In this document: positions 1 through 54,719 of the stretch, in pieces | Layout of the letters: each line of letters starts with the position of its first letter | How positions within the stretch are numbered: the first letter of the stretch is position 1 | Assembly (NCBI RefSeq): GCF_004010195.1 | Contig: NC_057717.1 | Location: forward strand, 73,797,145-73,851,863 | From: Chiloscyllium plagiosum | Taxonomy: Eukaryota | Length of the DNA: 54,719 nt | Direction of reading: 5' to 3' | The notes under the pieces: model-generated | Database searches by the model: none | What the model saw: the letters and a program-made list of their open reading frames with translations, nothing else | What the model was told of the DNA's origin: nothing | Program-made: the position numbers and the translations under genes

Positions 1-455
1 AACGGGTGCAGATGAGGTTTACCAGGATGTTGCCTGGTATGGTAGGAAGATCGTATGAGGTAAGGCTGAGGCACTTGGGGTTGTTTTCATTGGAGAAAAG
101 AAGGTTTAGGGGTGACTTGATCGAGGTGTACAAGATGATTAGGGGTTTAGATAGGGTTGACCATGAGAACTTTTTTCCACGTATGGAGTCAGCTATTACG
201 AGGGGGCATAGCTTTAAATTAAGGGGTGGTAGGTATAGGACAGATGTTAGGGGTAGATTCTTTACTCAGCGAGTCGTGAGTTCATGGAATGCCCTGCCAG
301 TAGCAGTGGTGGACTCTTTATGGGCATTTAAACGGGCATTGGATAGGCATATGGAGGATAGTGGGCTAGTGTAGGTTAGGTGGGCTTGGATCGGCGCAAC
401 ATCGAGGGCCAAAGGGCCTGTACTGCGCTGTATTTTTCTATGATCTATGGTTCTA
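1..455 (+). mobile_element. Young CR1 LINE 3' end (ORF2 C-terminus, 3' UTR and tail)
   Basis: Uninterrupted FTRMLPG...LFSLEKRRFRGDLIEVYKMIRG...TRGHSFKL...FFTQRVV..WNALP; tail ttctatgatctatggttcta. Confidence 0.92.
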
Positions 456-469
456 GAGATGAAACAGGA

Positions 470-1870
470 AAACGGGAGGTAAATCTCATCTAAGTGGTAG
501 AGAAACTATTGGAGAATATTCTGAGGGCAATAAATAATATCTGTATGGAAAGATATGGGTTTATTAAGGATAGTCGATATGGCTTTGTTAGAGGAAGATC
601 GTGCCAATCAAACTTATTCGAATCTTTCTCAAATATGATCCAGTCTGTGGATGGGGGGAATTCAGTTGATTCGTGTATACAGGTCCCAAAGGTCACACAA
701 GGGGGATTAATTAATGAGGTTAAAGCAAATGGAATACAGGGAAAACTGGTCAGATGAAGCAGAAACTGGTTTAGGAATAGAATACAAAAGATAGTGGCAG
801 ACGATTGTTCGAGTGATGGGAGGCCGGTGTTCCGTGATGGAATGCAAGAAATAGCACTGGAACCCTTATTGTTTGTTGTTTACATAAATGATGTAGATGA
901 AATTATTGTGTGTGTTTGAGTGTATAGGTGGTGGTGTTTTGGAGGGTGTAGCGGGGAGCAGTATGGGAAGATGTTTAGCATGTTTTCAGGCAACACCGAA
1001 TTGATCATGAGATTAATAGTGAAGAAAGTGATTGTAGGTTGCAGGAAGTTACAAATGGTTTGGCCAGATGACAGAATGTTGACAAATAATATTTAACCTC
1101 CATAAGTTTAGGTGACGCACATTGGAAACAGAAAAAAAAGTGAGAGTATTTGATGAATAGCAGGACAATGGGTAGCTGAGAAGAACAGAGCCACCTTGAG
1201 GAAATTAGTCACATATTCCTGAAGTCGTCAGAGCACGTGATAAGGATAATTCAGAACATATATGGGACATATATTTTCATCAGTCGTGCACAGTGTGCAA
1301 CAGCAAAGAGTTAATGTTGAAATTCCACATCGAGTTAGTTAGGTACAATTCGAGTACTGTGTGCAGTTCTGTTCACCTCACTACAGGAAGGAAGTGATAC
1401 CACTATGGGGGTACAGAGGACATTCACTGCTATCTTGCCTGGGATGGAGAAATTGACGTCCGGGGGTGAGTAGATAAGCTTGAATTGTTTTCTTAAGAGC
1501 AGAGCATGCTGAAAGGGGATATGATTAAGGTGTATCAGATTATGACGGGTATGGAAGGGAGAATAGAGAACAGAAAATTCGTTGATTCGGGGGCTAATGA
1601 CAAGTGGGCATATTTTGAGGTAAGTTGCAGAGGATTCAGAGGGAAATCCAGGAAAAAAAATCGCTCAGACACTGGTGTGAATCTGGAATGCGCTATCTCA
1701 GGAGGTTGCAGAAAATGTAAACATATTAGTCCTGAAAAATTTGGATGAACGCTTGAAATATCAAACCAATCAGCGACATGAGATAAGAGCAAGAAATTGG
1801 GATTTCTGGTGGTTATGTTGGAGCAGACCCGTTGGTCTGCATCAGCATTGTCTGACTCTATGATGCTACA
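470..1870 (+). mobile_element. Old CR1 LINE ORF2 (RT) fragment
   Basis: Degenerate GFVRGRSC..NL and EYCVQF.SPHYRK motifs, many stops, and a CR1-type 3' tail (gactctatgat). Confidence 0.85.
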
Positions 1871-2085
1871 ACTGTATAATTGAAGATGATGGTTAGGTCC
1901 AAGTGTTAGATTGCCGTTCACTGTTCGCAAACTGTGATTTCATTCTTTCAGCAACCGAAACACTGTCTTCTGAACTCTGTTCTGCTGCCTGTGGCAATTT
2001 GTATGGCACGATCACTGTATCTTGGTACATGTGACAGCAATAAATCAAATCAAGTTTCAACTTCAATAGCTAATTTATTAGTCTG

Positions 2086-2118
<33 letters not shown>
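2086..2118. repeat. Compound microsatellite (TA)9(GA)7
   Basis: Read directly from the sequence. Confidence 0.95.
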
Positions 2119-2869
2119 CATGCCGTATGTTACACCATTATACTTCATCTCAATTTAACACATATCATCACACAATTGCATATCTTCTTTTAACAATTTG
2201 GTACGTTCTTCACAAAGACAACATGCTGCAAATACTGCTATATGATTCCACAACTATTTTGAATGTTGCACATTGGAACCTATAGACATTACACGCGTTG
2301 CATCTGTGCAGGTTTCCAATTGAATGGCATTTGAAGAGAAAACGTTGAAAATGTATTTATGCCACTGGACCTGTATTAATTTTCAATTGCAACTTGGAAA
2401 TAACTGTTGTTTTATTTAATTCTGTATTAAAAATGCAGCTTAACCCAATGTGAACCTTAAATTTCTCTTTGCTTGCAATGATTATCAAGTCCACTTCAAA
2501 TATTCCCTGTAGATTTATACTAACGGACTGCCATTATCTCAGCTAATTCGGACAACAAAATGATTTTCTTAGTCATGGTATGAATGATTGATCATGTATT
2601 AGTTACTTCCTAGTAAGGAATAATTACAGTGTGGTAGCATGTCATTTCGCCCATCGAGTACATGCTGCACCATTGAAGACAGAACTCCCTAACCTATCCA
2701 AATAACCCTGCATTATGACTAATCCGCCTAAGCATATCATGGAGATAGCCAGTACTCTAACGTTTGAAAAGTGTTTTTTTAAATGCACGTGTGAACCGTT
2801 GTTAAACATATGATTCAATTGGTTTATTACTAAACGAGTACACTTTATTCTTACGACACATTTATTTTA

Positions 2870-3540
2870 AAGCGAAATGAATATTTGTAACACTCGAAAA
2901 TCCTGTCTGAACCTTGTCTCCTCAACCTAAAGTAAGCTTCGTTCTTAATCTTGACGAGATGTTCCACATTCCTTGTCAACCAAGGTTCTTTCGACCTATC
3001 ACCCCTTCCTTGCCTCAGTGGGACAAACCTGTTCAGCATAATAAGCAACTGCTTCCGAAGTAATCAGAATGATCTGAAGTTCATCCATCTTCAGTTCCCT
3101 AATATGGTTTGTAAGGAGCTGGTCTTTGTGGCACTTCTCATGGGCGAAGTCAGCAGTGACACCAGTGGTGACCCTTACCTTCCACATTCTGTAAGAAGAA
3201 TATGCAACTGTCCTAGCCTCCATCCCCTATCTTCCAAACTGCCAACAAGCCCTCCACACAGTCATTTTTTAGTTCGAGGAGGAGGAGGACCGGTGGGAGA
3301 CAGTAGAGGTGTGGTGTTTGAGTTTAGCTACAGACTGAATATATCAGTTCATGTGACCAGCAATTCCCGTGTCCACGTCCTCTCCTGTTGAACCTTCGCT
3401 CTGCCGATTCGCGAGGTAAGTATTTAACAGAAAGATATACCTTCTTCACATCCCCCGATCCATGGTTTCACCACTCTTGCTGCAGCAAATAGAAGACGCT
3501 GATTCATGAGGTAAGTATGTTCGAGGAAAATTTACCTCCC
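2870..3540 (-). mobile_element. Internally deleted CR1: 5' UTR/ORF1 N-terminus joined to an ORF2 piece
   Basis: Minus-strand MEARTVAYSSYRMW...EKC..QLLTNHIREL..DELQII (decayed ORF1 zinc finger/coiled coil) abuts FVPLRQG..EPWLTRNVEHLVK (ORF2 linker). Confidence 0.7.
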
Positions 3541-4093
3541 TGGCGGCTTTCTGATACGCATGATATATCGTTATTCAGACCTTTCAGTTTCTCCAGTACA
3601 TTCTCCTTAGTGGTGGCCACAACATTAACCTCTTTTGCCGATTGTCTCGAAGACTCTGTGTGAAGAAATTATGCAAAACAGCAATTCACTATTTGTACCA
3701 TTTCTTATTTCCCATTACGGCTTTACAGCCTAATTTTTCAGGGGTCGAATGTCCATTCCTGCCTCTGTCTTACCTTTTTATTATCTCATTTTTAAAAAAA
3801 ACTTGTAATCTTCCTTTATATTACTAGTTAATTTACTATATTAAGTCATGTCATTCTGCCATTTTTATTTGTCGCCCTCTGCTGGATTTTAAATGCTTTC
3901 CAGTAGATTTGACCACATTTTGTCATTTCGTCTGTTTTAATACTCGCCCTGAATTCATTTGACTGCCTTGTCATTCCATAGTAATTTCCTTCTTCGTTAG
4001 GATGAATTGCATAGAACGATAGATTCCCTACAGAGTTATTCGGATAAGCAAGTCCTACAACGACACTTTAAAGAGCATAAAACTTAGACCTCG

Positions 4094-4670
4094 TGTTATG
4101 GACCAGGCTAGACACTCGCACAACATTCCCAGAAGATAGCTCAGACCCTATTTTTTCTAGGTATTTTAAGTAGATTTAAATTGGATTTTCCACTAGTAAT
4201 GCAAGTGACCCAAACACTCAGTTTTAAATAAAGTAAAATGTCTTTACAGAATACTGAACAAAACACGAACAAGTGAGAACCTAATTTAGAATAACTTAAC
4301 CTATCTGAAAATCCATTCGACTCTATCACAACTTGATGGTGCTGTTCCAAAGATCTTCCAAACACACCGTTGCCAAAAGAAAACTAAAACCAAACGCAGG
4401 TTCTTACAGGGGAAATGTCACTGGGAGAGCAAGTATCAGCATGGAGCTGTTTCATGGGTTCAGCAGCTTCTCTGGGTTTCTAGATAAAACCAAACCAGAG
4501 GAAACCCTGAACTGGGGGAACTGGCCACTGACCTTTCATTATACAAATGTTTTAAAACGACTTAAGAGCTTTCTCAAGAAGATATTCCCAGACATATCAA
4601 AACCTCTGTCTTTATGATCCCTCAAAGAAAAAAAAGGAAAGAATACTCATGTTAAAGGAGTAGCATCGCA
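4094..4670 (-). repeat. 3' LTR of the Gmr1-like element
   Basis: Starts TGTTATGG and ends ...ATCGCA, adjacent to the PPT; homologous to 8340-9043 (for example ttcttacagg...cagcatggagct...catatca.aacctctg). Confidence 0.75.
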
Positions 4671-7600
4671 CTTTCTCCCCTTAAAAAAAGAACCATCATT
4701 ATCTAAAGATGATTAAAGTTAAAACCTGTTAATCTTAATTTGTTAGTACATTGCAACACAGTTGTGCATTATATTGGCAATAAATATGCAAATATGCACG
4801 CTGCTTCAATCCTTTTACTCCTGACACTCAAAGCCTCCGTTTCTCATCGAGTCTCGTCCCGCCACATGCACAATTTTCAAACTGAATGCCTGTAACAACA
4901 GGTTCTACCGAAACAGTCTGGAATTTTGTCCTTAAATTTCTCCACAAACTTCACTGGCTCATGATCCTTTCCATGACGGCCTCAGGTGCATTACTGGTAG
5001 CAAATATATTGAAATGCTAAAACGCCAGCACTAAGCTCAAAGTCTACTTCTAAACTGTCAAGTATTTCTGCTGAATGATTGTTCAATGTCCTGGAGAAAT
5101 AGCCGGATCGTCTTTCTATCTTCTCATTGTCTTCTTGTAAAAGCACAGCACCAACACCGCGTCACTTGCATTGACAGTCACCTTGGATGGTTTTGTGTAA
5201 TTAGGTTTGACAAATACTCGTTAACACAGCTTTCAGTCTATCGAATGCCTTCTGATAATTCGCTGCCCACTGAATCTTCTTGCCTTTCTTTAGTAATTCA
5301 ATGAGTGGATCAGTCACATTGCTAATCTTTGGAACAAATTTCTGATAGAAGCCACACAATCCCATCAATTGTAGTACTGCTCATGTTGTCGTTGGTACTG
5401 GAAACTCCTCAATTTCCTTTGTTTTTAAATTCCGTGGGGCCATCTGCCTATGTCCAATAACATGGCCTAGGAAAGTCCTTTGGGCTTTAAAAAAATGCAC
5501 TTTGAGCCTTGTTTGACGTTCAGCCTGCCCCAGACGTCGATCAATCCTATCTGATAAATGTTACAAGTATTCATTGTGTATGAAACTAAAATCACCAGGT
5601 CATCAATATAAACTACACAATTGGTAATCCGGAAATGATCTTATTGGTTAATTTCTGAGTTGTAGCTGGCGCATCGCTCATATCAAATGCCATAACATTA
5701 AATTGATGATAAGACAAAATTGTGTTCCCTCTTTTGTGCAAAGGTTCTTGACAGTATCCTCAGAGCAAGTCCAAATTAGTAATGTATTTTGTACATCCCA
5801 TTTTTTCAATACAATACGACAAAGGGTTGAATCAGATTTACATCAGCCTTTGGAACCACATTGAGGTTGCGATAGTCCACACATAACTGTTGAGTGCCAT
5901 CTGGTTTTCGGTCCATTACTATGGGTGAGCTCCAGTCACTGGAACTCCCTTTGATTATGTCTTCTTGGAGCATGTGATCAATCTCCGTTTGAGCCAAATT
6001 TAGAGCGTTATGTTTAGAAGGATGTTGTTTAATCAGAACAGAATCTCCTATATCTACGTGATACACAAATTAGGCTATTTTCTCCTAACTGATTTCCAAG
6101 TAACTTCACAGGTGATAGTAATAATTCTTCGGTCATTCTTCTGTAATTAAACTCAATAATTAATTCCAGTTTTTGACAAATTCCCCATTGTTCAATTTAA
6201 TTTAAGGAATGTGCAATTCAGGATCCTCTGAATTTGCTCTTCACACTGTGTTATAACTAATAACATCGTCTTATTTTACTTTCCTTCCCTGACAAAATAT
6301 TGTTTCAGCATATTCGCATGACACAAGCTGTGACATCTCTTTCAGTCTGGAGTCCTTATCAAAATGTTCACCTCACTCAATCTCCTTTCGACTTCATAAG
6401 GTCCATTAAGCCTGGCGTTTAAAGTATCACCTATCACTGGCAGAAACATGAACAACTTATCTGCGAGCACAAAATTGCGAATTTTTGATTTCTTATCTGC
6501 TTCCTTCTTTCATTGTAAGCTGTGATAGTTTTAAATGCTGTCGTGACATCTCACCCGATCTAGTTAGTGGTTCTCGAAAATTTGAACATAGTCCAAATAT
6601 GTAGTCTCTGAATTATGACTTACCTAGTTCTCCTTAATCAATTTTAGTGGTCCTGTCATTTCATGCTCAAAACGTAATTCAAATCAACTGAATTTGAACT
6701 GATTTCATTTGGTGTATCTCAGATCCCAAAAGTACACACACATTTCGTCTATTGCGATCATCTGGATAATCTTGAATATAAGCCCTCAACAAGGCCCTAA
6801 ATGTATGTTACCACCTTTGTAGCGCTTCCTGTGATTCTGGATGGTGTACAGTAGCTGTGCGTGGTTTTATTCCAAAGTTGTTCATGATATCCTTGAATAG
6901 TTTTGATTAAAAATTTCATGCTTAATCATATTTTGTGAGTTGTCCGTGTCTGGTGAAAAGTTTGAGTAACTCCTCTACAACAGTTTTAGCTGTGACATTG
7001 CGTGATTGAGTCGGCTCTGGAAATCTAATGGACACATCCATTATTACTAACAAACATGAATTCCAACTATTTCTATGAGGCATAGGTCCTACGTAATCAG
7101 TTAAGGTTCTTGTAAAATATTCCTCAAATGCAAGAATAAGTATTATAGTTGAGGGTTTTATTACTGCCTGTGGTTTTCCAATTACTTGAAAGGTATGATA
7201 TGTCTGACAAAATTCAACAACATCCTTGTGCAGTCCAGGTCAGTAAAAATGCTTTTATAGTTTAGCTTGAAGTTTTCTTACATGTGAATGATCTCCTATT
7301 GGTTGCTCATGTGAAAACTGCAACTGCTCCTTTCTGTAACCCACTGGCAAAACGACTTAATGAACTTCTGGTCATTTCTCATCTGCTTGAATAGTTGATG
7401 ATCTCAATTTCTTCATTAAAACATCATTTTAAATAAAGTAGCACACCTGGATACATCTGGATTCTTCTTCTGTGTATGTTTTTCGATATAATCGTTTTAA
7501 TTTCTCACCTTTCTGCTGTAACTCAGTTAATTTCTATGAACTGAAGGTGTCTGCTTTGTCATCTATCTTCTCCTGAAATGTCTCAAACATTTGATTACGG

Positions 7601-8450
7601 TGTCTGCTCATTCCACTTCAATTTTCTTATCTATACTCTTTGATCTCCTCTGTTTCAACTGGTGACTTTGTAACCTCATTACTGCACAGTCAAGAAAAAT
7701 CCCAGAAAGTGCTTCCTGCAGTCGACCAGTTGCTTGTGTTTCCACTGGCACTCCAACCCGTGAAACAGCTATGTCTTTAGCAAGGGGAAATTGTATTCCT
7801 GGAATTGAGAGCTTACTCCTGCCACAACGTCTCTACTCTTCGCTGGACACATTGAACTCACTCTTCATAACTGAGTGCTTCCTGTTATTAGCACTTATTT
7901 CCTTCAATATTTTTTTCTAATCAACCGATACTGTGATTTCATATCGCCTGCATTATTACAATGAAAACACCCAGGCTTTCTAACTTCCCTTTCCACTTCA
8001 AGGATTTCCTTTTTAACCTGTAGTAAGTTATCCTTATGACCTTCACCGAGATCTACTTTCCCCTTTCCACGTGAGGATTGTTCTTTTCCCCAATTTCTAT
8101 CTCTCACGGATTGAAATTGATGTTGGAGGCCATACATTGATTTAAGCACCAAGTCATAATCGTTTGCCATTTTCGCTGCAATCTTGCCATTTTAACTCAT
8201 TGCTCTTCTACCTGAGGTTCCCAGTACCTCAGGAAGTGTATTTTTGAACTCCCCAAAATAATAGTCTCTCTCAGAGCGTCATAGGTTCTCTAATTTAGTG
8301 CCATTATCCACCTATCAAAAATTACTTTGAGCTTTTTAACGTAAACCATCTGAAAATTCAGTTGACTCTATCTTAACTCATGATGCTGTTTGAAATACCC
8401 GCAACATTCCCATAAACACCGCCCTGGCAAAAGAAAAGGTAAAATCAATC

Positions 8451-8760
8451 TCGGGGCGATAGGTTGACTCAGTCGCTGGCACTACTGACTCACAACACCA
8501 GAGTTCCGGTTTTGATTCCAGCCTCGAGCCACTGTCTGTGTGGTGTTTGCATATTCACCCCGTGTCTGCGTGGGTTTTCTCTGGGTGATCCGATTTCCTC
8601 CCACATTTCACAAGATGTGTAGATCAGGTGAATTGTTCATACTGTTAAGTGCGTTAATCAGTGGTAAATGTAAGGAGTTGGGTCTGGGTGGATTACTCTT
8701 CAAAGGGTCGGTCTGGACTTGTTGGGCCAAAGGGCCTGTTTCCACACTGTAGAAAATCTA
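8451..8760 (+). mobile_element. HE1-like tRNA-derived SINE inserted in the 5' LTR
   Basis: tRNA-like head (ctcagtcgctggcactactgactcaca...gattccagcc), body gtgtctgcgtgggttt and tail gggcctgtttccacactgtag..aatct; splits the LTR homology. Confidence 0.85.
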
Positions 8761-9043
8761 TTCAAGCAAAGTTTCTTACAGGAGAGAATATCAGAGAGAA
8801 AGAGGTTCAGCATGGAGCTTCTTCTTTGGGTCCAGCAGTTTCTGTGGGTTCCAGCAGAAATCAAACCGGTAAAAACTCCTAAATTGGGAAAAGTGGTCAC
8901 TCCCCTTTTATTATTGAAACGATTTTTTTAAACATCAAATATTCATCAAGTAGATAATTACTGGCATATCAGAACCTCTGCCTTTACCACACCTCTGAAA
9001 AAGGTGAAGCTGAATAACCGTGCTGAGGAGCAGTACCGTCACA

Positions 9044-9225
9044 CAAGCCACCCATCTACATCCAGAACCCCACATTTGCCATCTCTAAGCCATCTGACCT
9101 GCACATCACTGTACAGTGGGAGGAACCTGGTGCACCCAGCAGAAACCTAAACTGGCTCGTGAGACTGTGCAACTATCATACTCACTCAAGACCGCAATCG
9201 AATATAGTTCCTAGTGCTGTGAGAA
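9044..9225 (-). mobile_element. Old SINE fragment (its other part lies at about 4010-4093)
   Basis: ctgacctgcacatc..gtgggaggaacctggtgcacccagcagaaacc matches the reverse SINE body; the tail part atagattccctacag lies left of the LTR element. Confidence 0.6.
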
Positions 9226-9309
9226 GATCCCACCTGTGATATTCTGATGTGCCAAAAGTATTATCGCCAGGAACCCATGCTCTTACTGCTCCAGCATCTT
9301 CGCTGGTAG

Positions 9310-9785
9310 GTTTCTGAGCAAGTTTTGAGAAGATTTGTAGCTCAGGTTGCAGTTTGGATATATGTTTGTTCGCTGAGCTTGAAGGTTCATTTCCAGACGT
9401 TTTGTCACCCTACTAGGTACCATCTTCCGTGGGCCTCAGGCGAAGCACTTCTGAAAATTCCTGTTTTCTATTTATAGTTTGGGTTTCTTTGGGTTGGTGA
9501 TGTCATTTCCTGTGGTTATGTTTGTTTCTGTAGTGATGTCACTTCCTGGTCCTTTTTCTCAGGGGGTGGTAGATGTGGTCTAACTCGATATGTTTGTTGA
9601 TAGAGTTCCAGTTGGAATGCCATGCTTCTAGGACTTCTCAGGCGTGTCTTTGTTTGGTTTGTCCTCGGATGGATGTGTTGTCCAGTCGAAGTGGTGTCCT
9701 CCCTCTTCCCTATCTAAGGACACCAGTGAGAAAGGGTCATGTGACTTTGTGGCTAGTGGGTGTTCATGTACCCTGGTGGCTCAAT
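9310..9785 (-). mobile_element. Penelope-like element 3' fragment (GIY-YIG C-terminus + pLTR)
   Basis: Minus-strand HHFDWDNTSIRGQTKQRHA*EVLEAWHSNWNSINKHIELDHIY, followed by pLTR sequence with a hammerhead-like relic. Confidence 0.75.
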
Positions 9786-9789
9786 CACC

Positions 9790-12010
9790 CCAGACCAGGT
9801 CCTCTTTTTTATCCTTTTAATTACATTTAGTTAACTATAATACTGTTACATCCAATTTAACCTTCTCCCGCTCAAACTGCAGGTTGCATTCTCTGATCTT
9901 GTAGTCAGTGCCCCTAGCGATTCATTCATTTCAGCTACCTAATGCAATCTGCCTCGTTGCATATCACCAAATCCAAAATTGCCTGCTCCTAGTGGGCTCA
10001 AGTCATTTCAAAAACAGTCGTAGACATTCCACAAATGCACTTTCTTAACATCAATGATCAACCTGAGTTTTCCCATCCACTAGTAAATTGAAGTCTCCCT
10101 TGATTATTTTCCTAGTGCCTTTCTTGCAAGCCTTTCCTAAGTTCTGAATTATTTTCTTTCCCACACCATGACTGCTGCTAGGCGCCCTATACATAACTCC
10201 CTAAGCCCTATACGCCCTATACATAAAGGATCTTTCTCTCCTTTGCAGTGTTTCAAATATACCTACACAGATTCTACATCACCAACTATATAGCACGTCT
10301 TGCTTTTAATTTGTTTTTATCTCTTACTGAAAAGGCAATACTGCTGCCTCCACATATCTGCCTGCCTTTTTGATTAAACTTGTATCCTTGGATATTTAGT
10401 CCCCACCTCTGATTACCTTGGTGTAACAGCCACATCATTGTCCCTGCCAATTTCAAACTACACTACAGGATCATTTATCTTATTTGGTATACTGCGTGCA
10501 TTTAAGGACAAAACTCTAAGTCATGCATTAGCTGCTCCCTTCAAGAGAGGAAACACGAGGGCTGCCAGACTTACCTCGGCCGTTGTTAAGAATTAAGAGT
10601 CCATTACCACAGTTGAGCTTGCATAGTACATGGAAGTGCATTGCAAAACAGGGCTGACCCAGTATGGGTCCGTGAAGTACAGTTTATAATTGTCAAATTG
10701 TTTGAATTCCTTGTGGAGGTAATGAGAAAGTTAGAAAAGAATGAGTGCGATTCATTTGGATTTCAAGAAGATCTTTTTACAAGTTCCAAAGGGGTCGCTG
10801 CTGAATAAGATTGGTCTGTGGTGTTGGGAGAGAGGTATTGACATAAATAAAGTTTTGGTTGACTGGCAGAAGGCAAAGAGGATGCGGGGCATTAATACTA
10901 TTTTAAAAAAAGAAGAAATGCAGATACTATAAAACAGAAACAAAAAAATCAAATTCGCTGGAAAACATCAGCAAGTCTAATAGCCTCTGTAAGAGAAATC
11001 AGACTTAACTTTTGGGTCTGGTGACTCTTCCTCAGAACTGTTCTGAGGAATATTCATTAGGTTGGAAACATCAACTCTCATTTCCCTTTACAAAGGCTGC
11101 CAGACCTGCTGGGTTTTTCCAGCAACATAAGTTTTTGTTTCTGGTTGCGAGCATTTATCAGCAGCGGGATGCATGTTGCGACCACACTATTCACACGATA
11201 CATTAACGATCTGAATTAAGGAATTGTGGGCATTTTCCTACTTTTCCAGATGACTCAAAGATGAGGGATATTAAGGAATTGGAGAGAACTTGGACATACT
11301 AGACGAATGGGCAAATATTTGTCAGATGGACTACAATGTGTCAACGTGTGAGATTCTGCATTTTAATGGAAAGAACAAAGGCATACACTACTTCCTAAAC
11401 GAGAAAATCCCTGGACATCTGAAATGAAAGGGACTTGGGAGTCCGAAGTCAAGATTGGCATGTGGCTGACATGCAGCTTCAGTTTGCAATTCGGATAGCA
11501 TATGCACTTTGGACATTCATTGCAAGAGGGCTCGAATACAAGGTCAGAGATGTACGTATAAGGCTTTAGTCAGGCAGGATTTGGAGATGCTGAGTTGTTT
11601 TGGGCACTGCATCAAACAATAGTTTCTCGACCATTGGAAGGGGTCCAGAGGTAGTCCATGATAATGATCCTGGGGATGAAGGTCTTACCATATGATTAGC
11701 ATTTCTAGTTTCGTACTCAACGGAAGTTAGAAGCATTAGTCTGGATCTGATTGAAACTCGCAGCATTGCGACAGGCCAGGATAGAGTGAATGTGGATAAG
11801 ATGACTCCACAAGCAGCAGAGACCAGAGTTCACAGCCTGAGGCATATGCTTTATAACTGAAAATTTCATCAGCCAGACAGACGTAAATCTGTCGAGCTCG
11901 TTGGTTCAGATATTTTGGTAGTCCAAGTCATAGATTGCATTTAAGGCAGAGCGAGGTTGTTTTTTGATTAGTAAAAGTGTTCAAGACTTACGGAGAGAAA
12001 GCAGGAAATG
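9790..12010. mobile_element. Old CR1 fragments (minus about 9790-10540; plus about 10540-12010)
   Basis: Degenerate endonuclease-like and RT-like text (LDFKKIF..VP, FPDDSK, W...QMDYNVSTCEILHF). Confidence 0.7.
10931..11146. repeat. About 215 bp palindromic element (inverted pair of Penelope-type terminal repeats) inserted in CR1
   Basis: aacagaaacaaaaa..gctggaaaacatcagcaagtct is an imperfect reverse complement of agacctgctgggtttttccagc..tttttgtttctggtt; the centre reads tcctcagaac-t-gttctgagga. Confidence 0.7.
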
Positions 12011-12779
12011 ATCATGGCATCGTAATCACCTAATGTTTGTTTGTCAATGATATCAAACGCCGCTGTTTGTCATTTTAATAGAAATTTAAGCAGCTGAAAT
12101 CCTTATTTGAATATTTAGCGTCAGATATATATAATAGCAGAATTAATTTCTATAGATTGACGAGAAATTTGGATTGTTTTCAGTCCAAAAACAGATTTTG
12201 CCGATTAGAAAATGGTGAATAGAAGACAACAGCATGCTATAAATGAGATGATTGGTTTGTTCAAAATAAATTGTCAAGTGCAAAGAAAGCAGTGCTAATT
12301 CTGTAGTATCTACCAGGTGACAATTTTAACATGGGGTCATGAAGTTTAGATATGTCACGCAGAGGGTATTAACGATCTGAAAAATCCTTCATTTCTTTTA
12401 CTATGCTGAGGCTAATGTTGAATTGGAAATGTTTATGGGAATATACTGATAAAGCTACTGTTTAACTTAAAAGTCTCCCGTGCCGTATTCTCATATTCAC
12501 AGCTTAAATTTCAATGATTACAAGGTATTCTGGTTTCTTCCATCACAATTTATGCTCATTTACACTTTACTGCCGATGGGTCTATCATTCAAAAACAGAA
12601 AAGTGTGTCTCATGTTTGTACTCATTCCCATGCCACGAACGAACTTTTTTTCAGCAATAATTGAAGAAACATTTCATTGAGTTTTCCCTTTTTTTGTCCA
12701 GCCAGTGTGTGATGAGATTGATTGTCAGGGAAGTCGAAGTTCCATTCAGAACAGCAACATACATAATGGAAGCTGAAGA

Positions 12780-14400
12780 ACAAGAACAAAGAGAGGGACA
12801 GCATAGGAACAGGCCAGCCGACCCTGCAAGACTGTGTTGATCATCGTGTCATAACTAAATCAAGAATCAAACCTTCTATCCTTATTCAGTTCAAATCCCC
12901 TTTATTTCGTGCCTATTCATGTAACTATCCAAACGGTTCTTCAATGTCACCAGTGTGCCTGCTTCCACCAAATCTTCTGGCAATGATTTCCAAGCTGCTA
13001 CCATTATCTGCATGAAAAATTTCCCTTGCCCGTCTCCTTTAACCTCTCCCCCTTTCAGCTTGAACCAGTGCACCCTTGTAATTGAAATTTCAAACAAGGG
13101 ATAAAGCCTCTGACTATCCACCCTATCTATGCCTTTGTCGATATGGGTCTCTATCGGGTCTCCATCTTTCCAGTGAAAACAATCCTAGTCTTTTTAACCT
13201 TTCCTCACACCCAATGTCCTCGAAACCAGGCAACATCTTAGTGAACATGCTCTGCACTACCTCCAAAGCTTCCATATCCTTCTGGTAGAGTGGCAAGCAA
13301 AATTACACCCAGTACTCCAAATGTGGCCTAACAAGGGGTTTGCATAGTTGCGTCATGGTTTACAAACTCTTGTAATCCATGCCCTGGCCGATGAGGGCAA
13401 ACATGCTTCCTGTGTTACCACTTTTAGGGAACTGCGAACCTGCATGCCTAGGTTCGTCTCAATATTAATGTTCCTAAGGTTTCTGCCATTTACAGTAAAG
13501 TTCACGCTTACGTTTGATCCTCCAAAATGCATCACCTTGCATTTGTCTGGATTAACCTTCATGTGCCATTGTTGTGCCCTAGTTGCCAGTCTATCTATGG
13601 CCTGTTTCATCCGTTCACAATCATCGATACTATCAGCAACTCCACCAAACTTTGTTTTGTCTTCAGATTTAGCTGTCAGATCACCCATATTTTCCCGCAG
13701 ATTATTTATACATATGCTACAAATTAGGATCGATCCCTGTGCACACCAGTAATCCCCAATGTCCATTCTGAAAAACAGCCTTCCACCACTACCCTCTGTC
13801 TTCTGTGACCAAGCCAGATTTGCACCAACCTAGCCAGCCCCAAACTGAATCCCATGTAATTTTAGTTTTTCTTTTATCAATCTGCCATGTGGGACTTCAT
13901 CAAATACCTTATTAAAGTCCATATAAATTACTTCCACAGCCCTTCCCTCAACAATTAACTTTGCCACCTCTTCAAAAAGTTTATCAGATTGTTGAGACAT
14001 GACCTTCCCTGTACAAATCCATACTGCATCAGACAAGCTAATCAATTTATTTTGTCCATAAGTATCATCAACAAGAGCTTCCCCAACAGAGTCGTCAGTC
14101 TCACAGGCCTGTAATTTTACAAATTAGCCTTGCTTCTTTTCGTAAAAAAAGGGAACAACATTGAGTATTCTGCAGTTCTCTGGAATCTTGCCTGTGATCA
14201 AAGAGGATGTGAAGATATCTGCTGATTTGCCCCGGCTACTTCTTCATCTGCCTCTCGTTGAATCCTGGGATAGATTGGCACTGGTCTTGGAGAATAGTCT
14301 ACCTTATATGCAATTTAGGATACCAAAAACTTCCATTTTCATTAAATTGACAGTTTCTAGAGTACTCACATACTCTACCGTGATCTCAAAATCAGTAATG
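12780..14400 (-). mobile_element. CR1 LINE ORF2 fragment
   Basis: YMDFNKVFDEVPHGRL, EDKTKFGG..WHMKVNPDKCKVMHFG and TRVHWFKLKGG in minus-strand ORFs. Confidence 0.88.
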
Positions 14401-16479
14401 AAGTGAGAAACAGTTTCACCAGATGGCGAGTTTATTATCAGTGAACAACGTAATACCCACTGGTCAATAATGAATCATCTTTCCAAACAAAGTGTCAAAT
14501 GGAAACGATTCGTCGTTGCTGATGATTGTTACTGTGTCTTTCTATTTGTTATTTTTTCAAACATTTTGGCACCTCTAATAAATCCAACAATTGAATAGCT
14601 TAATGTAAAAGAAAGCAAAATTATTGGAAATGTTTTTCAATTTTCTTTAATTCAATCTAACTTTGAAGATTCCCAATGTGTCTTTAAACTTTGCAATCTA
14701 TAAGGTTTGCTGGCATCAGAACAGTCTAAATTTATTCCCTAGCTGACTACAAATCAAATATTTTCGACCTTTGATAAAGGTGATTGAAAGCTAAAAGTGC
14801 CATTAAAATCGTCTTTTCAGATTAAAGAATTACGAGCTATGAAAGAATGTTATCTCAATTTCAAATAATATGGGTTGATGAGAAATATAAATTATATTGC
14901 TCCTAAGTGCTAGTTAGCTTCATCCTTCTAACGGGTAGCAATTGTACTGTTGGAAAATTCTGCTAAATGAGCTCAGACGGTATTTCCAGTATATGCTATA
15001 GATACGATATAGCAACCACAATGGTAATTGGAGCAGTGAGCATTTAAAATATTAGACTCCATTTGCTTTGTTTTCGATCATAGGAAAGGTCAGAAAGTCT
15101 GGCAGCATCTGTAAAGAGAGCAATAGAGTTAATATTTCGAGTCCCATTTCACTCTTCGTCAGAAATGAAAGTGGTTCGAATTATTCTGCATTGATGCTGT
15201 GGACAGACAGGGAGGATGAGTGAATGAATTAAATCAGCAGTTTGCCTCTGGAAAAAGACAAAGTTTTTGACACCTGTGGTAAAGGATGAAATACATGCAA
15301 GATATATAGAAATGAGACAACAATTGTAAATGTTTCATAGACTCATCAAGCATGGCAACAAACCTTTTGGCCCAACTCGTGCATGCCGACCAGGTTTCCC
15401 AATCTGAGCTTGTCCCATTTGACTGCATTTGGCCATTATCCCTCTCTGCCTTTCCCAGTCCACTAATTCTCGAAATATCTTTTAAATGTGACTTGTGGCT
15501 GTATCTGCATCTATAACATCCTTTGTCAGGTCATTATGAATTCAAACGTTGCCCTTCACTTCTCTTCCAATATTTCAACTTTCACGTTAAACATATATCC
15601 TCTAGTTTTGATCTCCCATACCCTAGTGGAAAAAAGAAGTTTTTCTTTATTCTTATCTGTGTTTCTCACTTTGGACATGGCTAGATTACATTTTCATTGA
15701 TATGTTCATTCCTCAATTTTCCAGAAATGCAAATGTTACATGCAATTAAAGAGATCATCCTGGTGAATGTTACCCAAGACCAACCATCTATGATAACAGG
15801 CAGTGTATCACGCTGAGTCATCCTGATTGATGCTGACTTCAATCGACATATCTATCTCTGTCTTTGCAATGGATGCGAGGTGAATGATGTAACAGATGAA
15901 TGTGGTTGAGTTCATGACAGTATTCTATTCTGGTCCTGTACTGGCTTCACAATTTACATACTTGATTATATCTATCACATGGCAGAGAGAGAAAATAACC
16001 TTCAACGATTGAAACGGTCAGCTTATGCAAATCTTCGCCTGTTCAACTGTTGGTCACTATTTTTGAGTTCTATCTCCACATGTCGTTTTCCCCTCACTTC
16101 CCCCACCTTTTCGTAGCTGCCATCACATCTGAAGAACACCTGTACCCGAAGAATTAATTCTATGTTAAGTCTACAGATGGTGCCAGACCTCAATGTTCTC
16201 TAGCAATTTCTGTTTTTGTTTCTATACTCCAGCATTCCCTGTTCTTTTGGTTTTGTATTTGAACGAATACATGGAATGTTAACGGGACTTTCTTTTAAAG
16301 AAACTTGTGGTAGAGCCCACTCGGAACATGCAATTCCGGATTTAATAACGTATGATGAAGCAAACGTGATTAGAGAACTTAATATAGTACCGTTTGTCCA
16401 GCCATTTGAGAGGGAGGAGCTTGACTCAGAGTTAATGACATTACAATTTAAGAAAGATACCTCCGAAAACATAATGGCA

Positions 16480-18870
16480 GGAGTTTATGGTGTTTCTTCG
16501 GAAGGCACATAGAAATTCATCTCAAGGGACATGAAATATACAAACGGGATTATGAGACAGCCATGGTTGGCAAGCGAATTCAGGGACAGCATAAATGCAA
16601 AAGAGAAAACGTACATTATGGTGAAAATTGAAAGAAAACCAAAATAATGTGAAAAACATTAAAAACAAGCAGAGGAAAACTAAAAAGAGTTTGGACTTGA
16701 GATTAGGATTTAATAGGTGGATTTGAGAGATTGAAGATCGGTGAGATGAAATATGAGCGTAAGCTAGCTAGCTATACCAAGTAATGTTGCACGTTTCGTT
16801 CATACATCTAAAATCTAATCGAGAGGGAAGAGTTGTCATTGGAGCACTGGAAAATGAAACTGGAGAAAGGGTACTGGCAAAAAAAAGAAACGACAGTAGA
16901 ACTGAAGAGGTATTTTGATTAGTATTTCACAGTGGAAGATAGCATCAGAATACCAGAACATCAAGAGTGTCAGGGAGCAGAGGCAAATATAGTTGACACC
17001 ACAAAAGAAAAGGTGCGAGAGAAGCTGAAATGTCTGAAGTTGAAGAATCACCTGGACTGGATGAACTATAACTCAGGATTCTGAACAAAATAGCTGAGGA
17101 GATGGTGGAGACTTGGGCTGTGATCTTTGAGTAACAACTGGAGTCAGGGACAATCCCAGAGGACTGGGAACTGGCTGATGTAAGACCCCATATAGGAATG
17201 GAGGGAGGCAAAAGACTGTAAACTAAAGGCTGGTTAGCCTGACCTCTGTGGTTGACACCACAAAACAAAAGGTGCAAGAGAAGCTGAAATGTCTGAAGTT
17301 GAAGAATCACCTGGACTGGATGAACTATAACTCAGGATTCCGAACAAAATAGCTGAGGAGATGGTGGAGACATGGGCTGTGATCTTTGAGCAACAACTGG
17401 AGTCAGGGACAATCCCAGAGGACTGGGAACTGGCTGATGTAAGACCCCATATCGGAATGGAGGGAGGCAAAAGACTGTAAACTAAAGGCTGGTTAGCCTG
17501 ACCTCTGTGGTTGGTCAGATATCAGTCTTTATAATTAAGGGAGAGAGTTCAGAGTATTTGGAAGTGCCTTACAAACTAAGGCGGAAACATCACGACTTCG
17601 TCATGGGTGGTTATGCCTGATAAAATCAGTCAGAGGTTTTGAGAAGCAAACTATCGACACAAATAAAGAAGAGCCGGGAAACATGATGGATTTGGATTTC
17701 TAGAAGTCCTTTTTACCAAATGCGGGAGGCTTTAACATAACAGAGCCATCATGTTAGGGAAAGGTATGAGCATGGTAAAAAGATTGGTTGACTGGCAGAG
17801 AGTGGAGATAAATGTGTTTTTTTTTCAGAATTGCAACCAGTGATTAGTGAAGCCCTGCAGAGTCAGTCTTGTATCTAAACATATTCACATTAGACTTTAA
17901 CGATCTGGACGAAAGAACGCAGTGTCCTGTTATTACGTTTGCAGGCAAAACCAATATAGTAAGGGACATGCAGTGTTGAGGAACAGAGGAAGCTGCAGCC
18001 GGATTTGGGAAGGTTCTGGGAACGTCCAAAGAATTGGCATATGCATTACAATGTGTGAAATTGTTCTTCTATGCTCTTTGATAGTTCGTAAGAAGAGAAA
18101 TGTGGACTATTTTCAAAATGGGGAGAAACTTGGGAAATCTTAAGAACAAACGGACGTGAGAATGCGAGTTCAGTATTATCTTAAGTTTAACATACAGGTC
18201 CATTTGACAGCCGAGGAGGCATATGTAATATTAACAATTATTTCATGAAGGCTGGACTACAAGAGTAGGGATTTTCTGCTGAGGATATATAAGGAGCTGG
18301 TCAAAATACATTTTAGAATGTTGTGAACAGCTTTGTACAACATGTCGAAAGAAACATTTGCTGGTGTTCGAGGGAGTGCAGAAAATAATTACAAGAATGA
18401 TCCTGGAGATGAAGTGCATATCATGCAATTGGGGTCTGAGGATTATCGTTCTGTCCTCAGTGTAATGTAGAAGAATGGTGGGGGAGATCTCATTTAACTT
18501 ACAGAAACTACGAGGCCACTAGAAAATGAACGCGGAGAAGATCTTTCCCATCGTTGCAGAGAGGGGAACTGGAGGACACATCATTTATCGTGAAGGGACG
18601 ACCATTTAGAGTAGAGATAATGAGATGTATCTTCAGCCAGAGGAAGTTCATCTGAGGAACTCATTTTCGGTAGAATGCCGTGGAGGTTAGGTTTTTGAGT
18701 GCATTGAAGACAGAGATAGATCGATTCTTGACTAGTAACAGGATCAAAGGTAATAGGGAAAAAGCAGGAACATTTTCTTGAGAAACATATCAACCATGAT
18801 CGACAGGTGGAGCAAATTTGTTGGGCTGAATGGTTTAATTCTGCTCCTGCATCTTGTGATCCTGTGGTCA
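16480..18870 (+). mobile_element. Old CR1 ORF2 fragment containing a tandem duplication
   Basis: SPGLDEL.LRIL....PEDWELADV motif; ends with a CR1 3' UTR (ggctgaatggtttaattctgctcct). Confidence 0.82.
16992..17513 (+). repeat. Tandem duplication, 259 bp period, 2 copies
   Basis: GTTG-acaccacaaaa... starts at 16992 and 17251; a third GTTG at 17510-13 closes the repeat; about 6 substitutions between the copies. Confidence 0.95.
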
Positions 18871-19109
18871 TGTGAACAGATCTTTTGATAACAAAACTAT
18901 AAATTCTGCAGCAATATTAAGACCTTCGGCGCAGTCATGTTCCCTGCCCATTATAGTTTATTTCCTTCAGTATAACGAGTGTTTTATGGTGTTTGAATTC
19001 CACCTTCAAGTGACTCCTGAAAATTCCAATCCTTTTACTTTGATTGCACTGATTCTAAGTTCTAGAATCTGATTTTGCGTTTTTATCTTGCGAACTAAGA
19101 TAATTTTTA

Positions 19110-19720
19110 ATGTCTTAATACCGGGCTATGGTCCAATACATGCCTTCCGTGTCCAAGTCAGAATCTCAGGGACCAGATCTGGTGCAAAAACGTCTGGTCT
19201 GATTGCCGTAAGAAAGATGTTGTTAAACCTGAAAGTGTGCAGAAAGGACTTACAAGGATGCTGCAAGATTTGCAGAGTTTGAGTTATAGGGCCAGACTGA
19301 AGAGGCTTGACTGCTACCCGTGGAGCGAAGGAGGTTGAGGGGTGACCTTATAGTAGCTTTTAAATTCATGAGGGGCATACATAGGTTAAGTACCAAGGTC
19401 TTGTTTCCAGGATTGGGGAGTCCAAAACCAGAGGAGAACGTTTTAAAGGGAAAAGGGAAAGACATACAGGGAACTCAGGAGGTACATTTCCTCACAGAGG
19501 ATGGTGCATGTATGGAATAACTTGCTAGAGGAAGTGGTGGAAACTGGTACAATTGCAACGTTTAAATGTTATCTGGATGGTACATTAATAGGATGAGTTT
19601 GGAAGGATATGGGAGAAAGTCTGGCAAATCGGACAAGAATAATATGGGATATCTGTTCAGCTTGGACGGGTTGGATTGAAGGGTCTTTTTCCATGTTTAC
19701 GTCTCTACAACCCTAAGACC
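19110..19720 (+). mobile_element. CR1 3' fragment
   Basis: ERRRLRGDLIVAFKFMRG motif and CR1 3' UTR. Confidence 0.85.
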
Positions 19721-20848
19721 CAAAAATTAGCAGAGGCTATTAATTATAGTGGAATGTGTAGATGGAGCACAGAGTGACAATGAAAGTTCGGGAATCAAAC
19801 TTATGATTGGTAATAAATCCATGATGGAAAAAAACATGTTATTAGGGGCCACGTGCAAGTGAAATTAGATTAATTGTGCTGCAAGTGCCGGATGTCATCA
19901 CAGAGTCTGTCCGGGAGACAAAGAAGCTGGAAGGAGATATGCTTTCTCCAGTTTTTGTATTTGGTCATCAGTCATTGAAATATGTCTCTGTAACACTTAA
20001 AAGCTGTTTTGTCTCAAACTAATCTCGCTAGTAATCTGCACATGCCGAGTCCGTAAATATCCAATGACCTCAAAAGCAAACGCAAATGTTAGTTTCCTCC
20101 CAGCAATTCGGCTGGCGTAAACTGTCCTGTGCATGTTTTGACATCCAGAATAACAAAACATTCTATTGATACGTTGTTAAATGCAAAAAAAAAAGACAAC
20201 ATAATGAATATCAAAGTATGGTGCAAAGAAAGGATAGGTACAAGGGTAGACGTATGGTATAATAGTTAGGAGGATTGTCAAAGATATCACAGGTGGGGTT
20301 GAATGCGTGCATACAGGGTATATCGTGCAGCGAATTTGTGGCAGGATATTAAGAAACTAATTTAGTTTTGCCTGTGAAAGTAGGACAGTTGACCTCACAA
20401 CTGAATATCACGATCACTAACATGCAAATAATTGAGAACTTTGGTGAAAAATTGATCCCGCAGAGCTATTGAAATGAATGAAGAGAAGACATTTCCTTCC
20501 AACCGGATCTTAAACTTTATAAAGTAAAAAAATACAACAAGCCCCATACAAGAGACAAAGATTAAATTGAATTAGATGAGAATTGGAGGGGTCGATGGAG
20601 AATCTCATGCAGCGAAGCCTGTTCTTAAGTAGATCAACATTGCTGTGCAAAAACGGTGACAAAATCTGGTAATACAATGAACAAGAAAGTATTGTGCATA
20701 GAATAAGTAAGGATTGGCATTCAAGTTCATTTTCTAACTGAGAGAGAGTATGGGTAGATTTATTCTTTAATGGACTGATTATGCACTGAAAGCACGAAAG
20801 ACACATTTACAATTGAAATATAAGGAAGATTTTAATAGTGACTGAATG

Positions 20849-20916
<68 letters not shown>
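20849..20916 (+). repeat. (GATA)17 microsatellite
   Basis: Perfect tetranucleotide array. Confidence 0.97.
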
Positions 20917-20918
<2 letters not shown>

Positions 20919-21195
20919 GGCATGGCATTCCAATCAGAACTACATCAATACACATATCAGTTTAGATCATATCTACCGACCTTTGAAAAAGAGAACGGGA
21001 AATGACATCACCCATCTTACGGAAATAAGACTGATAAAGAGAGAGGTGGAATATGCCACCAGAACTTCACCGGAGACTCTAACTGATGCTGTTAGCTAGT
21101 ATGTTGACAAAACATCTGAAAAAAATCTTTCAGCTCTGCGAGCTAACTTACATACTTATCATCAATAGGAGATGCAAATCTTCTCAAAAATCCCA
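20915..21195 (+). mobile_element. Penelope-like 3' fragment
   Basis: EAWHSNQNYINTHISLDHIY, homologous to the element at 9310-9785, followed by pLTR-like sequence. Confidence 0.7.
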
Positions 21196-22354
21196 AATAG
21201 ATGGCTTAGTCGAAGTTCTATAAAATTCATACACTTGCTCCAGTTTCATCACTGTGACGAAAATAGGTTTAATACAATGCAAAGTCCAAAGGGCATGTTT
21301 TTTTCGGAAATTTGTTAAGTGTGTAGTTATATTAGATTATGTTGTTTTAATGGTTGAAACACTTCTGTTCCAAATAGTCAGTAGTTGTTTATCGTTGACA
21401 TTAGAATCTTTAGCACGAATGTCTGTAAATAACGTGACTGTAGCTAACTGCTCGGTTAGCTTTAGAACCTTGCTGTGGCTGTGTGCAAAATAAGTTGCCT
21501 TGCAGACAGGCTAGTTTTATTTGGCTCATAGCTGGTTAGGAGCATGGAATGGCTAGATAGCATTTATTCGAAACTAAGGAACATTGTGAGTGAGACATGT
21601 GAGTTGACGGTTTAAGTTACAAACGACCGTATGATATCATTGCTATCAAGGATAAAGGTGTGAGGGTAGTGCAGGACTGGTTACTCAATATTCTGGGCAC
21701 TGAGGTCTTTAGGTGAGATGGCTGTGGGAGATGAGGACGTGTGAAGAAGATAAGGTATTGTCATGCTCTTGATCAAGGAATCATTTCCTGAAGAATGGAA
21801 GTTTGTTATGTTACAAGGTTATTCAGATGCACTCACATGGACATAACTTAATAATACGAAAAGAAGAACAAACTTGGAGGCATAGATCGAATGTGAAACA
21901 ATTATCTACAGGAATAACAGAGGATTACAAATTCCCCACTATTATGCAAATTCCATGGTCAACTTAGAGGAAGAATACGTTTTAAAATGGTCCTAGTATA
22001 AATATTTTTAAAGGCAGCACGGAGAAAGTCCTACAAGAGACAGAGTGGTGTTGGATGCATTTTAAGGGAAGGAAGCAGTGACAGCGACCACACCGCAATC
22101 AGACTTCAAATAGTCATAGATAAGGACATAAACCATCGGGAAAGTAAATGTTTATGCATTTAGGAACACGGGTTTTAATATGATATCGTGGGATCTTGTT
22201 AAGTAGATTAACCGTGAGAATCACGTGAAGTTGAACTTTTCGACCAATAAGTTAGAGTACCGTGCATGTGAAGGGATGTGCAGGATTCAATACGGGATAA
22301 AAAGCTTATTGTTAGTCCTGAAGGCTCAAAGTAACCAATAACCTAGAAGTAAAT

Positions 22355-24330
22355 AGAACATAGAACGTATGACATAGAACAATACATCCAGAACAGGCCC
22401 TTCGGCCCTCGATGTTGCACTGACCAGTGAACTATTCTCAGCTCGTCTCCCTACACTATCCCAAATTCTGAGGATTGTTTAAATCTCCCTAATGTGGCTG
22501 AGTTGACTACATTAGCAGGTAGGGCATTCCACGCCCTTACCACTCTCTGACTAAAGAACCTGCCTCTAACATCTGTCTTAAAACTATCACCCCTCAATTT
22601 GTAGTTATGCCCCCTCGTACACGCTGACGTCACCATCCTAGGAAAAAGACTTTCACTGTCTAACCTATCTAATCCTCTGATCATCTTGTACGTCTCTATC
22701 CAATCCCCTCTTAGCCTTCTTCTTTCCAATGAGAGCAAGTTCAAGTCTCTCAGCCTTTCCTCATAAGACCTTCCTTCCAGACCATGCAACATCCTGGTAA
22801 ATCTCCTCTGCACCTCTTCCAATGTTTCCACATTCTTTCCAAAGTATGGCGACCAGAACTGTTCACAATATTCCAAGTGTGGCCGCACCAGTGTATTGTA
22901 TTGTTGTAGCAGGATATTGCAGCTCCGGAACTCAATCCCTCCACGAATGAAACGCACCATATGCCTTCTTAACAGAACTATCCACCTGGGTGGCAACTTT
23001 CAGGGATTTATGTACATGGACTCCAAGATCCCTCTGCACCTCCACATTACCAAGCATCTTTCCATTGAGCTAATACTCTGCATTCCTGTTATTCTTTCCA
23101 AAGTGCATCCTCTCACATTTAGCTACATTGAACTCCATTTGCCACCTCTCCACCCAGTTCTGCAGTTTATCCAAGTCCCCCTGCAACATGTAAAATTCTT
23201 CCACACTGTCCACCACTCCACTAACTTTAGTGTCTTCTGCAAATTTACTAATCTATCCACCCATGCCCGTGTCTAAGTCATTTATAAAAATGACAAATAG
23301 CAGTGGTCCCAAATAGCAGTGACACACCAGGATCTGTATAACGTGCAGCAATTTCCTGAGAAAAGTTCTTAGAAGAACAAAGATGTGGAATGAAAAAAAT
23401 ATAGAACATAGAACATTACAGCACAGTGCAAGCCCTCCAGCCTTCGATGTTGCCCCGACCAGTGGAAGCAATCTGATGCCCTTCTATATAACACTATTCC
23501 ATTTTTATTCATATGTTTATACAATGACATGAACATGCCCTTAAATTTGGCGAGCCTAAAATGTTGGAGGCAGGATTTTCCACGCCCCTACTACTCTCTG
23601 AGTAAAGAACCTAGTTCTGGCATTTTTCGTTGATCTATCACCCCTCCATTTAATGCTATGTCTCCTCGTGCTAGCCATCACCATCCAGGGAAAACGGTTC
23701 CCACTGTTCACTCTATTAAACCCTCTGTTTATCTTCTTTGTCTCAATTAAGTTACCCCTCAAACTTCTCCTCGCTAATGAAGACAACGTCAAGTCTGTCA
23801 GTCTTTACGCATAAGACATACTCTCCATACCAGGCAACATCTTAGTAAATATCCTCTGAACCCTTTTCCAAAACTTCCATATACCTCCTGTAATGCAGTG
23901 ATCAGAAATATATACAATAATCCAAGTGCGGCCATACCAAGATTTGTACAGCTGCAACATATCCTCGTGACTCTGAAACTCACTGCCACTAAGATGCCAT
24001 CTGTCTTCTTAACAACACTATCAACCGGGGTGGCAACTTTCAGGAATCCGAGATCTCCCTGCTCATCTGCACGACTAAGAATCTTACCATTAAGGCTGTA
24101 CTCTTTGTCCCTCTTGTTCCTTCCTAAGTGAATCACCTCACATTGTTCCGGATTAAACTCCATTTGCCAATTCTCAGCCCAGTTGTGCAGCTTATCTATG
24201 CCCCTCTGTAACCTCAAACATCATTCAGTACGTTCCACAGCTCCACTGAACTGAGTGTCAACCGCAAATTTACTAACCCATCGCTCTACATCCTCATCCA
24301 CACAATTTATAAAAATGACAAACACCAGTC
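22355..24330 (-). mobile_element. Two CR1 3' fragments in tandem (about 22355-23310 and 23400-24330)
   Basis: LVRPHLEYCEQFWSPY..QRRFTRML..RRLRGD; WAENWQMEFNPEQCEVIHLG; (atagaac)n tails at their left ends. Confidence 0.9.
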
Positions 24331-25899
24331 ACATTTTCAGCTCTGATCTCCAGCATGTGCAGTCCTCACTTTCTCCCTGATATTGGTAAATTTCCTACCG
24401 TGAAGGACATTTGCAAGCTGGGTGTTTCCTGACAACTGACAAATGGTTTCAGTGTCAAGATTTCAAATTCTGCCATCTACCATGACAGGATTTGAAAGAT
24501 GGAAAATTATCTGAGTGTCTGATCTTATTGTTGAGCAATGATGCCAATGTGCCATCACCTCTTCCCAATTCCTCAGATTATCCTTATACATTGCACCTAA
24601 ACATTAGCCCATCTGCACTTCACATACATTAACTCCTTCCAGCATCGCTCCAATATTTCACTTTTCATATCCTCACACTCACATTGTAAATGAGTTCATA
24701 TGTACTCATATCAGTAAAGTTGGTTTTGTAAGATGAGGAATGAGGCTGAGATCCACATTCACATTTCGAACTAGAATGGGTGAAGCAGTTAAAAAAGAAA
24801 GCAATTGTGAAGAACCAATCGAAATTATGCAATCGATAAAGTTGGAAAGGCTGGTGCTGGTGCAGTTATTGTGAATAATGGGTAGGCGCTGATAAATGGA
24901 GTTTCAAAATCAGCCTCACCAATGGTTGAAGTGGTTTGGCGCTGAAAATGGTAAGGATTGAAAAAAATATCGAGTGAGGAATCATGTGTAGATAAATGGC
25001 AATGTTTCAAAGAAAGACGGGAGATTACTGAGATGCGATTGGGAGAAATAAATTGGTAGATTACTTTTCAACGAATGCAACGGTTTGTGCAGTCTATACA
25101 TTAATGACATGGTATGTAATTGTGAAGGGAAATGGTCATGCAGGTTTACATCGAATAGGGTATTGATGAAGATTTAAATTGTCAGTTGACTGAATTACAG
25201 TGCTTGATTCATGTGGAAGGATGGGGGGGAAGCACAAAAGGTAATTTTCAGACTCATGCTAAAACAATATGTGCACGAATGAATTAATTTTGACTATTGC
25301 CCATTTTTGATCACGACATAATATGTTATAATTTGTTTACTTTTTTAAAAGAATACCAAATTATTACACAGTTATTTATCTTGTTAACATTATCTTTCCC
25401 TATATGAAAGGTGGAAAATTTCAGATCACACCTACGTCATTCATGAAACATTAACTCCTTTTTGTTTAAATTTACTGGTGTAATCATCTTCATCCTGGTT
25501 TCGAAAACATAGTCCCAGCGTAACATTTTACGATAACTGAAAGGTCAAATACGCTTGACCCGGTTTACTGTCCCACTGAAATAATACTTTGATATGTGCT
25601 GCACCATGTCCACTGCAACCGTCTTTTACACTGTGTTCAAAATTCTGGAGGGACGCATTAAATTATGATATTTTACCTGCTAGGTTAATCTTCTATCTGA
25701 TGAGCGACAGTTGACACCAGATTAGGGAAAAAAGATCCAAAATGGAAAGAGGCAGTCAGTGTTCTGAGTGAAGGATTATCGAAATACCGATGCTGCTTTT
25801 TGACAAAACGGTATCATTTTCTTTGCACATGCTCTCGTCTGTAAATGGCTATATTGTGGACCAATACAAATTGTTTAGTATCAGGCCACTTTTCTTTTG

Positions 25900-26560
25900 C
25901 CTATATCAAACTGCTATTTTTATTCTCAACCTATACCACAAACCACGTTTCTCACATATTAAGTAATCAACTGACCTTTGCAGAAACATTTGTATGTAGA
26001 TGTTTATTGTGTAAACAGGAAACCCATAGTGATCCTTTGCATTGCTGTACTGTTTCCATTGAGCTATTTGCAAACGCAAGACACAGATTTGACGTTTCTA
26101 CATTTCATGAAAGCTGAATATCAGGGGGGAAAATTCAGACAGTGTGAAGATCACAGCAAGAACGCCGTGTGAAAACAATGAATATCTTATGCATCGGTAC
26201 ACTTTTCTGTCTTGTGTCAGGTTAGACTTTCATACTTTTATTCCAGATAATTTTCATGGTAAAGGCAACAGGAAGTTCCATCTTGTTGAACGTAAAGCCA
26301 CTTTGACTATAATATTAGTACCATGTGGAACCAGTATTATTGGCTATGTGTAAAATTAACCAAGGGTCAACATCTAATGTATATTATTGGGATTAAGAAA
26401 ACAAATATACTGATGACTCTACGCAGTACTCTGGACTAATACACGTCTCTCTACCAAATGATGAATATAGATGATATGTTTATTAAGCAATTGTTTTTGC
26501 AAACAAAAAAAAGTCCATTGAGCAAATTTGGCTGCCAGTTTTCTTCTATTAAAATAATAA
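25900..26560 (+). promoter_or_regulatory. Candidate promoter/enhancer region upstream of the VJ exon
   Basis: Apparently TE-free island carrying ACCACA (RUNX-like, 25935-40), AGATAA (GATA, 26245-50) and ACAGGAAGT (ETS, 26268-76). These motifs are short and could be chance matches. Confidence 0.3.
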
Positions 26561-26672
26561 ATGCATTTGAATAGTTATCTCTTCCTTCCTGCTTTCACTC
26601 CATTCAGATTTTCCTTGATTAGTTCCATTTTTGCTAAGCCTGCATTTCTTGTGAAATATTCTGTTTTAATAG

Positions 26673-27011
26673 TTACTGCTGCTGAGAAAATCCTCCATCA
26701 GACTCCTCCTTTACAAACAGCTGCCGTTGGAACCACTGTAATGCTGAATTGCCACGTTGATTGGTATGCGAGTGGAGGTGTTCACTGGTACAAACAACAG
26801 CAACGAGAATATCTACAATTCGTTTACATAGTACGTAAACACTTTGCTTCAAATGGAAGATTTTCTGGAAAAGTCAACGCTGACTCGAAAATATATACGC
26901 TTGTGATTCAGAATGTGCAAAGAAATGATTCAGGTCAATATTACTGTGCAGCTAGGGAATTTTATGGAGTCGCCTACAAAATGGGAAATGGATCGAAATT
27001 GCTTATAACAG
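26673..27011 (+). CDS. Ig V-set exon with germline-joined J-like G strand (VJ exon)
   Basis: Acceptor ctgttttaatAG (26671-72) and donor G|GTAGGG (27012); 339 nt, phase 1-1. V-set hallmarks: LHQTP, B-strand Cys (MLNC), WYKQ, GRFSG, YTLVIQNVQRNDSGQYYC, then a CDR3-like loop AAREFYGVAYK and J-like MGNGSKLLIT (cf. FGxGTxLxV). Confidence 0.95.
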
Positions 27012-27641
27012 GTAGGGTTAAAAATAGTTTACTCGTTTCACCATCAATAACGAGGAATGTTGGACTATAATTTTGCATTACCTCTAGCAGTCTCAAGATC
27101 ACTCCAGTGCAGTGTGTAAGTGAATAAATAATTAGGATGATAAGACAGATGAATGCCAGTTGCACAGATAATGCAGGACTTCAGATTCCTGGAACACTGG
27201 GAATGAGTTATGGCTGATGGAAAATTTTACAGGTGATGGTTGTGTTTGAACAGAGCTGGGACGAAATTTCTTGTGGAATGTTATGCTACTGTTACTGAGA
27301 GCAATTAACCCTAAATTGGAATTGGTGAGAGAAAGAGAAGCGAATAGTTGAAGACAATTCTTGGGTTCACATTCGCTTGAGATTATGGGTGGCTTTTGCA
27401 TAGAGAGTTCCAAGTTAATGCGTGAAGACTGAAAACTGGAGAAATAAATGACGTCCAAAATAGAACTAACATGCTTGGCAAATAGCTAACAATATTTGGG
27501 AGCTACAGGCACGATTGCCATGTAGGAACATAATATTGTAACAATGACAGAGCTCTGGCTGAAGTAGGGAAAGACTTATTCTACAGATAGAAAATGAAAG
27601 ACACGAGGAGGAATAGAACTATATGTTTAACTGGGTACTTA

Positions 27642-27956
27642 GGGTGGCACGGTGATTCAATGATTAGCACTACTGCCTCACAGCGCCAGGGACCTGTTTT
27701 TGATTCCCGCCATGGGCGACTGTCTGTGTGGAGTTTGGACATTCTCCATGTCTGCGTGGGTTTCCTCTTGGTGTTCCGGTTTTCTCCCACAATCCAAAAG
27801 ATGTACAGTTAGGAGAATTGGACACACTAAATTGCTCTGAGTGTTAGGTGAATTAGTCAGTGGTAAATGTAGGAGAATGGATCTGGGTGGGTTAGTCTTC
27901 GGAAGGTTGGTTAAGCCAAATGGCCTGTTTCCACACTGTATGGAATCTAATCTAAT
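27642..27956 (+). mobile_element. HE1-like SINE in the V-C intron
   Basis: gggtggcacggtgattcaatgattagcactactgcctcacagcgccagggacc head; tail ggcctgtttccacactgta..aatctaatctaat. Confidence 0.9.
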
Positions 27957-27989
27957 GTAGTTCAGTGCTGTTTCAGAGGGGTCAACAAC

Positions 27990-30539
27990 CAATATCGAGT
28001 GAAGGAATGATAGTAGAACGAGTACACCAATTATTGTAGCGAAATGTAAATCACCTCGTGAAGGAAATCTGCAGGAAATTTCCAGGACTTGTGAATGGTC
28101 GTAACTGAAGACATTAATTAGACAAATGGAATCTGGTCATTTATGGCACAATGAGGAGCAGGATTTTGTATACTGTATTCAGAACAGATTCCTAAAAAAG
28201 GAGCATGAAGCATTGTCAAAATTGATCCTTGGAAATGAGGTGGGCAAATTTGCCTTTGGGCAAATATTTTGTAGACAATGGCCTTTGTATTATACGTTTC
28301 AGTATGGTGATAGGAAACAAGTTGGTACAAGCCAAAGTGGGAACAAAATCAGTTAGGGAAGAAGTTAGCATCAATGGGGCAAAAGCAGAGTTGTGCACAA
28401 TTGGCTGGAACAAATGATTGGTGAAAACAAAAAAAAATCAATAAGACTGTAAGATACAGGAGCAAAATCGCCCATCTTTCCTCAGACATAAGGCCTAATA
28501 CTGCTCAGAGTATTCAAAATGCGGTCTACCAGAGCATTCTACAGCCTAAGCAGCATATGTTTGCTCTCGGTTTCTAGTCATCTTGGAATGAATGACAACT
28601 TCGCATTTGCCATCCTAACTGCCAACCCAACCTATAGGTTAATCTTGACAGAATTCTGAACGAGTACTCATAAGTCACTTTGAACGTCAGTTACTAAAGG
28701 CTTCCACACTTAGAAAATAAGTCTGTGTTCTTCCTACCATAGTAGATAACCTCACACTTTTCCACATTGCATTTAATCTGCCACTTATCTGCAAAAGTGC
28801 CTCACATGTTTAAATTCTTTTATTTGAAACTCCCTGCTTCCTGAACACCACCTATACTTCCACTTACCTTTGCTTCATTTGCGAATATAGCAACAACACA
28901 TTCACTTCCAACGACCACATCGTTAATATTTAATGTGAACGGTTGTGGTCCCAACACTAACGCCTTTGGAACTCCACTAGTCACCGGCTGCCATCCTGAA
29001 AAAAAAAGATCACGTTATCCTTCCTCTCTGCCTTGTTCCAGCCAGCCAATCCTCTATCCATGCCAGTGCCTTTCTTCCTTCAAACTGGAGATGGATCAGG
29101 TATAATCAAATGATTTTTCTTAACGTGAAGATTGGTTTATCTTTCCACTCTGCCTTCTTCCAGTCAACCAATCTTCTATCCATGATAGTGCCTTGCCTCC
29201 TTCAAAACGGACATGGATCAGGTACAGTCAAGACATTTTTTAAACGAGATGATAGGACAAACAAGTTATGAGTTCCCTGGATAATAGTGGAGATAGAAAC
29301 TAAAATTAAACAGAAAAAAAATCGTGCTTATGACAGGTATGAGGCTGAATTAACATTAAGATCCAACAGCAACAATGCAGGTTTAGAGGGGAATTGAAAA
29401 AGCAAATAAGACAAGAAAAAGTACTTCCAAGACCACAATAACAGGTAACAGAAGAGGGAATCGCAAATCATCGGATTGGTAGATGCAACTATGAGTGGGT
29501 AATGGAAGAGTAGGGTCGATTCGAGTCCACAAGGTGATTTATACATTGAAGCGGGATCATAGCTGAGATGTTAAATGAATACGCTATATATTTATGGAAG
29601 AAGTGGATGTTGTCCCTGGCTATGGTGATAGCAGAGGATTTATTTGTCACTGTAAGAAGTCAGACAGAATCGTAAGCTGTAAGGATGACAACAAAGGACA
29701 TTGACAAGGTAGTGGATTGAATGGAAAGGTGATATATAAGGTTCAATGTGAGTTGAGTCACTTCGGTGGGAAGAATTTTGAAATACACAATAAAGTAGAT
29801 GGTACAATGATAAAGGAGAGCAGGAACAGGGGGACCTTGGTATGTATGTGCTCACATCATTGAAGGTGACAGGTCCTGTGCAGAGAGAGCAGTCGATGAA
29901 GAATGCTGTGCCCTTGGCTTTATTAATTGGAGCAAAAGGTCGAAGAGCAAGGAGATGTTGAAGTTTCAAAAGATGTGCTAGATATCAGCTGGCATGTTTT
30001 GTAATATTGTGGGTGTTACAGTATCGCTGAGAATACAAAACACTGGCAATAGGGCAGAAAAGATTTACAAGAATGTATCCAGGAATGACAAGTTTCAAAT
30101 ATGTTGATAAAAATAAGGAAGTAGGGTTGTTCTCTTTGGCGAAAAGAAAGATGAGAGAAGACTTGATCGATATTTTCAAAATCATGAGCAGCTTCTAGAG
30201 TAGAGGAGGAGAATCTTTTCCTGCTGCTGAAAGGAACGTGGACGATCGGGAACAATTTCAATATAAACAACAGTGTTGTGGAAATTAAACTTTATTTCAC
30301 CCAGCAAGTAGTTAGGCTATGGAATGCAGTGGCTTTAAATGTGGTGAGGGAATTTCAGTTGAGGCATTTGTAGAAACATTGGATTTTTTTTTAATGGAAG
30401 TAGTGTGCCGAAGACATACAGAAAGAAAATAAATCAAGAGCATTCGAATAAGAGTATGATGCTCGTTTACGGAGCCCATGCAGGCACAATAGGGAGAATG
30501 GTCCTGCTCAATGTTATAACAATTTTGTGATTCTGTGAT
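27990..30539. mobile_element. Old CR1 fragments filling the V-C intron (plus, minus about 28480-29070, plus)
   Basis: Degenerate ORF2 motifs; the last fragment ends in an attttgtgattctgtgat tail at 30539. Confidence 0.75.
29015..29250. repeat. Diverged tandem duplication, about 122 bp period
   Basis: ttatccttcctctctgccttgttccagccagccaatc...atggatcaggta at 29015 and ttatctttccactctgccttcttccagtcaaccaatc...atggatcaggta at 29137. Confidence 0.85.
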
Positions 30540-30557
30540 GCTTCTCCAACTCAACAG

Positions 30558-30860
30558 GTTCCCCAACTGTCTTTCTCTTATCATCACCACTGGATGAAAT
30601 GTTTCACATGGAATCTATCACATTGGTATGCTTAGTAAACAACGTGTTCTCTGATTCATTTCCCATCGGCTGGAATATTACCACAAGGGATAACAAGGCT
30701 TGGACGTATTCGGGGACAATTATCTCTGCTGGAGAATACGGTATCATAAGTCACTTCAGAGTCCCAGCAGAAACATGGAAACACGGAGCTTTAATCACTT
30801 GCTCAGTTCAAATCAACTCAGAAGAAATTCTTACCAGTGAAAATATCTCCTATAGAAGAG
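30558..30860 (+). CDS. Ig C1-set constant-domain exon
   Basis: Acceptor cttctccaactcaacAG (30556-57) and donor G|GTAAAT (30861); 303 nt, phase 1-1. SPTVFLLSSP, TLVCLVNNVFSD, C-strand Trp (IGWN) and SHFRVPAETWKHGALITCSV resemble Ig light-chain/TCR constant domains. Confidence 0.92.
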
Positions 30861-31467
30861 GTAAATGTTGATATAGATGATGTTTATTGATTTTGCATAA
30901 TCTTCTCCCTTTTTATATCTGCCTCCGATCATTTGGACTTTTATTGATTGCATTATTCAATGCCACACTGTTTAGCTGTACGAATAATGCTCTGAATCTA
31001 TTTGAGCAGGCCATTCGTGTATACTAAGGTAAAGTAAATAACTCCTTGCTTTCACAGATTAAAATTGGAAAAATGAAGCTGTATTTACAAACTACAGCTG
31101 AATTTCAAAACAAATTCCATTCTGGAAACAGATGATTTGACACGTCAGAAAAACGCCATTATTCCTGTTCTACACAAATATCGCCCTGGCAAAGTTTTGG
31201 TAGTGCCATCACCACAAACCCAAGTCCAGATATTTTATATTCCAAAATGCACTTAAAATACCTGATGCCTAAAACTCTGTACACATTTCGAAATGCGGAG
31301 CGCTGTCTGAGGACAGAAATTGTCACCTCAAATCCGGATTCGGACACTGGAGTGACACCATGATATTAGAACATGAAACAGAACAGTACAACACAGGAAT
31401 AAGCCAATCACCACATGTCTGTGTTGACCATGATTCTATTTTAAACTAATCTCGCATTACTGTTTAC

Positions 31468-31781
31468 TTAGATTAGACTAGTTACAGTGTGGAAACAGGC
31501 CCTTCGGGCCAATATGTCCATATCGACCCGCCGAAGCACAACCCAGACCCAATCCCCTGCATTTACCCCTTCACCTAACACTACGGACAATTTAGCCTGG
31601 CCAATTCACCTAACCTGCATATTTCTGGTTTGTGGGAGGAAACCGGAGCACCTGGAGAAACCCACGCGGACACGGGGAGAATGTGCAAACTCCACACAGA
31701 GAGTCGCCTGAGGCGAGAATTGAACCTGGGTCTCTGGCGCTCTGAGGCAGTGGTGCTAACCAATTTGCCACCGTGCCACCC
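31468..31781 (-). mobile_element. HE1-like SINE (reverse) in the C-TM intron
   Basis: ttagattag..acagtgtggaaacaggcccttcgg ... tgccaccgtgccaccc. Confidence 0.9.
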
Positions 31782-32090
31782 GTGGTTCGTTTCCAGCCTG
31801 AGGTGATTATCTGTTTGGAGTTCATGCATTCTCCCCACGCTTGCATTGTTTTCCACCAGGTGCTCCAGTTTCCTCTAACAATCCAAAGATGTGCAGGTTT
31901 GGCAGATTTAACCTAATTTGGCCTGAGTGTCCAGGCTGTGCAGGTTCGGTGAATTAGCCATGGTAAATGTGGGGTTATTCAGATACATGTGGACTTGGTC
32001 TAAGTGTTCTTCATAATGTCGGTTTAGATTCGATGGGGCAAATTACCTCTTTCTGCAGTGTAGGGATTCTACGATCCTACGATTTTACCA
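31782..32090 (+). mobile_element. Older SINE, head-to-head with the previous one
   Basis: ggttcgtttccagcc..ggtgctccagtttcctc..ccaaagatgtgcagg..gtagggattctacgat tail. Confidence 0.75.
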
Positions 32091-33996
32091 AATGTCTGCT
32101 TAGTTTCCACGTGTCTTTATTATTTGCCTGTTCATGCATCCATATAAATGTCTCTTAAACTTTGCTAACGCGTCCTGTGGCAATGCATTTCAGGCACGTA
32201 TCACATTTAGCAAAACACTTTCCTCACGCATGCCATTTAACTTTCTGTCATTTTATTAAGACTATGCCCCCGAGAATTTGACACTTCCAGGAAAGAGACT
32301 CAAACTATCCAACCTATTTATGTCTCTTATAATGTTGCATAATTCTATCAGGTTACTCGTCAACCTACGTTGCTCCTGCAAAACAAAGCAAAAAGTTAAA
32401 TTTTGGCCAACATTCCTTTGGAGCTAAGGAATACCTTGGAAAATTTCTCCTGCATCCTCTCCAAAGCCTATCATAATTGCGTATAGTACTTCCAATGTGG
32501 CCTCACTAATGATTTAAACAGTTGCAACATGACGTGCCAATTGTTTTCTACTCAACACCCTGACTAACGAAGGCAAGATTCTGTATTTCTTCCTTACTAC
32601 GTTTTCCACTCCTATTACCGCAATGAGGGAACTGTAGGCACAATCTCTTCCAGGTTCGGTTTTCCTCAATAGTAGAAACATCTTCCAAATTCATTTTATT
32701 TAACAACCACGATTAGAGGTAACAACTCTCTATCAGAACACCACTTTTTTCCCCCCTTTGCTCGAGGGGACAAAAAGAAAAGAAAGATTTTTCATTCGTT
32801 TAGATTGGCTAAACCATTATAATCTGGGCTCATAGAAGGATTTTTTTCACTATCCTGCAGAGCGTAAATAAGCTCTTGAAAATCAAAACCAGTCCTGCTC
32901 GTCATTTCATGAGTTTGATCAAATGAACGTTCTCTTGGCTAACTCCATGAATCGATTACTTTGTATTAATGTGAGTTCGAAGGTGGATTTTAATTCATTT
33001 CCTTTCGATATAGTTGTTAAACTGCGTGAACTTCTTTTTTTTTTTAACTGTTTCTTCTACTCGTGGTGAAAAATCACTATTCTTCTGCCCTGAAAGTTAA
33101 TCATTTTACAAATTCAATGTAACTTCCTAAGTCTCTTCGACCAAATGACACTTTTGAAATATTTTGATCAACATGGAAGAACAAAAACAGCATTTCCATA
33201 ATTATAGATGTGTTATATTGTAATGAGGTTTGAATAAGAGTCATTTTTTCACAACGATACGCAAGTGACAATTATTTATAAACTAGATTTAATTCAAACG
33301 ATTATTATCGATTTATGAAAGTAGCATGGAAAATATTTAACAGAGCACTTATTGAGAGTAATGGCTGCATGGTTCGTTATATGATTGAAGAAGATCTAAC
33401 TTGTATAAAATTGCTGAAATGAACAGTACAGTGTCTTCGAACATATTGACATAGAAACAATTTATTGACTGCTACAAGCTAAATCTGAGAACACAGAACA
33501 GAAGTTGGAAGACAGGGAAGAAGCATTAAGCTTTTGGAAATGGGTAAATATTAACTTGCATCGTTGGTGGAATGGTTGAGAAATTTCCTTCAAGGGGACG
33601 GATGAAATTGTACATTGGATACTGATATGTAGAAACATATGCAGAGATGTTAGTGTAATTGTTTTGATTTTGCTTTTATGTGGAAAGAAATTTGAAGGAG
33701 TTCATAGCTTCAATCAGCATCTGACACTTCAATGATTCCAAAGTAACATTATTCCATACTGTTTCTTTTCACATTTATCTCACTCTCCTTTCCACTCTTC
33801 TCGATTCATTCTGCCTTTCCATTATTTTACATTTAATCTGGGTGGTTAATATTTAATTTAGTTTCTGGGCTTTTGGAGATTCTGACAAGGGTAATTTAGT
33901 TTCCCTATTCTCTCTTACTTTGAATTGGAATGGTGAGTCTTTAAGTAACTGATAATTCAATTCTGAACTTTTAACGGGTTTCTCTGTCTTCTCCAG

Positions 33997-34107
33997 AGTC
34001 CCAACGTGTCAATTGCCATTTAATGTATTACTGGAATTCATTGATGATAATGCTCCCTCTCCTGATGTTAGCTGCCACAAGTTGGATTTACAAGAAATGT
34101 TATTCAG
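33997..34107 (+). CDS. Stalk + transmembrane exon
   Basis: Strong acceptor tttctctgtcttctccAG (33995-96) and donor CAG|GTAGGA; 111 nt, phase 1-1, open in the required frame. Encodes ESQRVNCH-LMYYWNSLMIMLPLLMLAATSWIY-KKCYS: a hydrophobic span followed by a KK stop-transfer. Confidence 0.85.
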
Positions 34108-34289
34108 GTAGGATGTGTCCATTGGTGCTGTTACTACATCATCTCACATACCTCAGATACAGTTTCATTGTTTGATTTGATGTTTAAGTTAATTAGCCGA
34201 AACAAGCCTGCCCTGTGGTGGTGCAGTGTTACTGTCCTCAACTAAGGCCTGGAAGACCCGGGAGCAAGGCGGGCCGACCTCAAAAGTAT

Positions 34290-36368
34290 AAAGAACAATA
34301 CAGCACAGAAAGAAGCCATTCGGCCCTCCAAGCCTGCCCCGTTTTTCCATTCCATGCTAAAAATGTCTTCACTTAAAAGAGCTATAACTTGCTATTCCGT
34401 TCCTACTCATATATTCTTCCAGGTGCTTCTTGATTGTTGCCATTGTGTCTGATTCCACCACCTCCTCTGGGAACGTGTTCCTAGCATTCACTACCTTTTC
34501 AGTGAAACCGTTGCCTCACACGTCTGTTTTAAACTTCCCCCGCATCTCACATCTTGCGCCTGCATGCTCTAGTAAGTGACCTCTCTACCATGAGAAAGAT
34601 CTTTATACTTTCCACTCTATCTATGCAATTCAGAATCGTTTAAACTTCTACTCTGCCATCCCTCAAACTCGTACCTTCCAGTGAAAACAAACCAGTCGTG
34701 CCAACATCTCATCATTAGCTAAAATCCCCGATACCAGGCAGCATTCTAGTCAACCTTTTCTCTACCGTCTCCAAAGCATCCGCATCATTCTGGTCGTGTG
34801 GTGAAAAGACCTGTACAAATATTCCAAGTGTGGCCGAACTATTGTTCTAAAAAGCTGTAGCATAACTTGTCCATCTTCATACTCAAAGCCTTTCCAATGA
34901 AGGCAAGCATCCCATACGCCTTTTTTAAACTACCTTATCTGCCTACGATGTCAACTTCAGTGATCTGTTCACCTGCACGTAGAGATCCCTCCGTATATCA
35001 ATACTCCTAAAAGTTCTGCCAATCACTCTATGGTTTCCACCTGTATTTGACCTTCCAAAATTCATCACCTCACATTTGTCCAGATTGAACTCCTTCCACC
35101 ATTTTTCTGGTGATGCCTCCAAGTGATCTATATCTTGCTATATCCTCTGACAATTCTCCTCACTCTACACAACCTCAACAATCTTTTTGTCGACCACAAG
35201 CTTACTAATTTGACCGTTTGCATTTTTCTCCAAAACTTTTATGTCGATCACGAACAGTAGAGGTGCCCACACTGACCCCTGTGGCCCACCGTTAGTCACA
35301 GCCCTCCATTCAGAAAACCATCACGCCACTTCTACCTCTGTTTCCTATGTCTACGCCAGTTCGGTATCAATCTTGCCAGCTCACCCTGATATCATGTGAC
35401 CTCACCTTTTGTACCAGCCTGCCATGAGGTACCTTGTCAAAAGCTTTAATGAAGTCTATGTTGGCAACATGAACTGCTCATCCCTCATCAATCATCTTTG
35501 TCATGCCTTCAAAAAAAGCGATTAAATTAGTGTTGCATGACCTCCCCCAGTCAAAACCGTGCTGTTTATCACTAATAGGTCCTTCTCCCTCATAATATTT
35601 ACGAATAACTTACTGATTACCGACATGAGACTCATAGGACTGGAATTACTAGAAATATCCTGGCTACCGTCCCGAATCAAAGGGACAATGTTGTCTACTC
35701 TCCAGTCCTTTGGGACCTCACCTGTGTTCAAAGACGATACAAAGATGTATGTTAATGCCCCAGCAATTTCATCTCTTGCCTCCATTAATATTCTTGGATG
35801 GATTGCATCATGGACTTATCTACCTTAATACGTTTTAAGACGCACAACACCTCTTCCTTTTTAATAGCAACTTCACTTGAACACTCGGCACTCCCCTCAC
35901 TGAGATCATGCTCCACCAATTCATTCTCATTGGTGAATACAAACACCATCTCTTCTGGCTCCACACATAGCTTTACTCCTTTGCCCTTCAGTGGGCCAAC
36001 CCTTTCCCTGGATGCCCTCGTGCTTTTTATGTATGTGTAAAAGGCCTTCAGACTCTCCTCAATCGTGTTTGCCAACAATGTTTCATCACCCCTTTTCACC
36101 CATCAAATTCCGTGTTTAAGTTCTTTCCTTATACATTTCAAGGGTTTCGGCAGTTCCCATCCTCCTAGAATTTATGTATGTTACCTTTTACTTTCTGACC
36201 AATGTCTGGTAGTCCGCTCCTGAAGTCTTATCAACTACTATCTGAAATACCCCAACGTGAACAATTTGGATTTACCCTCGAACAGCCACCTCCAATCAAA
36301 ATTCTCCAGTACCTGCCTAAAACCGTTGTAGTACAATGTCCCCAAATTTAACACCATCATCAGTCAGG
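34290..36368 (-). mobile_element. CR1 ORF2 fragment in the TM-cyto1 intron
   Basis: GEVPKDWRVDNIVPL, KAFYTYIKSTR..RERVGPLK and a CR1 3' end at the left. Confidence 0.88.
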
Positions 36369-36409
36369 TTTATATCATTTTAAATGCTAATTTTCTTTCT
36401 TTGCTTCAG

Positions 36410-36465
36410 GTAACTGCGGGAAAGAATCATCCACAGATGCTAGACCACGTAATCCAGAGCAGCAG
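36410..36465 (+). CDS. Cytoplasmic exon 1
   Basis: Branch-like gctaat, acceptor ttttctttctttgcttcAG (36408-09) and donor CAG|GTAAAT; 56 nt, phase 1-0. Encodes GNCGKESSTDARPRNPEQQ and sits in a small unique island between two CR1 fragments. Confidence 0.75.
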
Positions 36466-36749
36466 GTAAATGCATGAGCTTTTTTTTCTCTCTACAAGTG
36501 TACTTGAATTACTTTGGCTTGAAAAATAATGTTTAAGACAGATGATGAAGATGAATGAATAATTCTAAAGATTTCAGTGTGAACAATACAAAAGATTACT
36601 GTTTAACATTTTGGTCGAAATTAAATCTGCAGAAGGTATACACGTGGATACTTAAAGTAAAAGGTTATATGTAAATACAAAAGGAATACTGCATTCAACG
36701 ATGACAGGTTGAAAGCAGTTATAGACCGGTGAGCTTTACTTCAGTTGAG

Positions 36750-37820
36750 AGTAAAAGTTTGGAAAAGGATATCAGACATAGGATTTATAATCATCACGAG
36801 AGGACTATGTTGATTCGGGATAGTCAACACTGTTTTGTGAAGGGTAAGTAGTTCCCCACATACCTTATTGTGTTCTTTGAGAAGGTGACCAAACAGGTGG
36901 CTGAGGGTCAACTATTTGATGTGGTGTACATGGATTTCAGTAAGGCGTTTGCCAATGTTCCCAACAATAGCCTATTGCACAAAATATGGAGGCATGGGAT
37001 TGAGGGTGATTTAGCGGTTTGGATAAGAAATTGGCTAGCTGGAAAATAATATGGTGTTAGTTGATGGGAAATGTTCATTGCGGAGTTCAATTACTGGCGG
37101 TGTAAAGCAAAGGATCTGTTTTGGGTCACTGCTGTTTGTAAGTTCCTGAATGGCCTCGACGAGGGCTTGGAAAGACATGTTAGTAAATTTACGGAAGACA
37201 CTAAAGTTGGTGGAGTTGTGGATAGTCCTGAAGGAATTTGTGGGTGACAGAGGGGCATAGGTAAGCTGCAGAACTGTACTGTGAGGTGACAAATGTAATT
37301 TGAAATGGTAAAGTGTGAGGCGATTCATTTCGTAAGGCGTAACAGGAATAAAGTTTACTGGGGTATTGGTAAGATTCTTAGTAGTGTAGAAGAGCAGAGA
37401 GATCTCGGTGCACATGTACATATATCCCTGAAAGTTACCACCCAAGTTAATAGGGGTGTTAAGAAGGTGTATGGTGTGTTAGCTTTTACTTGTAGAGAGA
37501 TTGAGCGTCTGAGCCACGAGATCATGCTGCAGCTGTACAAAACTCTAGTGCGGCCGCAATTGGAGTATTGTTTACAGTTCTGGTCGTTGATAGATAAAGA
37601 ACTGATATCAGGCGTAGTTTGCTTACTCAGAGAGTAGTGGGAACGTGGAACACATTGCCTGAAAGAGCAATTTTAGGGTTTTTGAATGGTCATTGGGTCA
37701 ACATATGGACGAAAATGGAATAGTGCAGGATAGATAGGCTTCAGATTCGTTCCAAAAGTCGGTGCAATATCGAAGACCAAAGGGCCTGTTCTGTGCTATC
37801 ATGTTCTTATGTTCTACGTT
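36750..37820 (+). mobile_element. CR1 ORF2 3' fragment
   Basis: MDFSKAF..VP, LYKTLVRPQLEYCLQFWS and a tail atgttcttatgttcta. Confidence 0.88.
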
Positions 37821-39380
37821 CTATATTCTAAGAGCAGATGATAATGCTTTGAATATTATTGTTGGGAATAAATATGATCAACGTGTGAACTCGTCAGAAA
37901 TTAGGGAAGGGTTAAAAAATAGGTTGATGGTTGCTTCAAATATCAACCAATATTGAGCAAGATGTTCATATTTATTTTGAGATAAACGCAGGTACGTCAG
38001 AAGGACAGCTGGATAGCAGCCTTCTCTGTTCCAAGAGATATAAATCCAACCTTTCTTCGTAACTATAATTTCCAAGCTATGGCAAAATTCCAGTAAATCT
38101 TCTCTGCCCTCTCTGCAAAGTAATTATGTTCTTCCGGTCGTGTGGTGACGACGATCTTACGCATTCTCATCATTATATTCAAACGTTTATATTCTATGCC
38201 TCTGCTAATGAAGAAGACAATTGCATATTTTATTTTCTTAAATTCACTCATGGGAAGTGAACATCGCTGTCAAGGCCAGCATTAGTTGTGGAGTCATTTT
38301 CCAGAGGACAGTTAAGAGACAATTAAGTTAGACAAGGTAAGGGTAACAGGTTTCCTTCCCCGATGGACATTCATGAACCAGATGATTTTTCTTTCTGAAA
38401 ATCGACAATAGTGTCCTAATCATCATTAAACTCAGAATTCCAGATTTTATGTTGGACTTAAAGTCCACCATCCGTCAAGATGCAATTCGAATGCATGTCC
38501 CCAGAACATTTTCTATGTCTCCAAGTTAGTAGTCTATCGATAATACCACGAAGGCCATTTGTGCCCCAACATGCCTTTGTTGAAAACTCATCTGCTTGCA
38601 CTGCTACCTGTCGGGATCTGTGCACATGCACGTCAGGTTTTCTCACTTCAAAAACATCTTTTAACATGTTCCCATTTATAGTGCATTCTCTTTTACTGCT
38701 TGACGTCCCTAATTACGTTACTTCACTCTTATCAGATTTGGCCTCAATTCATTCATGGCCTCCAACTGTCACTTCCCTTTGTACTGAAACCAACCAATCG
38801 CATAATAACCTAAAACAAAAGCAGTCGTCCCATCACTGAGCCCTGGTGAACAGTACTTCAAACAGGTTTCCATTCACAAGGGCTACATTTAACCATTATT
38901 CTTTATTCCCAGTTAGTAAGTCAACAGTGGATCTAATTCACCACATTACCCTGTATCCCTTTGGCTTTTGCTTACTTGACCATTCTGCCAAATGAAACCA
39001 TGTCAACTGCCTTACTGAAATCCATATGCACAACGAACACTGCACTATCCTCATCGATCTCCTTGTCACTTCCACAAAGAATTCAATTAAATTTGTAAGG
39101 TGTGACCTTCCGTTGCATAAACCCATACTGATTATCCCTGACTAGTTCATGGTATTCTAAGTGATAGTTCATCTAATCTCCCAGGATTGTAAGAAAACTG
39201 CCTGCTACCAAAGTAAGACAAATTGGCCTACAATAAGTTGACATCACATTTGGACAGGTTTTCGACTGCAGACTCATATTTGCATTCACTCTGTCCTCTG
39301 ACACGTCACGTGTATCTAGTGAGGATTGGAAAATAATGCTCATAGCATCTGGTTTTCCTCCCTTGCCTTCAATATGCTTC

Positions 39381-39696
39381 AGATTAGATTAGATTACTTA
39401 TAGTGTGGAAACATGCCCTTTGGCCCAACAAGTCCACACCGACCCACCGAAGCACAAACCACCCATTCCCCTACATTTACCCCTTTACCTAACACTACGG
39501 GCAATTTAGCATGGCCAATCCACCTGACCTGCACATCTTTGGACTGTGGGAGGAAACCGGAGCACCCGGAGGAAACCCACGCAGACACGGGGACAATGTG
39601 CAAACTCCACACAGTCAGTCGCCTGAGTCATGAATTGAACCCGGGTCTCTGGCGCTGTGAGGCAGCAGAGCTAACCACTGTGCCACCGTGTCGCCC
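39381..39696 (-). mobile_element. HE1-like SINE, relatively young, inserted into a minus-strand CR1
   Basis: (agatt)3 tail, well-preserved body and tRNA-like head (ctaaccactgtgccaccgtgtcgccc). Confidence 0.92.
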
Positions 39697-40011
39697 ACCA
39701 GTGCAATTCATCCAGCTCTGGCGACTGATCCATTTCCAAGAATTCAGATTCCTCTAACCTTGTGATTATTTGTCTAATATCCACACTGTTTCTTTTGGAA
39801 TGCGACATTTACATCATCCCTTTGCTTTGTAAGGCAAAAAAACATTTAATTTTTGTCTGCGTATCCTCTGCATCTGCGCATAAATTCCCTTCTTTAACTC
39901 AGGTAGGAACCACTTTTTCTTTAACTATCATTTTGCTCCTTAAATACGAGTGAGATATCTTTCAGTTTTCCGTTATCTTGCTTGCTAATAGTTTTCTTGT
40001 GCTCTCTTTGA

Positions 40012-43000
40012 TATAGAGTCATAGAACCAGAGTCATACACCATTGGTAAATAGACCATTTCCTGCATTTCGATCATACCAAGCAGTTATCCTATAAAAAT
40101 GTAATCCCATTTGCCAGCATTTAGCCATTATCCTTCTGAACCATTCCTATTCATACACATATCCAGATTATTTCTGAATGTTGTAATCATACCAGCCTCC
40201 ACCACTTCCTCTGGCACGTCATTCCATACATGCAATAACCTGTACGTGAAAAAGTTGCCCCCCTTTGGACCCATTCATATCTTGCCCTCTCATCTTGAAC
40301 CAATGTCCTCTAGTTTGGCACTTCCCCAACTCGAGGAATTTTTTTTTATAGTATCCATCCATGCCACTCATGACTTTATAAACCTCTCCACGTCACCCCT
40401 CAGCCTCCGATGCTCCAATGAAAATTGCCCCCGCCTATTGAGCCTCTCACTATAGCTAAAATCATACATATCTGACAACACTGTTATGAATCTTTTCTGA
40501 ACTATTTCTAGTCTCACTATATTCTTTCTATGGGTGTAGTGTGTGTGTGGTGGGGGGGGGGGGCGGAAGAGACCAGGATAGCGTGTAATACTCTACAACC
40601 GGCTTAACCAATGTCCTGTACGGCTGTAACATGACCTCTCAACTCCTATACTCAATTCCCTGATTAATGAAGGCAGGTATACTAGCGCCTTCTTCACTAT
40701 CTTATCTGTCTGCGACTCCACTTTCGACAAACTATGCACCTGCACTCCGAGGTCTCTTTGTTCAGAAATATTCACCAGGACCTTACCATCATATCTATAA
40801 GTCCTCCCCTGATTTGCCTTTCCAAAATGTAGCACCTAACATTTATCTAAATTAGAGACATCTGTCACTACTCCACCAATTGACTCATGAGATCCTTTTC
40901 ACTGCCAATTGCAGTGTCATCTGCAAACTTCATAACCCTACCTCTTATGTTAACATTCAAATCAGTTATTTAAATGAAAATAACAGTGGACACGACATTG
41001 ATCTTTGTTGCACATTACTGGTCACTCGCCTTCAGATAAAAAACAATCCTTCACCTTACCCTCTGTTTTCTCCCTTTGGACCAATTCTGCATCCGAATAG
41101 CTGGTTCTCCCTTGAATCTAATGATCTAAACTTGCAAACTAAGCGACATGCAGAACCTTGAAATAGAGCGAACTGAAGTTGATATAGATCACATCCACCT
41201 CTCTGCCCTCAGCAATCCTATAAGACCATAAGACATAGGAGCGGAAGTAAGGCCATTCGGCCCATCGAGTTCACTCCGCCATTCAATTATGGTGATGGCA
41301 TTTCAACTCCACTTACCCGCATTCTCCCCGTAGCCCTTAATTCCTTGTGACATCAAGAATTTATCAATTTCTGCCTTGAAGACATTTAGCGTCCCAGCCT
41401 CCACTGCACTCTGTGGCAATGAATTCCACAGGCCCACCGCTCTCTGGCTGAAGAAATGTCTCCGCATTTCTGTTCTGAACTTACCCCCTCTAATTCTAAG
41501 GCTGTGTCCACGGGTCCTAGTCTCCTCGCCTAACGGAAACAATTTCCTAACGTCCACCCTGTTGTTACTTCTTCAAAAAATAGAATTCAGTTAGTGAGAC
41601 ACGATTTCCCACTATCAAAGCAACGTTGTCCATCTTTACTCAGTCCTTGCTTTTTGAAATACATGCATATCTTGTACCTCAGGATTGCCTGTAACAACTT
41701 TTCCACCAAAGATATCAGGCTGACCAGTTAATAATTCACTAACTGTTCCTTAACACTTTTCTAAAATAGTTGCACAACATTAGCCAACGCCCAGTTTTCC
41801 AGCACCTCACCTGTGATTATTGATGATAAAAGAATCTCCGCAAATGGGCCCTGTTATCCATTCCCTCGTTTCGCTCAGAGTCTAATGGTACACCTGATTA
41901 GGTCCCGTGGATATATCCATCTTTTTGGGTTTTAAGACGTCCAGCACCTGCTCCTTTGCAATTTTTTCCAAGATGTTGGTATTAACTTCCCCAAGTTCTG
42001 TATCTCCCATATCTTTCTCCACAGTAAACGCTGATGCAAAATATTGATTTAGGATCTTACCTGTCTCCTGCAGTTCCACAATTATGCGACATTTTTGAAC
42101 TTAGAGGGATCCTATCTTCTGCCTAGTTACCCCGTTATCATTAATGTATTTGCAGAATGCCTTTGGATTCTTCTTAACTCTATTTACCAACGCTTTTTCA
42201 TGTCCCTTTTATGCCCTCCTGATTTTCCTCTTAGGTATACTCCGACTGTCTTTGTACTTTTCCCGGGATTTTCCTGCTATGTACACATGACATATGCTTC
42301 TTTTTTACTCCTGACCAAAACCTCAAATTCTCTAGGAATCCAGGATTCACTACTCCTACCAGTCTTGCCCTTTACCTTAACAGGAACATACTATCTCTGG
42401 ACTCCCATTGTTTCAATGTTAAATGATTCTAATTTTCCATTTGATCCTTTATCTGGGAACATCTGCAAAAACTACTTTTGAAAGTTCCAGCGTAATGTCG
42501 TCAAAATTGGCCTTCCTCCAACTTAAAGCATTAATTTTAAAATTCAAATCTATTTTAAAACTAATAAAATTATGGTGTCCGGCCACAAAGCTCTGCACTA
42601 CTGACACCTTAGTCATCTGCATTGCCTTACTCACCAAGAATAGGACGTATTTTGCAACTTTTGGAGTAGGTGCATCCACATAATAAATTACTTGTGCACA
42701 CAAACAATTTTTTCTCTCTCTCTAAGTTCTTAGCATTGCGGCAGAGCTGGTCTATGCTTCAAATATTAATATCCCCTACCATCCCAGCCTCCTCTTCTCA
42801 ACGATTACTGAGACATCCTTACAAATGTGTTTTTTTTTTCCCACTGACTATTGGGAGGTCTGTTACACAATCCCAATCAGCTGATCATCTTTTTCTTATT
42901 GTTCAGTTCCACACAAATAACATTACTGTACGTATTCCCAGGAATATCCTCGCTCAGTAGTGTCATAGTGTTATCCTTTATCAAAAGCTCCCTCCGCTCC

Positions 43001-44800
43001 TGCTCCATTTGCTATCCTTCCCCTTGTATCAACATTCTGGAACATAAAGCTGCCAGTTCTGTCCATCCCTGAACCATATCTCGAAAATTACTATGATGGC
43101 CCAGTCCCATGTTCTCAACCATACACTCAGTTCATCTGCCGTGCCTGTTCAACCTTTCTGAAATAAATACAGATTAATTTATCAGTCCTACCACGTTCTC
43201 TGCTTTTTTCCTGCCTGCTCTGACTGTTTGACTTACTCAACAGAGTTTTTCCCAACTGCATCAATCTCAGACTGATCCCTTTCCTCACTATCTCCCTGAT
43301 CCCACCCCTTCCTGTTTTAAATCCTCCCGAGCAGCTCTATGCAATTCACCCCACCAGCATATTAGTCCCCTTCCAACTCAGTTGCAATGTATCTTTCTTA
43401 TACAAGTCACTCCTATCTCAGAAGAGATCTAAATGATCCAAAAATGTGCATGCTTCGTTCCTGGACCAGCTTCTCAGCGACGCATTCATCTGCTCTATCG
43501 TCCCATTCCTAACCCAACTAGCTTTTGGCACTGGGAGAATCCAGATGTTACCGTCTTCGAGGACCTCCTTTTAATATTCCTGCCTCACTCCCTTGACTCT
43601 CCTCAGAATCCTGTCCTTCGCTCTTCTAATGTCATTGGTTCCGATATGTGCAGCAACCTCCTGCTAGTTTCTCTCGCAGTTGAGAATATTCTGCACCCTC
43701 TCCGAGTTATCCTTGATCCTGGTACCAGGTAGCCAAACCACCATTCTGATGTGTCACTGTCGGTTGGAGACACGTCTGCCTATACATCTGACTAGAGAGT
43801 CCACTGTCACAGCCGACGGTTTAAAACTCGTTACATTGCAGCCAGTCTCGGTATCTCGCTATCATTGGTATATTCCCATGATTTCATCACCCCCTACGGT
43901 TTCCAAAGCATAGTGGTTTGCGATGCGGATAGCCACAGCAGAATCTTACACGACTTGCCTCACTTTCCTATCTTTCCTGGAGGTGACCCATCTATCTGAA
44001 CTGATCTTCAGTTTATCTTCCTTCCTGCAACTGCCATTCATCACATGTACAACTCTGTAAATTCCTGATTGCCGCTAACTGCTGATCCAACCGATGCATG
44101 GAAACTGATTGGATTGTCAACACATACACTTTCTGGATATTTTATTACCAGTATCATGGAAACGCGCCCTAATCTCTCACATCCAACAGAAGTGCACATC
44201 ACTTTACTAAAGATCATCTTTGCATCTTGGCAATCTACAGATCCAGAAAGAAAAGTGCAGTTTTACTCCTGTAAAAACACTGCTCCAGGCTAAATTACCA
44301 GCTATGTTTTGAGTTTTTGACGTTTGAACAAGAGACCGATGTCAATAGAATCACAAAGAAACCACTCTACTCGATATTGTAGATTTACAAAAAAAAACTC
44401 GCCATTTAGTTGAGCCTCAGCTGTGATCTCCACACAGATTTCTCCAAGGATAGCTGTCAATTTCCCTGTTCGTTTATTTTTCTTACATGAACTCCAATGT
44501 GTAGAGGACCTTGAAATCAAACAGCAAAGGCAGCAGCTGTGAAGGTTTACGGCTAGGTCAGACAACAATGTAGATTTCCTTCTCTGTTGATTCACTTCCC
44601 ACTATGGTGTCACTTCTTTGTCTCCCTTCCTCCTCTTTTAAAGTGACGTAGGTTTGATCTTGTTTTCCTCAAAGTTCCAAAACAATGGAAGGCTTATAAA
44701 ACAGTAATTTTTTGCTCCTAGAATTCGAGCAAATCTGTTCCAACACTGTAAATACCTCAACAAGGAGTATCTGTTACTGCACAGTTTTTTCTGTTGTCAT
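40012..44800 (-). mobile_element. Near full-length but decayed CR1 (5' UTR, ORF1, ORF2), nested in an older CR1 (about 38000-40010 and 44830-46280)
   Basis: atagagtcatag tail at the left, RT and endonuclease remnants at 40100-43150, ORF1-like remnants at about 43250-44170, then 5' UTR-like sequence. Confidence 0.7.
41220..41560 (-). mobile_element. Young 5'-truncated CR1 inserted in an older CR1
   Basis: Intact KLFPLGEETRTRGHSLRIRGGKFRTEMRRHFFSQRAVGLWNSLP; (ataagac)2 tail; the host RT text resumes on either side. Confidence 0.9.
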
Positions 44801-46888
44801 TTTTTTAAACTCATACCCGGTAAGTTCGATGTTACTGTAGGTTTTCTGCAGCATCGAGTTTTTGTTTTGTGACTATCATAAGTTTATTTTTCTGCTTATT
44901 CTTTCTCTGTACTTTTTAAAATCAAGATTCTGGTCCAGATTTGGCAGTACTATTCTTATTTTTTGAAGGACTATGTCTGCATCGTGCCCAATAGATCTCA
45001 CTAAATACTGCTTCCAACGGGTTCATCACTGATTTATCCATTAGCAGTCCTGCTCAGTGCAAATCAGCCAAATCACTTCTCGGTTTTGCTACGTTTTCCT
45101 TCATGCAGTTTTAATCTTTGATTCCTGGTTTAACTCGGTCCTTTAACAGTAAAATGTAACTGAATTGTGATCACTATTTCCAGCAGTTGACCACTGTCAG
45201 ATGCTCGCTCACTTGCCTATCTTCATCTCCCGGGGCTAAAACTTGCGAAGTCTCTCATTTCGAGTGATGGCATTGACGCATGTTGCCTTTCTTTTAAAAA
45301 AAAGTTTTATTTAGAAGCAGTTCATGATTTTTTCAATCTCAATGCTGCGTATATTATCTGAACTCTTGTTGGAATTGGGGTAGTTAAATTGTCTTCTACT
45401 GTTGTTGAAATGTTATACCGAAGGGCAAACGTTGTCTAAATATATATTCATCTCTCTTCCTCTCACTATTTCGGGTCTGTTGTACACTCCAGTTGTGTGA
45501 CTGCCCCTTTTTTTTAATTCCAAAAGTTAATCCATAATGCCTTGTTTCTTAAGCCGTTTCGTTTATCATACGTTGATTTTTTAAACAGTAATGATGTATC
45601 CCCTGTCCTTTTGATCATCCACATTATTCTACTTTAACAATGTATGACCAGGCATAGTAAGTGGTCACTTTTGCCGTTCATTTAGCCAATTTTCGATTAT
45701 AGCAAAGGCACCATGCTTCCATATGCTCTCCTATGCCATTAGTGCATCTGCCTTAGTTGCAATACTCATTGTATTGTACTATAAACAACTGAATTCCTTT
45801 GCTCGTCATTTTAAAATTCTCGTTTCTTTGTTTCTCTGAGCCGCTGTCTCCATCACAAACCAACATTCTAACTCGCGTTTTATGATCTGAATCTGACACA
45901 TCTAATCCTATGCTTTGATTCCCACACTCACATCATATTGAGTTTAAACTCTCACTAAGGGAACTAAAGAAAGCCCCTGCGAGGGTACTTTCGCAACTCT
46001 GACCAGGTGCAGCCCATCAGGTTTTACAGGTCCCACCTTCCTCAGAAACAGTGCCAATACCTCAAGAACCGAAACTCCTGCCTGACGCATCATTTCTCTA
46101 GTCAGGCACTCATGAGGTAGCAGCTGCTGTTTTCTCCTGAGTGGCCTTCACCCAACGGTATCCAAGATGGCATTTACGTTTGACGGTGCAATGGTCACAG
46201 TGGACTACTACACTTCCTCCACTATTCTCCTACTATGTTTAAGGGTCACTCATTACGTTTTCTCCCTGTGTAATCTTCACTTGACATAATCTATGGATGT
46301 GATGGCACTGCAGGGGTGAAGTGGAGATTCACCAGGATGTTACAGAGATGCAGTAGTATCGCTATAAAGAGAGACTGAATAGTCTCTCATTTCTTTTAGA
46401 GTGGACAAGGCTGAAGGGAATCTTTATTAAGGTGCATAAGATAATGAGCAGCATGATTATGGTGGAAAGGCAGTTTCCCCCTAAATTGACGAATCAATAA
46501 CAATGGGCCTAATTTTAAGGCGAAAGATTCAAGTTGTCGAGAGGATTTGCAGACAAAAAAAAACTGAAATGCACTTCTTGGAAGGGTAGTAGAGGCAGGT
46601 AATTTGTAATCAGTGGTTAGCAAGAAGCCATTTTCAATTCTGCGCTGGTGGATATCAATGGGATAAACGGTTATGAACTTTAAAACTAACACATCTGAGG
46701 GAGTGGAGATTTGCAACCCGCTCGCCAATTTTATGAAAAAAAAACTTGAACTAGTCGTTGAATTGGAAATCATTACGGGTATGTGAATGTAAAATCTAAC
46801 TGAATGGTGCTATATGACAGAAGTGACAAATCAACGCTTATGGCAGCTCGATGTATATGTGACTAATGATATCTGATTTCTTCCATAG

Positions 46889-46933
46889 ACTGTCTATGCT
46901 CATTTAGCATTCACTGTAGACTCAACGGTCTGA
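46889..46933 (+). CDS. Terminal cytoplasmic exon with tyrosine motif (TVYAHL) and stop
   Basis: Branch-like gactaat (46861-67) and acceptor tttcttccatAG (46887-88). Phase 0 gives TVYAHLAFTVDSTV-TGA (46931-33), followed by unique AT-rich UTR-like sequence and AATAAA. Confidence 0.7.
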   Translation, partial: TVYAHLAFTVDSTV

Positions 46934-47152
46934 TGGGACACACATTCTTGAATTGAAGAACACATCCAATGGCTTTTGTTTTCTCCCGTTATGAAGGCAT
47001 AAAGAGACTTTACTCAGTAATAATCAAATTAATATTTCCTCCACTCTGTGTTATGAATCCCAAAGGCATAAAGTGGAGGACGTATTCAGAAGAAGAAGTG
47101 ACAAAATGAAGCCTGAAGTTCCACTTGATGAGGATTGTGTCATCGCTGCCCT

Positions 47153-47158
<6 letters not shown>

Positions 47159-47198
<40 letters not shown>
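47159..47198. repeat. (TA)20 microsatellite in the predicted 3' UTR
   Basis: Read directly from the sequence. Confidence 0.97.
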
Positions 47199-47203
<5 letters not shown>

Positions 47204-47420
47204 GTCATTACAAATGATCATTCCAAAATAGAGGTAATGCAGCCGCTACTGACGACTGTTTTGTTTCATATTATTAATATTCATCCAGGTACGTTGGTAT
47301 TGCTTGTTCGCTCAGTAGTCTAGATAAATGTATCATTTACATTGAAGAACTGACTTAAATATCTTTAAGAGGTAACCATCATAAGTGAGTTTATTTTAGC
47401 ATATCAGTTCTTGTGCTGAA

Positions 47421-47426
47421 AATAAA
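47421..47426 (+). promoter_or_regulatory. Candidate polyadenylation signal of the Ig-like receptor gene
   Basis: AATAAA about 490 nt downstream of the predicted stop codon, in non-TE sequence. Confidence 0.45.
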
Positions 47427-48159
47427 GAACAAGTGCCGTTAAAGGGCAGTGCCAAAATGTTGAGATCATTGCAATGGAAGAATGACTTTTACACATATTT
47501 CTACTTTAACATGAAAGTAATTTTATTGGGACCATATAGTTACTAACAGTCCCCCTTCCATCCAACCCCCACACCCTACCCCACCAACAGTGCCGTTTAG
47601 CTTCATCCAACAAAGGAGAGCAAAGTTTTGGAAAAATTCTGCCAAACAGTCTTAGCAAGATTTTGCTTCATTTGCTATTAATACGCTGCTGCCTTTGCCT
47701 TGACGATTGATGGGGACATCATTTAAAATATTAGATACCACATCTTTCAAATACTCTTCTTCATTTTTAACGGTGTAGAAACATCACACGTCTTACAGCA
47801 TTTGTGGTGAGAGAAACAGAACTAACATTTCGAGTTCGATACTGTTATCCTTCAGTAACGAAAGAGATTGGTTATTTATTTTTGTGCTGACGACAGAGGG
47901 AGAGGACAAGTGAGTTGGGTAGATTTTGAAGGTGGCCAGACCAAAAGACAAAACATTGGTAAAACTTCGAAGTTAACATTATGTGTGCGCATGAGTTATG
48001 AAATGAATTAAATGTTCAAGTCTGAAAAGGCAAAGTAAAAACGAAAATGAATAACGCGGAGCGATTACGAGGGGATGTTGTCATTTAAGAAAAAAGGAGC
48101 ACAAGTGTCATGCTGTAAGCTTGTTGAACGCAATATGTAATAATAGACGCAACAAAGTT

Positions 48160-48730
48160 CCAAACATTTATCCGAGGAATTTCTGGAAATCTAGGGACGG
48201 GATAGCAGAGCCATTGGTTTTGATATTTGGGTCGTCATTGTCTACAGGTTTAGTACCAGAGGTCTGGAGGATTGCAAATGTTGCACCCTTGTTCAAGAAG
48301 CGCAGCAGAGATGACCCAGGCAATTATGGACCAGTGAGCTTTACTTCTATTGTAGGAAAGGTTTTGGAAAAGATTATAAGCGATAAGATTTACAATCGTC
48401 TAGCAAACAACAATTTGATTTCAGATAGTCAACCTGGTTGAGGCAAGGGCAGGTCGTGTCTCACAAACCTCATTGAGTTTTTTGAGAAGGTGACCAAGCA
48501 TGTAGATGAGGGTAGGGCAGTTGATGTGGTGTATATGGACTTCAGTAAAGCCTTTGGTAAAGTTCCACATGGTAGGCTGTTGGAGAAAATGCTGAGGCAC
48601 GGGATTGAGGGTGATTTAGTAGTTTGGATTAGAAACTGGCTTTCTGAAAGAAGGCAGCGAGTAGTGATTGATTGTAAGTATTCAGCCTGGATTCTGGTTA
48701 CGATTGGTGTGACAAAAGGATCTGTTTTGA
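48160..48730 (+). mobile_element. CR1 RT fragment
   Basis: VPEVWRIANVAPLFKK..DPGNYGPVS; VDVVYMDFSKAFGKVPHGRL. Confidence 0.92.
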
Positions 48731-48749
48731 GACATCTGAATGATGTCAC

Positions 48750-49460
48750 TGGACTAAAGGTTTAAATGAGTTTGATGGTGAATCAGCTGGGTATGATGCA
48801 AATGGTGGAAAATGATCATTTGACTCAAAGGGACGTGGTGTGGAAATTGAAGACAGGACAAAGTTAGTACTTTGGGAGGGACAGTAGGGGTGAGACCAGA
48901 ATTGCTGGATCTGTGGAAAGCGCGATTCTGTCCTTATTAAAAATGGCAGCATGTGAGCACTATGTGTTGAGAGATTTAAAAAAAATCGACAGTTCATTGG
49001 AAAGAGGTGTCATCAGAAAATAAGCAGTACAAATGAAAGACTCTAGAAAATAGCAAAGAAAAACTTTTTCAGGAAGCAACATGTGGCGAAGTATAGCACA
49101 GTTAACTGTGGGTGTCGTGAGGTTTGTCTTGGATCTCCATCCGAAGTCATGGAATCCGCGAAGTCAAGGAAGATGATTGAAAGATGCGATTGTCCACGTG
49201 TAGGAGAACGATGAATATTCGATTCAAAACTGAAGATTTTGTTCCATTGCGCTTGAGAGCTGAAAGCAGCACTACTGACATCATTGATGTAATGAAGAAA
49301 GAGTTTTGGTGGTGCTCAAGCAAAACTGTAGCTATAAAATTTGCACATGGTTGTAGTAATTCAGCAAATACTTTATAGTAACGTGAGAGATCGCAAAGAA
49401 GGATCGAGTCAGAGGGAAAGTGTGGAAGAATCCAAAGTGGCATCGATGCATGTGACAATT
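48750..49460 (-). mobile_element. Very old Penelope-like RT remnant
   Basis: Minus-strand LFLHYINDVSSAA (cf. F.RYIDD) followed by a .TWTI..FLD-like segment. Confidence 0.5.
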
Positions 49461-50559
49461 TGAAAATTGCATACCAAGACATAGAACATACAACGTTGCA
49501 CCAAAGTACAGAACCTTAGGCACTCGGTGTTGTGCCAACTTTTGAAAATGATCTGATGCCATTCTAGCCAATACCGTTCCATTATGATCCATTCGTGTTT
49601 CCAATGGCCATTTAAATACCTTAACATTGGCGAGTCTACTATTGTTGCAGACAGACCGCTCCATGGCCCTACCACAGTCTGAGTGAAGAACCTACCCCTA
49701 ATATCTGCCCTAAATTTATCACCCCTCAATATCAAGCTATGTCCCCTCGTATTAGCCATCTGAACGAAAGGAAGAAAGGGAAAAATATTCTCGTTAACAT
49801 GCTGAAAGAGGAACACAGTGAAATTAAATATGGGACCCGGACACCTTTGACTGAATGTGGCGTGCGAAAGTGTTAGGACGTAAAAGTCAAAAGCAAATCG
49901 ATAACATTGTTATATAACATTCCAAATACCCTCCAAATATTATAAGAAGATAGCATAAACCTAACATTTTCTTACTTTAATGCTAAAGAAAATACTATGA
50001 TCACGTACTTATGTATGGATGCATATTTGAGTGTCAACGATTTTAACGACAACTTATGAACTGTTCCACGGTAGTAGCATCCCATAAACACACTGTTGGC
50101 AAAGACAAATCCAGGAAAATCGATAGTCTCACACGTAGCAAGAAGGAGATCTCAGCTTTTAGCGGTCACAGAGAGTAACAAGATCTTCCACATTCAGCTT
50201 GAGTATCACAGAAACTGCAGAAAGCAGGATAACAAAGGTGTGGTTCTGAACAATTCAAGCTGCTTCCAATGTTCCACCTTTGAAACAAATACAAGGTCTT
50301 ACTCCTGTTTACTTTATTGGCACTCAGCAGGCTGTTCGGCACCCCTGTGTCAACATTTCTTCACAAGAAAACGAGAAAAACATGCCACGTCAAGCCAAAA
50401 TAGAGCCACTCATCCGCTATTTTAAAAAAAAAACTAAAAAGCAAAAAAAGTGATAGTTATGTAAATCAGAAACAAAAAGGAATTTCTGAATAAGTTCAAG
50501 AGGTCTGACAGCATCTGTGGGGAGAAATCTGAGTTAAAGTTTCGGATTCGGATCCGCTG

Positions 50560-52830
50560 AGCCTCTCTGACCAATAGGTGAACAAGGCAACAAGGGGCGA
50601 GGTGATACTGGATTTTTTTACTGGTTAATGAACCTGGCTAGGGGTTATATTTCGAGGTAAGTTAGCAAATTGGTCAAAGTGACCATAACTCGGTTATGCT
50701 AACTTTTGCAATGGATAGAGACAGGCTGTGCAAAAGGTATTGCTGGTGGAAAGGCAATTATGATGCGATTAGGCACTATTTAGGATGCATCGGATGGGGA
50801 AGGAAACAATAGAGGATGGACAAAAGTGAAACTTGGAGTTTTTTTAAGAAGCAGCTCCTGCATATCCTCAAAATCTATGTAAATGTCAGGCAACGTGGAA
50901 ATGGCCGTGTGAGTGAGCCATGGTTTACTAAAGAAGATGAATCTCTTGTCAAGCGGGAGAAGAAGGCTTTATGTTAGGATGAAAAGTGAAGGTTCAGTTA
51001 GGGCGCTTCAGAGTTACACGTTATCAAGGAAATACTTAAAAAGAGAGTTAAGAAGAGTCAGGAAATGATATGAGAAGTCGTTGGCAAATGGGATCACGAA
51101 CAAACGCTTTCTACAGGTAAAGCTAAAATAAAAGAACGACTAGAGAAAGATTAGGGCCAATCAAGTATCGTAGAAAGTTGCGGATGGAATCCGAGTAGAT
51201 AGGTGAAGCGTTAAATGAAAGATTTTTAGCAGTATTCACACGGGAAAAAGACAATGCTGTTGAGAAAAATACTGAGACACAGACTACTAGAATCGACAGG
51301 ATTGAGACTCACAAGGTGGATATGTTAACAATCCTGGAAAGTGTGAAAAGAGAGAAATCTCCTTGGCTGAAGGGGATTTATTGTCGTTTCTCTCAGAAGC
51401 CAGAGAGGAAATTTCGGAGTCTTTGGCTTTGATCTTTATGTTGCCATTGTCTACAGGAATAGAGCACGAAAACTGGAGGATAACTAATGTTGTCCCCTTG
51501 TTCAAGGAGGGGAGCAGAGACAATCCTGGTAATTATAGACAAGTGAGCCTTACTTCGGTTGTGGGTAAAGTGTTGGAAAAGGGTATAAGAGATAGGATTT
51601 ATAATCAACTAGAGAGGAATGAGTTGATGAGAGATAGTCAGCACGGTTTTGTGAAGGGTAGGTCGTGCCTCACATGCCTCGCTGAGTTATTTGAAAGGTA
51701 ACACGTGGATGAGGGTAACGCAGTTGACGTGGTGCATATAGATTTCAGTAATGTGTTTGATAAGGTTCCCCATGGTAGGCGCTTCCACAAAATACGGAGG
51801 TTTGGGTTTGAGGCTGATTTCACGGTTTGGATCTGCAATTGGATAACTGAAAGATGCAGGTGGTTGCTGGGAAATGTTCATCCTGGAGTTCAGTTACTGG
51901 TGGTCTACCGCAAGGATCTGTTTTGAGGCCACTGCTGTTTGTGATTTTATAAATGACCTAAATGAGGGCGTAGAAGGATGGGTTAGTAAGTTTGCGAATA
52001 AAACTAAGGTCAGAGGAGTTGTAGACAGAGTTGAAGGATGGTGCAGGGACATAGATTTCCTGCAGAGCTGGGCTGAGAGGTGACAAATGGAGTGTAATGC
52101 GTAAAAGTGTGAGGTGATTCACTTGGAAGGAGTAACAGGAATGCAGTTTAATGGGTTAATGGTAAGATTCTTGGTCGTGCAGAAGAGCAGAGAGATCTCA
52201 GTGTTAATGTAAATAGATCCCTGAGGTTGATAGGATCAGGCATAACGTGTATTAAATTTATTAGTAGAAGGATTCAGTTTTGGAGTCACGAGGGCATGCT
52301 GCAGATATACAAAACTCTGGTGCGGCCGCATTTGGAGTATTGCATACATTTCTAGTGACCGCACTAGAGGAAGAATGTGGAATCTTTGGAAAGTGGAGAT
52401 TTACGAGGATGTTGCCTATTATGGAGAGAAGGCCTTATGAGAAAAGGCTGAGAGATTTAACGCTGTTTTCGTTAGAGAGAAGGTTGAGAGGAGATTTAAT
52501 TGAGACATATAAGATAATCGAAGGGTGATATACGGCGGACAATGAGAGCCTTTTCCCTCGGATGGTGATTGCTAGCAGGAGAGGCGTAGCATAAAATTGA
52601 GGGGAGTTAGATATAGGTCGGATTCAGAGGTAGTAGAATGCACTGCCTGCAACAGTACTGGACTCGTCAACTTTAAAGGCATCAAATTGGTCATTAGGTA
52701 AACTTATGGAATATGATAATGTAAATGTAAATAGAAAAAGGTGGATAGGCTTCCGATTGGCTCCACAGGTCGTCACAACATCGTGTGCCGAAGGTGCTGT
52801 ACTGTAATTTTCTATGTTCTATGCTCCATG
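50560..52830 (+). mobile_element. CR1 ORF2 fragment with 3' end
   Basis: DNPGNYRQVSLTSVVGKVLE..QHGFVKGRSCLT, DFSNVFDKVPHG and RRLRGDLIETYKII; ttctatgttctatg tail. Confidence 0.92.
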
Positions 52831-54088
52831 TAATATACAAATACAGTTTCATTTTTTTTTTAAAAAAGTAGTCTCACGTCCTTAGCGAATTTTAATATGC
52901 ATACATTGACTGTAAACATGCAAACATTTGATACTTCAGTCCATTACAGTTAGTTTTTTTTTTCCCGCACCAGCAAACGCCTCTGTCTTCTTTAATCAAA
53001 GTCATGGCAATGAATCAAAAAGTATCTTCCCTCGTTCTGCCATGTGTGCAGCTTTCAAATTGAATGACGGCGAAAATAGGTTTCATGCAAATAGTATGGA
53101 AATTAAACCCTTTTTCTTCCCAAAAGCACTCAAGTGGTTATGTCTAGTGTATATAATTGTCTCAGACACACTACTAGCATAATAAATGTTGACAAATTAC
53201 AATGACATTACCAAGCACAAAGATTTCTTCCCAATCATGGAATGTCGATGATGATTAAATTTTCTGTGCAAATTACCCAGTAGGTCTTCCAATATTCTCA
53301 TTGTCATCTTGCAAGAGTAGAACACCGAAAGCATCATGACTCACAATGACTGACACTTTGAATGGCTTTACCTAATTAAGTACAGCTTACATTGGCACAG
53401 CGTTCAGACTGTCAAATGCATGCTGATATTTCTCTTTCCACTAAAACTTTCTGTCCTTGTTGAAATAGTCAGGCAGTAAAGCAAACCACAATGCTATAAT
53501 TCAGTACAAAGCTCTACTTTAAAAAAAAATACTCAATCCCAGCTATTTTTGGCACTTCCCATGGTACAGTAAACTTTGAAATAACTTTCCTTTCACAACC
53601 TGAGGAGACATTTGTCCGCGTTTTTATGGAGCAGAGCAAACTTCTCGAACTATTTTAATAACGTAGCCTAGACCCTTTCATTTCCTTATTTCATAGATAA
53701 ATGTGAAATGCATATGATAAGATTGGTCTAACTATTCGACGTTAAGCAGAACTTAATTCATTCAAATGTTGTAATTTAACTACAATCAAAAGTAAGAAGA
53801 ATTTAGAATATATCAACTACTGCAAAAGTTAACCGAAGAATATATACAGCAATTCTAACTAATTGATTGTTCCAATTCAGTAACATCCCGTAAACACAGC
53901 ACTTGGCAAAGTGGTAAATTCAGACACCGATTCTTGCATGCAGTTCTCCAATCCAGGCGAAACCAGCATCAACAGGGGTTTCAAAGAAAGTAGCAGTTCA
54001 GAATCCTGGGTCCCCAAAGAGCTTCTGACGATGACAGCAAATGAAACTAGAAAGCCTGGTTTATGAGAATTGTCCTTACCCCATTGGA

Positions 54089-54250
54089 CAAAAGTCCTTC
54101 ATCAGGAATGAGGCCACATTCGTGATGAAGGGCTTTTGACTGAAACGTTGATTTGCCTGATCCTTGGATGCTGCCTGACCTGCTTTGCTTTTCCAGCACC
54201 ACTCTAATTTTGACACTAATTTCCAGCATCTGCAGTGTCCACCTCCACCT
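54089..54250 (+). repeat. Penelope-derived terminal repeat with an inverted stub and hammerhead-like relic
   Basis: caaaagtccttcatcaggaatg and cattcgtgatgaagggcttttg form an inverted pair (20/22), followed by actgaaacgttg...gctgcctgacctgct..ttttccagcacc. Confidence 0.6.
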
Positions 54251-54327
54251 CTGCCTTTACAACTTCTCTTCTAAAAGTCCCAGGAGAAAATAAACTTTTA
54301 AATGTTATTTAAATAACCTTTTAAATA

Positions 54328-54719
54328 ACCACCGATACTCCTGCCGACTTCGTCTGCAGGAAATGCAGTCAGATCCTGATCCTCACCGAACGACTTAGGG
54401 AACTGGAACTGGAGTTGGATGAACTGAGGATTATTCGAGAGGCTGAGAGGGTGATTGATAGAAGCTACAGGGACATAGTTACGCCGGAGAACAGAGGTAG
54501 CTGGGTAACAGTTAGAGGTGGGAAGGGGAAGAAGCAGGCAGTGCAGGGTTCCCCTGTGGTCGTTCCCCTAAAAAATAAATATACAGCTTTGGAAACTGTT
54601 GGGGGGGACAGCGTTGCAGGTGTAAGCTGCAGTGAAGGGGTCTGTGCCCCTGAGACCCAGAAGGGAAAGGGGGAGAGGAGGAGAGCGCTAGTTATAGGAG
54701 ACTCTATAGTTAGAGGGAC
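54328..54719 (+). mobile_element. Young CR1 ORF1 (zinc finger/coiled coil/SGNH esterase), 5'-truncated, running off the window end
   Basis: Open frame TDTPADFVCRKCSQ..LRELELELDELRIIREAE...VPLKNKYTALET...RALVIGDSIVRG with no stops over about 130 codons. Confidence 0.88.

What the first reader, a model, noticed from the sequence alone, without database searches (positions are those of the whole stretch)
26939..27011. J-like G strand is germline-fused to V, with no RSS and a non-canonical MGNGS motif
Seen: YYC-AAREFYGVAYK-MGNGSKLLIT lies in a single exon. I found no heptamer/nonamer after the YYC and no separate V or J segment elsewhere in the window. FGxGT has become MGNGS, which also creates an N-glycosylation sequon (NGS). 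Known: sharks carry germline-joined Ig genes produced by germline RAG activity, but those usually keep a canonical J and Ig C regions. Inference: this exon is either primordially unsplit or an ancient germline join that was repurposed. The retained diglycine bulge suggests V-V dimerisation.
Basis: partly seen in the sequence, partly recalled or inferred. Interest (0 to 1): 0.7.

Follow-up and report, generated by a model that had tools for sequence, protein, structure and literature searches.

The report
Shark non-rearranging TCR-shaped inhibitory receptor
The fused V-J exon is real and belongs to a transcribed shark gene shaped like one T-cell-receptor chain that carries no rearrangement signals and likely acts as an immune brake; it is one of a tandem cluster of an old vertebrate family, and the odd MGNGS motif is just one changed residue of the family's usual FGNGS.

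Summary
Observation confirmed. The exon (26673-27011) is the VJ domain of a six-exon gene: leader, VJ, C1, transmembrane and a tail ending in TVYAHL, 298 aa. Contigs from two studies show it spliced. It lies in a cluster of 13 V-type exons or remnants on G000:C8 (7 intact genes). All 11 readable copies are V-J fused. The 780 kb hold no good RSS and no free J, whereas 35 of 37 unjoined V exons examined elsewhere in the genome carry an RSS. Relatives with the same layout occur in sharks, rays, sturgeon, lungfish, amphibians and reptiles, and V and C1 trees group them apart from Ig and TCR. A recent join from a light chain is rejected (AU p about 1e-5). It most likely belongs to the PRARP/VJC1 family; orthology to chicken PRARP could not be tested. 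Primordially unsplit versus a join in the jawed-vertebrate stem stays open, with a weak lean of the V toward TCR alpha/delta-like V genes.

The parts
26178..26220 (+). Exon 1, split leader (ATG to phase-1 donor)
   Evidence: GT-AG model; leader-to-V joint in contigs of runs X3 and X4
26673..27011 (+). Exon 2, single VJ exon (V-set, A to G strands)
   Evidence: Pfam V-set E 4.6e-16; V-to-C1 joint skipping 3546 nt in X3 and X4
26948..26980 (+). CDR3-equivalent loop, 11 codons; same length in all 7 intact paralogues and the C-less one, and in 26 of 29 elasmobranch family proteins
26981..27010 (+). J-like G strand MGNGSKLLIT; M replaces the family's F; N-G-S sequon at 26987-26995 is family-wide
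30558..30860 (+). Exon 3, C1-set domain of the family's own clade
   Evidence: Pfam C1-set E 2.3e-7; tree 98/94 starred; RNA joints
33997..34107 (+). Exon 4, stalk with conserved Cys plus uncharged transmembrane helix
   Evidence: An X3 contig runs from the C1 exon end into this exon's first letters; Cys invariant in 22 of 22 rows of alignment A2; helix 231-264 in the orthologue's model
36410..36465 (+). Exon 5, cytoplasmic
   Evidence: GT-AG model and match to zebra shark P0001; splice not tested with RNA
46889..46933 (+). Exon 6, phase 0, TVYAHL ITIM/ITSM-like motif and stop
   Evidence: gives 298 aa, the same length as P0001; splice not tested with RNA
26831..26836 (+). Cryptic splice donor inside the V exon; its use frameshifts the C1 exon (92-aa product)
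   Evidence: Joint 26830 to 30558 in X3 and X4; translation

Best explanation
The exon is the fixed VJ domain of a transcribed, non-rearranging V-C1-TM receptor gene, likely a shark member of the PRARP/VJC1 family, that is predicted to form disulfide-linked dimers at the cell surface and to send an inhibitory signal through its tail tyrosine. Shown: gene anatomy, splicing of exons 1 to 4, absence of RSS, a tandem cluster of fused paralogues, relatives across jawed vertebrates. Inferred steps: the CDR-like loops bind a germline-defined ligand; the stalk Cys links two chains; the phosphorylated TVYAHL recruits an SH2 protein such as SHP-1/2 or a SAP-type adaptor. Diversity comes from gene duplication, not RAG. 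The F>M change is a variant of this orthologue group (V in zebra shark) and would if anything loosen Fv-type V-V packing.
For: Gene model of 298 aa, matching zebra shark P0001 (69% in V, 298 aa). RNA joints in two studies, with no indels listed. 13 V-type exons or remnants in C8:73.57-74.35 Mb; 7 intact genes each ending in a separate TxYAxL exon, none with a central charged TM residue. 11 of 11 readable copies fused. 0 RSS at <=1 mismatch and 4 at 2 mismatches (3.5 expected) in 780 kb, none within 600 nt of a V. Control: 35 of 37 unjoined V exons examined elsewhere in G000 have an RSS with <=3 mismatches. Same-layout relatives named from rays, sturgeon, paddlefish, reedfish, lungfish, coelacanth, caecilian, newt, turtles, lizards and alligator. 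C1 tree: 35 family rows on one side, 98/94 starred. V trees: shark plus bony type-A rows together, 98/88 (with one type-B row), 95/90, 91/92. CDR loops among 7 paralogues pN/pS 0.73 against 0.42 in framework, uncorrected.
Against: No returned protein is named PRARP and the two defining papers are not held, so family identity rests on recalled features. No listed, named hit came from a bird or a chimaera; many hits were unnamed or unlisted. No ligand, cell type or signalling data. The raw single-cell runs gave no reads on the exon, and contigs drop rare variants, so rare junctional change or hypermutation is untested. The exon structure of the bony-vertebrate relatives could not be read. 26.6 kb of the 780 kb are N. 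An out-of-frame splice form is about as deep as the full form in both runs. In one V tree an RSS-bearing V fell inside the family group.
Confidence: 0.75

Rival explanations
1. Origin rival, same present function: the family arose from a RAG-made V-J join of a TCR alpha/delta-like gene that was fixed in the germline before sharks and bony fish split, so it is a derived product of rearrangement and not a precursor relic.
For: The nearest outside rows to the family V are RSS-bearing V genes from the C44 TCR/IgH region in three of four V trees: inside the group; sister 94/87, whole set 61/93; 48/85. The J-like strand, phase-1 J-C splice and stalk Cys look TCR-like.
Against: None of these joins is a starred sister link, and under the mixture model the same V went elsewhere. 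That V was picked because it scored well against the query. Family plus IgL (p 0.14) and family plus UrIg (p 0.38) are not rejected either. The family C1 joins none of the sampled TCR or Ig C clades; TCR alpha/delta C could not be found. TCR labels are my own inference.
Confidence: 0.25
2. A recent, shark-specific germline join of a light-chain or TCR cluster, like joined Ig kappa or lambda genes.
For: Sharks do this: a joined kappa-type gene in this genome groups with RSS-bearing kappa V at 100/99, and lambda is wholly joined (PMC12227049). Relatives on C39 sit beside a light-chain cluster.
Against: AU test rejects window plus light-chain V, p 9.4e-6; shark family plus TCR alpha/delta V without the bony rows, p 0.04. 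C1 is not of Ig type. The gene has TM and tyrosine-motif exons. No split paralogue or RSS.
Confidence: 0.03
3. This copy is a decaying or decoy member: loss of the F, two large introns and frequent mis-splicing mean it mostly makes non-signalling or secreted products.
For: F lost; cryptic donor used at depth 5.7 against 7.4 (X3) and 9.8 against 10.2 (X4); an X4 contig runs 375 nt past the C1 exon; 5 of 13 cluster members are broken.
Against: Intact 298-aa frame; an orthologue of the same length kept in another shark family with V at the same place; tail motif intact; full splice forms present. Contig depth is a poor measure of level.
Confidence: 0.12

Closest known systems
PRARP / VJC1 genes (Fu et al. 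2019, PMID 30770416; Ohta et al. 2019, PMC6761025). Neither paper is held; titles seen in a reference list, features recalled.
   Same: Non-rearranging joined VJ, V-C1-TM layout, tail ITIM/ITSM-type tyrosine, stalk Cys, two subtypes, range over bony fish, amphibians and reptiles.
   Different: Here a tandem expansion of 7 intact genes in a shark, and this copy has M for the J-like F. Direct orthology untested. The six answered literature searches turned up no description of shark members.
UrIg and UrIg2 (PMC12227049; parts 1-4 of 8 read)
   Same: Shark, single VJ exon, split leader, C1 domains.
   Different: They have 3 to 11 C domains; UrIg is secreted; V and C fall in separate clades from this family (UrIg labels are my inference).
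Germline-joined shark Ig light chains (kappa, lambda)
   Same: V and J in one exon, followed by one C1 exon.
   Different: They nest inside rearranging isotypes and have no TM or tyrosine tail; the grouping is rejected.
TCR chains
   Same: L-VJ-C1-stalk Cys-TM order; J-like strand.
   Different: No RSS, no charged TM residue, long tail with tyrosine motif.
NKp30/NCR3, NITR, SIRP (joined-VJ innate receptors; listed in PMC11599192, passage)
   Same: Germline VJ-type domain used as an innate receptor; NITR and SIRP use ITIMs (recalled).
   Different: Recalled: NKp30 has no C1 and a charged TM; NITR has V-I; SIRP has V-C1-C1.

Membership tests
PRARP/VJC1 | V and J in one exon, no RSS | tested here: met
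PRARP/VJC1 | V-C1-TM layout | tested here: met
PRARP/VJC1 | Canonical J-like FGxG strand | tested here: inconclusive
   Family F in 28 of 29; this copy has M, with both glycines kept
PRARP/VJC1 | Cytoplasmic ITIM/ITSM-type motif | tested here: met
   TVYAHL exon; tyrosine nearly invariant in A2; function untested
PRARP/VJC1 | Orthologues in bony fish, amphibians, reptiles | tested here: met
   trees 78, 90, 99
PRARP/VJC1 | Orthology to the chicken PRARP sequences, and synteny | not testable with these tools
   No listed hit named PRARP; papers not held; no framework gene recognised in the C8 flanks read, about 150 kb each side
PRARP/VJC1 | Disulfide-linked dimer; lymphocyte expression | not testable with these tools
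   Stalk Cys invariant in 22 of 22; tissues of the runs not given
Germline-joined Ig light chain | V nests in a rearranging isotype | tested here: not met
   AU p 9.4e-6
Germline-joined Ig light chain | IgL-type C, no TM exon | tested here: not met
UrIg/UrIg2 | Three or more C1 domains in the UrIg clade | tested here: not met
   One C1 exon; separate clade
Rearranging TCR | RSS-flanked V and J segments; charged TM | tested here: not met

The most novel reading that the evidence does not exclude
The PRARP-type family is not a relic of the unsplit precursor but a TCR alpha/delta-like V-J join fixed in the germline before sharks and bony fish split, then turned into an inhibitory innate receptor and expanded in sharks into a diversifying multigene array.
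Probability: 0.2. Interest if true: 0.7.

Novelty: new member of a known kind. Interest (0 to 1): 0.35.

Why it matters
Intact VJ-C1 genes are the candidates for the gene that the RAG transposon invaded; the current favourite is UrIg2 (PMC12227049). A shark array of one-V, one-C1 membrane receptors would extend the PRARP-type family to cartilaginous fish and give a second set of candidates, or a test of whether such genes are old joins. It also points to a germline inhibitory receptor system in sharks. The specific motif flagged, MGNGS, is ordinary.

Tried and rejected
Homodimer prediction of the zebra shark orthologue ectodomain: no verdict, score 0.01, no evidence either way. No RNA holder listed by the run search. 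Raw single-cell runs X8 and X9 gave no reads on the exon, so junction diversity is untested. RNA was laid on 26000-31600 only, so the last two splices are untested. Synteny on C8: only rhodopsin-type 7tm genes and a zinc-finger fragment were recognised. TCR alpha C search found nothing. The first C tree held two mis-cut rows and was redone; its bootstrap had not fully settled. The V tree left out 25 rows (type B/C, long branches, near-copies). PDB sequence and fold searches gave only antibodies and TCRs; fold matches were 21-25% identical. The Atlas gave unnamed V-C1 clusters. The one supplement of PMC10751288 held none of PRARP, VJC1, PAQR6. Fu 2019, Ohta 2019 and the UrIg paper are not held, and they or their supplements may already list shark members. 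Rejected: recent join, light chain, UrIg, and sequon novelty.

Full report
Observation. The stretch 26939-27010 reads YYC-AAREFYGVAYK-MGNGSKLLIT in one frame and ends at a GT donor. It is the end of a V-set exon. No usable RSS lies near it, and no other J-like motif exists in the window.

The gene. Six exons give 298 aa: leader, VJ, C1, stalk plus TM, tail, and a phase-0 exon with TVYAHL. Public contigs from two studies, X3 and X4, show the leader-V and V-C1 joints, and an X3 contig continues from C1 into the TM exon. One contig per run spans the CDR3-J part without gaps; they differ from the window by single bases only (Y116D in X3; A84D and a silent change in X4). Contigs drop rare variants and the raw runs gave no reads here, so junction diversity was not really tested.

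The cluster. The window lies at G000:C8:73.80-73.85 Mb. I read 73.42-74.52 Mb. It holds 13 V-type exons or remnants: 7 intact L-VJ-C1-TM-TxYAxL genes, one V-TM gene without a C1 match, and 5 broken copies. Three paralogues match proteins that the search labels Chiloscyllium plagiosum. All 11 copies with a readable G strand are fused, and all but the window's have F; the 8 unbroken ones have an 11-codon loop. In 780 kb (26.6 kb N) there is no RSS at 0 or 1 mismatch, 4 at 2 (3.5 expected) and 49 at 3 (28 expected; partly a repeat, not examined further), none within 600 nt of a V exon. One intergenic FGxG match has no donor. As a control, 35 of 37 unjoined V exons that I examined elsewhere in the genome have an RSS with at most 3 mismatches.

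The motif. Of 29 elasmobranch family proteins, 28 have F and one has V: the zebra shark orthologue P0001, which is sister to the window gene in every tree. 22 read FGNGS and 25 keep the sequon; the loop is 11 residues in 26 and 7 in three ray proteins. Among 117 V domains scored from 119 proteins, 100 keep the sequon. So the sequon is old, and the one peculiarity is loss of the F in this orthologue pair. The model of P0001 (mean pLDDT 82) breaks strand G at the N-G, as a bulge would. The F normally packs between paired V domains (established knowledge), so the motif does not argue for Fv-type pairing. A stalk Cys invariant in 22 of 22 aligned relatives is the better hint of a dimer.

Relatives and trees. 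Same-layout proteins are named from sharks, rays, sturgeon, paddlefish, reedfish, lungfish, coelacanth, caecilian, newt, turtles, lizards and alligator; I could not read their exons. The C1 domains of 35 family rows form one side at 98/94, apart from IgL, IgH, UrIg-like and TCR beta/gamma C. The type-A V domains of sharks and bony vertebrates group together. A joined kappa gene, by contrast, stays with RSS-bearing kappa at 100/99. A recent join from a light chain is rejected (p 9.4e-6), and a shark-only link to TCR alpha/delta V narrowly (p 0.04). The deeper root is unresolved. TCR alpha/delta-like V genes are the nearest outside rows in three of four trees, but weakly; IgL and UrIg links are not rejected; alignments have about 95 columns; and outgroup labels are my inference from sequence, RSS and position.

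How it likely works. A germline-fixed surface receptor, likely a disulfide-linked dimer, that binds a ligand through CDR-like loops and dampens the cell through its tail tyrosine. No TM of the 7 intact genes has a central charged residue. The loops vary more than the framework among paralogues (pN/pS 0.73 against 0.42, uncorrected), which fits ligand diversification by duplication or relaxed constraint. Ligand, cell type and signalling are inferred.

What is known. PMC10751288 (passages) and PMC11599192 (passage) name PRARP among joined-VJ genes. The features of PRARP that I recall from Fu et al. 2019 fit; that paper and Ohta et al. 2019 are not held, and no listed hit carries the name. PMC12227049 (parts 1-4 of 8 read) covers UrIg2 and does not mention PRARP or VJC1 in its main text. 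Searches showed no account of shark members, but most subscription papers are outside the library. Other notes of this scan reached the same reading in other sharks; they are not independent support.

Verdict. Real, expressed, non-rearranging, old; likely a shark member of a known family. The flagged motif is ordinary. The origin question remains open and testable.

Noticed in passing
window 26831: A cryptic donor inside the V exon is spliced to the C1 exon in both runs at a depth close to the full form; the product is frameshifted, 92 aa.
   Followed up: partly
window 30558-31235: An X4 contig reads through the C1 donor. That frame ends RRGKC-stop, which would give a secreted light-chain-like V-C1 with a terminal Cys. 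It may be unspliced RNA, since X4 also holds other intron pieces.
   Followed up: no
G000:C39:27.66-27.88 Mb (L041-L043, L066, L069, L074): A second site holds a broken type-A copy, two type-B VJ-C1 genes with a degenerate G strand, 7tm genes, a light-chain cluster with joined V-J and a HlyIII/PAQR-family exon (PAQR6-like by recall). In zebra shark, types A and B come from contigs of the same length, so the C8 array may have moved from here.
   Followed up: partly
G000:C8:73.55, 73.88, 74.05, 74.19, 74.27, 74.30 Mb: Single-exon rhodopsin-type 7tm genes are interleaved with the receptor genes, as on C39, suggesting co-duplication.
   Followed up: partly
G000:C8:74255000-74256443 (L019): A minus-strand paralogue has V and TM exons but no C1 match; it resembles the 209-aa protein P0059.
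   Followed up: no
G000:C8:73688143 (L013): An intact paralogue has FRKEL, having lost both glycines; the same motif occurs in a Chiloscyllium punctatum protein (P0014), so the bulge motif is dispensable in this family.
   Followed up: no
window 27012-30557: The V-C1 intron is 3546 nt here against roughly 80-90 nt in the paralogues; it contains repeat copies.
   Followed up: no
G000:C9:2.0-4.1 Mb, C34:26.08 Mb, C1:23.35 Mb (L051, L052, L054, L055): Further joined-VJ exons without RSS, outside this family; the C9 and C34 ones group with the C39 light-chain V.
   Followed up: partly

What the first reader, a model, noticed from the sequence alone, without database searches (positions are those of the whole stretch)
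46889..46933. Terminal micro-exon encodes both an ITIM/ITSM-like motif (TVYAHL) and a class I PDZ-ligand-like C-terminus (DSTV)
Seen: a 14-aa exon 10.4 kb from the previous exon, with good branch/acceptor sequence and matching phase 0. Known: TxYxx(V/I) is the ITSM (SAP/SHP-2) consensus and (S/I/V/L)xYxx(L/V) the ITIM consensus, so TVYAHL is a hybrid. x-S/T-x-V-COOH is the class I PDZ-binding consensus, and PDZ-binding tails occur in IgSF adhesion receptors. Inference: an inhibitory or switch receptor that may also be scaffolded at cell contacts, an unusual combination on a TCR/IgL-like ectodomain.
Basis: partly seen in the sequence, partly recalled or inferred. Interest (0 to 1): 0.7.

Follow-up and report, generated by a model that had tools for sequence, protein, structure and literature searches.

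The report
Shark antibody-like inhibitory receptor tail
This is the real last exon of one of a cluster of antibody-like, non-rearranging shark surface-receptor genes; its tyrosine motif is kept across the whole family and likely recruits braking phosphatases, whereas the supposed PDZ-binding end is not kept in most sister genes and is probably incidental.

Summary
The exon is real. An assembled contig from one public run joins 36465 to 46889. The six-exon gene (leader, joined VJ, C1, TM, two tail exons; 298 aa) is one of about 11 copies in a cluster, most likely of a bamboo shark. It is an ordinary last exon with 45 coding bases, not a micro-exon. The tyrosine motif is the family norm: Y, A(+1) and L(+3) are invariant in 27 of 27 fourteen-residue shark tails. 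26 of 28 fit the SHP-2 C-SH2 consensus and 0 of 28 the ITSM, so it reads as an SHP-type inhibitory motif, not a SAP switch. The PDZ reading is weak. S/T-x-V ends 1 of 28 shark tails, a class I end 3-4 of 28, and 0 of 9 ray tails; position -2 is most often proline. The family extends to lungfish, sturgeon, amphibians, reptiles and birds. It fits the described PRARP/VJC1 non-rearranging receptors, although no named PRARP sequence could be compared. More interesting than the tail: a second subfamily is predicted to pair with it Fab-like (0.68 against 0.01, possibly from likeness to Fabs).

The parts
26178..26220 (+). Split-leader exon (14 codons + 1 nt, phase-1 donor)
   Evidence: Best profile hit upstream of V (score 23.5, next 15.0); the same exon lies 0.4-0.6 kb before V in the + strand paralogues. 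Not checked in reads.
26673..27011 (+). Single exon encoding a germline-joined VJ domain (G-strand GNGSKL)
   Evidence: Pfam V-set E 1.7e-15; splice sites; no CAC(A/T)GTG heptamer between leader and C1 exon
30558..30860 (+). C1-set domain exon
   Evidence: Pfam C1-set 31.5 bits, cut-off 21; phases 1/1
33997..34107 (+). Connecting peptide with a family-invariant Cys (codon 34014-34016) and uncharged transmembrane segment
   Evidence: Exon scan; matched by P0001 residues 210-267; Cys235 invariant in 32 of 32 aligned family proteins
36410..36465 (+). First cytoplasmic exon (phase 1 to 0)
   Evidence: its 3' end is the loose end of the X5 contig
46860..46888 (+). Branch-point-like site, pyrimidine tract and AG acceptor
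   Evidence: Sequence; used in the X5 contig
46889..46912 (+). Tyrosine motif T-V-Y-A-H-L-A-F (pY-2 to pY+5), the only tyrosine distal to the membrane
   Evidence: consensus from PMC8113834 and PMC12151841 passages
46919..46933 (+). C-terminal D-S-T-V and stop; matches class I PDZ pattern, not conserved in the family
   Evidence: pattern from PMC6100724
46934..47426 (+). 3' UTR, seen in the contig to at least 47150; candidate AATAAA at 47421 (3' end inferred)

Best explanation
The exon ends a non-rearranging VJ-C1-transmembrane receptor from a shark gene cluster, and its single tyrosine motif likely works as an inhibitory docking site: once phosphorylated it would bind the SH2 domains of SHP-2/SHP-2L or SHP-1, while the DSTV end is probably a chance variant of a drifting tail. 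Shown: gene structure, one spliced contig across the junction, the cluster, conservation of Y/A/L/F and non-conservation of S-x-V. Inferred from known biochemistry: ligand engagement, phosphorylation by a Src-family kinase, then SHP recruitment and damping of leukocyte activation. Inferred: each chain has one motif, so a disulfide-linked dimer (invariant stalk Cys) would supply the two phosphotyrosines for the tandem SH2 domains. The partner is either a like chain or the second subfamily. Ligand and cell type are untested.
For: Junction contig. In 27 fourteen-residue shark tails Y, A+1 and L+3 have zero entropy; pY+5 is aromatic in 26 of 28 and hydrophobic in 28 of 28 sharks and 9 of 9 rays. 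These are the pY+1, +3, +5 positions that fill the SHP-2 pocket, and T is allowed at pY-2 by C-SH2 (PMC8113834 passages). SHP-2 and SHP-2L with conserved binding residues exist in sharks (PMC12151841 passages). Position -2 from the end is P 12, Q 6, S 5, L 4 of 27. Ser there sits on separate branches: this gene with P0001, P0013, P0016 and P0024; the sisters of P0013 and P0016 have Pro. In this gene the Ser codon TCA is one transition from the Pro codon CCA of a paralogue. Class I ends in 3-4 of 28 are close to the 8.2% of a human C-terminal library (PMC6100724). Stalk Cys invariant in 32 of 32. A type 1/type 2 ectodomain pair from zebra shark scored 0.68 against a best control of 0.01, with both stalk Cys in the interface lists.
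Against: No binding, phosphorylation or cell data. Only 2 of 28 shark tails fit the strict ITIM pattern. Expression rests on one contig in one run of unrecorded type. The shark tail end is not free to drift entirely: length is 14 in 27 of 28, D at -3 in 23 of 27 and a hydrophobic last residue in 24 of 28, so some C-terminal recognition may exist. The zebra-shark orthologue keeps S at -2 (ends S-T-F). YxxL is also the generic AP-2 endocytosis pattern (recalled). The complex score may come from likeness to solved Fab/TCR pairs; the homodimer was not modelled.
Confidence: 0.66

Rival explanations
1. Dual-function tail: in this gene and its orthologues the tyrosine motif signals and the D-S-T-V end also binds a class I PDZ scaffold, a gene-specific gain.
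For: Exact match to S/T-x-hydrophobic with an acid at -3. The orthologue P0001 (UFBoot/SH-aLRT 100/99) keeps D-S-T and a hydrophobic end. Tail length and hydrophobic end are conserved in 27 and 24 of 28 shark tails.
Against: 0 of 7 sister genes with a located tail have S/T at -2. 0 of 9 ray tails and 1 of 127 further family proteins (many partial models) end in a class I pattern. The terminal V is unique among 28. Only one orthologue was available.
Confidence: 0.15
2. A true switch motif: SAP/EAT-2 binds the T-x-pY site and turns the receptor from inhibitory to activating.
For: T at pY-2 in 24 of 27 shark tails. 34 of 127 further family proteins, many reptilian, carry a strict TxYxx(V/I).
Against: 0 of 28 shark tails have V/I at pY+3; L is invariant. 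T at -2 is also a C-SH2 preference of SHP-2. SAP presence in this genome was not checked.
Confidence: 0.09
3. The motif is mainly a trafficking signal: unphosphorylated YxxL binds AP-2 and internalises ligand.
For: Y-x-x-L fits the tyrosine sorting pattern (recalled); single motif near the C-terminus.
Against: Invariant A(+1) and hydrophobic +5 are explained by SHP-2 SH2 binding and not needed for AP-2 (recalled). Family relatives without the tyrosine carry a transmembrane Arg, as in paired activating/inhibitory families.
Confidence: 0.1

Closest known systems
PRARP / VJC1 non-rearranging antigen-receptor-like genes (Fu et al. 2019; Ohta et al. 2019; neither paper held, details recalled; name, title and one-line mentions seen in PMC10751288 and PMC11599192)
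   Same: Joined VJ exon, C1 domain, TM, one ITIM/ITSM-type tyrosine; two subfamilies; relatives found here in lungfish, coelacanth, sturgeon, caecilian, newt, turtles, lizards, crocodilians and birds; the listed bird hits lack a precomputed C1-set match, as recalled for avian PRARP.
   Different: No hit carried the name PRARP, so orthology is not shown. PMC10751288 places PRARP among VJ genes in the MHC, whereas this cluster (C8) and the second locus (C39) are not on the class I contig (C37) here. A shark cluster of about 11 copies was not found described in my searches.
UrIg and UrIg2 (Flajnik 2023, 2025; PMC12227049 abstract, sections 6, 7 and first part of 12 read)
   Same: Elasmobranch, non-rearranging, single VJ exon, split leader, C1-type domains, often mis-annotated as Ig chains.
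   Different: UrIg2 has nine C domains in nurse shark and lies in the IgH/TCR complex; UrIg lies in the MHC. This gene has one C1 domain and a tyrosine-motif tail, and has tetrapod relatives.
NITRs of ray-finned fish (bioRxiv 10.1101/2021.06.11.448072, passages)
   Same: Clustered multigene family, joined VJ exon, two Ig domains, inhibitory motifs, predicted NK-type function.
   Different: NITR's second domain is an intermediate domain with a J-like end; here it is C1-set. The paper notes no NITR homologues found in cartilaginous fish.
PD-1 / SIRP-type SHP-recruiting receptors (PMC12151841, passages)
   Same: Same SH2-binding grammar: T or hydrophobic at -2, A at +1, hydrophobic at +3, F/Y at +5.
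   Different: They carry two or more tyrosine motifs on one chain; this chain has one. Ectodomain is Ig-light-chain-like.

Membership tests
PRARP/VJC1 | V and J joined in one germline exon, no rearrangement | tested here: met
   One 339-nt exon holds both cysteines and the G-x-G strand; no heptamer between leader and C1
PRARP/VJC1 | Single C1-set domain, TM, one ITIM/ITSM-type tyrosine (definition recalled) | tested here: met
PRARP/VJC1 | Own clade apart from Ig chains, spanning bony fish, amphibians, reptiles, birds (recalled) | tested here: met
   58 family rows separate from 8 Ig light-chain-type rows at 100/98; 2 rows were skipped by the script (P0141, P0143); TCR chains, NKp30, UrIg and NITR were not in the tree
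PRARP/VJC1 | Sequence orthology to chicken PRARP1/PRARP2 or Xenopus VJC1 genes | not testable with these tools
   No listed hit is named PRARP (120 of 184 listed; 32); defining papers not held
PRARP/VJC1 | MHC or MHC-paralogon location (a reported property, not part of the protein definition) | tested here: inconclusive
   Class I genes on C37, cluster on C8, second locus on C39, APH1 on C1 and C51. Flanks are gappy. In other sharks both subfamilies share one small contig, so placement here may be rearranged or misassembled.
ITSM (TxYxxV/I) | V or I at pY+3 | tested here: not met
   L in this gene and in 27 of 27 fourteen-residue tails (definition)
ITIM strict ((S/I/V/L)xYxx(I/V/L)) | S/I/V/L at pY-2 | tested here: not met
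   T here; 2 of 28 shark tails fit
SHP-2 SH2 ligand | (T/V/I/y)XpY(A/s/t)X(I/V/L) with hydrophobic pY+5 | tested here: met
   This gene and 26 of 28 shark tails fit the pattern
SHP-2 SH2 ligand | Phosphorylation and physical binding | not testable with these tools
   Needs a phosphopeptide assay
Class I PDZ ligand | S/T-x-hydrophobic free C-terminus | tested here: met
Class I PDZ ligand | Conservation of the motif in relatives | tested here: not met
   3-4 of 28 sharks, 0 of 9 rays; kept only in wide form in the single orthologue
NITR | Second domain of intermediate type with J-like end | tested here: not met
   C1-set (definition)
UrIg/UrIg2 | Several C domains; MHC or AgRC location | tested here: not met
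   One C1 exon; not on the class I contig (definition)

The most novel reading that the evidence does not exclude
Sharks keep a germline, non-rearranging two-chain receptor system built like a TCR or Fab. About eight variable type 1 chains from this cluster pair through V-V, C1-C1 and a stalk disulfide with a type 2 chain, giving a small combinatorial repertoire. The two single tyrosine motifs together switch on SHP-2. Tail-less members with a transmembrane arginine act as activating counterparts. It would be a living model of the heterodimeric receptor before RAG.
Probability: 0.22. Interest if true: 0.75.

Novelty: new member of a known kind. Interest (0 to 1): 0.33.

Why it matters
The flagged motif pair is not a new signalling design. 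The tyrosine motif is a standard SHP-type site and the PDZ-like end is probably incidental. The gene itself is of moderate value: it marks an expanded, automatically mis-annotated shark cluster of joined-VJ plus C1 receptors, the architecture proposed for the precursor of rearranging antigen receptors. It shows that such receptors can signal through their own tail rather than through CD3/CD79, and it gives testable candidates for shark inhibitory, possibly NK-type, receptors and for a germline heterodimer.

Tried and rejected
No run was listed as an RNA holder on record, and raw-read run X7 gave no reads: neither is evidence. A processed pseudogene as the source of the spliced contig is unlikely: a DNA search of the genome found only this exon and one 76% paralogue, though that search is a lower bound. 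Synteny through flanking ORFs gave only repeats, a GPCR-like ORF, zinc fingers and gaps. APH1, fused to a relative in one lizard gene model, is not adjacent here. The PRARP, Ohta 2019 and UrIg 2023 papers are not held, so whether they already describe these shark genes is unknown. Paper searches and supplement searches of PMC10751288 and PMC12227049 found no description of the cluster. No earlier scan findings. A rearranged Ig/TCR gene was rejected: it has its own tail exons, no RSS, and forms a separate clade.

Full report
Observation. The frame 46889-46933 reads TVYAHLAFTVDSTV-stop behind a good acceptor, and the exon 36410-36465 ends in phase 0, 10,423 bases upstream. Four public runs were laid on 46400-47150. 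In X5 one contig starts at the acceptor and its loose end is the end of exon 36410-36465. Its unlaid upstream part is 468 letters, exactly C1 + TM + first tail exon less the two shared letters. A second, shallower X5 contig is intronic. X2 and X4 run through intron and exon unspliced, and X7 gave nothing from about 2% of its reads. No difference from the window was listed inside the coding part. The junction is therefore seen once, in one run whose type is not on record. The exon continues as 3' UTR, so 'micro-exon' describes only its coding part.

The gene. Leader 26178-26220, VJ 26673-27011, C1 30558-30860, TM 33997-34107, tail 36410-36465 and 46889-46933 give 897 bases, 298 residues, one stop. 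Pfam calls the domains V-set and C1-set. The AlphaFold model of the zebra-shark orthologue (mean pLDDT 74.7, tail under 50) matches mostly Fab chains, many of them light chains, and a TCR chain at 20-26% identity. The protein is 206 of 298 identical to Stegostoma P0001, its sister in the tree (100/99). The long intron is not special. It holds repeat fragments also found elsewhere in the window, and the V-C1 intron is 3.5 kb here against about 90 bases in most paralogues.

The cluster. Eleven related V exons lie at C8:73.57-74.35 Mb. Eight genes have a located terminal exon, all of 14 codons. For the three others no tail exon was found; their V or C matches are interrupted or missing. One minus-strand copy lacks C1, as does its zebra-shark counterpart P0046. 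A second locus at the end of C39 has a broken copy of this type, two copies of a second subfamily (type 2; one traced to a tail ending in a similar tyrosine motif) and an Ig light-chain-like gene.

The tyrosine motif. I counted 28 shark tails (8 genomic, 20 database proteins; models without the last exon, such as P0006, P0015, P0022 and P0026, were left out, as were database copies of this genome's genes) and 9 ray tails. Some are close orthologues and not independent. In the 27 tails of 14 residues Y, A(+1) and L(+3) are invariant, T(-2) is in 24 and F/Y(+5) in 25. By the definitions in PMC12151841 (passages) 2 of 28 are strict ITIMs and none an ITSM. 26 of 28 match the SHP-2 C-SH2 consensus in PMC8113834 (passages), which also states that pY+5 is invariably hydrophobic in SHP-2 ligands; it is hydrophobic in 28 of 28 sharks and 9 of 9 rays. 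Against this, only 2 of 9 ray tails fit the C-SH2 pattern at -2. Among 127 further family proteins (mostly reptile and bird, many partial), 34 have TxYxx(V/I), 28 TxYxxL and 12 a strict ITIM. The +3 residue thus alternates within one family motif, and the 'hybrid' is a normal variant.

The C-terminus. D-S-T-V fits class I, S/T-x-hydrophobic (PMC6100724 passage). It is the only S/T-x-V end of 28. Three of 28 fit [ST]x[VIL] and four a wider pattern, against 8.2% in a human C-terminal library quoted there. Position -2 is P in 12, Q in 6, S in 5 and L in 4 of 27; Ser appears on several separate branches. Rays extend or shorten the tail (0 of 9). In favour of some constraint: fixed length, D at -3 in 23 of 27, hydrophobic end in 24 of 28, and S kept in the one orthologue. 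I put a working PDZ ligand at about 15%.

Mechanism. Most likely the receptor sits on leukocytes as a disulfide-linked dimer, is phosphorylated on its single distal tyrosine after ligand binding, and recruits SHP phosphatases. All of these steps are inferred. The stalk Cys is invariant in 32 of 32. A prediction for zebra-shark type 1 (P0001 19-240) with type 2 (P0059 22-245) scored 0.68 against a best control of 0.01; runs agree in at least 70% of contacts and partner pLDDT is at least 78. That mark was reached by 51 of 78 solved and 2 of 108 mismatched microbial pairs, and by 39 of 65 and 2 of 126 in eukaryotes. Like complexes (Fab, TCR) are solved, so the pass may show likeness only, and no homodimer was run. 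Both stalk cysteines appear in the interface lists. Several relatives have an Arg at or in the transmembrane segment and no tyrosine motif in their models (P0057, P0147, P0123, P0112), which hints at paired activating forms; none was seen among the eight tailed genes of this cluster.

Comparison. Profile searches reach rays, lungfish, coelacanth, sturgeons, amphibians, turtles, lizards, crocodilians and birds; no mammal is among the named hits. The family separates from Ig light-chain-type rows at 100/98. This matches what I recall of PRARP/VJC1. I saw only the title of Fu et al. 2019 and brief mentions, no hit bears the name, and MHC linkage is not seen in this assembly. I therefore file it as a probable, unproven member. 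It is not NITR, UrIg or a rearranged gene. My searches (supplements 50, 69, 70) found no description of the shark cluster, but three key papers could not be read.

Verdict. Real exon; ordinary, conserved SHP-type inhibitory motif; PDZ end probably incidental. New member of a known kind, interest 0.33, with the possible germline heterodimer as the better lead.

Noticed in passing
G000:C39:27.76-27.86 Mb (L043-L049): Second locus: two near-identical VJ-C1 genes of another subfamily, a frameshifted copy of the window's subfamily and an Ig light-chain-like V and C, all within 100 kb at the contig end. In whale shark a similar light-chain-like gene shares a contig with the type 1 genes.
   Followed up: partly
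G000:C8:74248616-74257422 (L035, L036): Minus-strand paralogue with leader, VJ, TM and tail but no C1 exon; the zebra-shark protein P0046 has the same loss, so it is an old V-only member.
   Followed up: partly
window 47081: Runs X2 and X4 leave the reference here for other sequence while X5 follows it: a probable insertion or deletion polymorphism in the 3' UTR.
   Followed up: no
P0057, P0147, P0123, P0112: Family members from horn shark, sterlet, a skate and probably a lungfish with an Arg at or in the transmembrane segment and no tyrosine motif: possible activating counterparts.
   Followed up: no
P0074, P0203 and other turtle proteins: Turtles have a large expansion of the same family, annotated as Ig or TCR chains; a caecilian member is annotated as PD-1.
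   Followed up: no
G000:C8:73624488 (L024): One paralogue ends in Arg instead of the usual hydrophobic residue (CGT versus CTT), a sign that the last residue is not strictly needed.
   Followed up: yes
window 20849-20916, 47159-47198; 27642-27956, 39384-39696: GATA and TA microsatellites, and copies of a short interspersed repeat in the introns.
   Followed up: no
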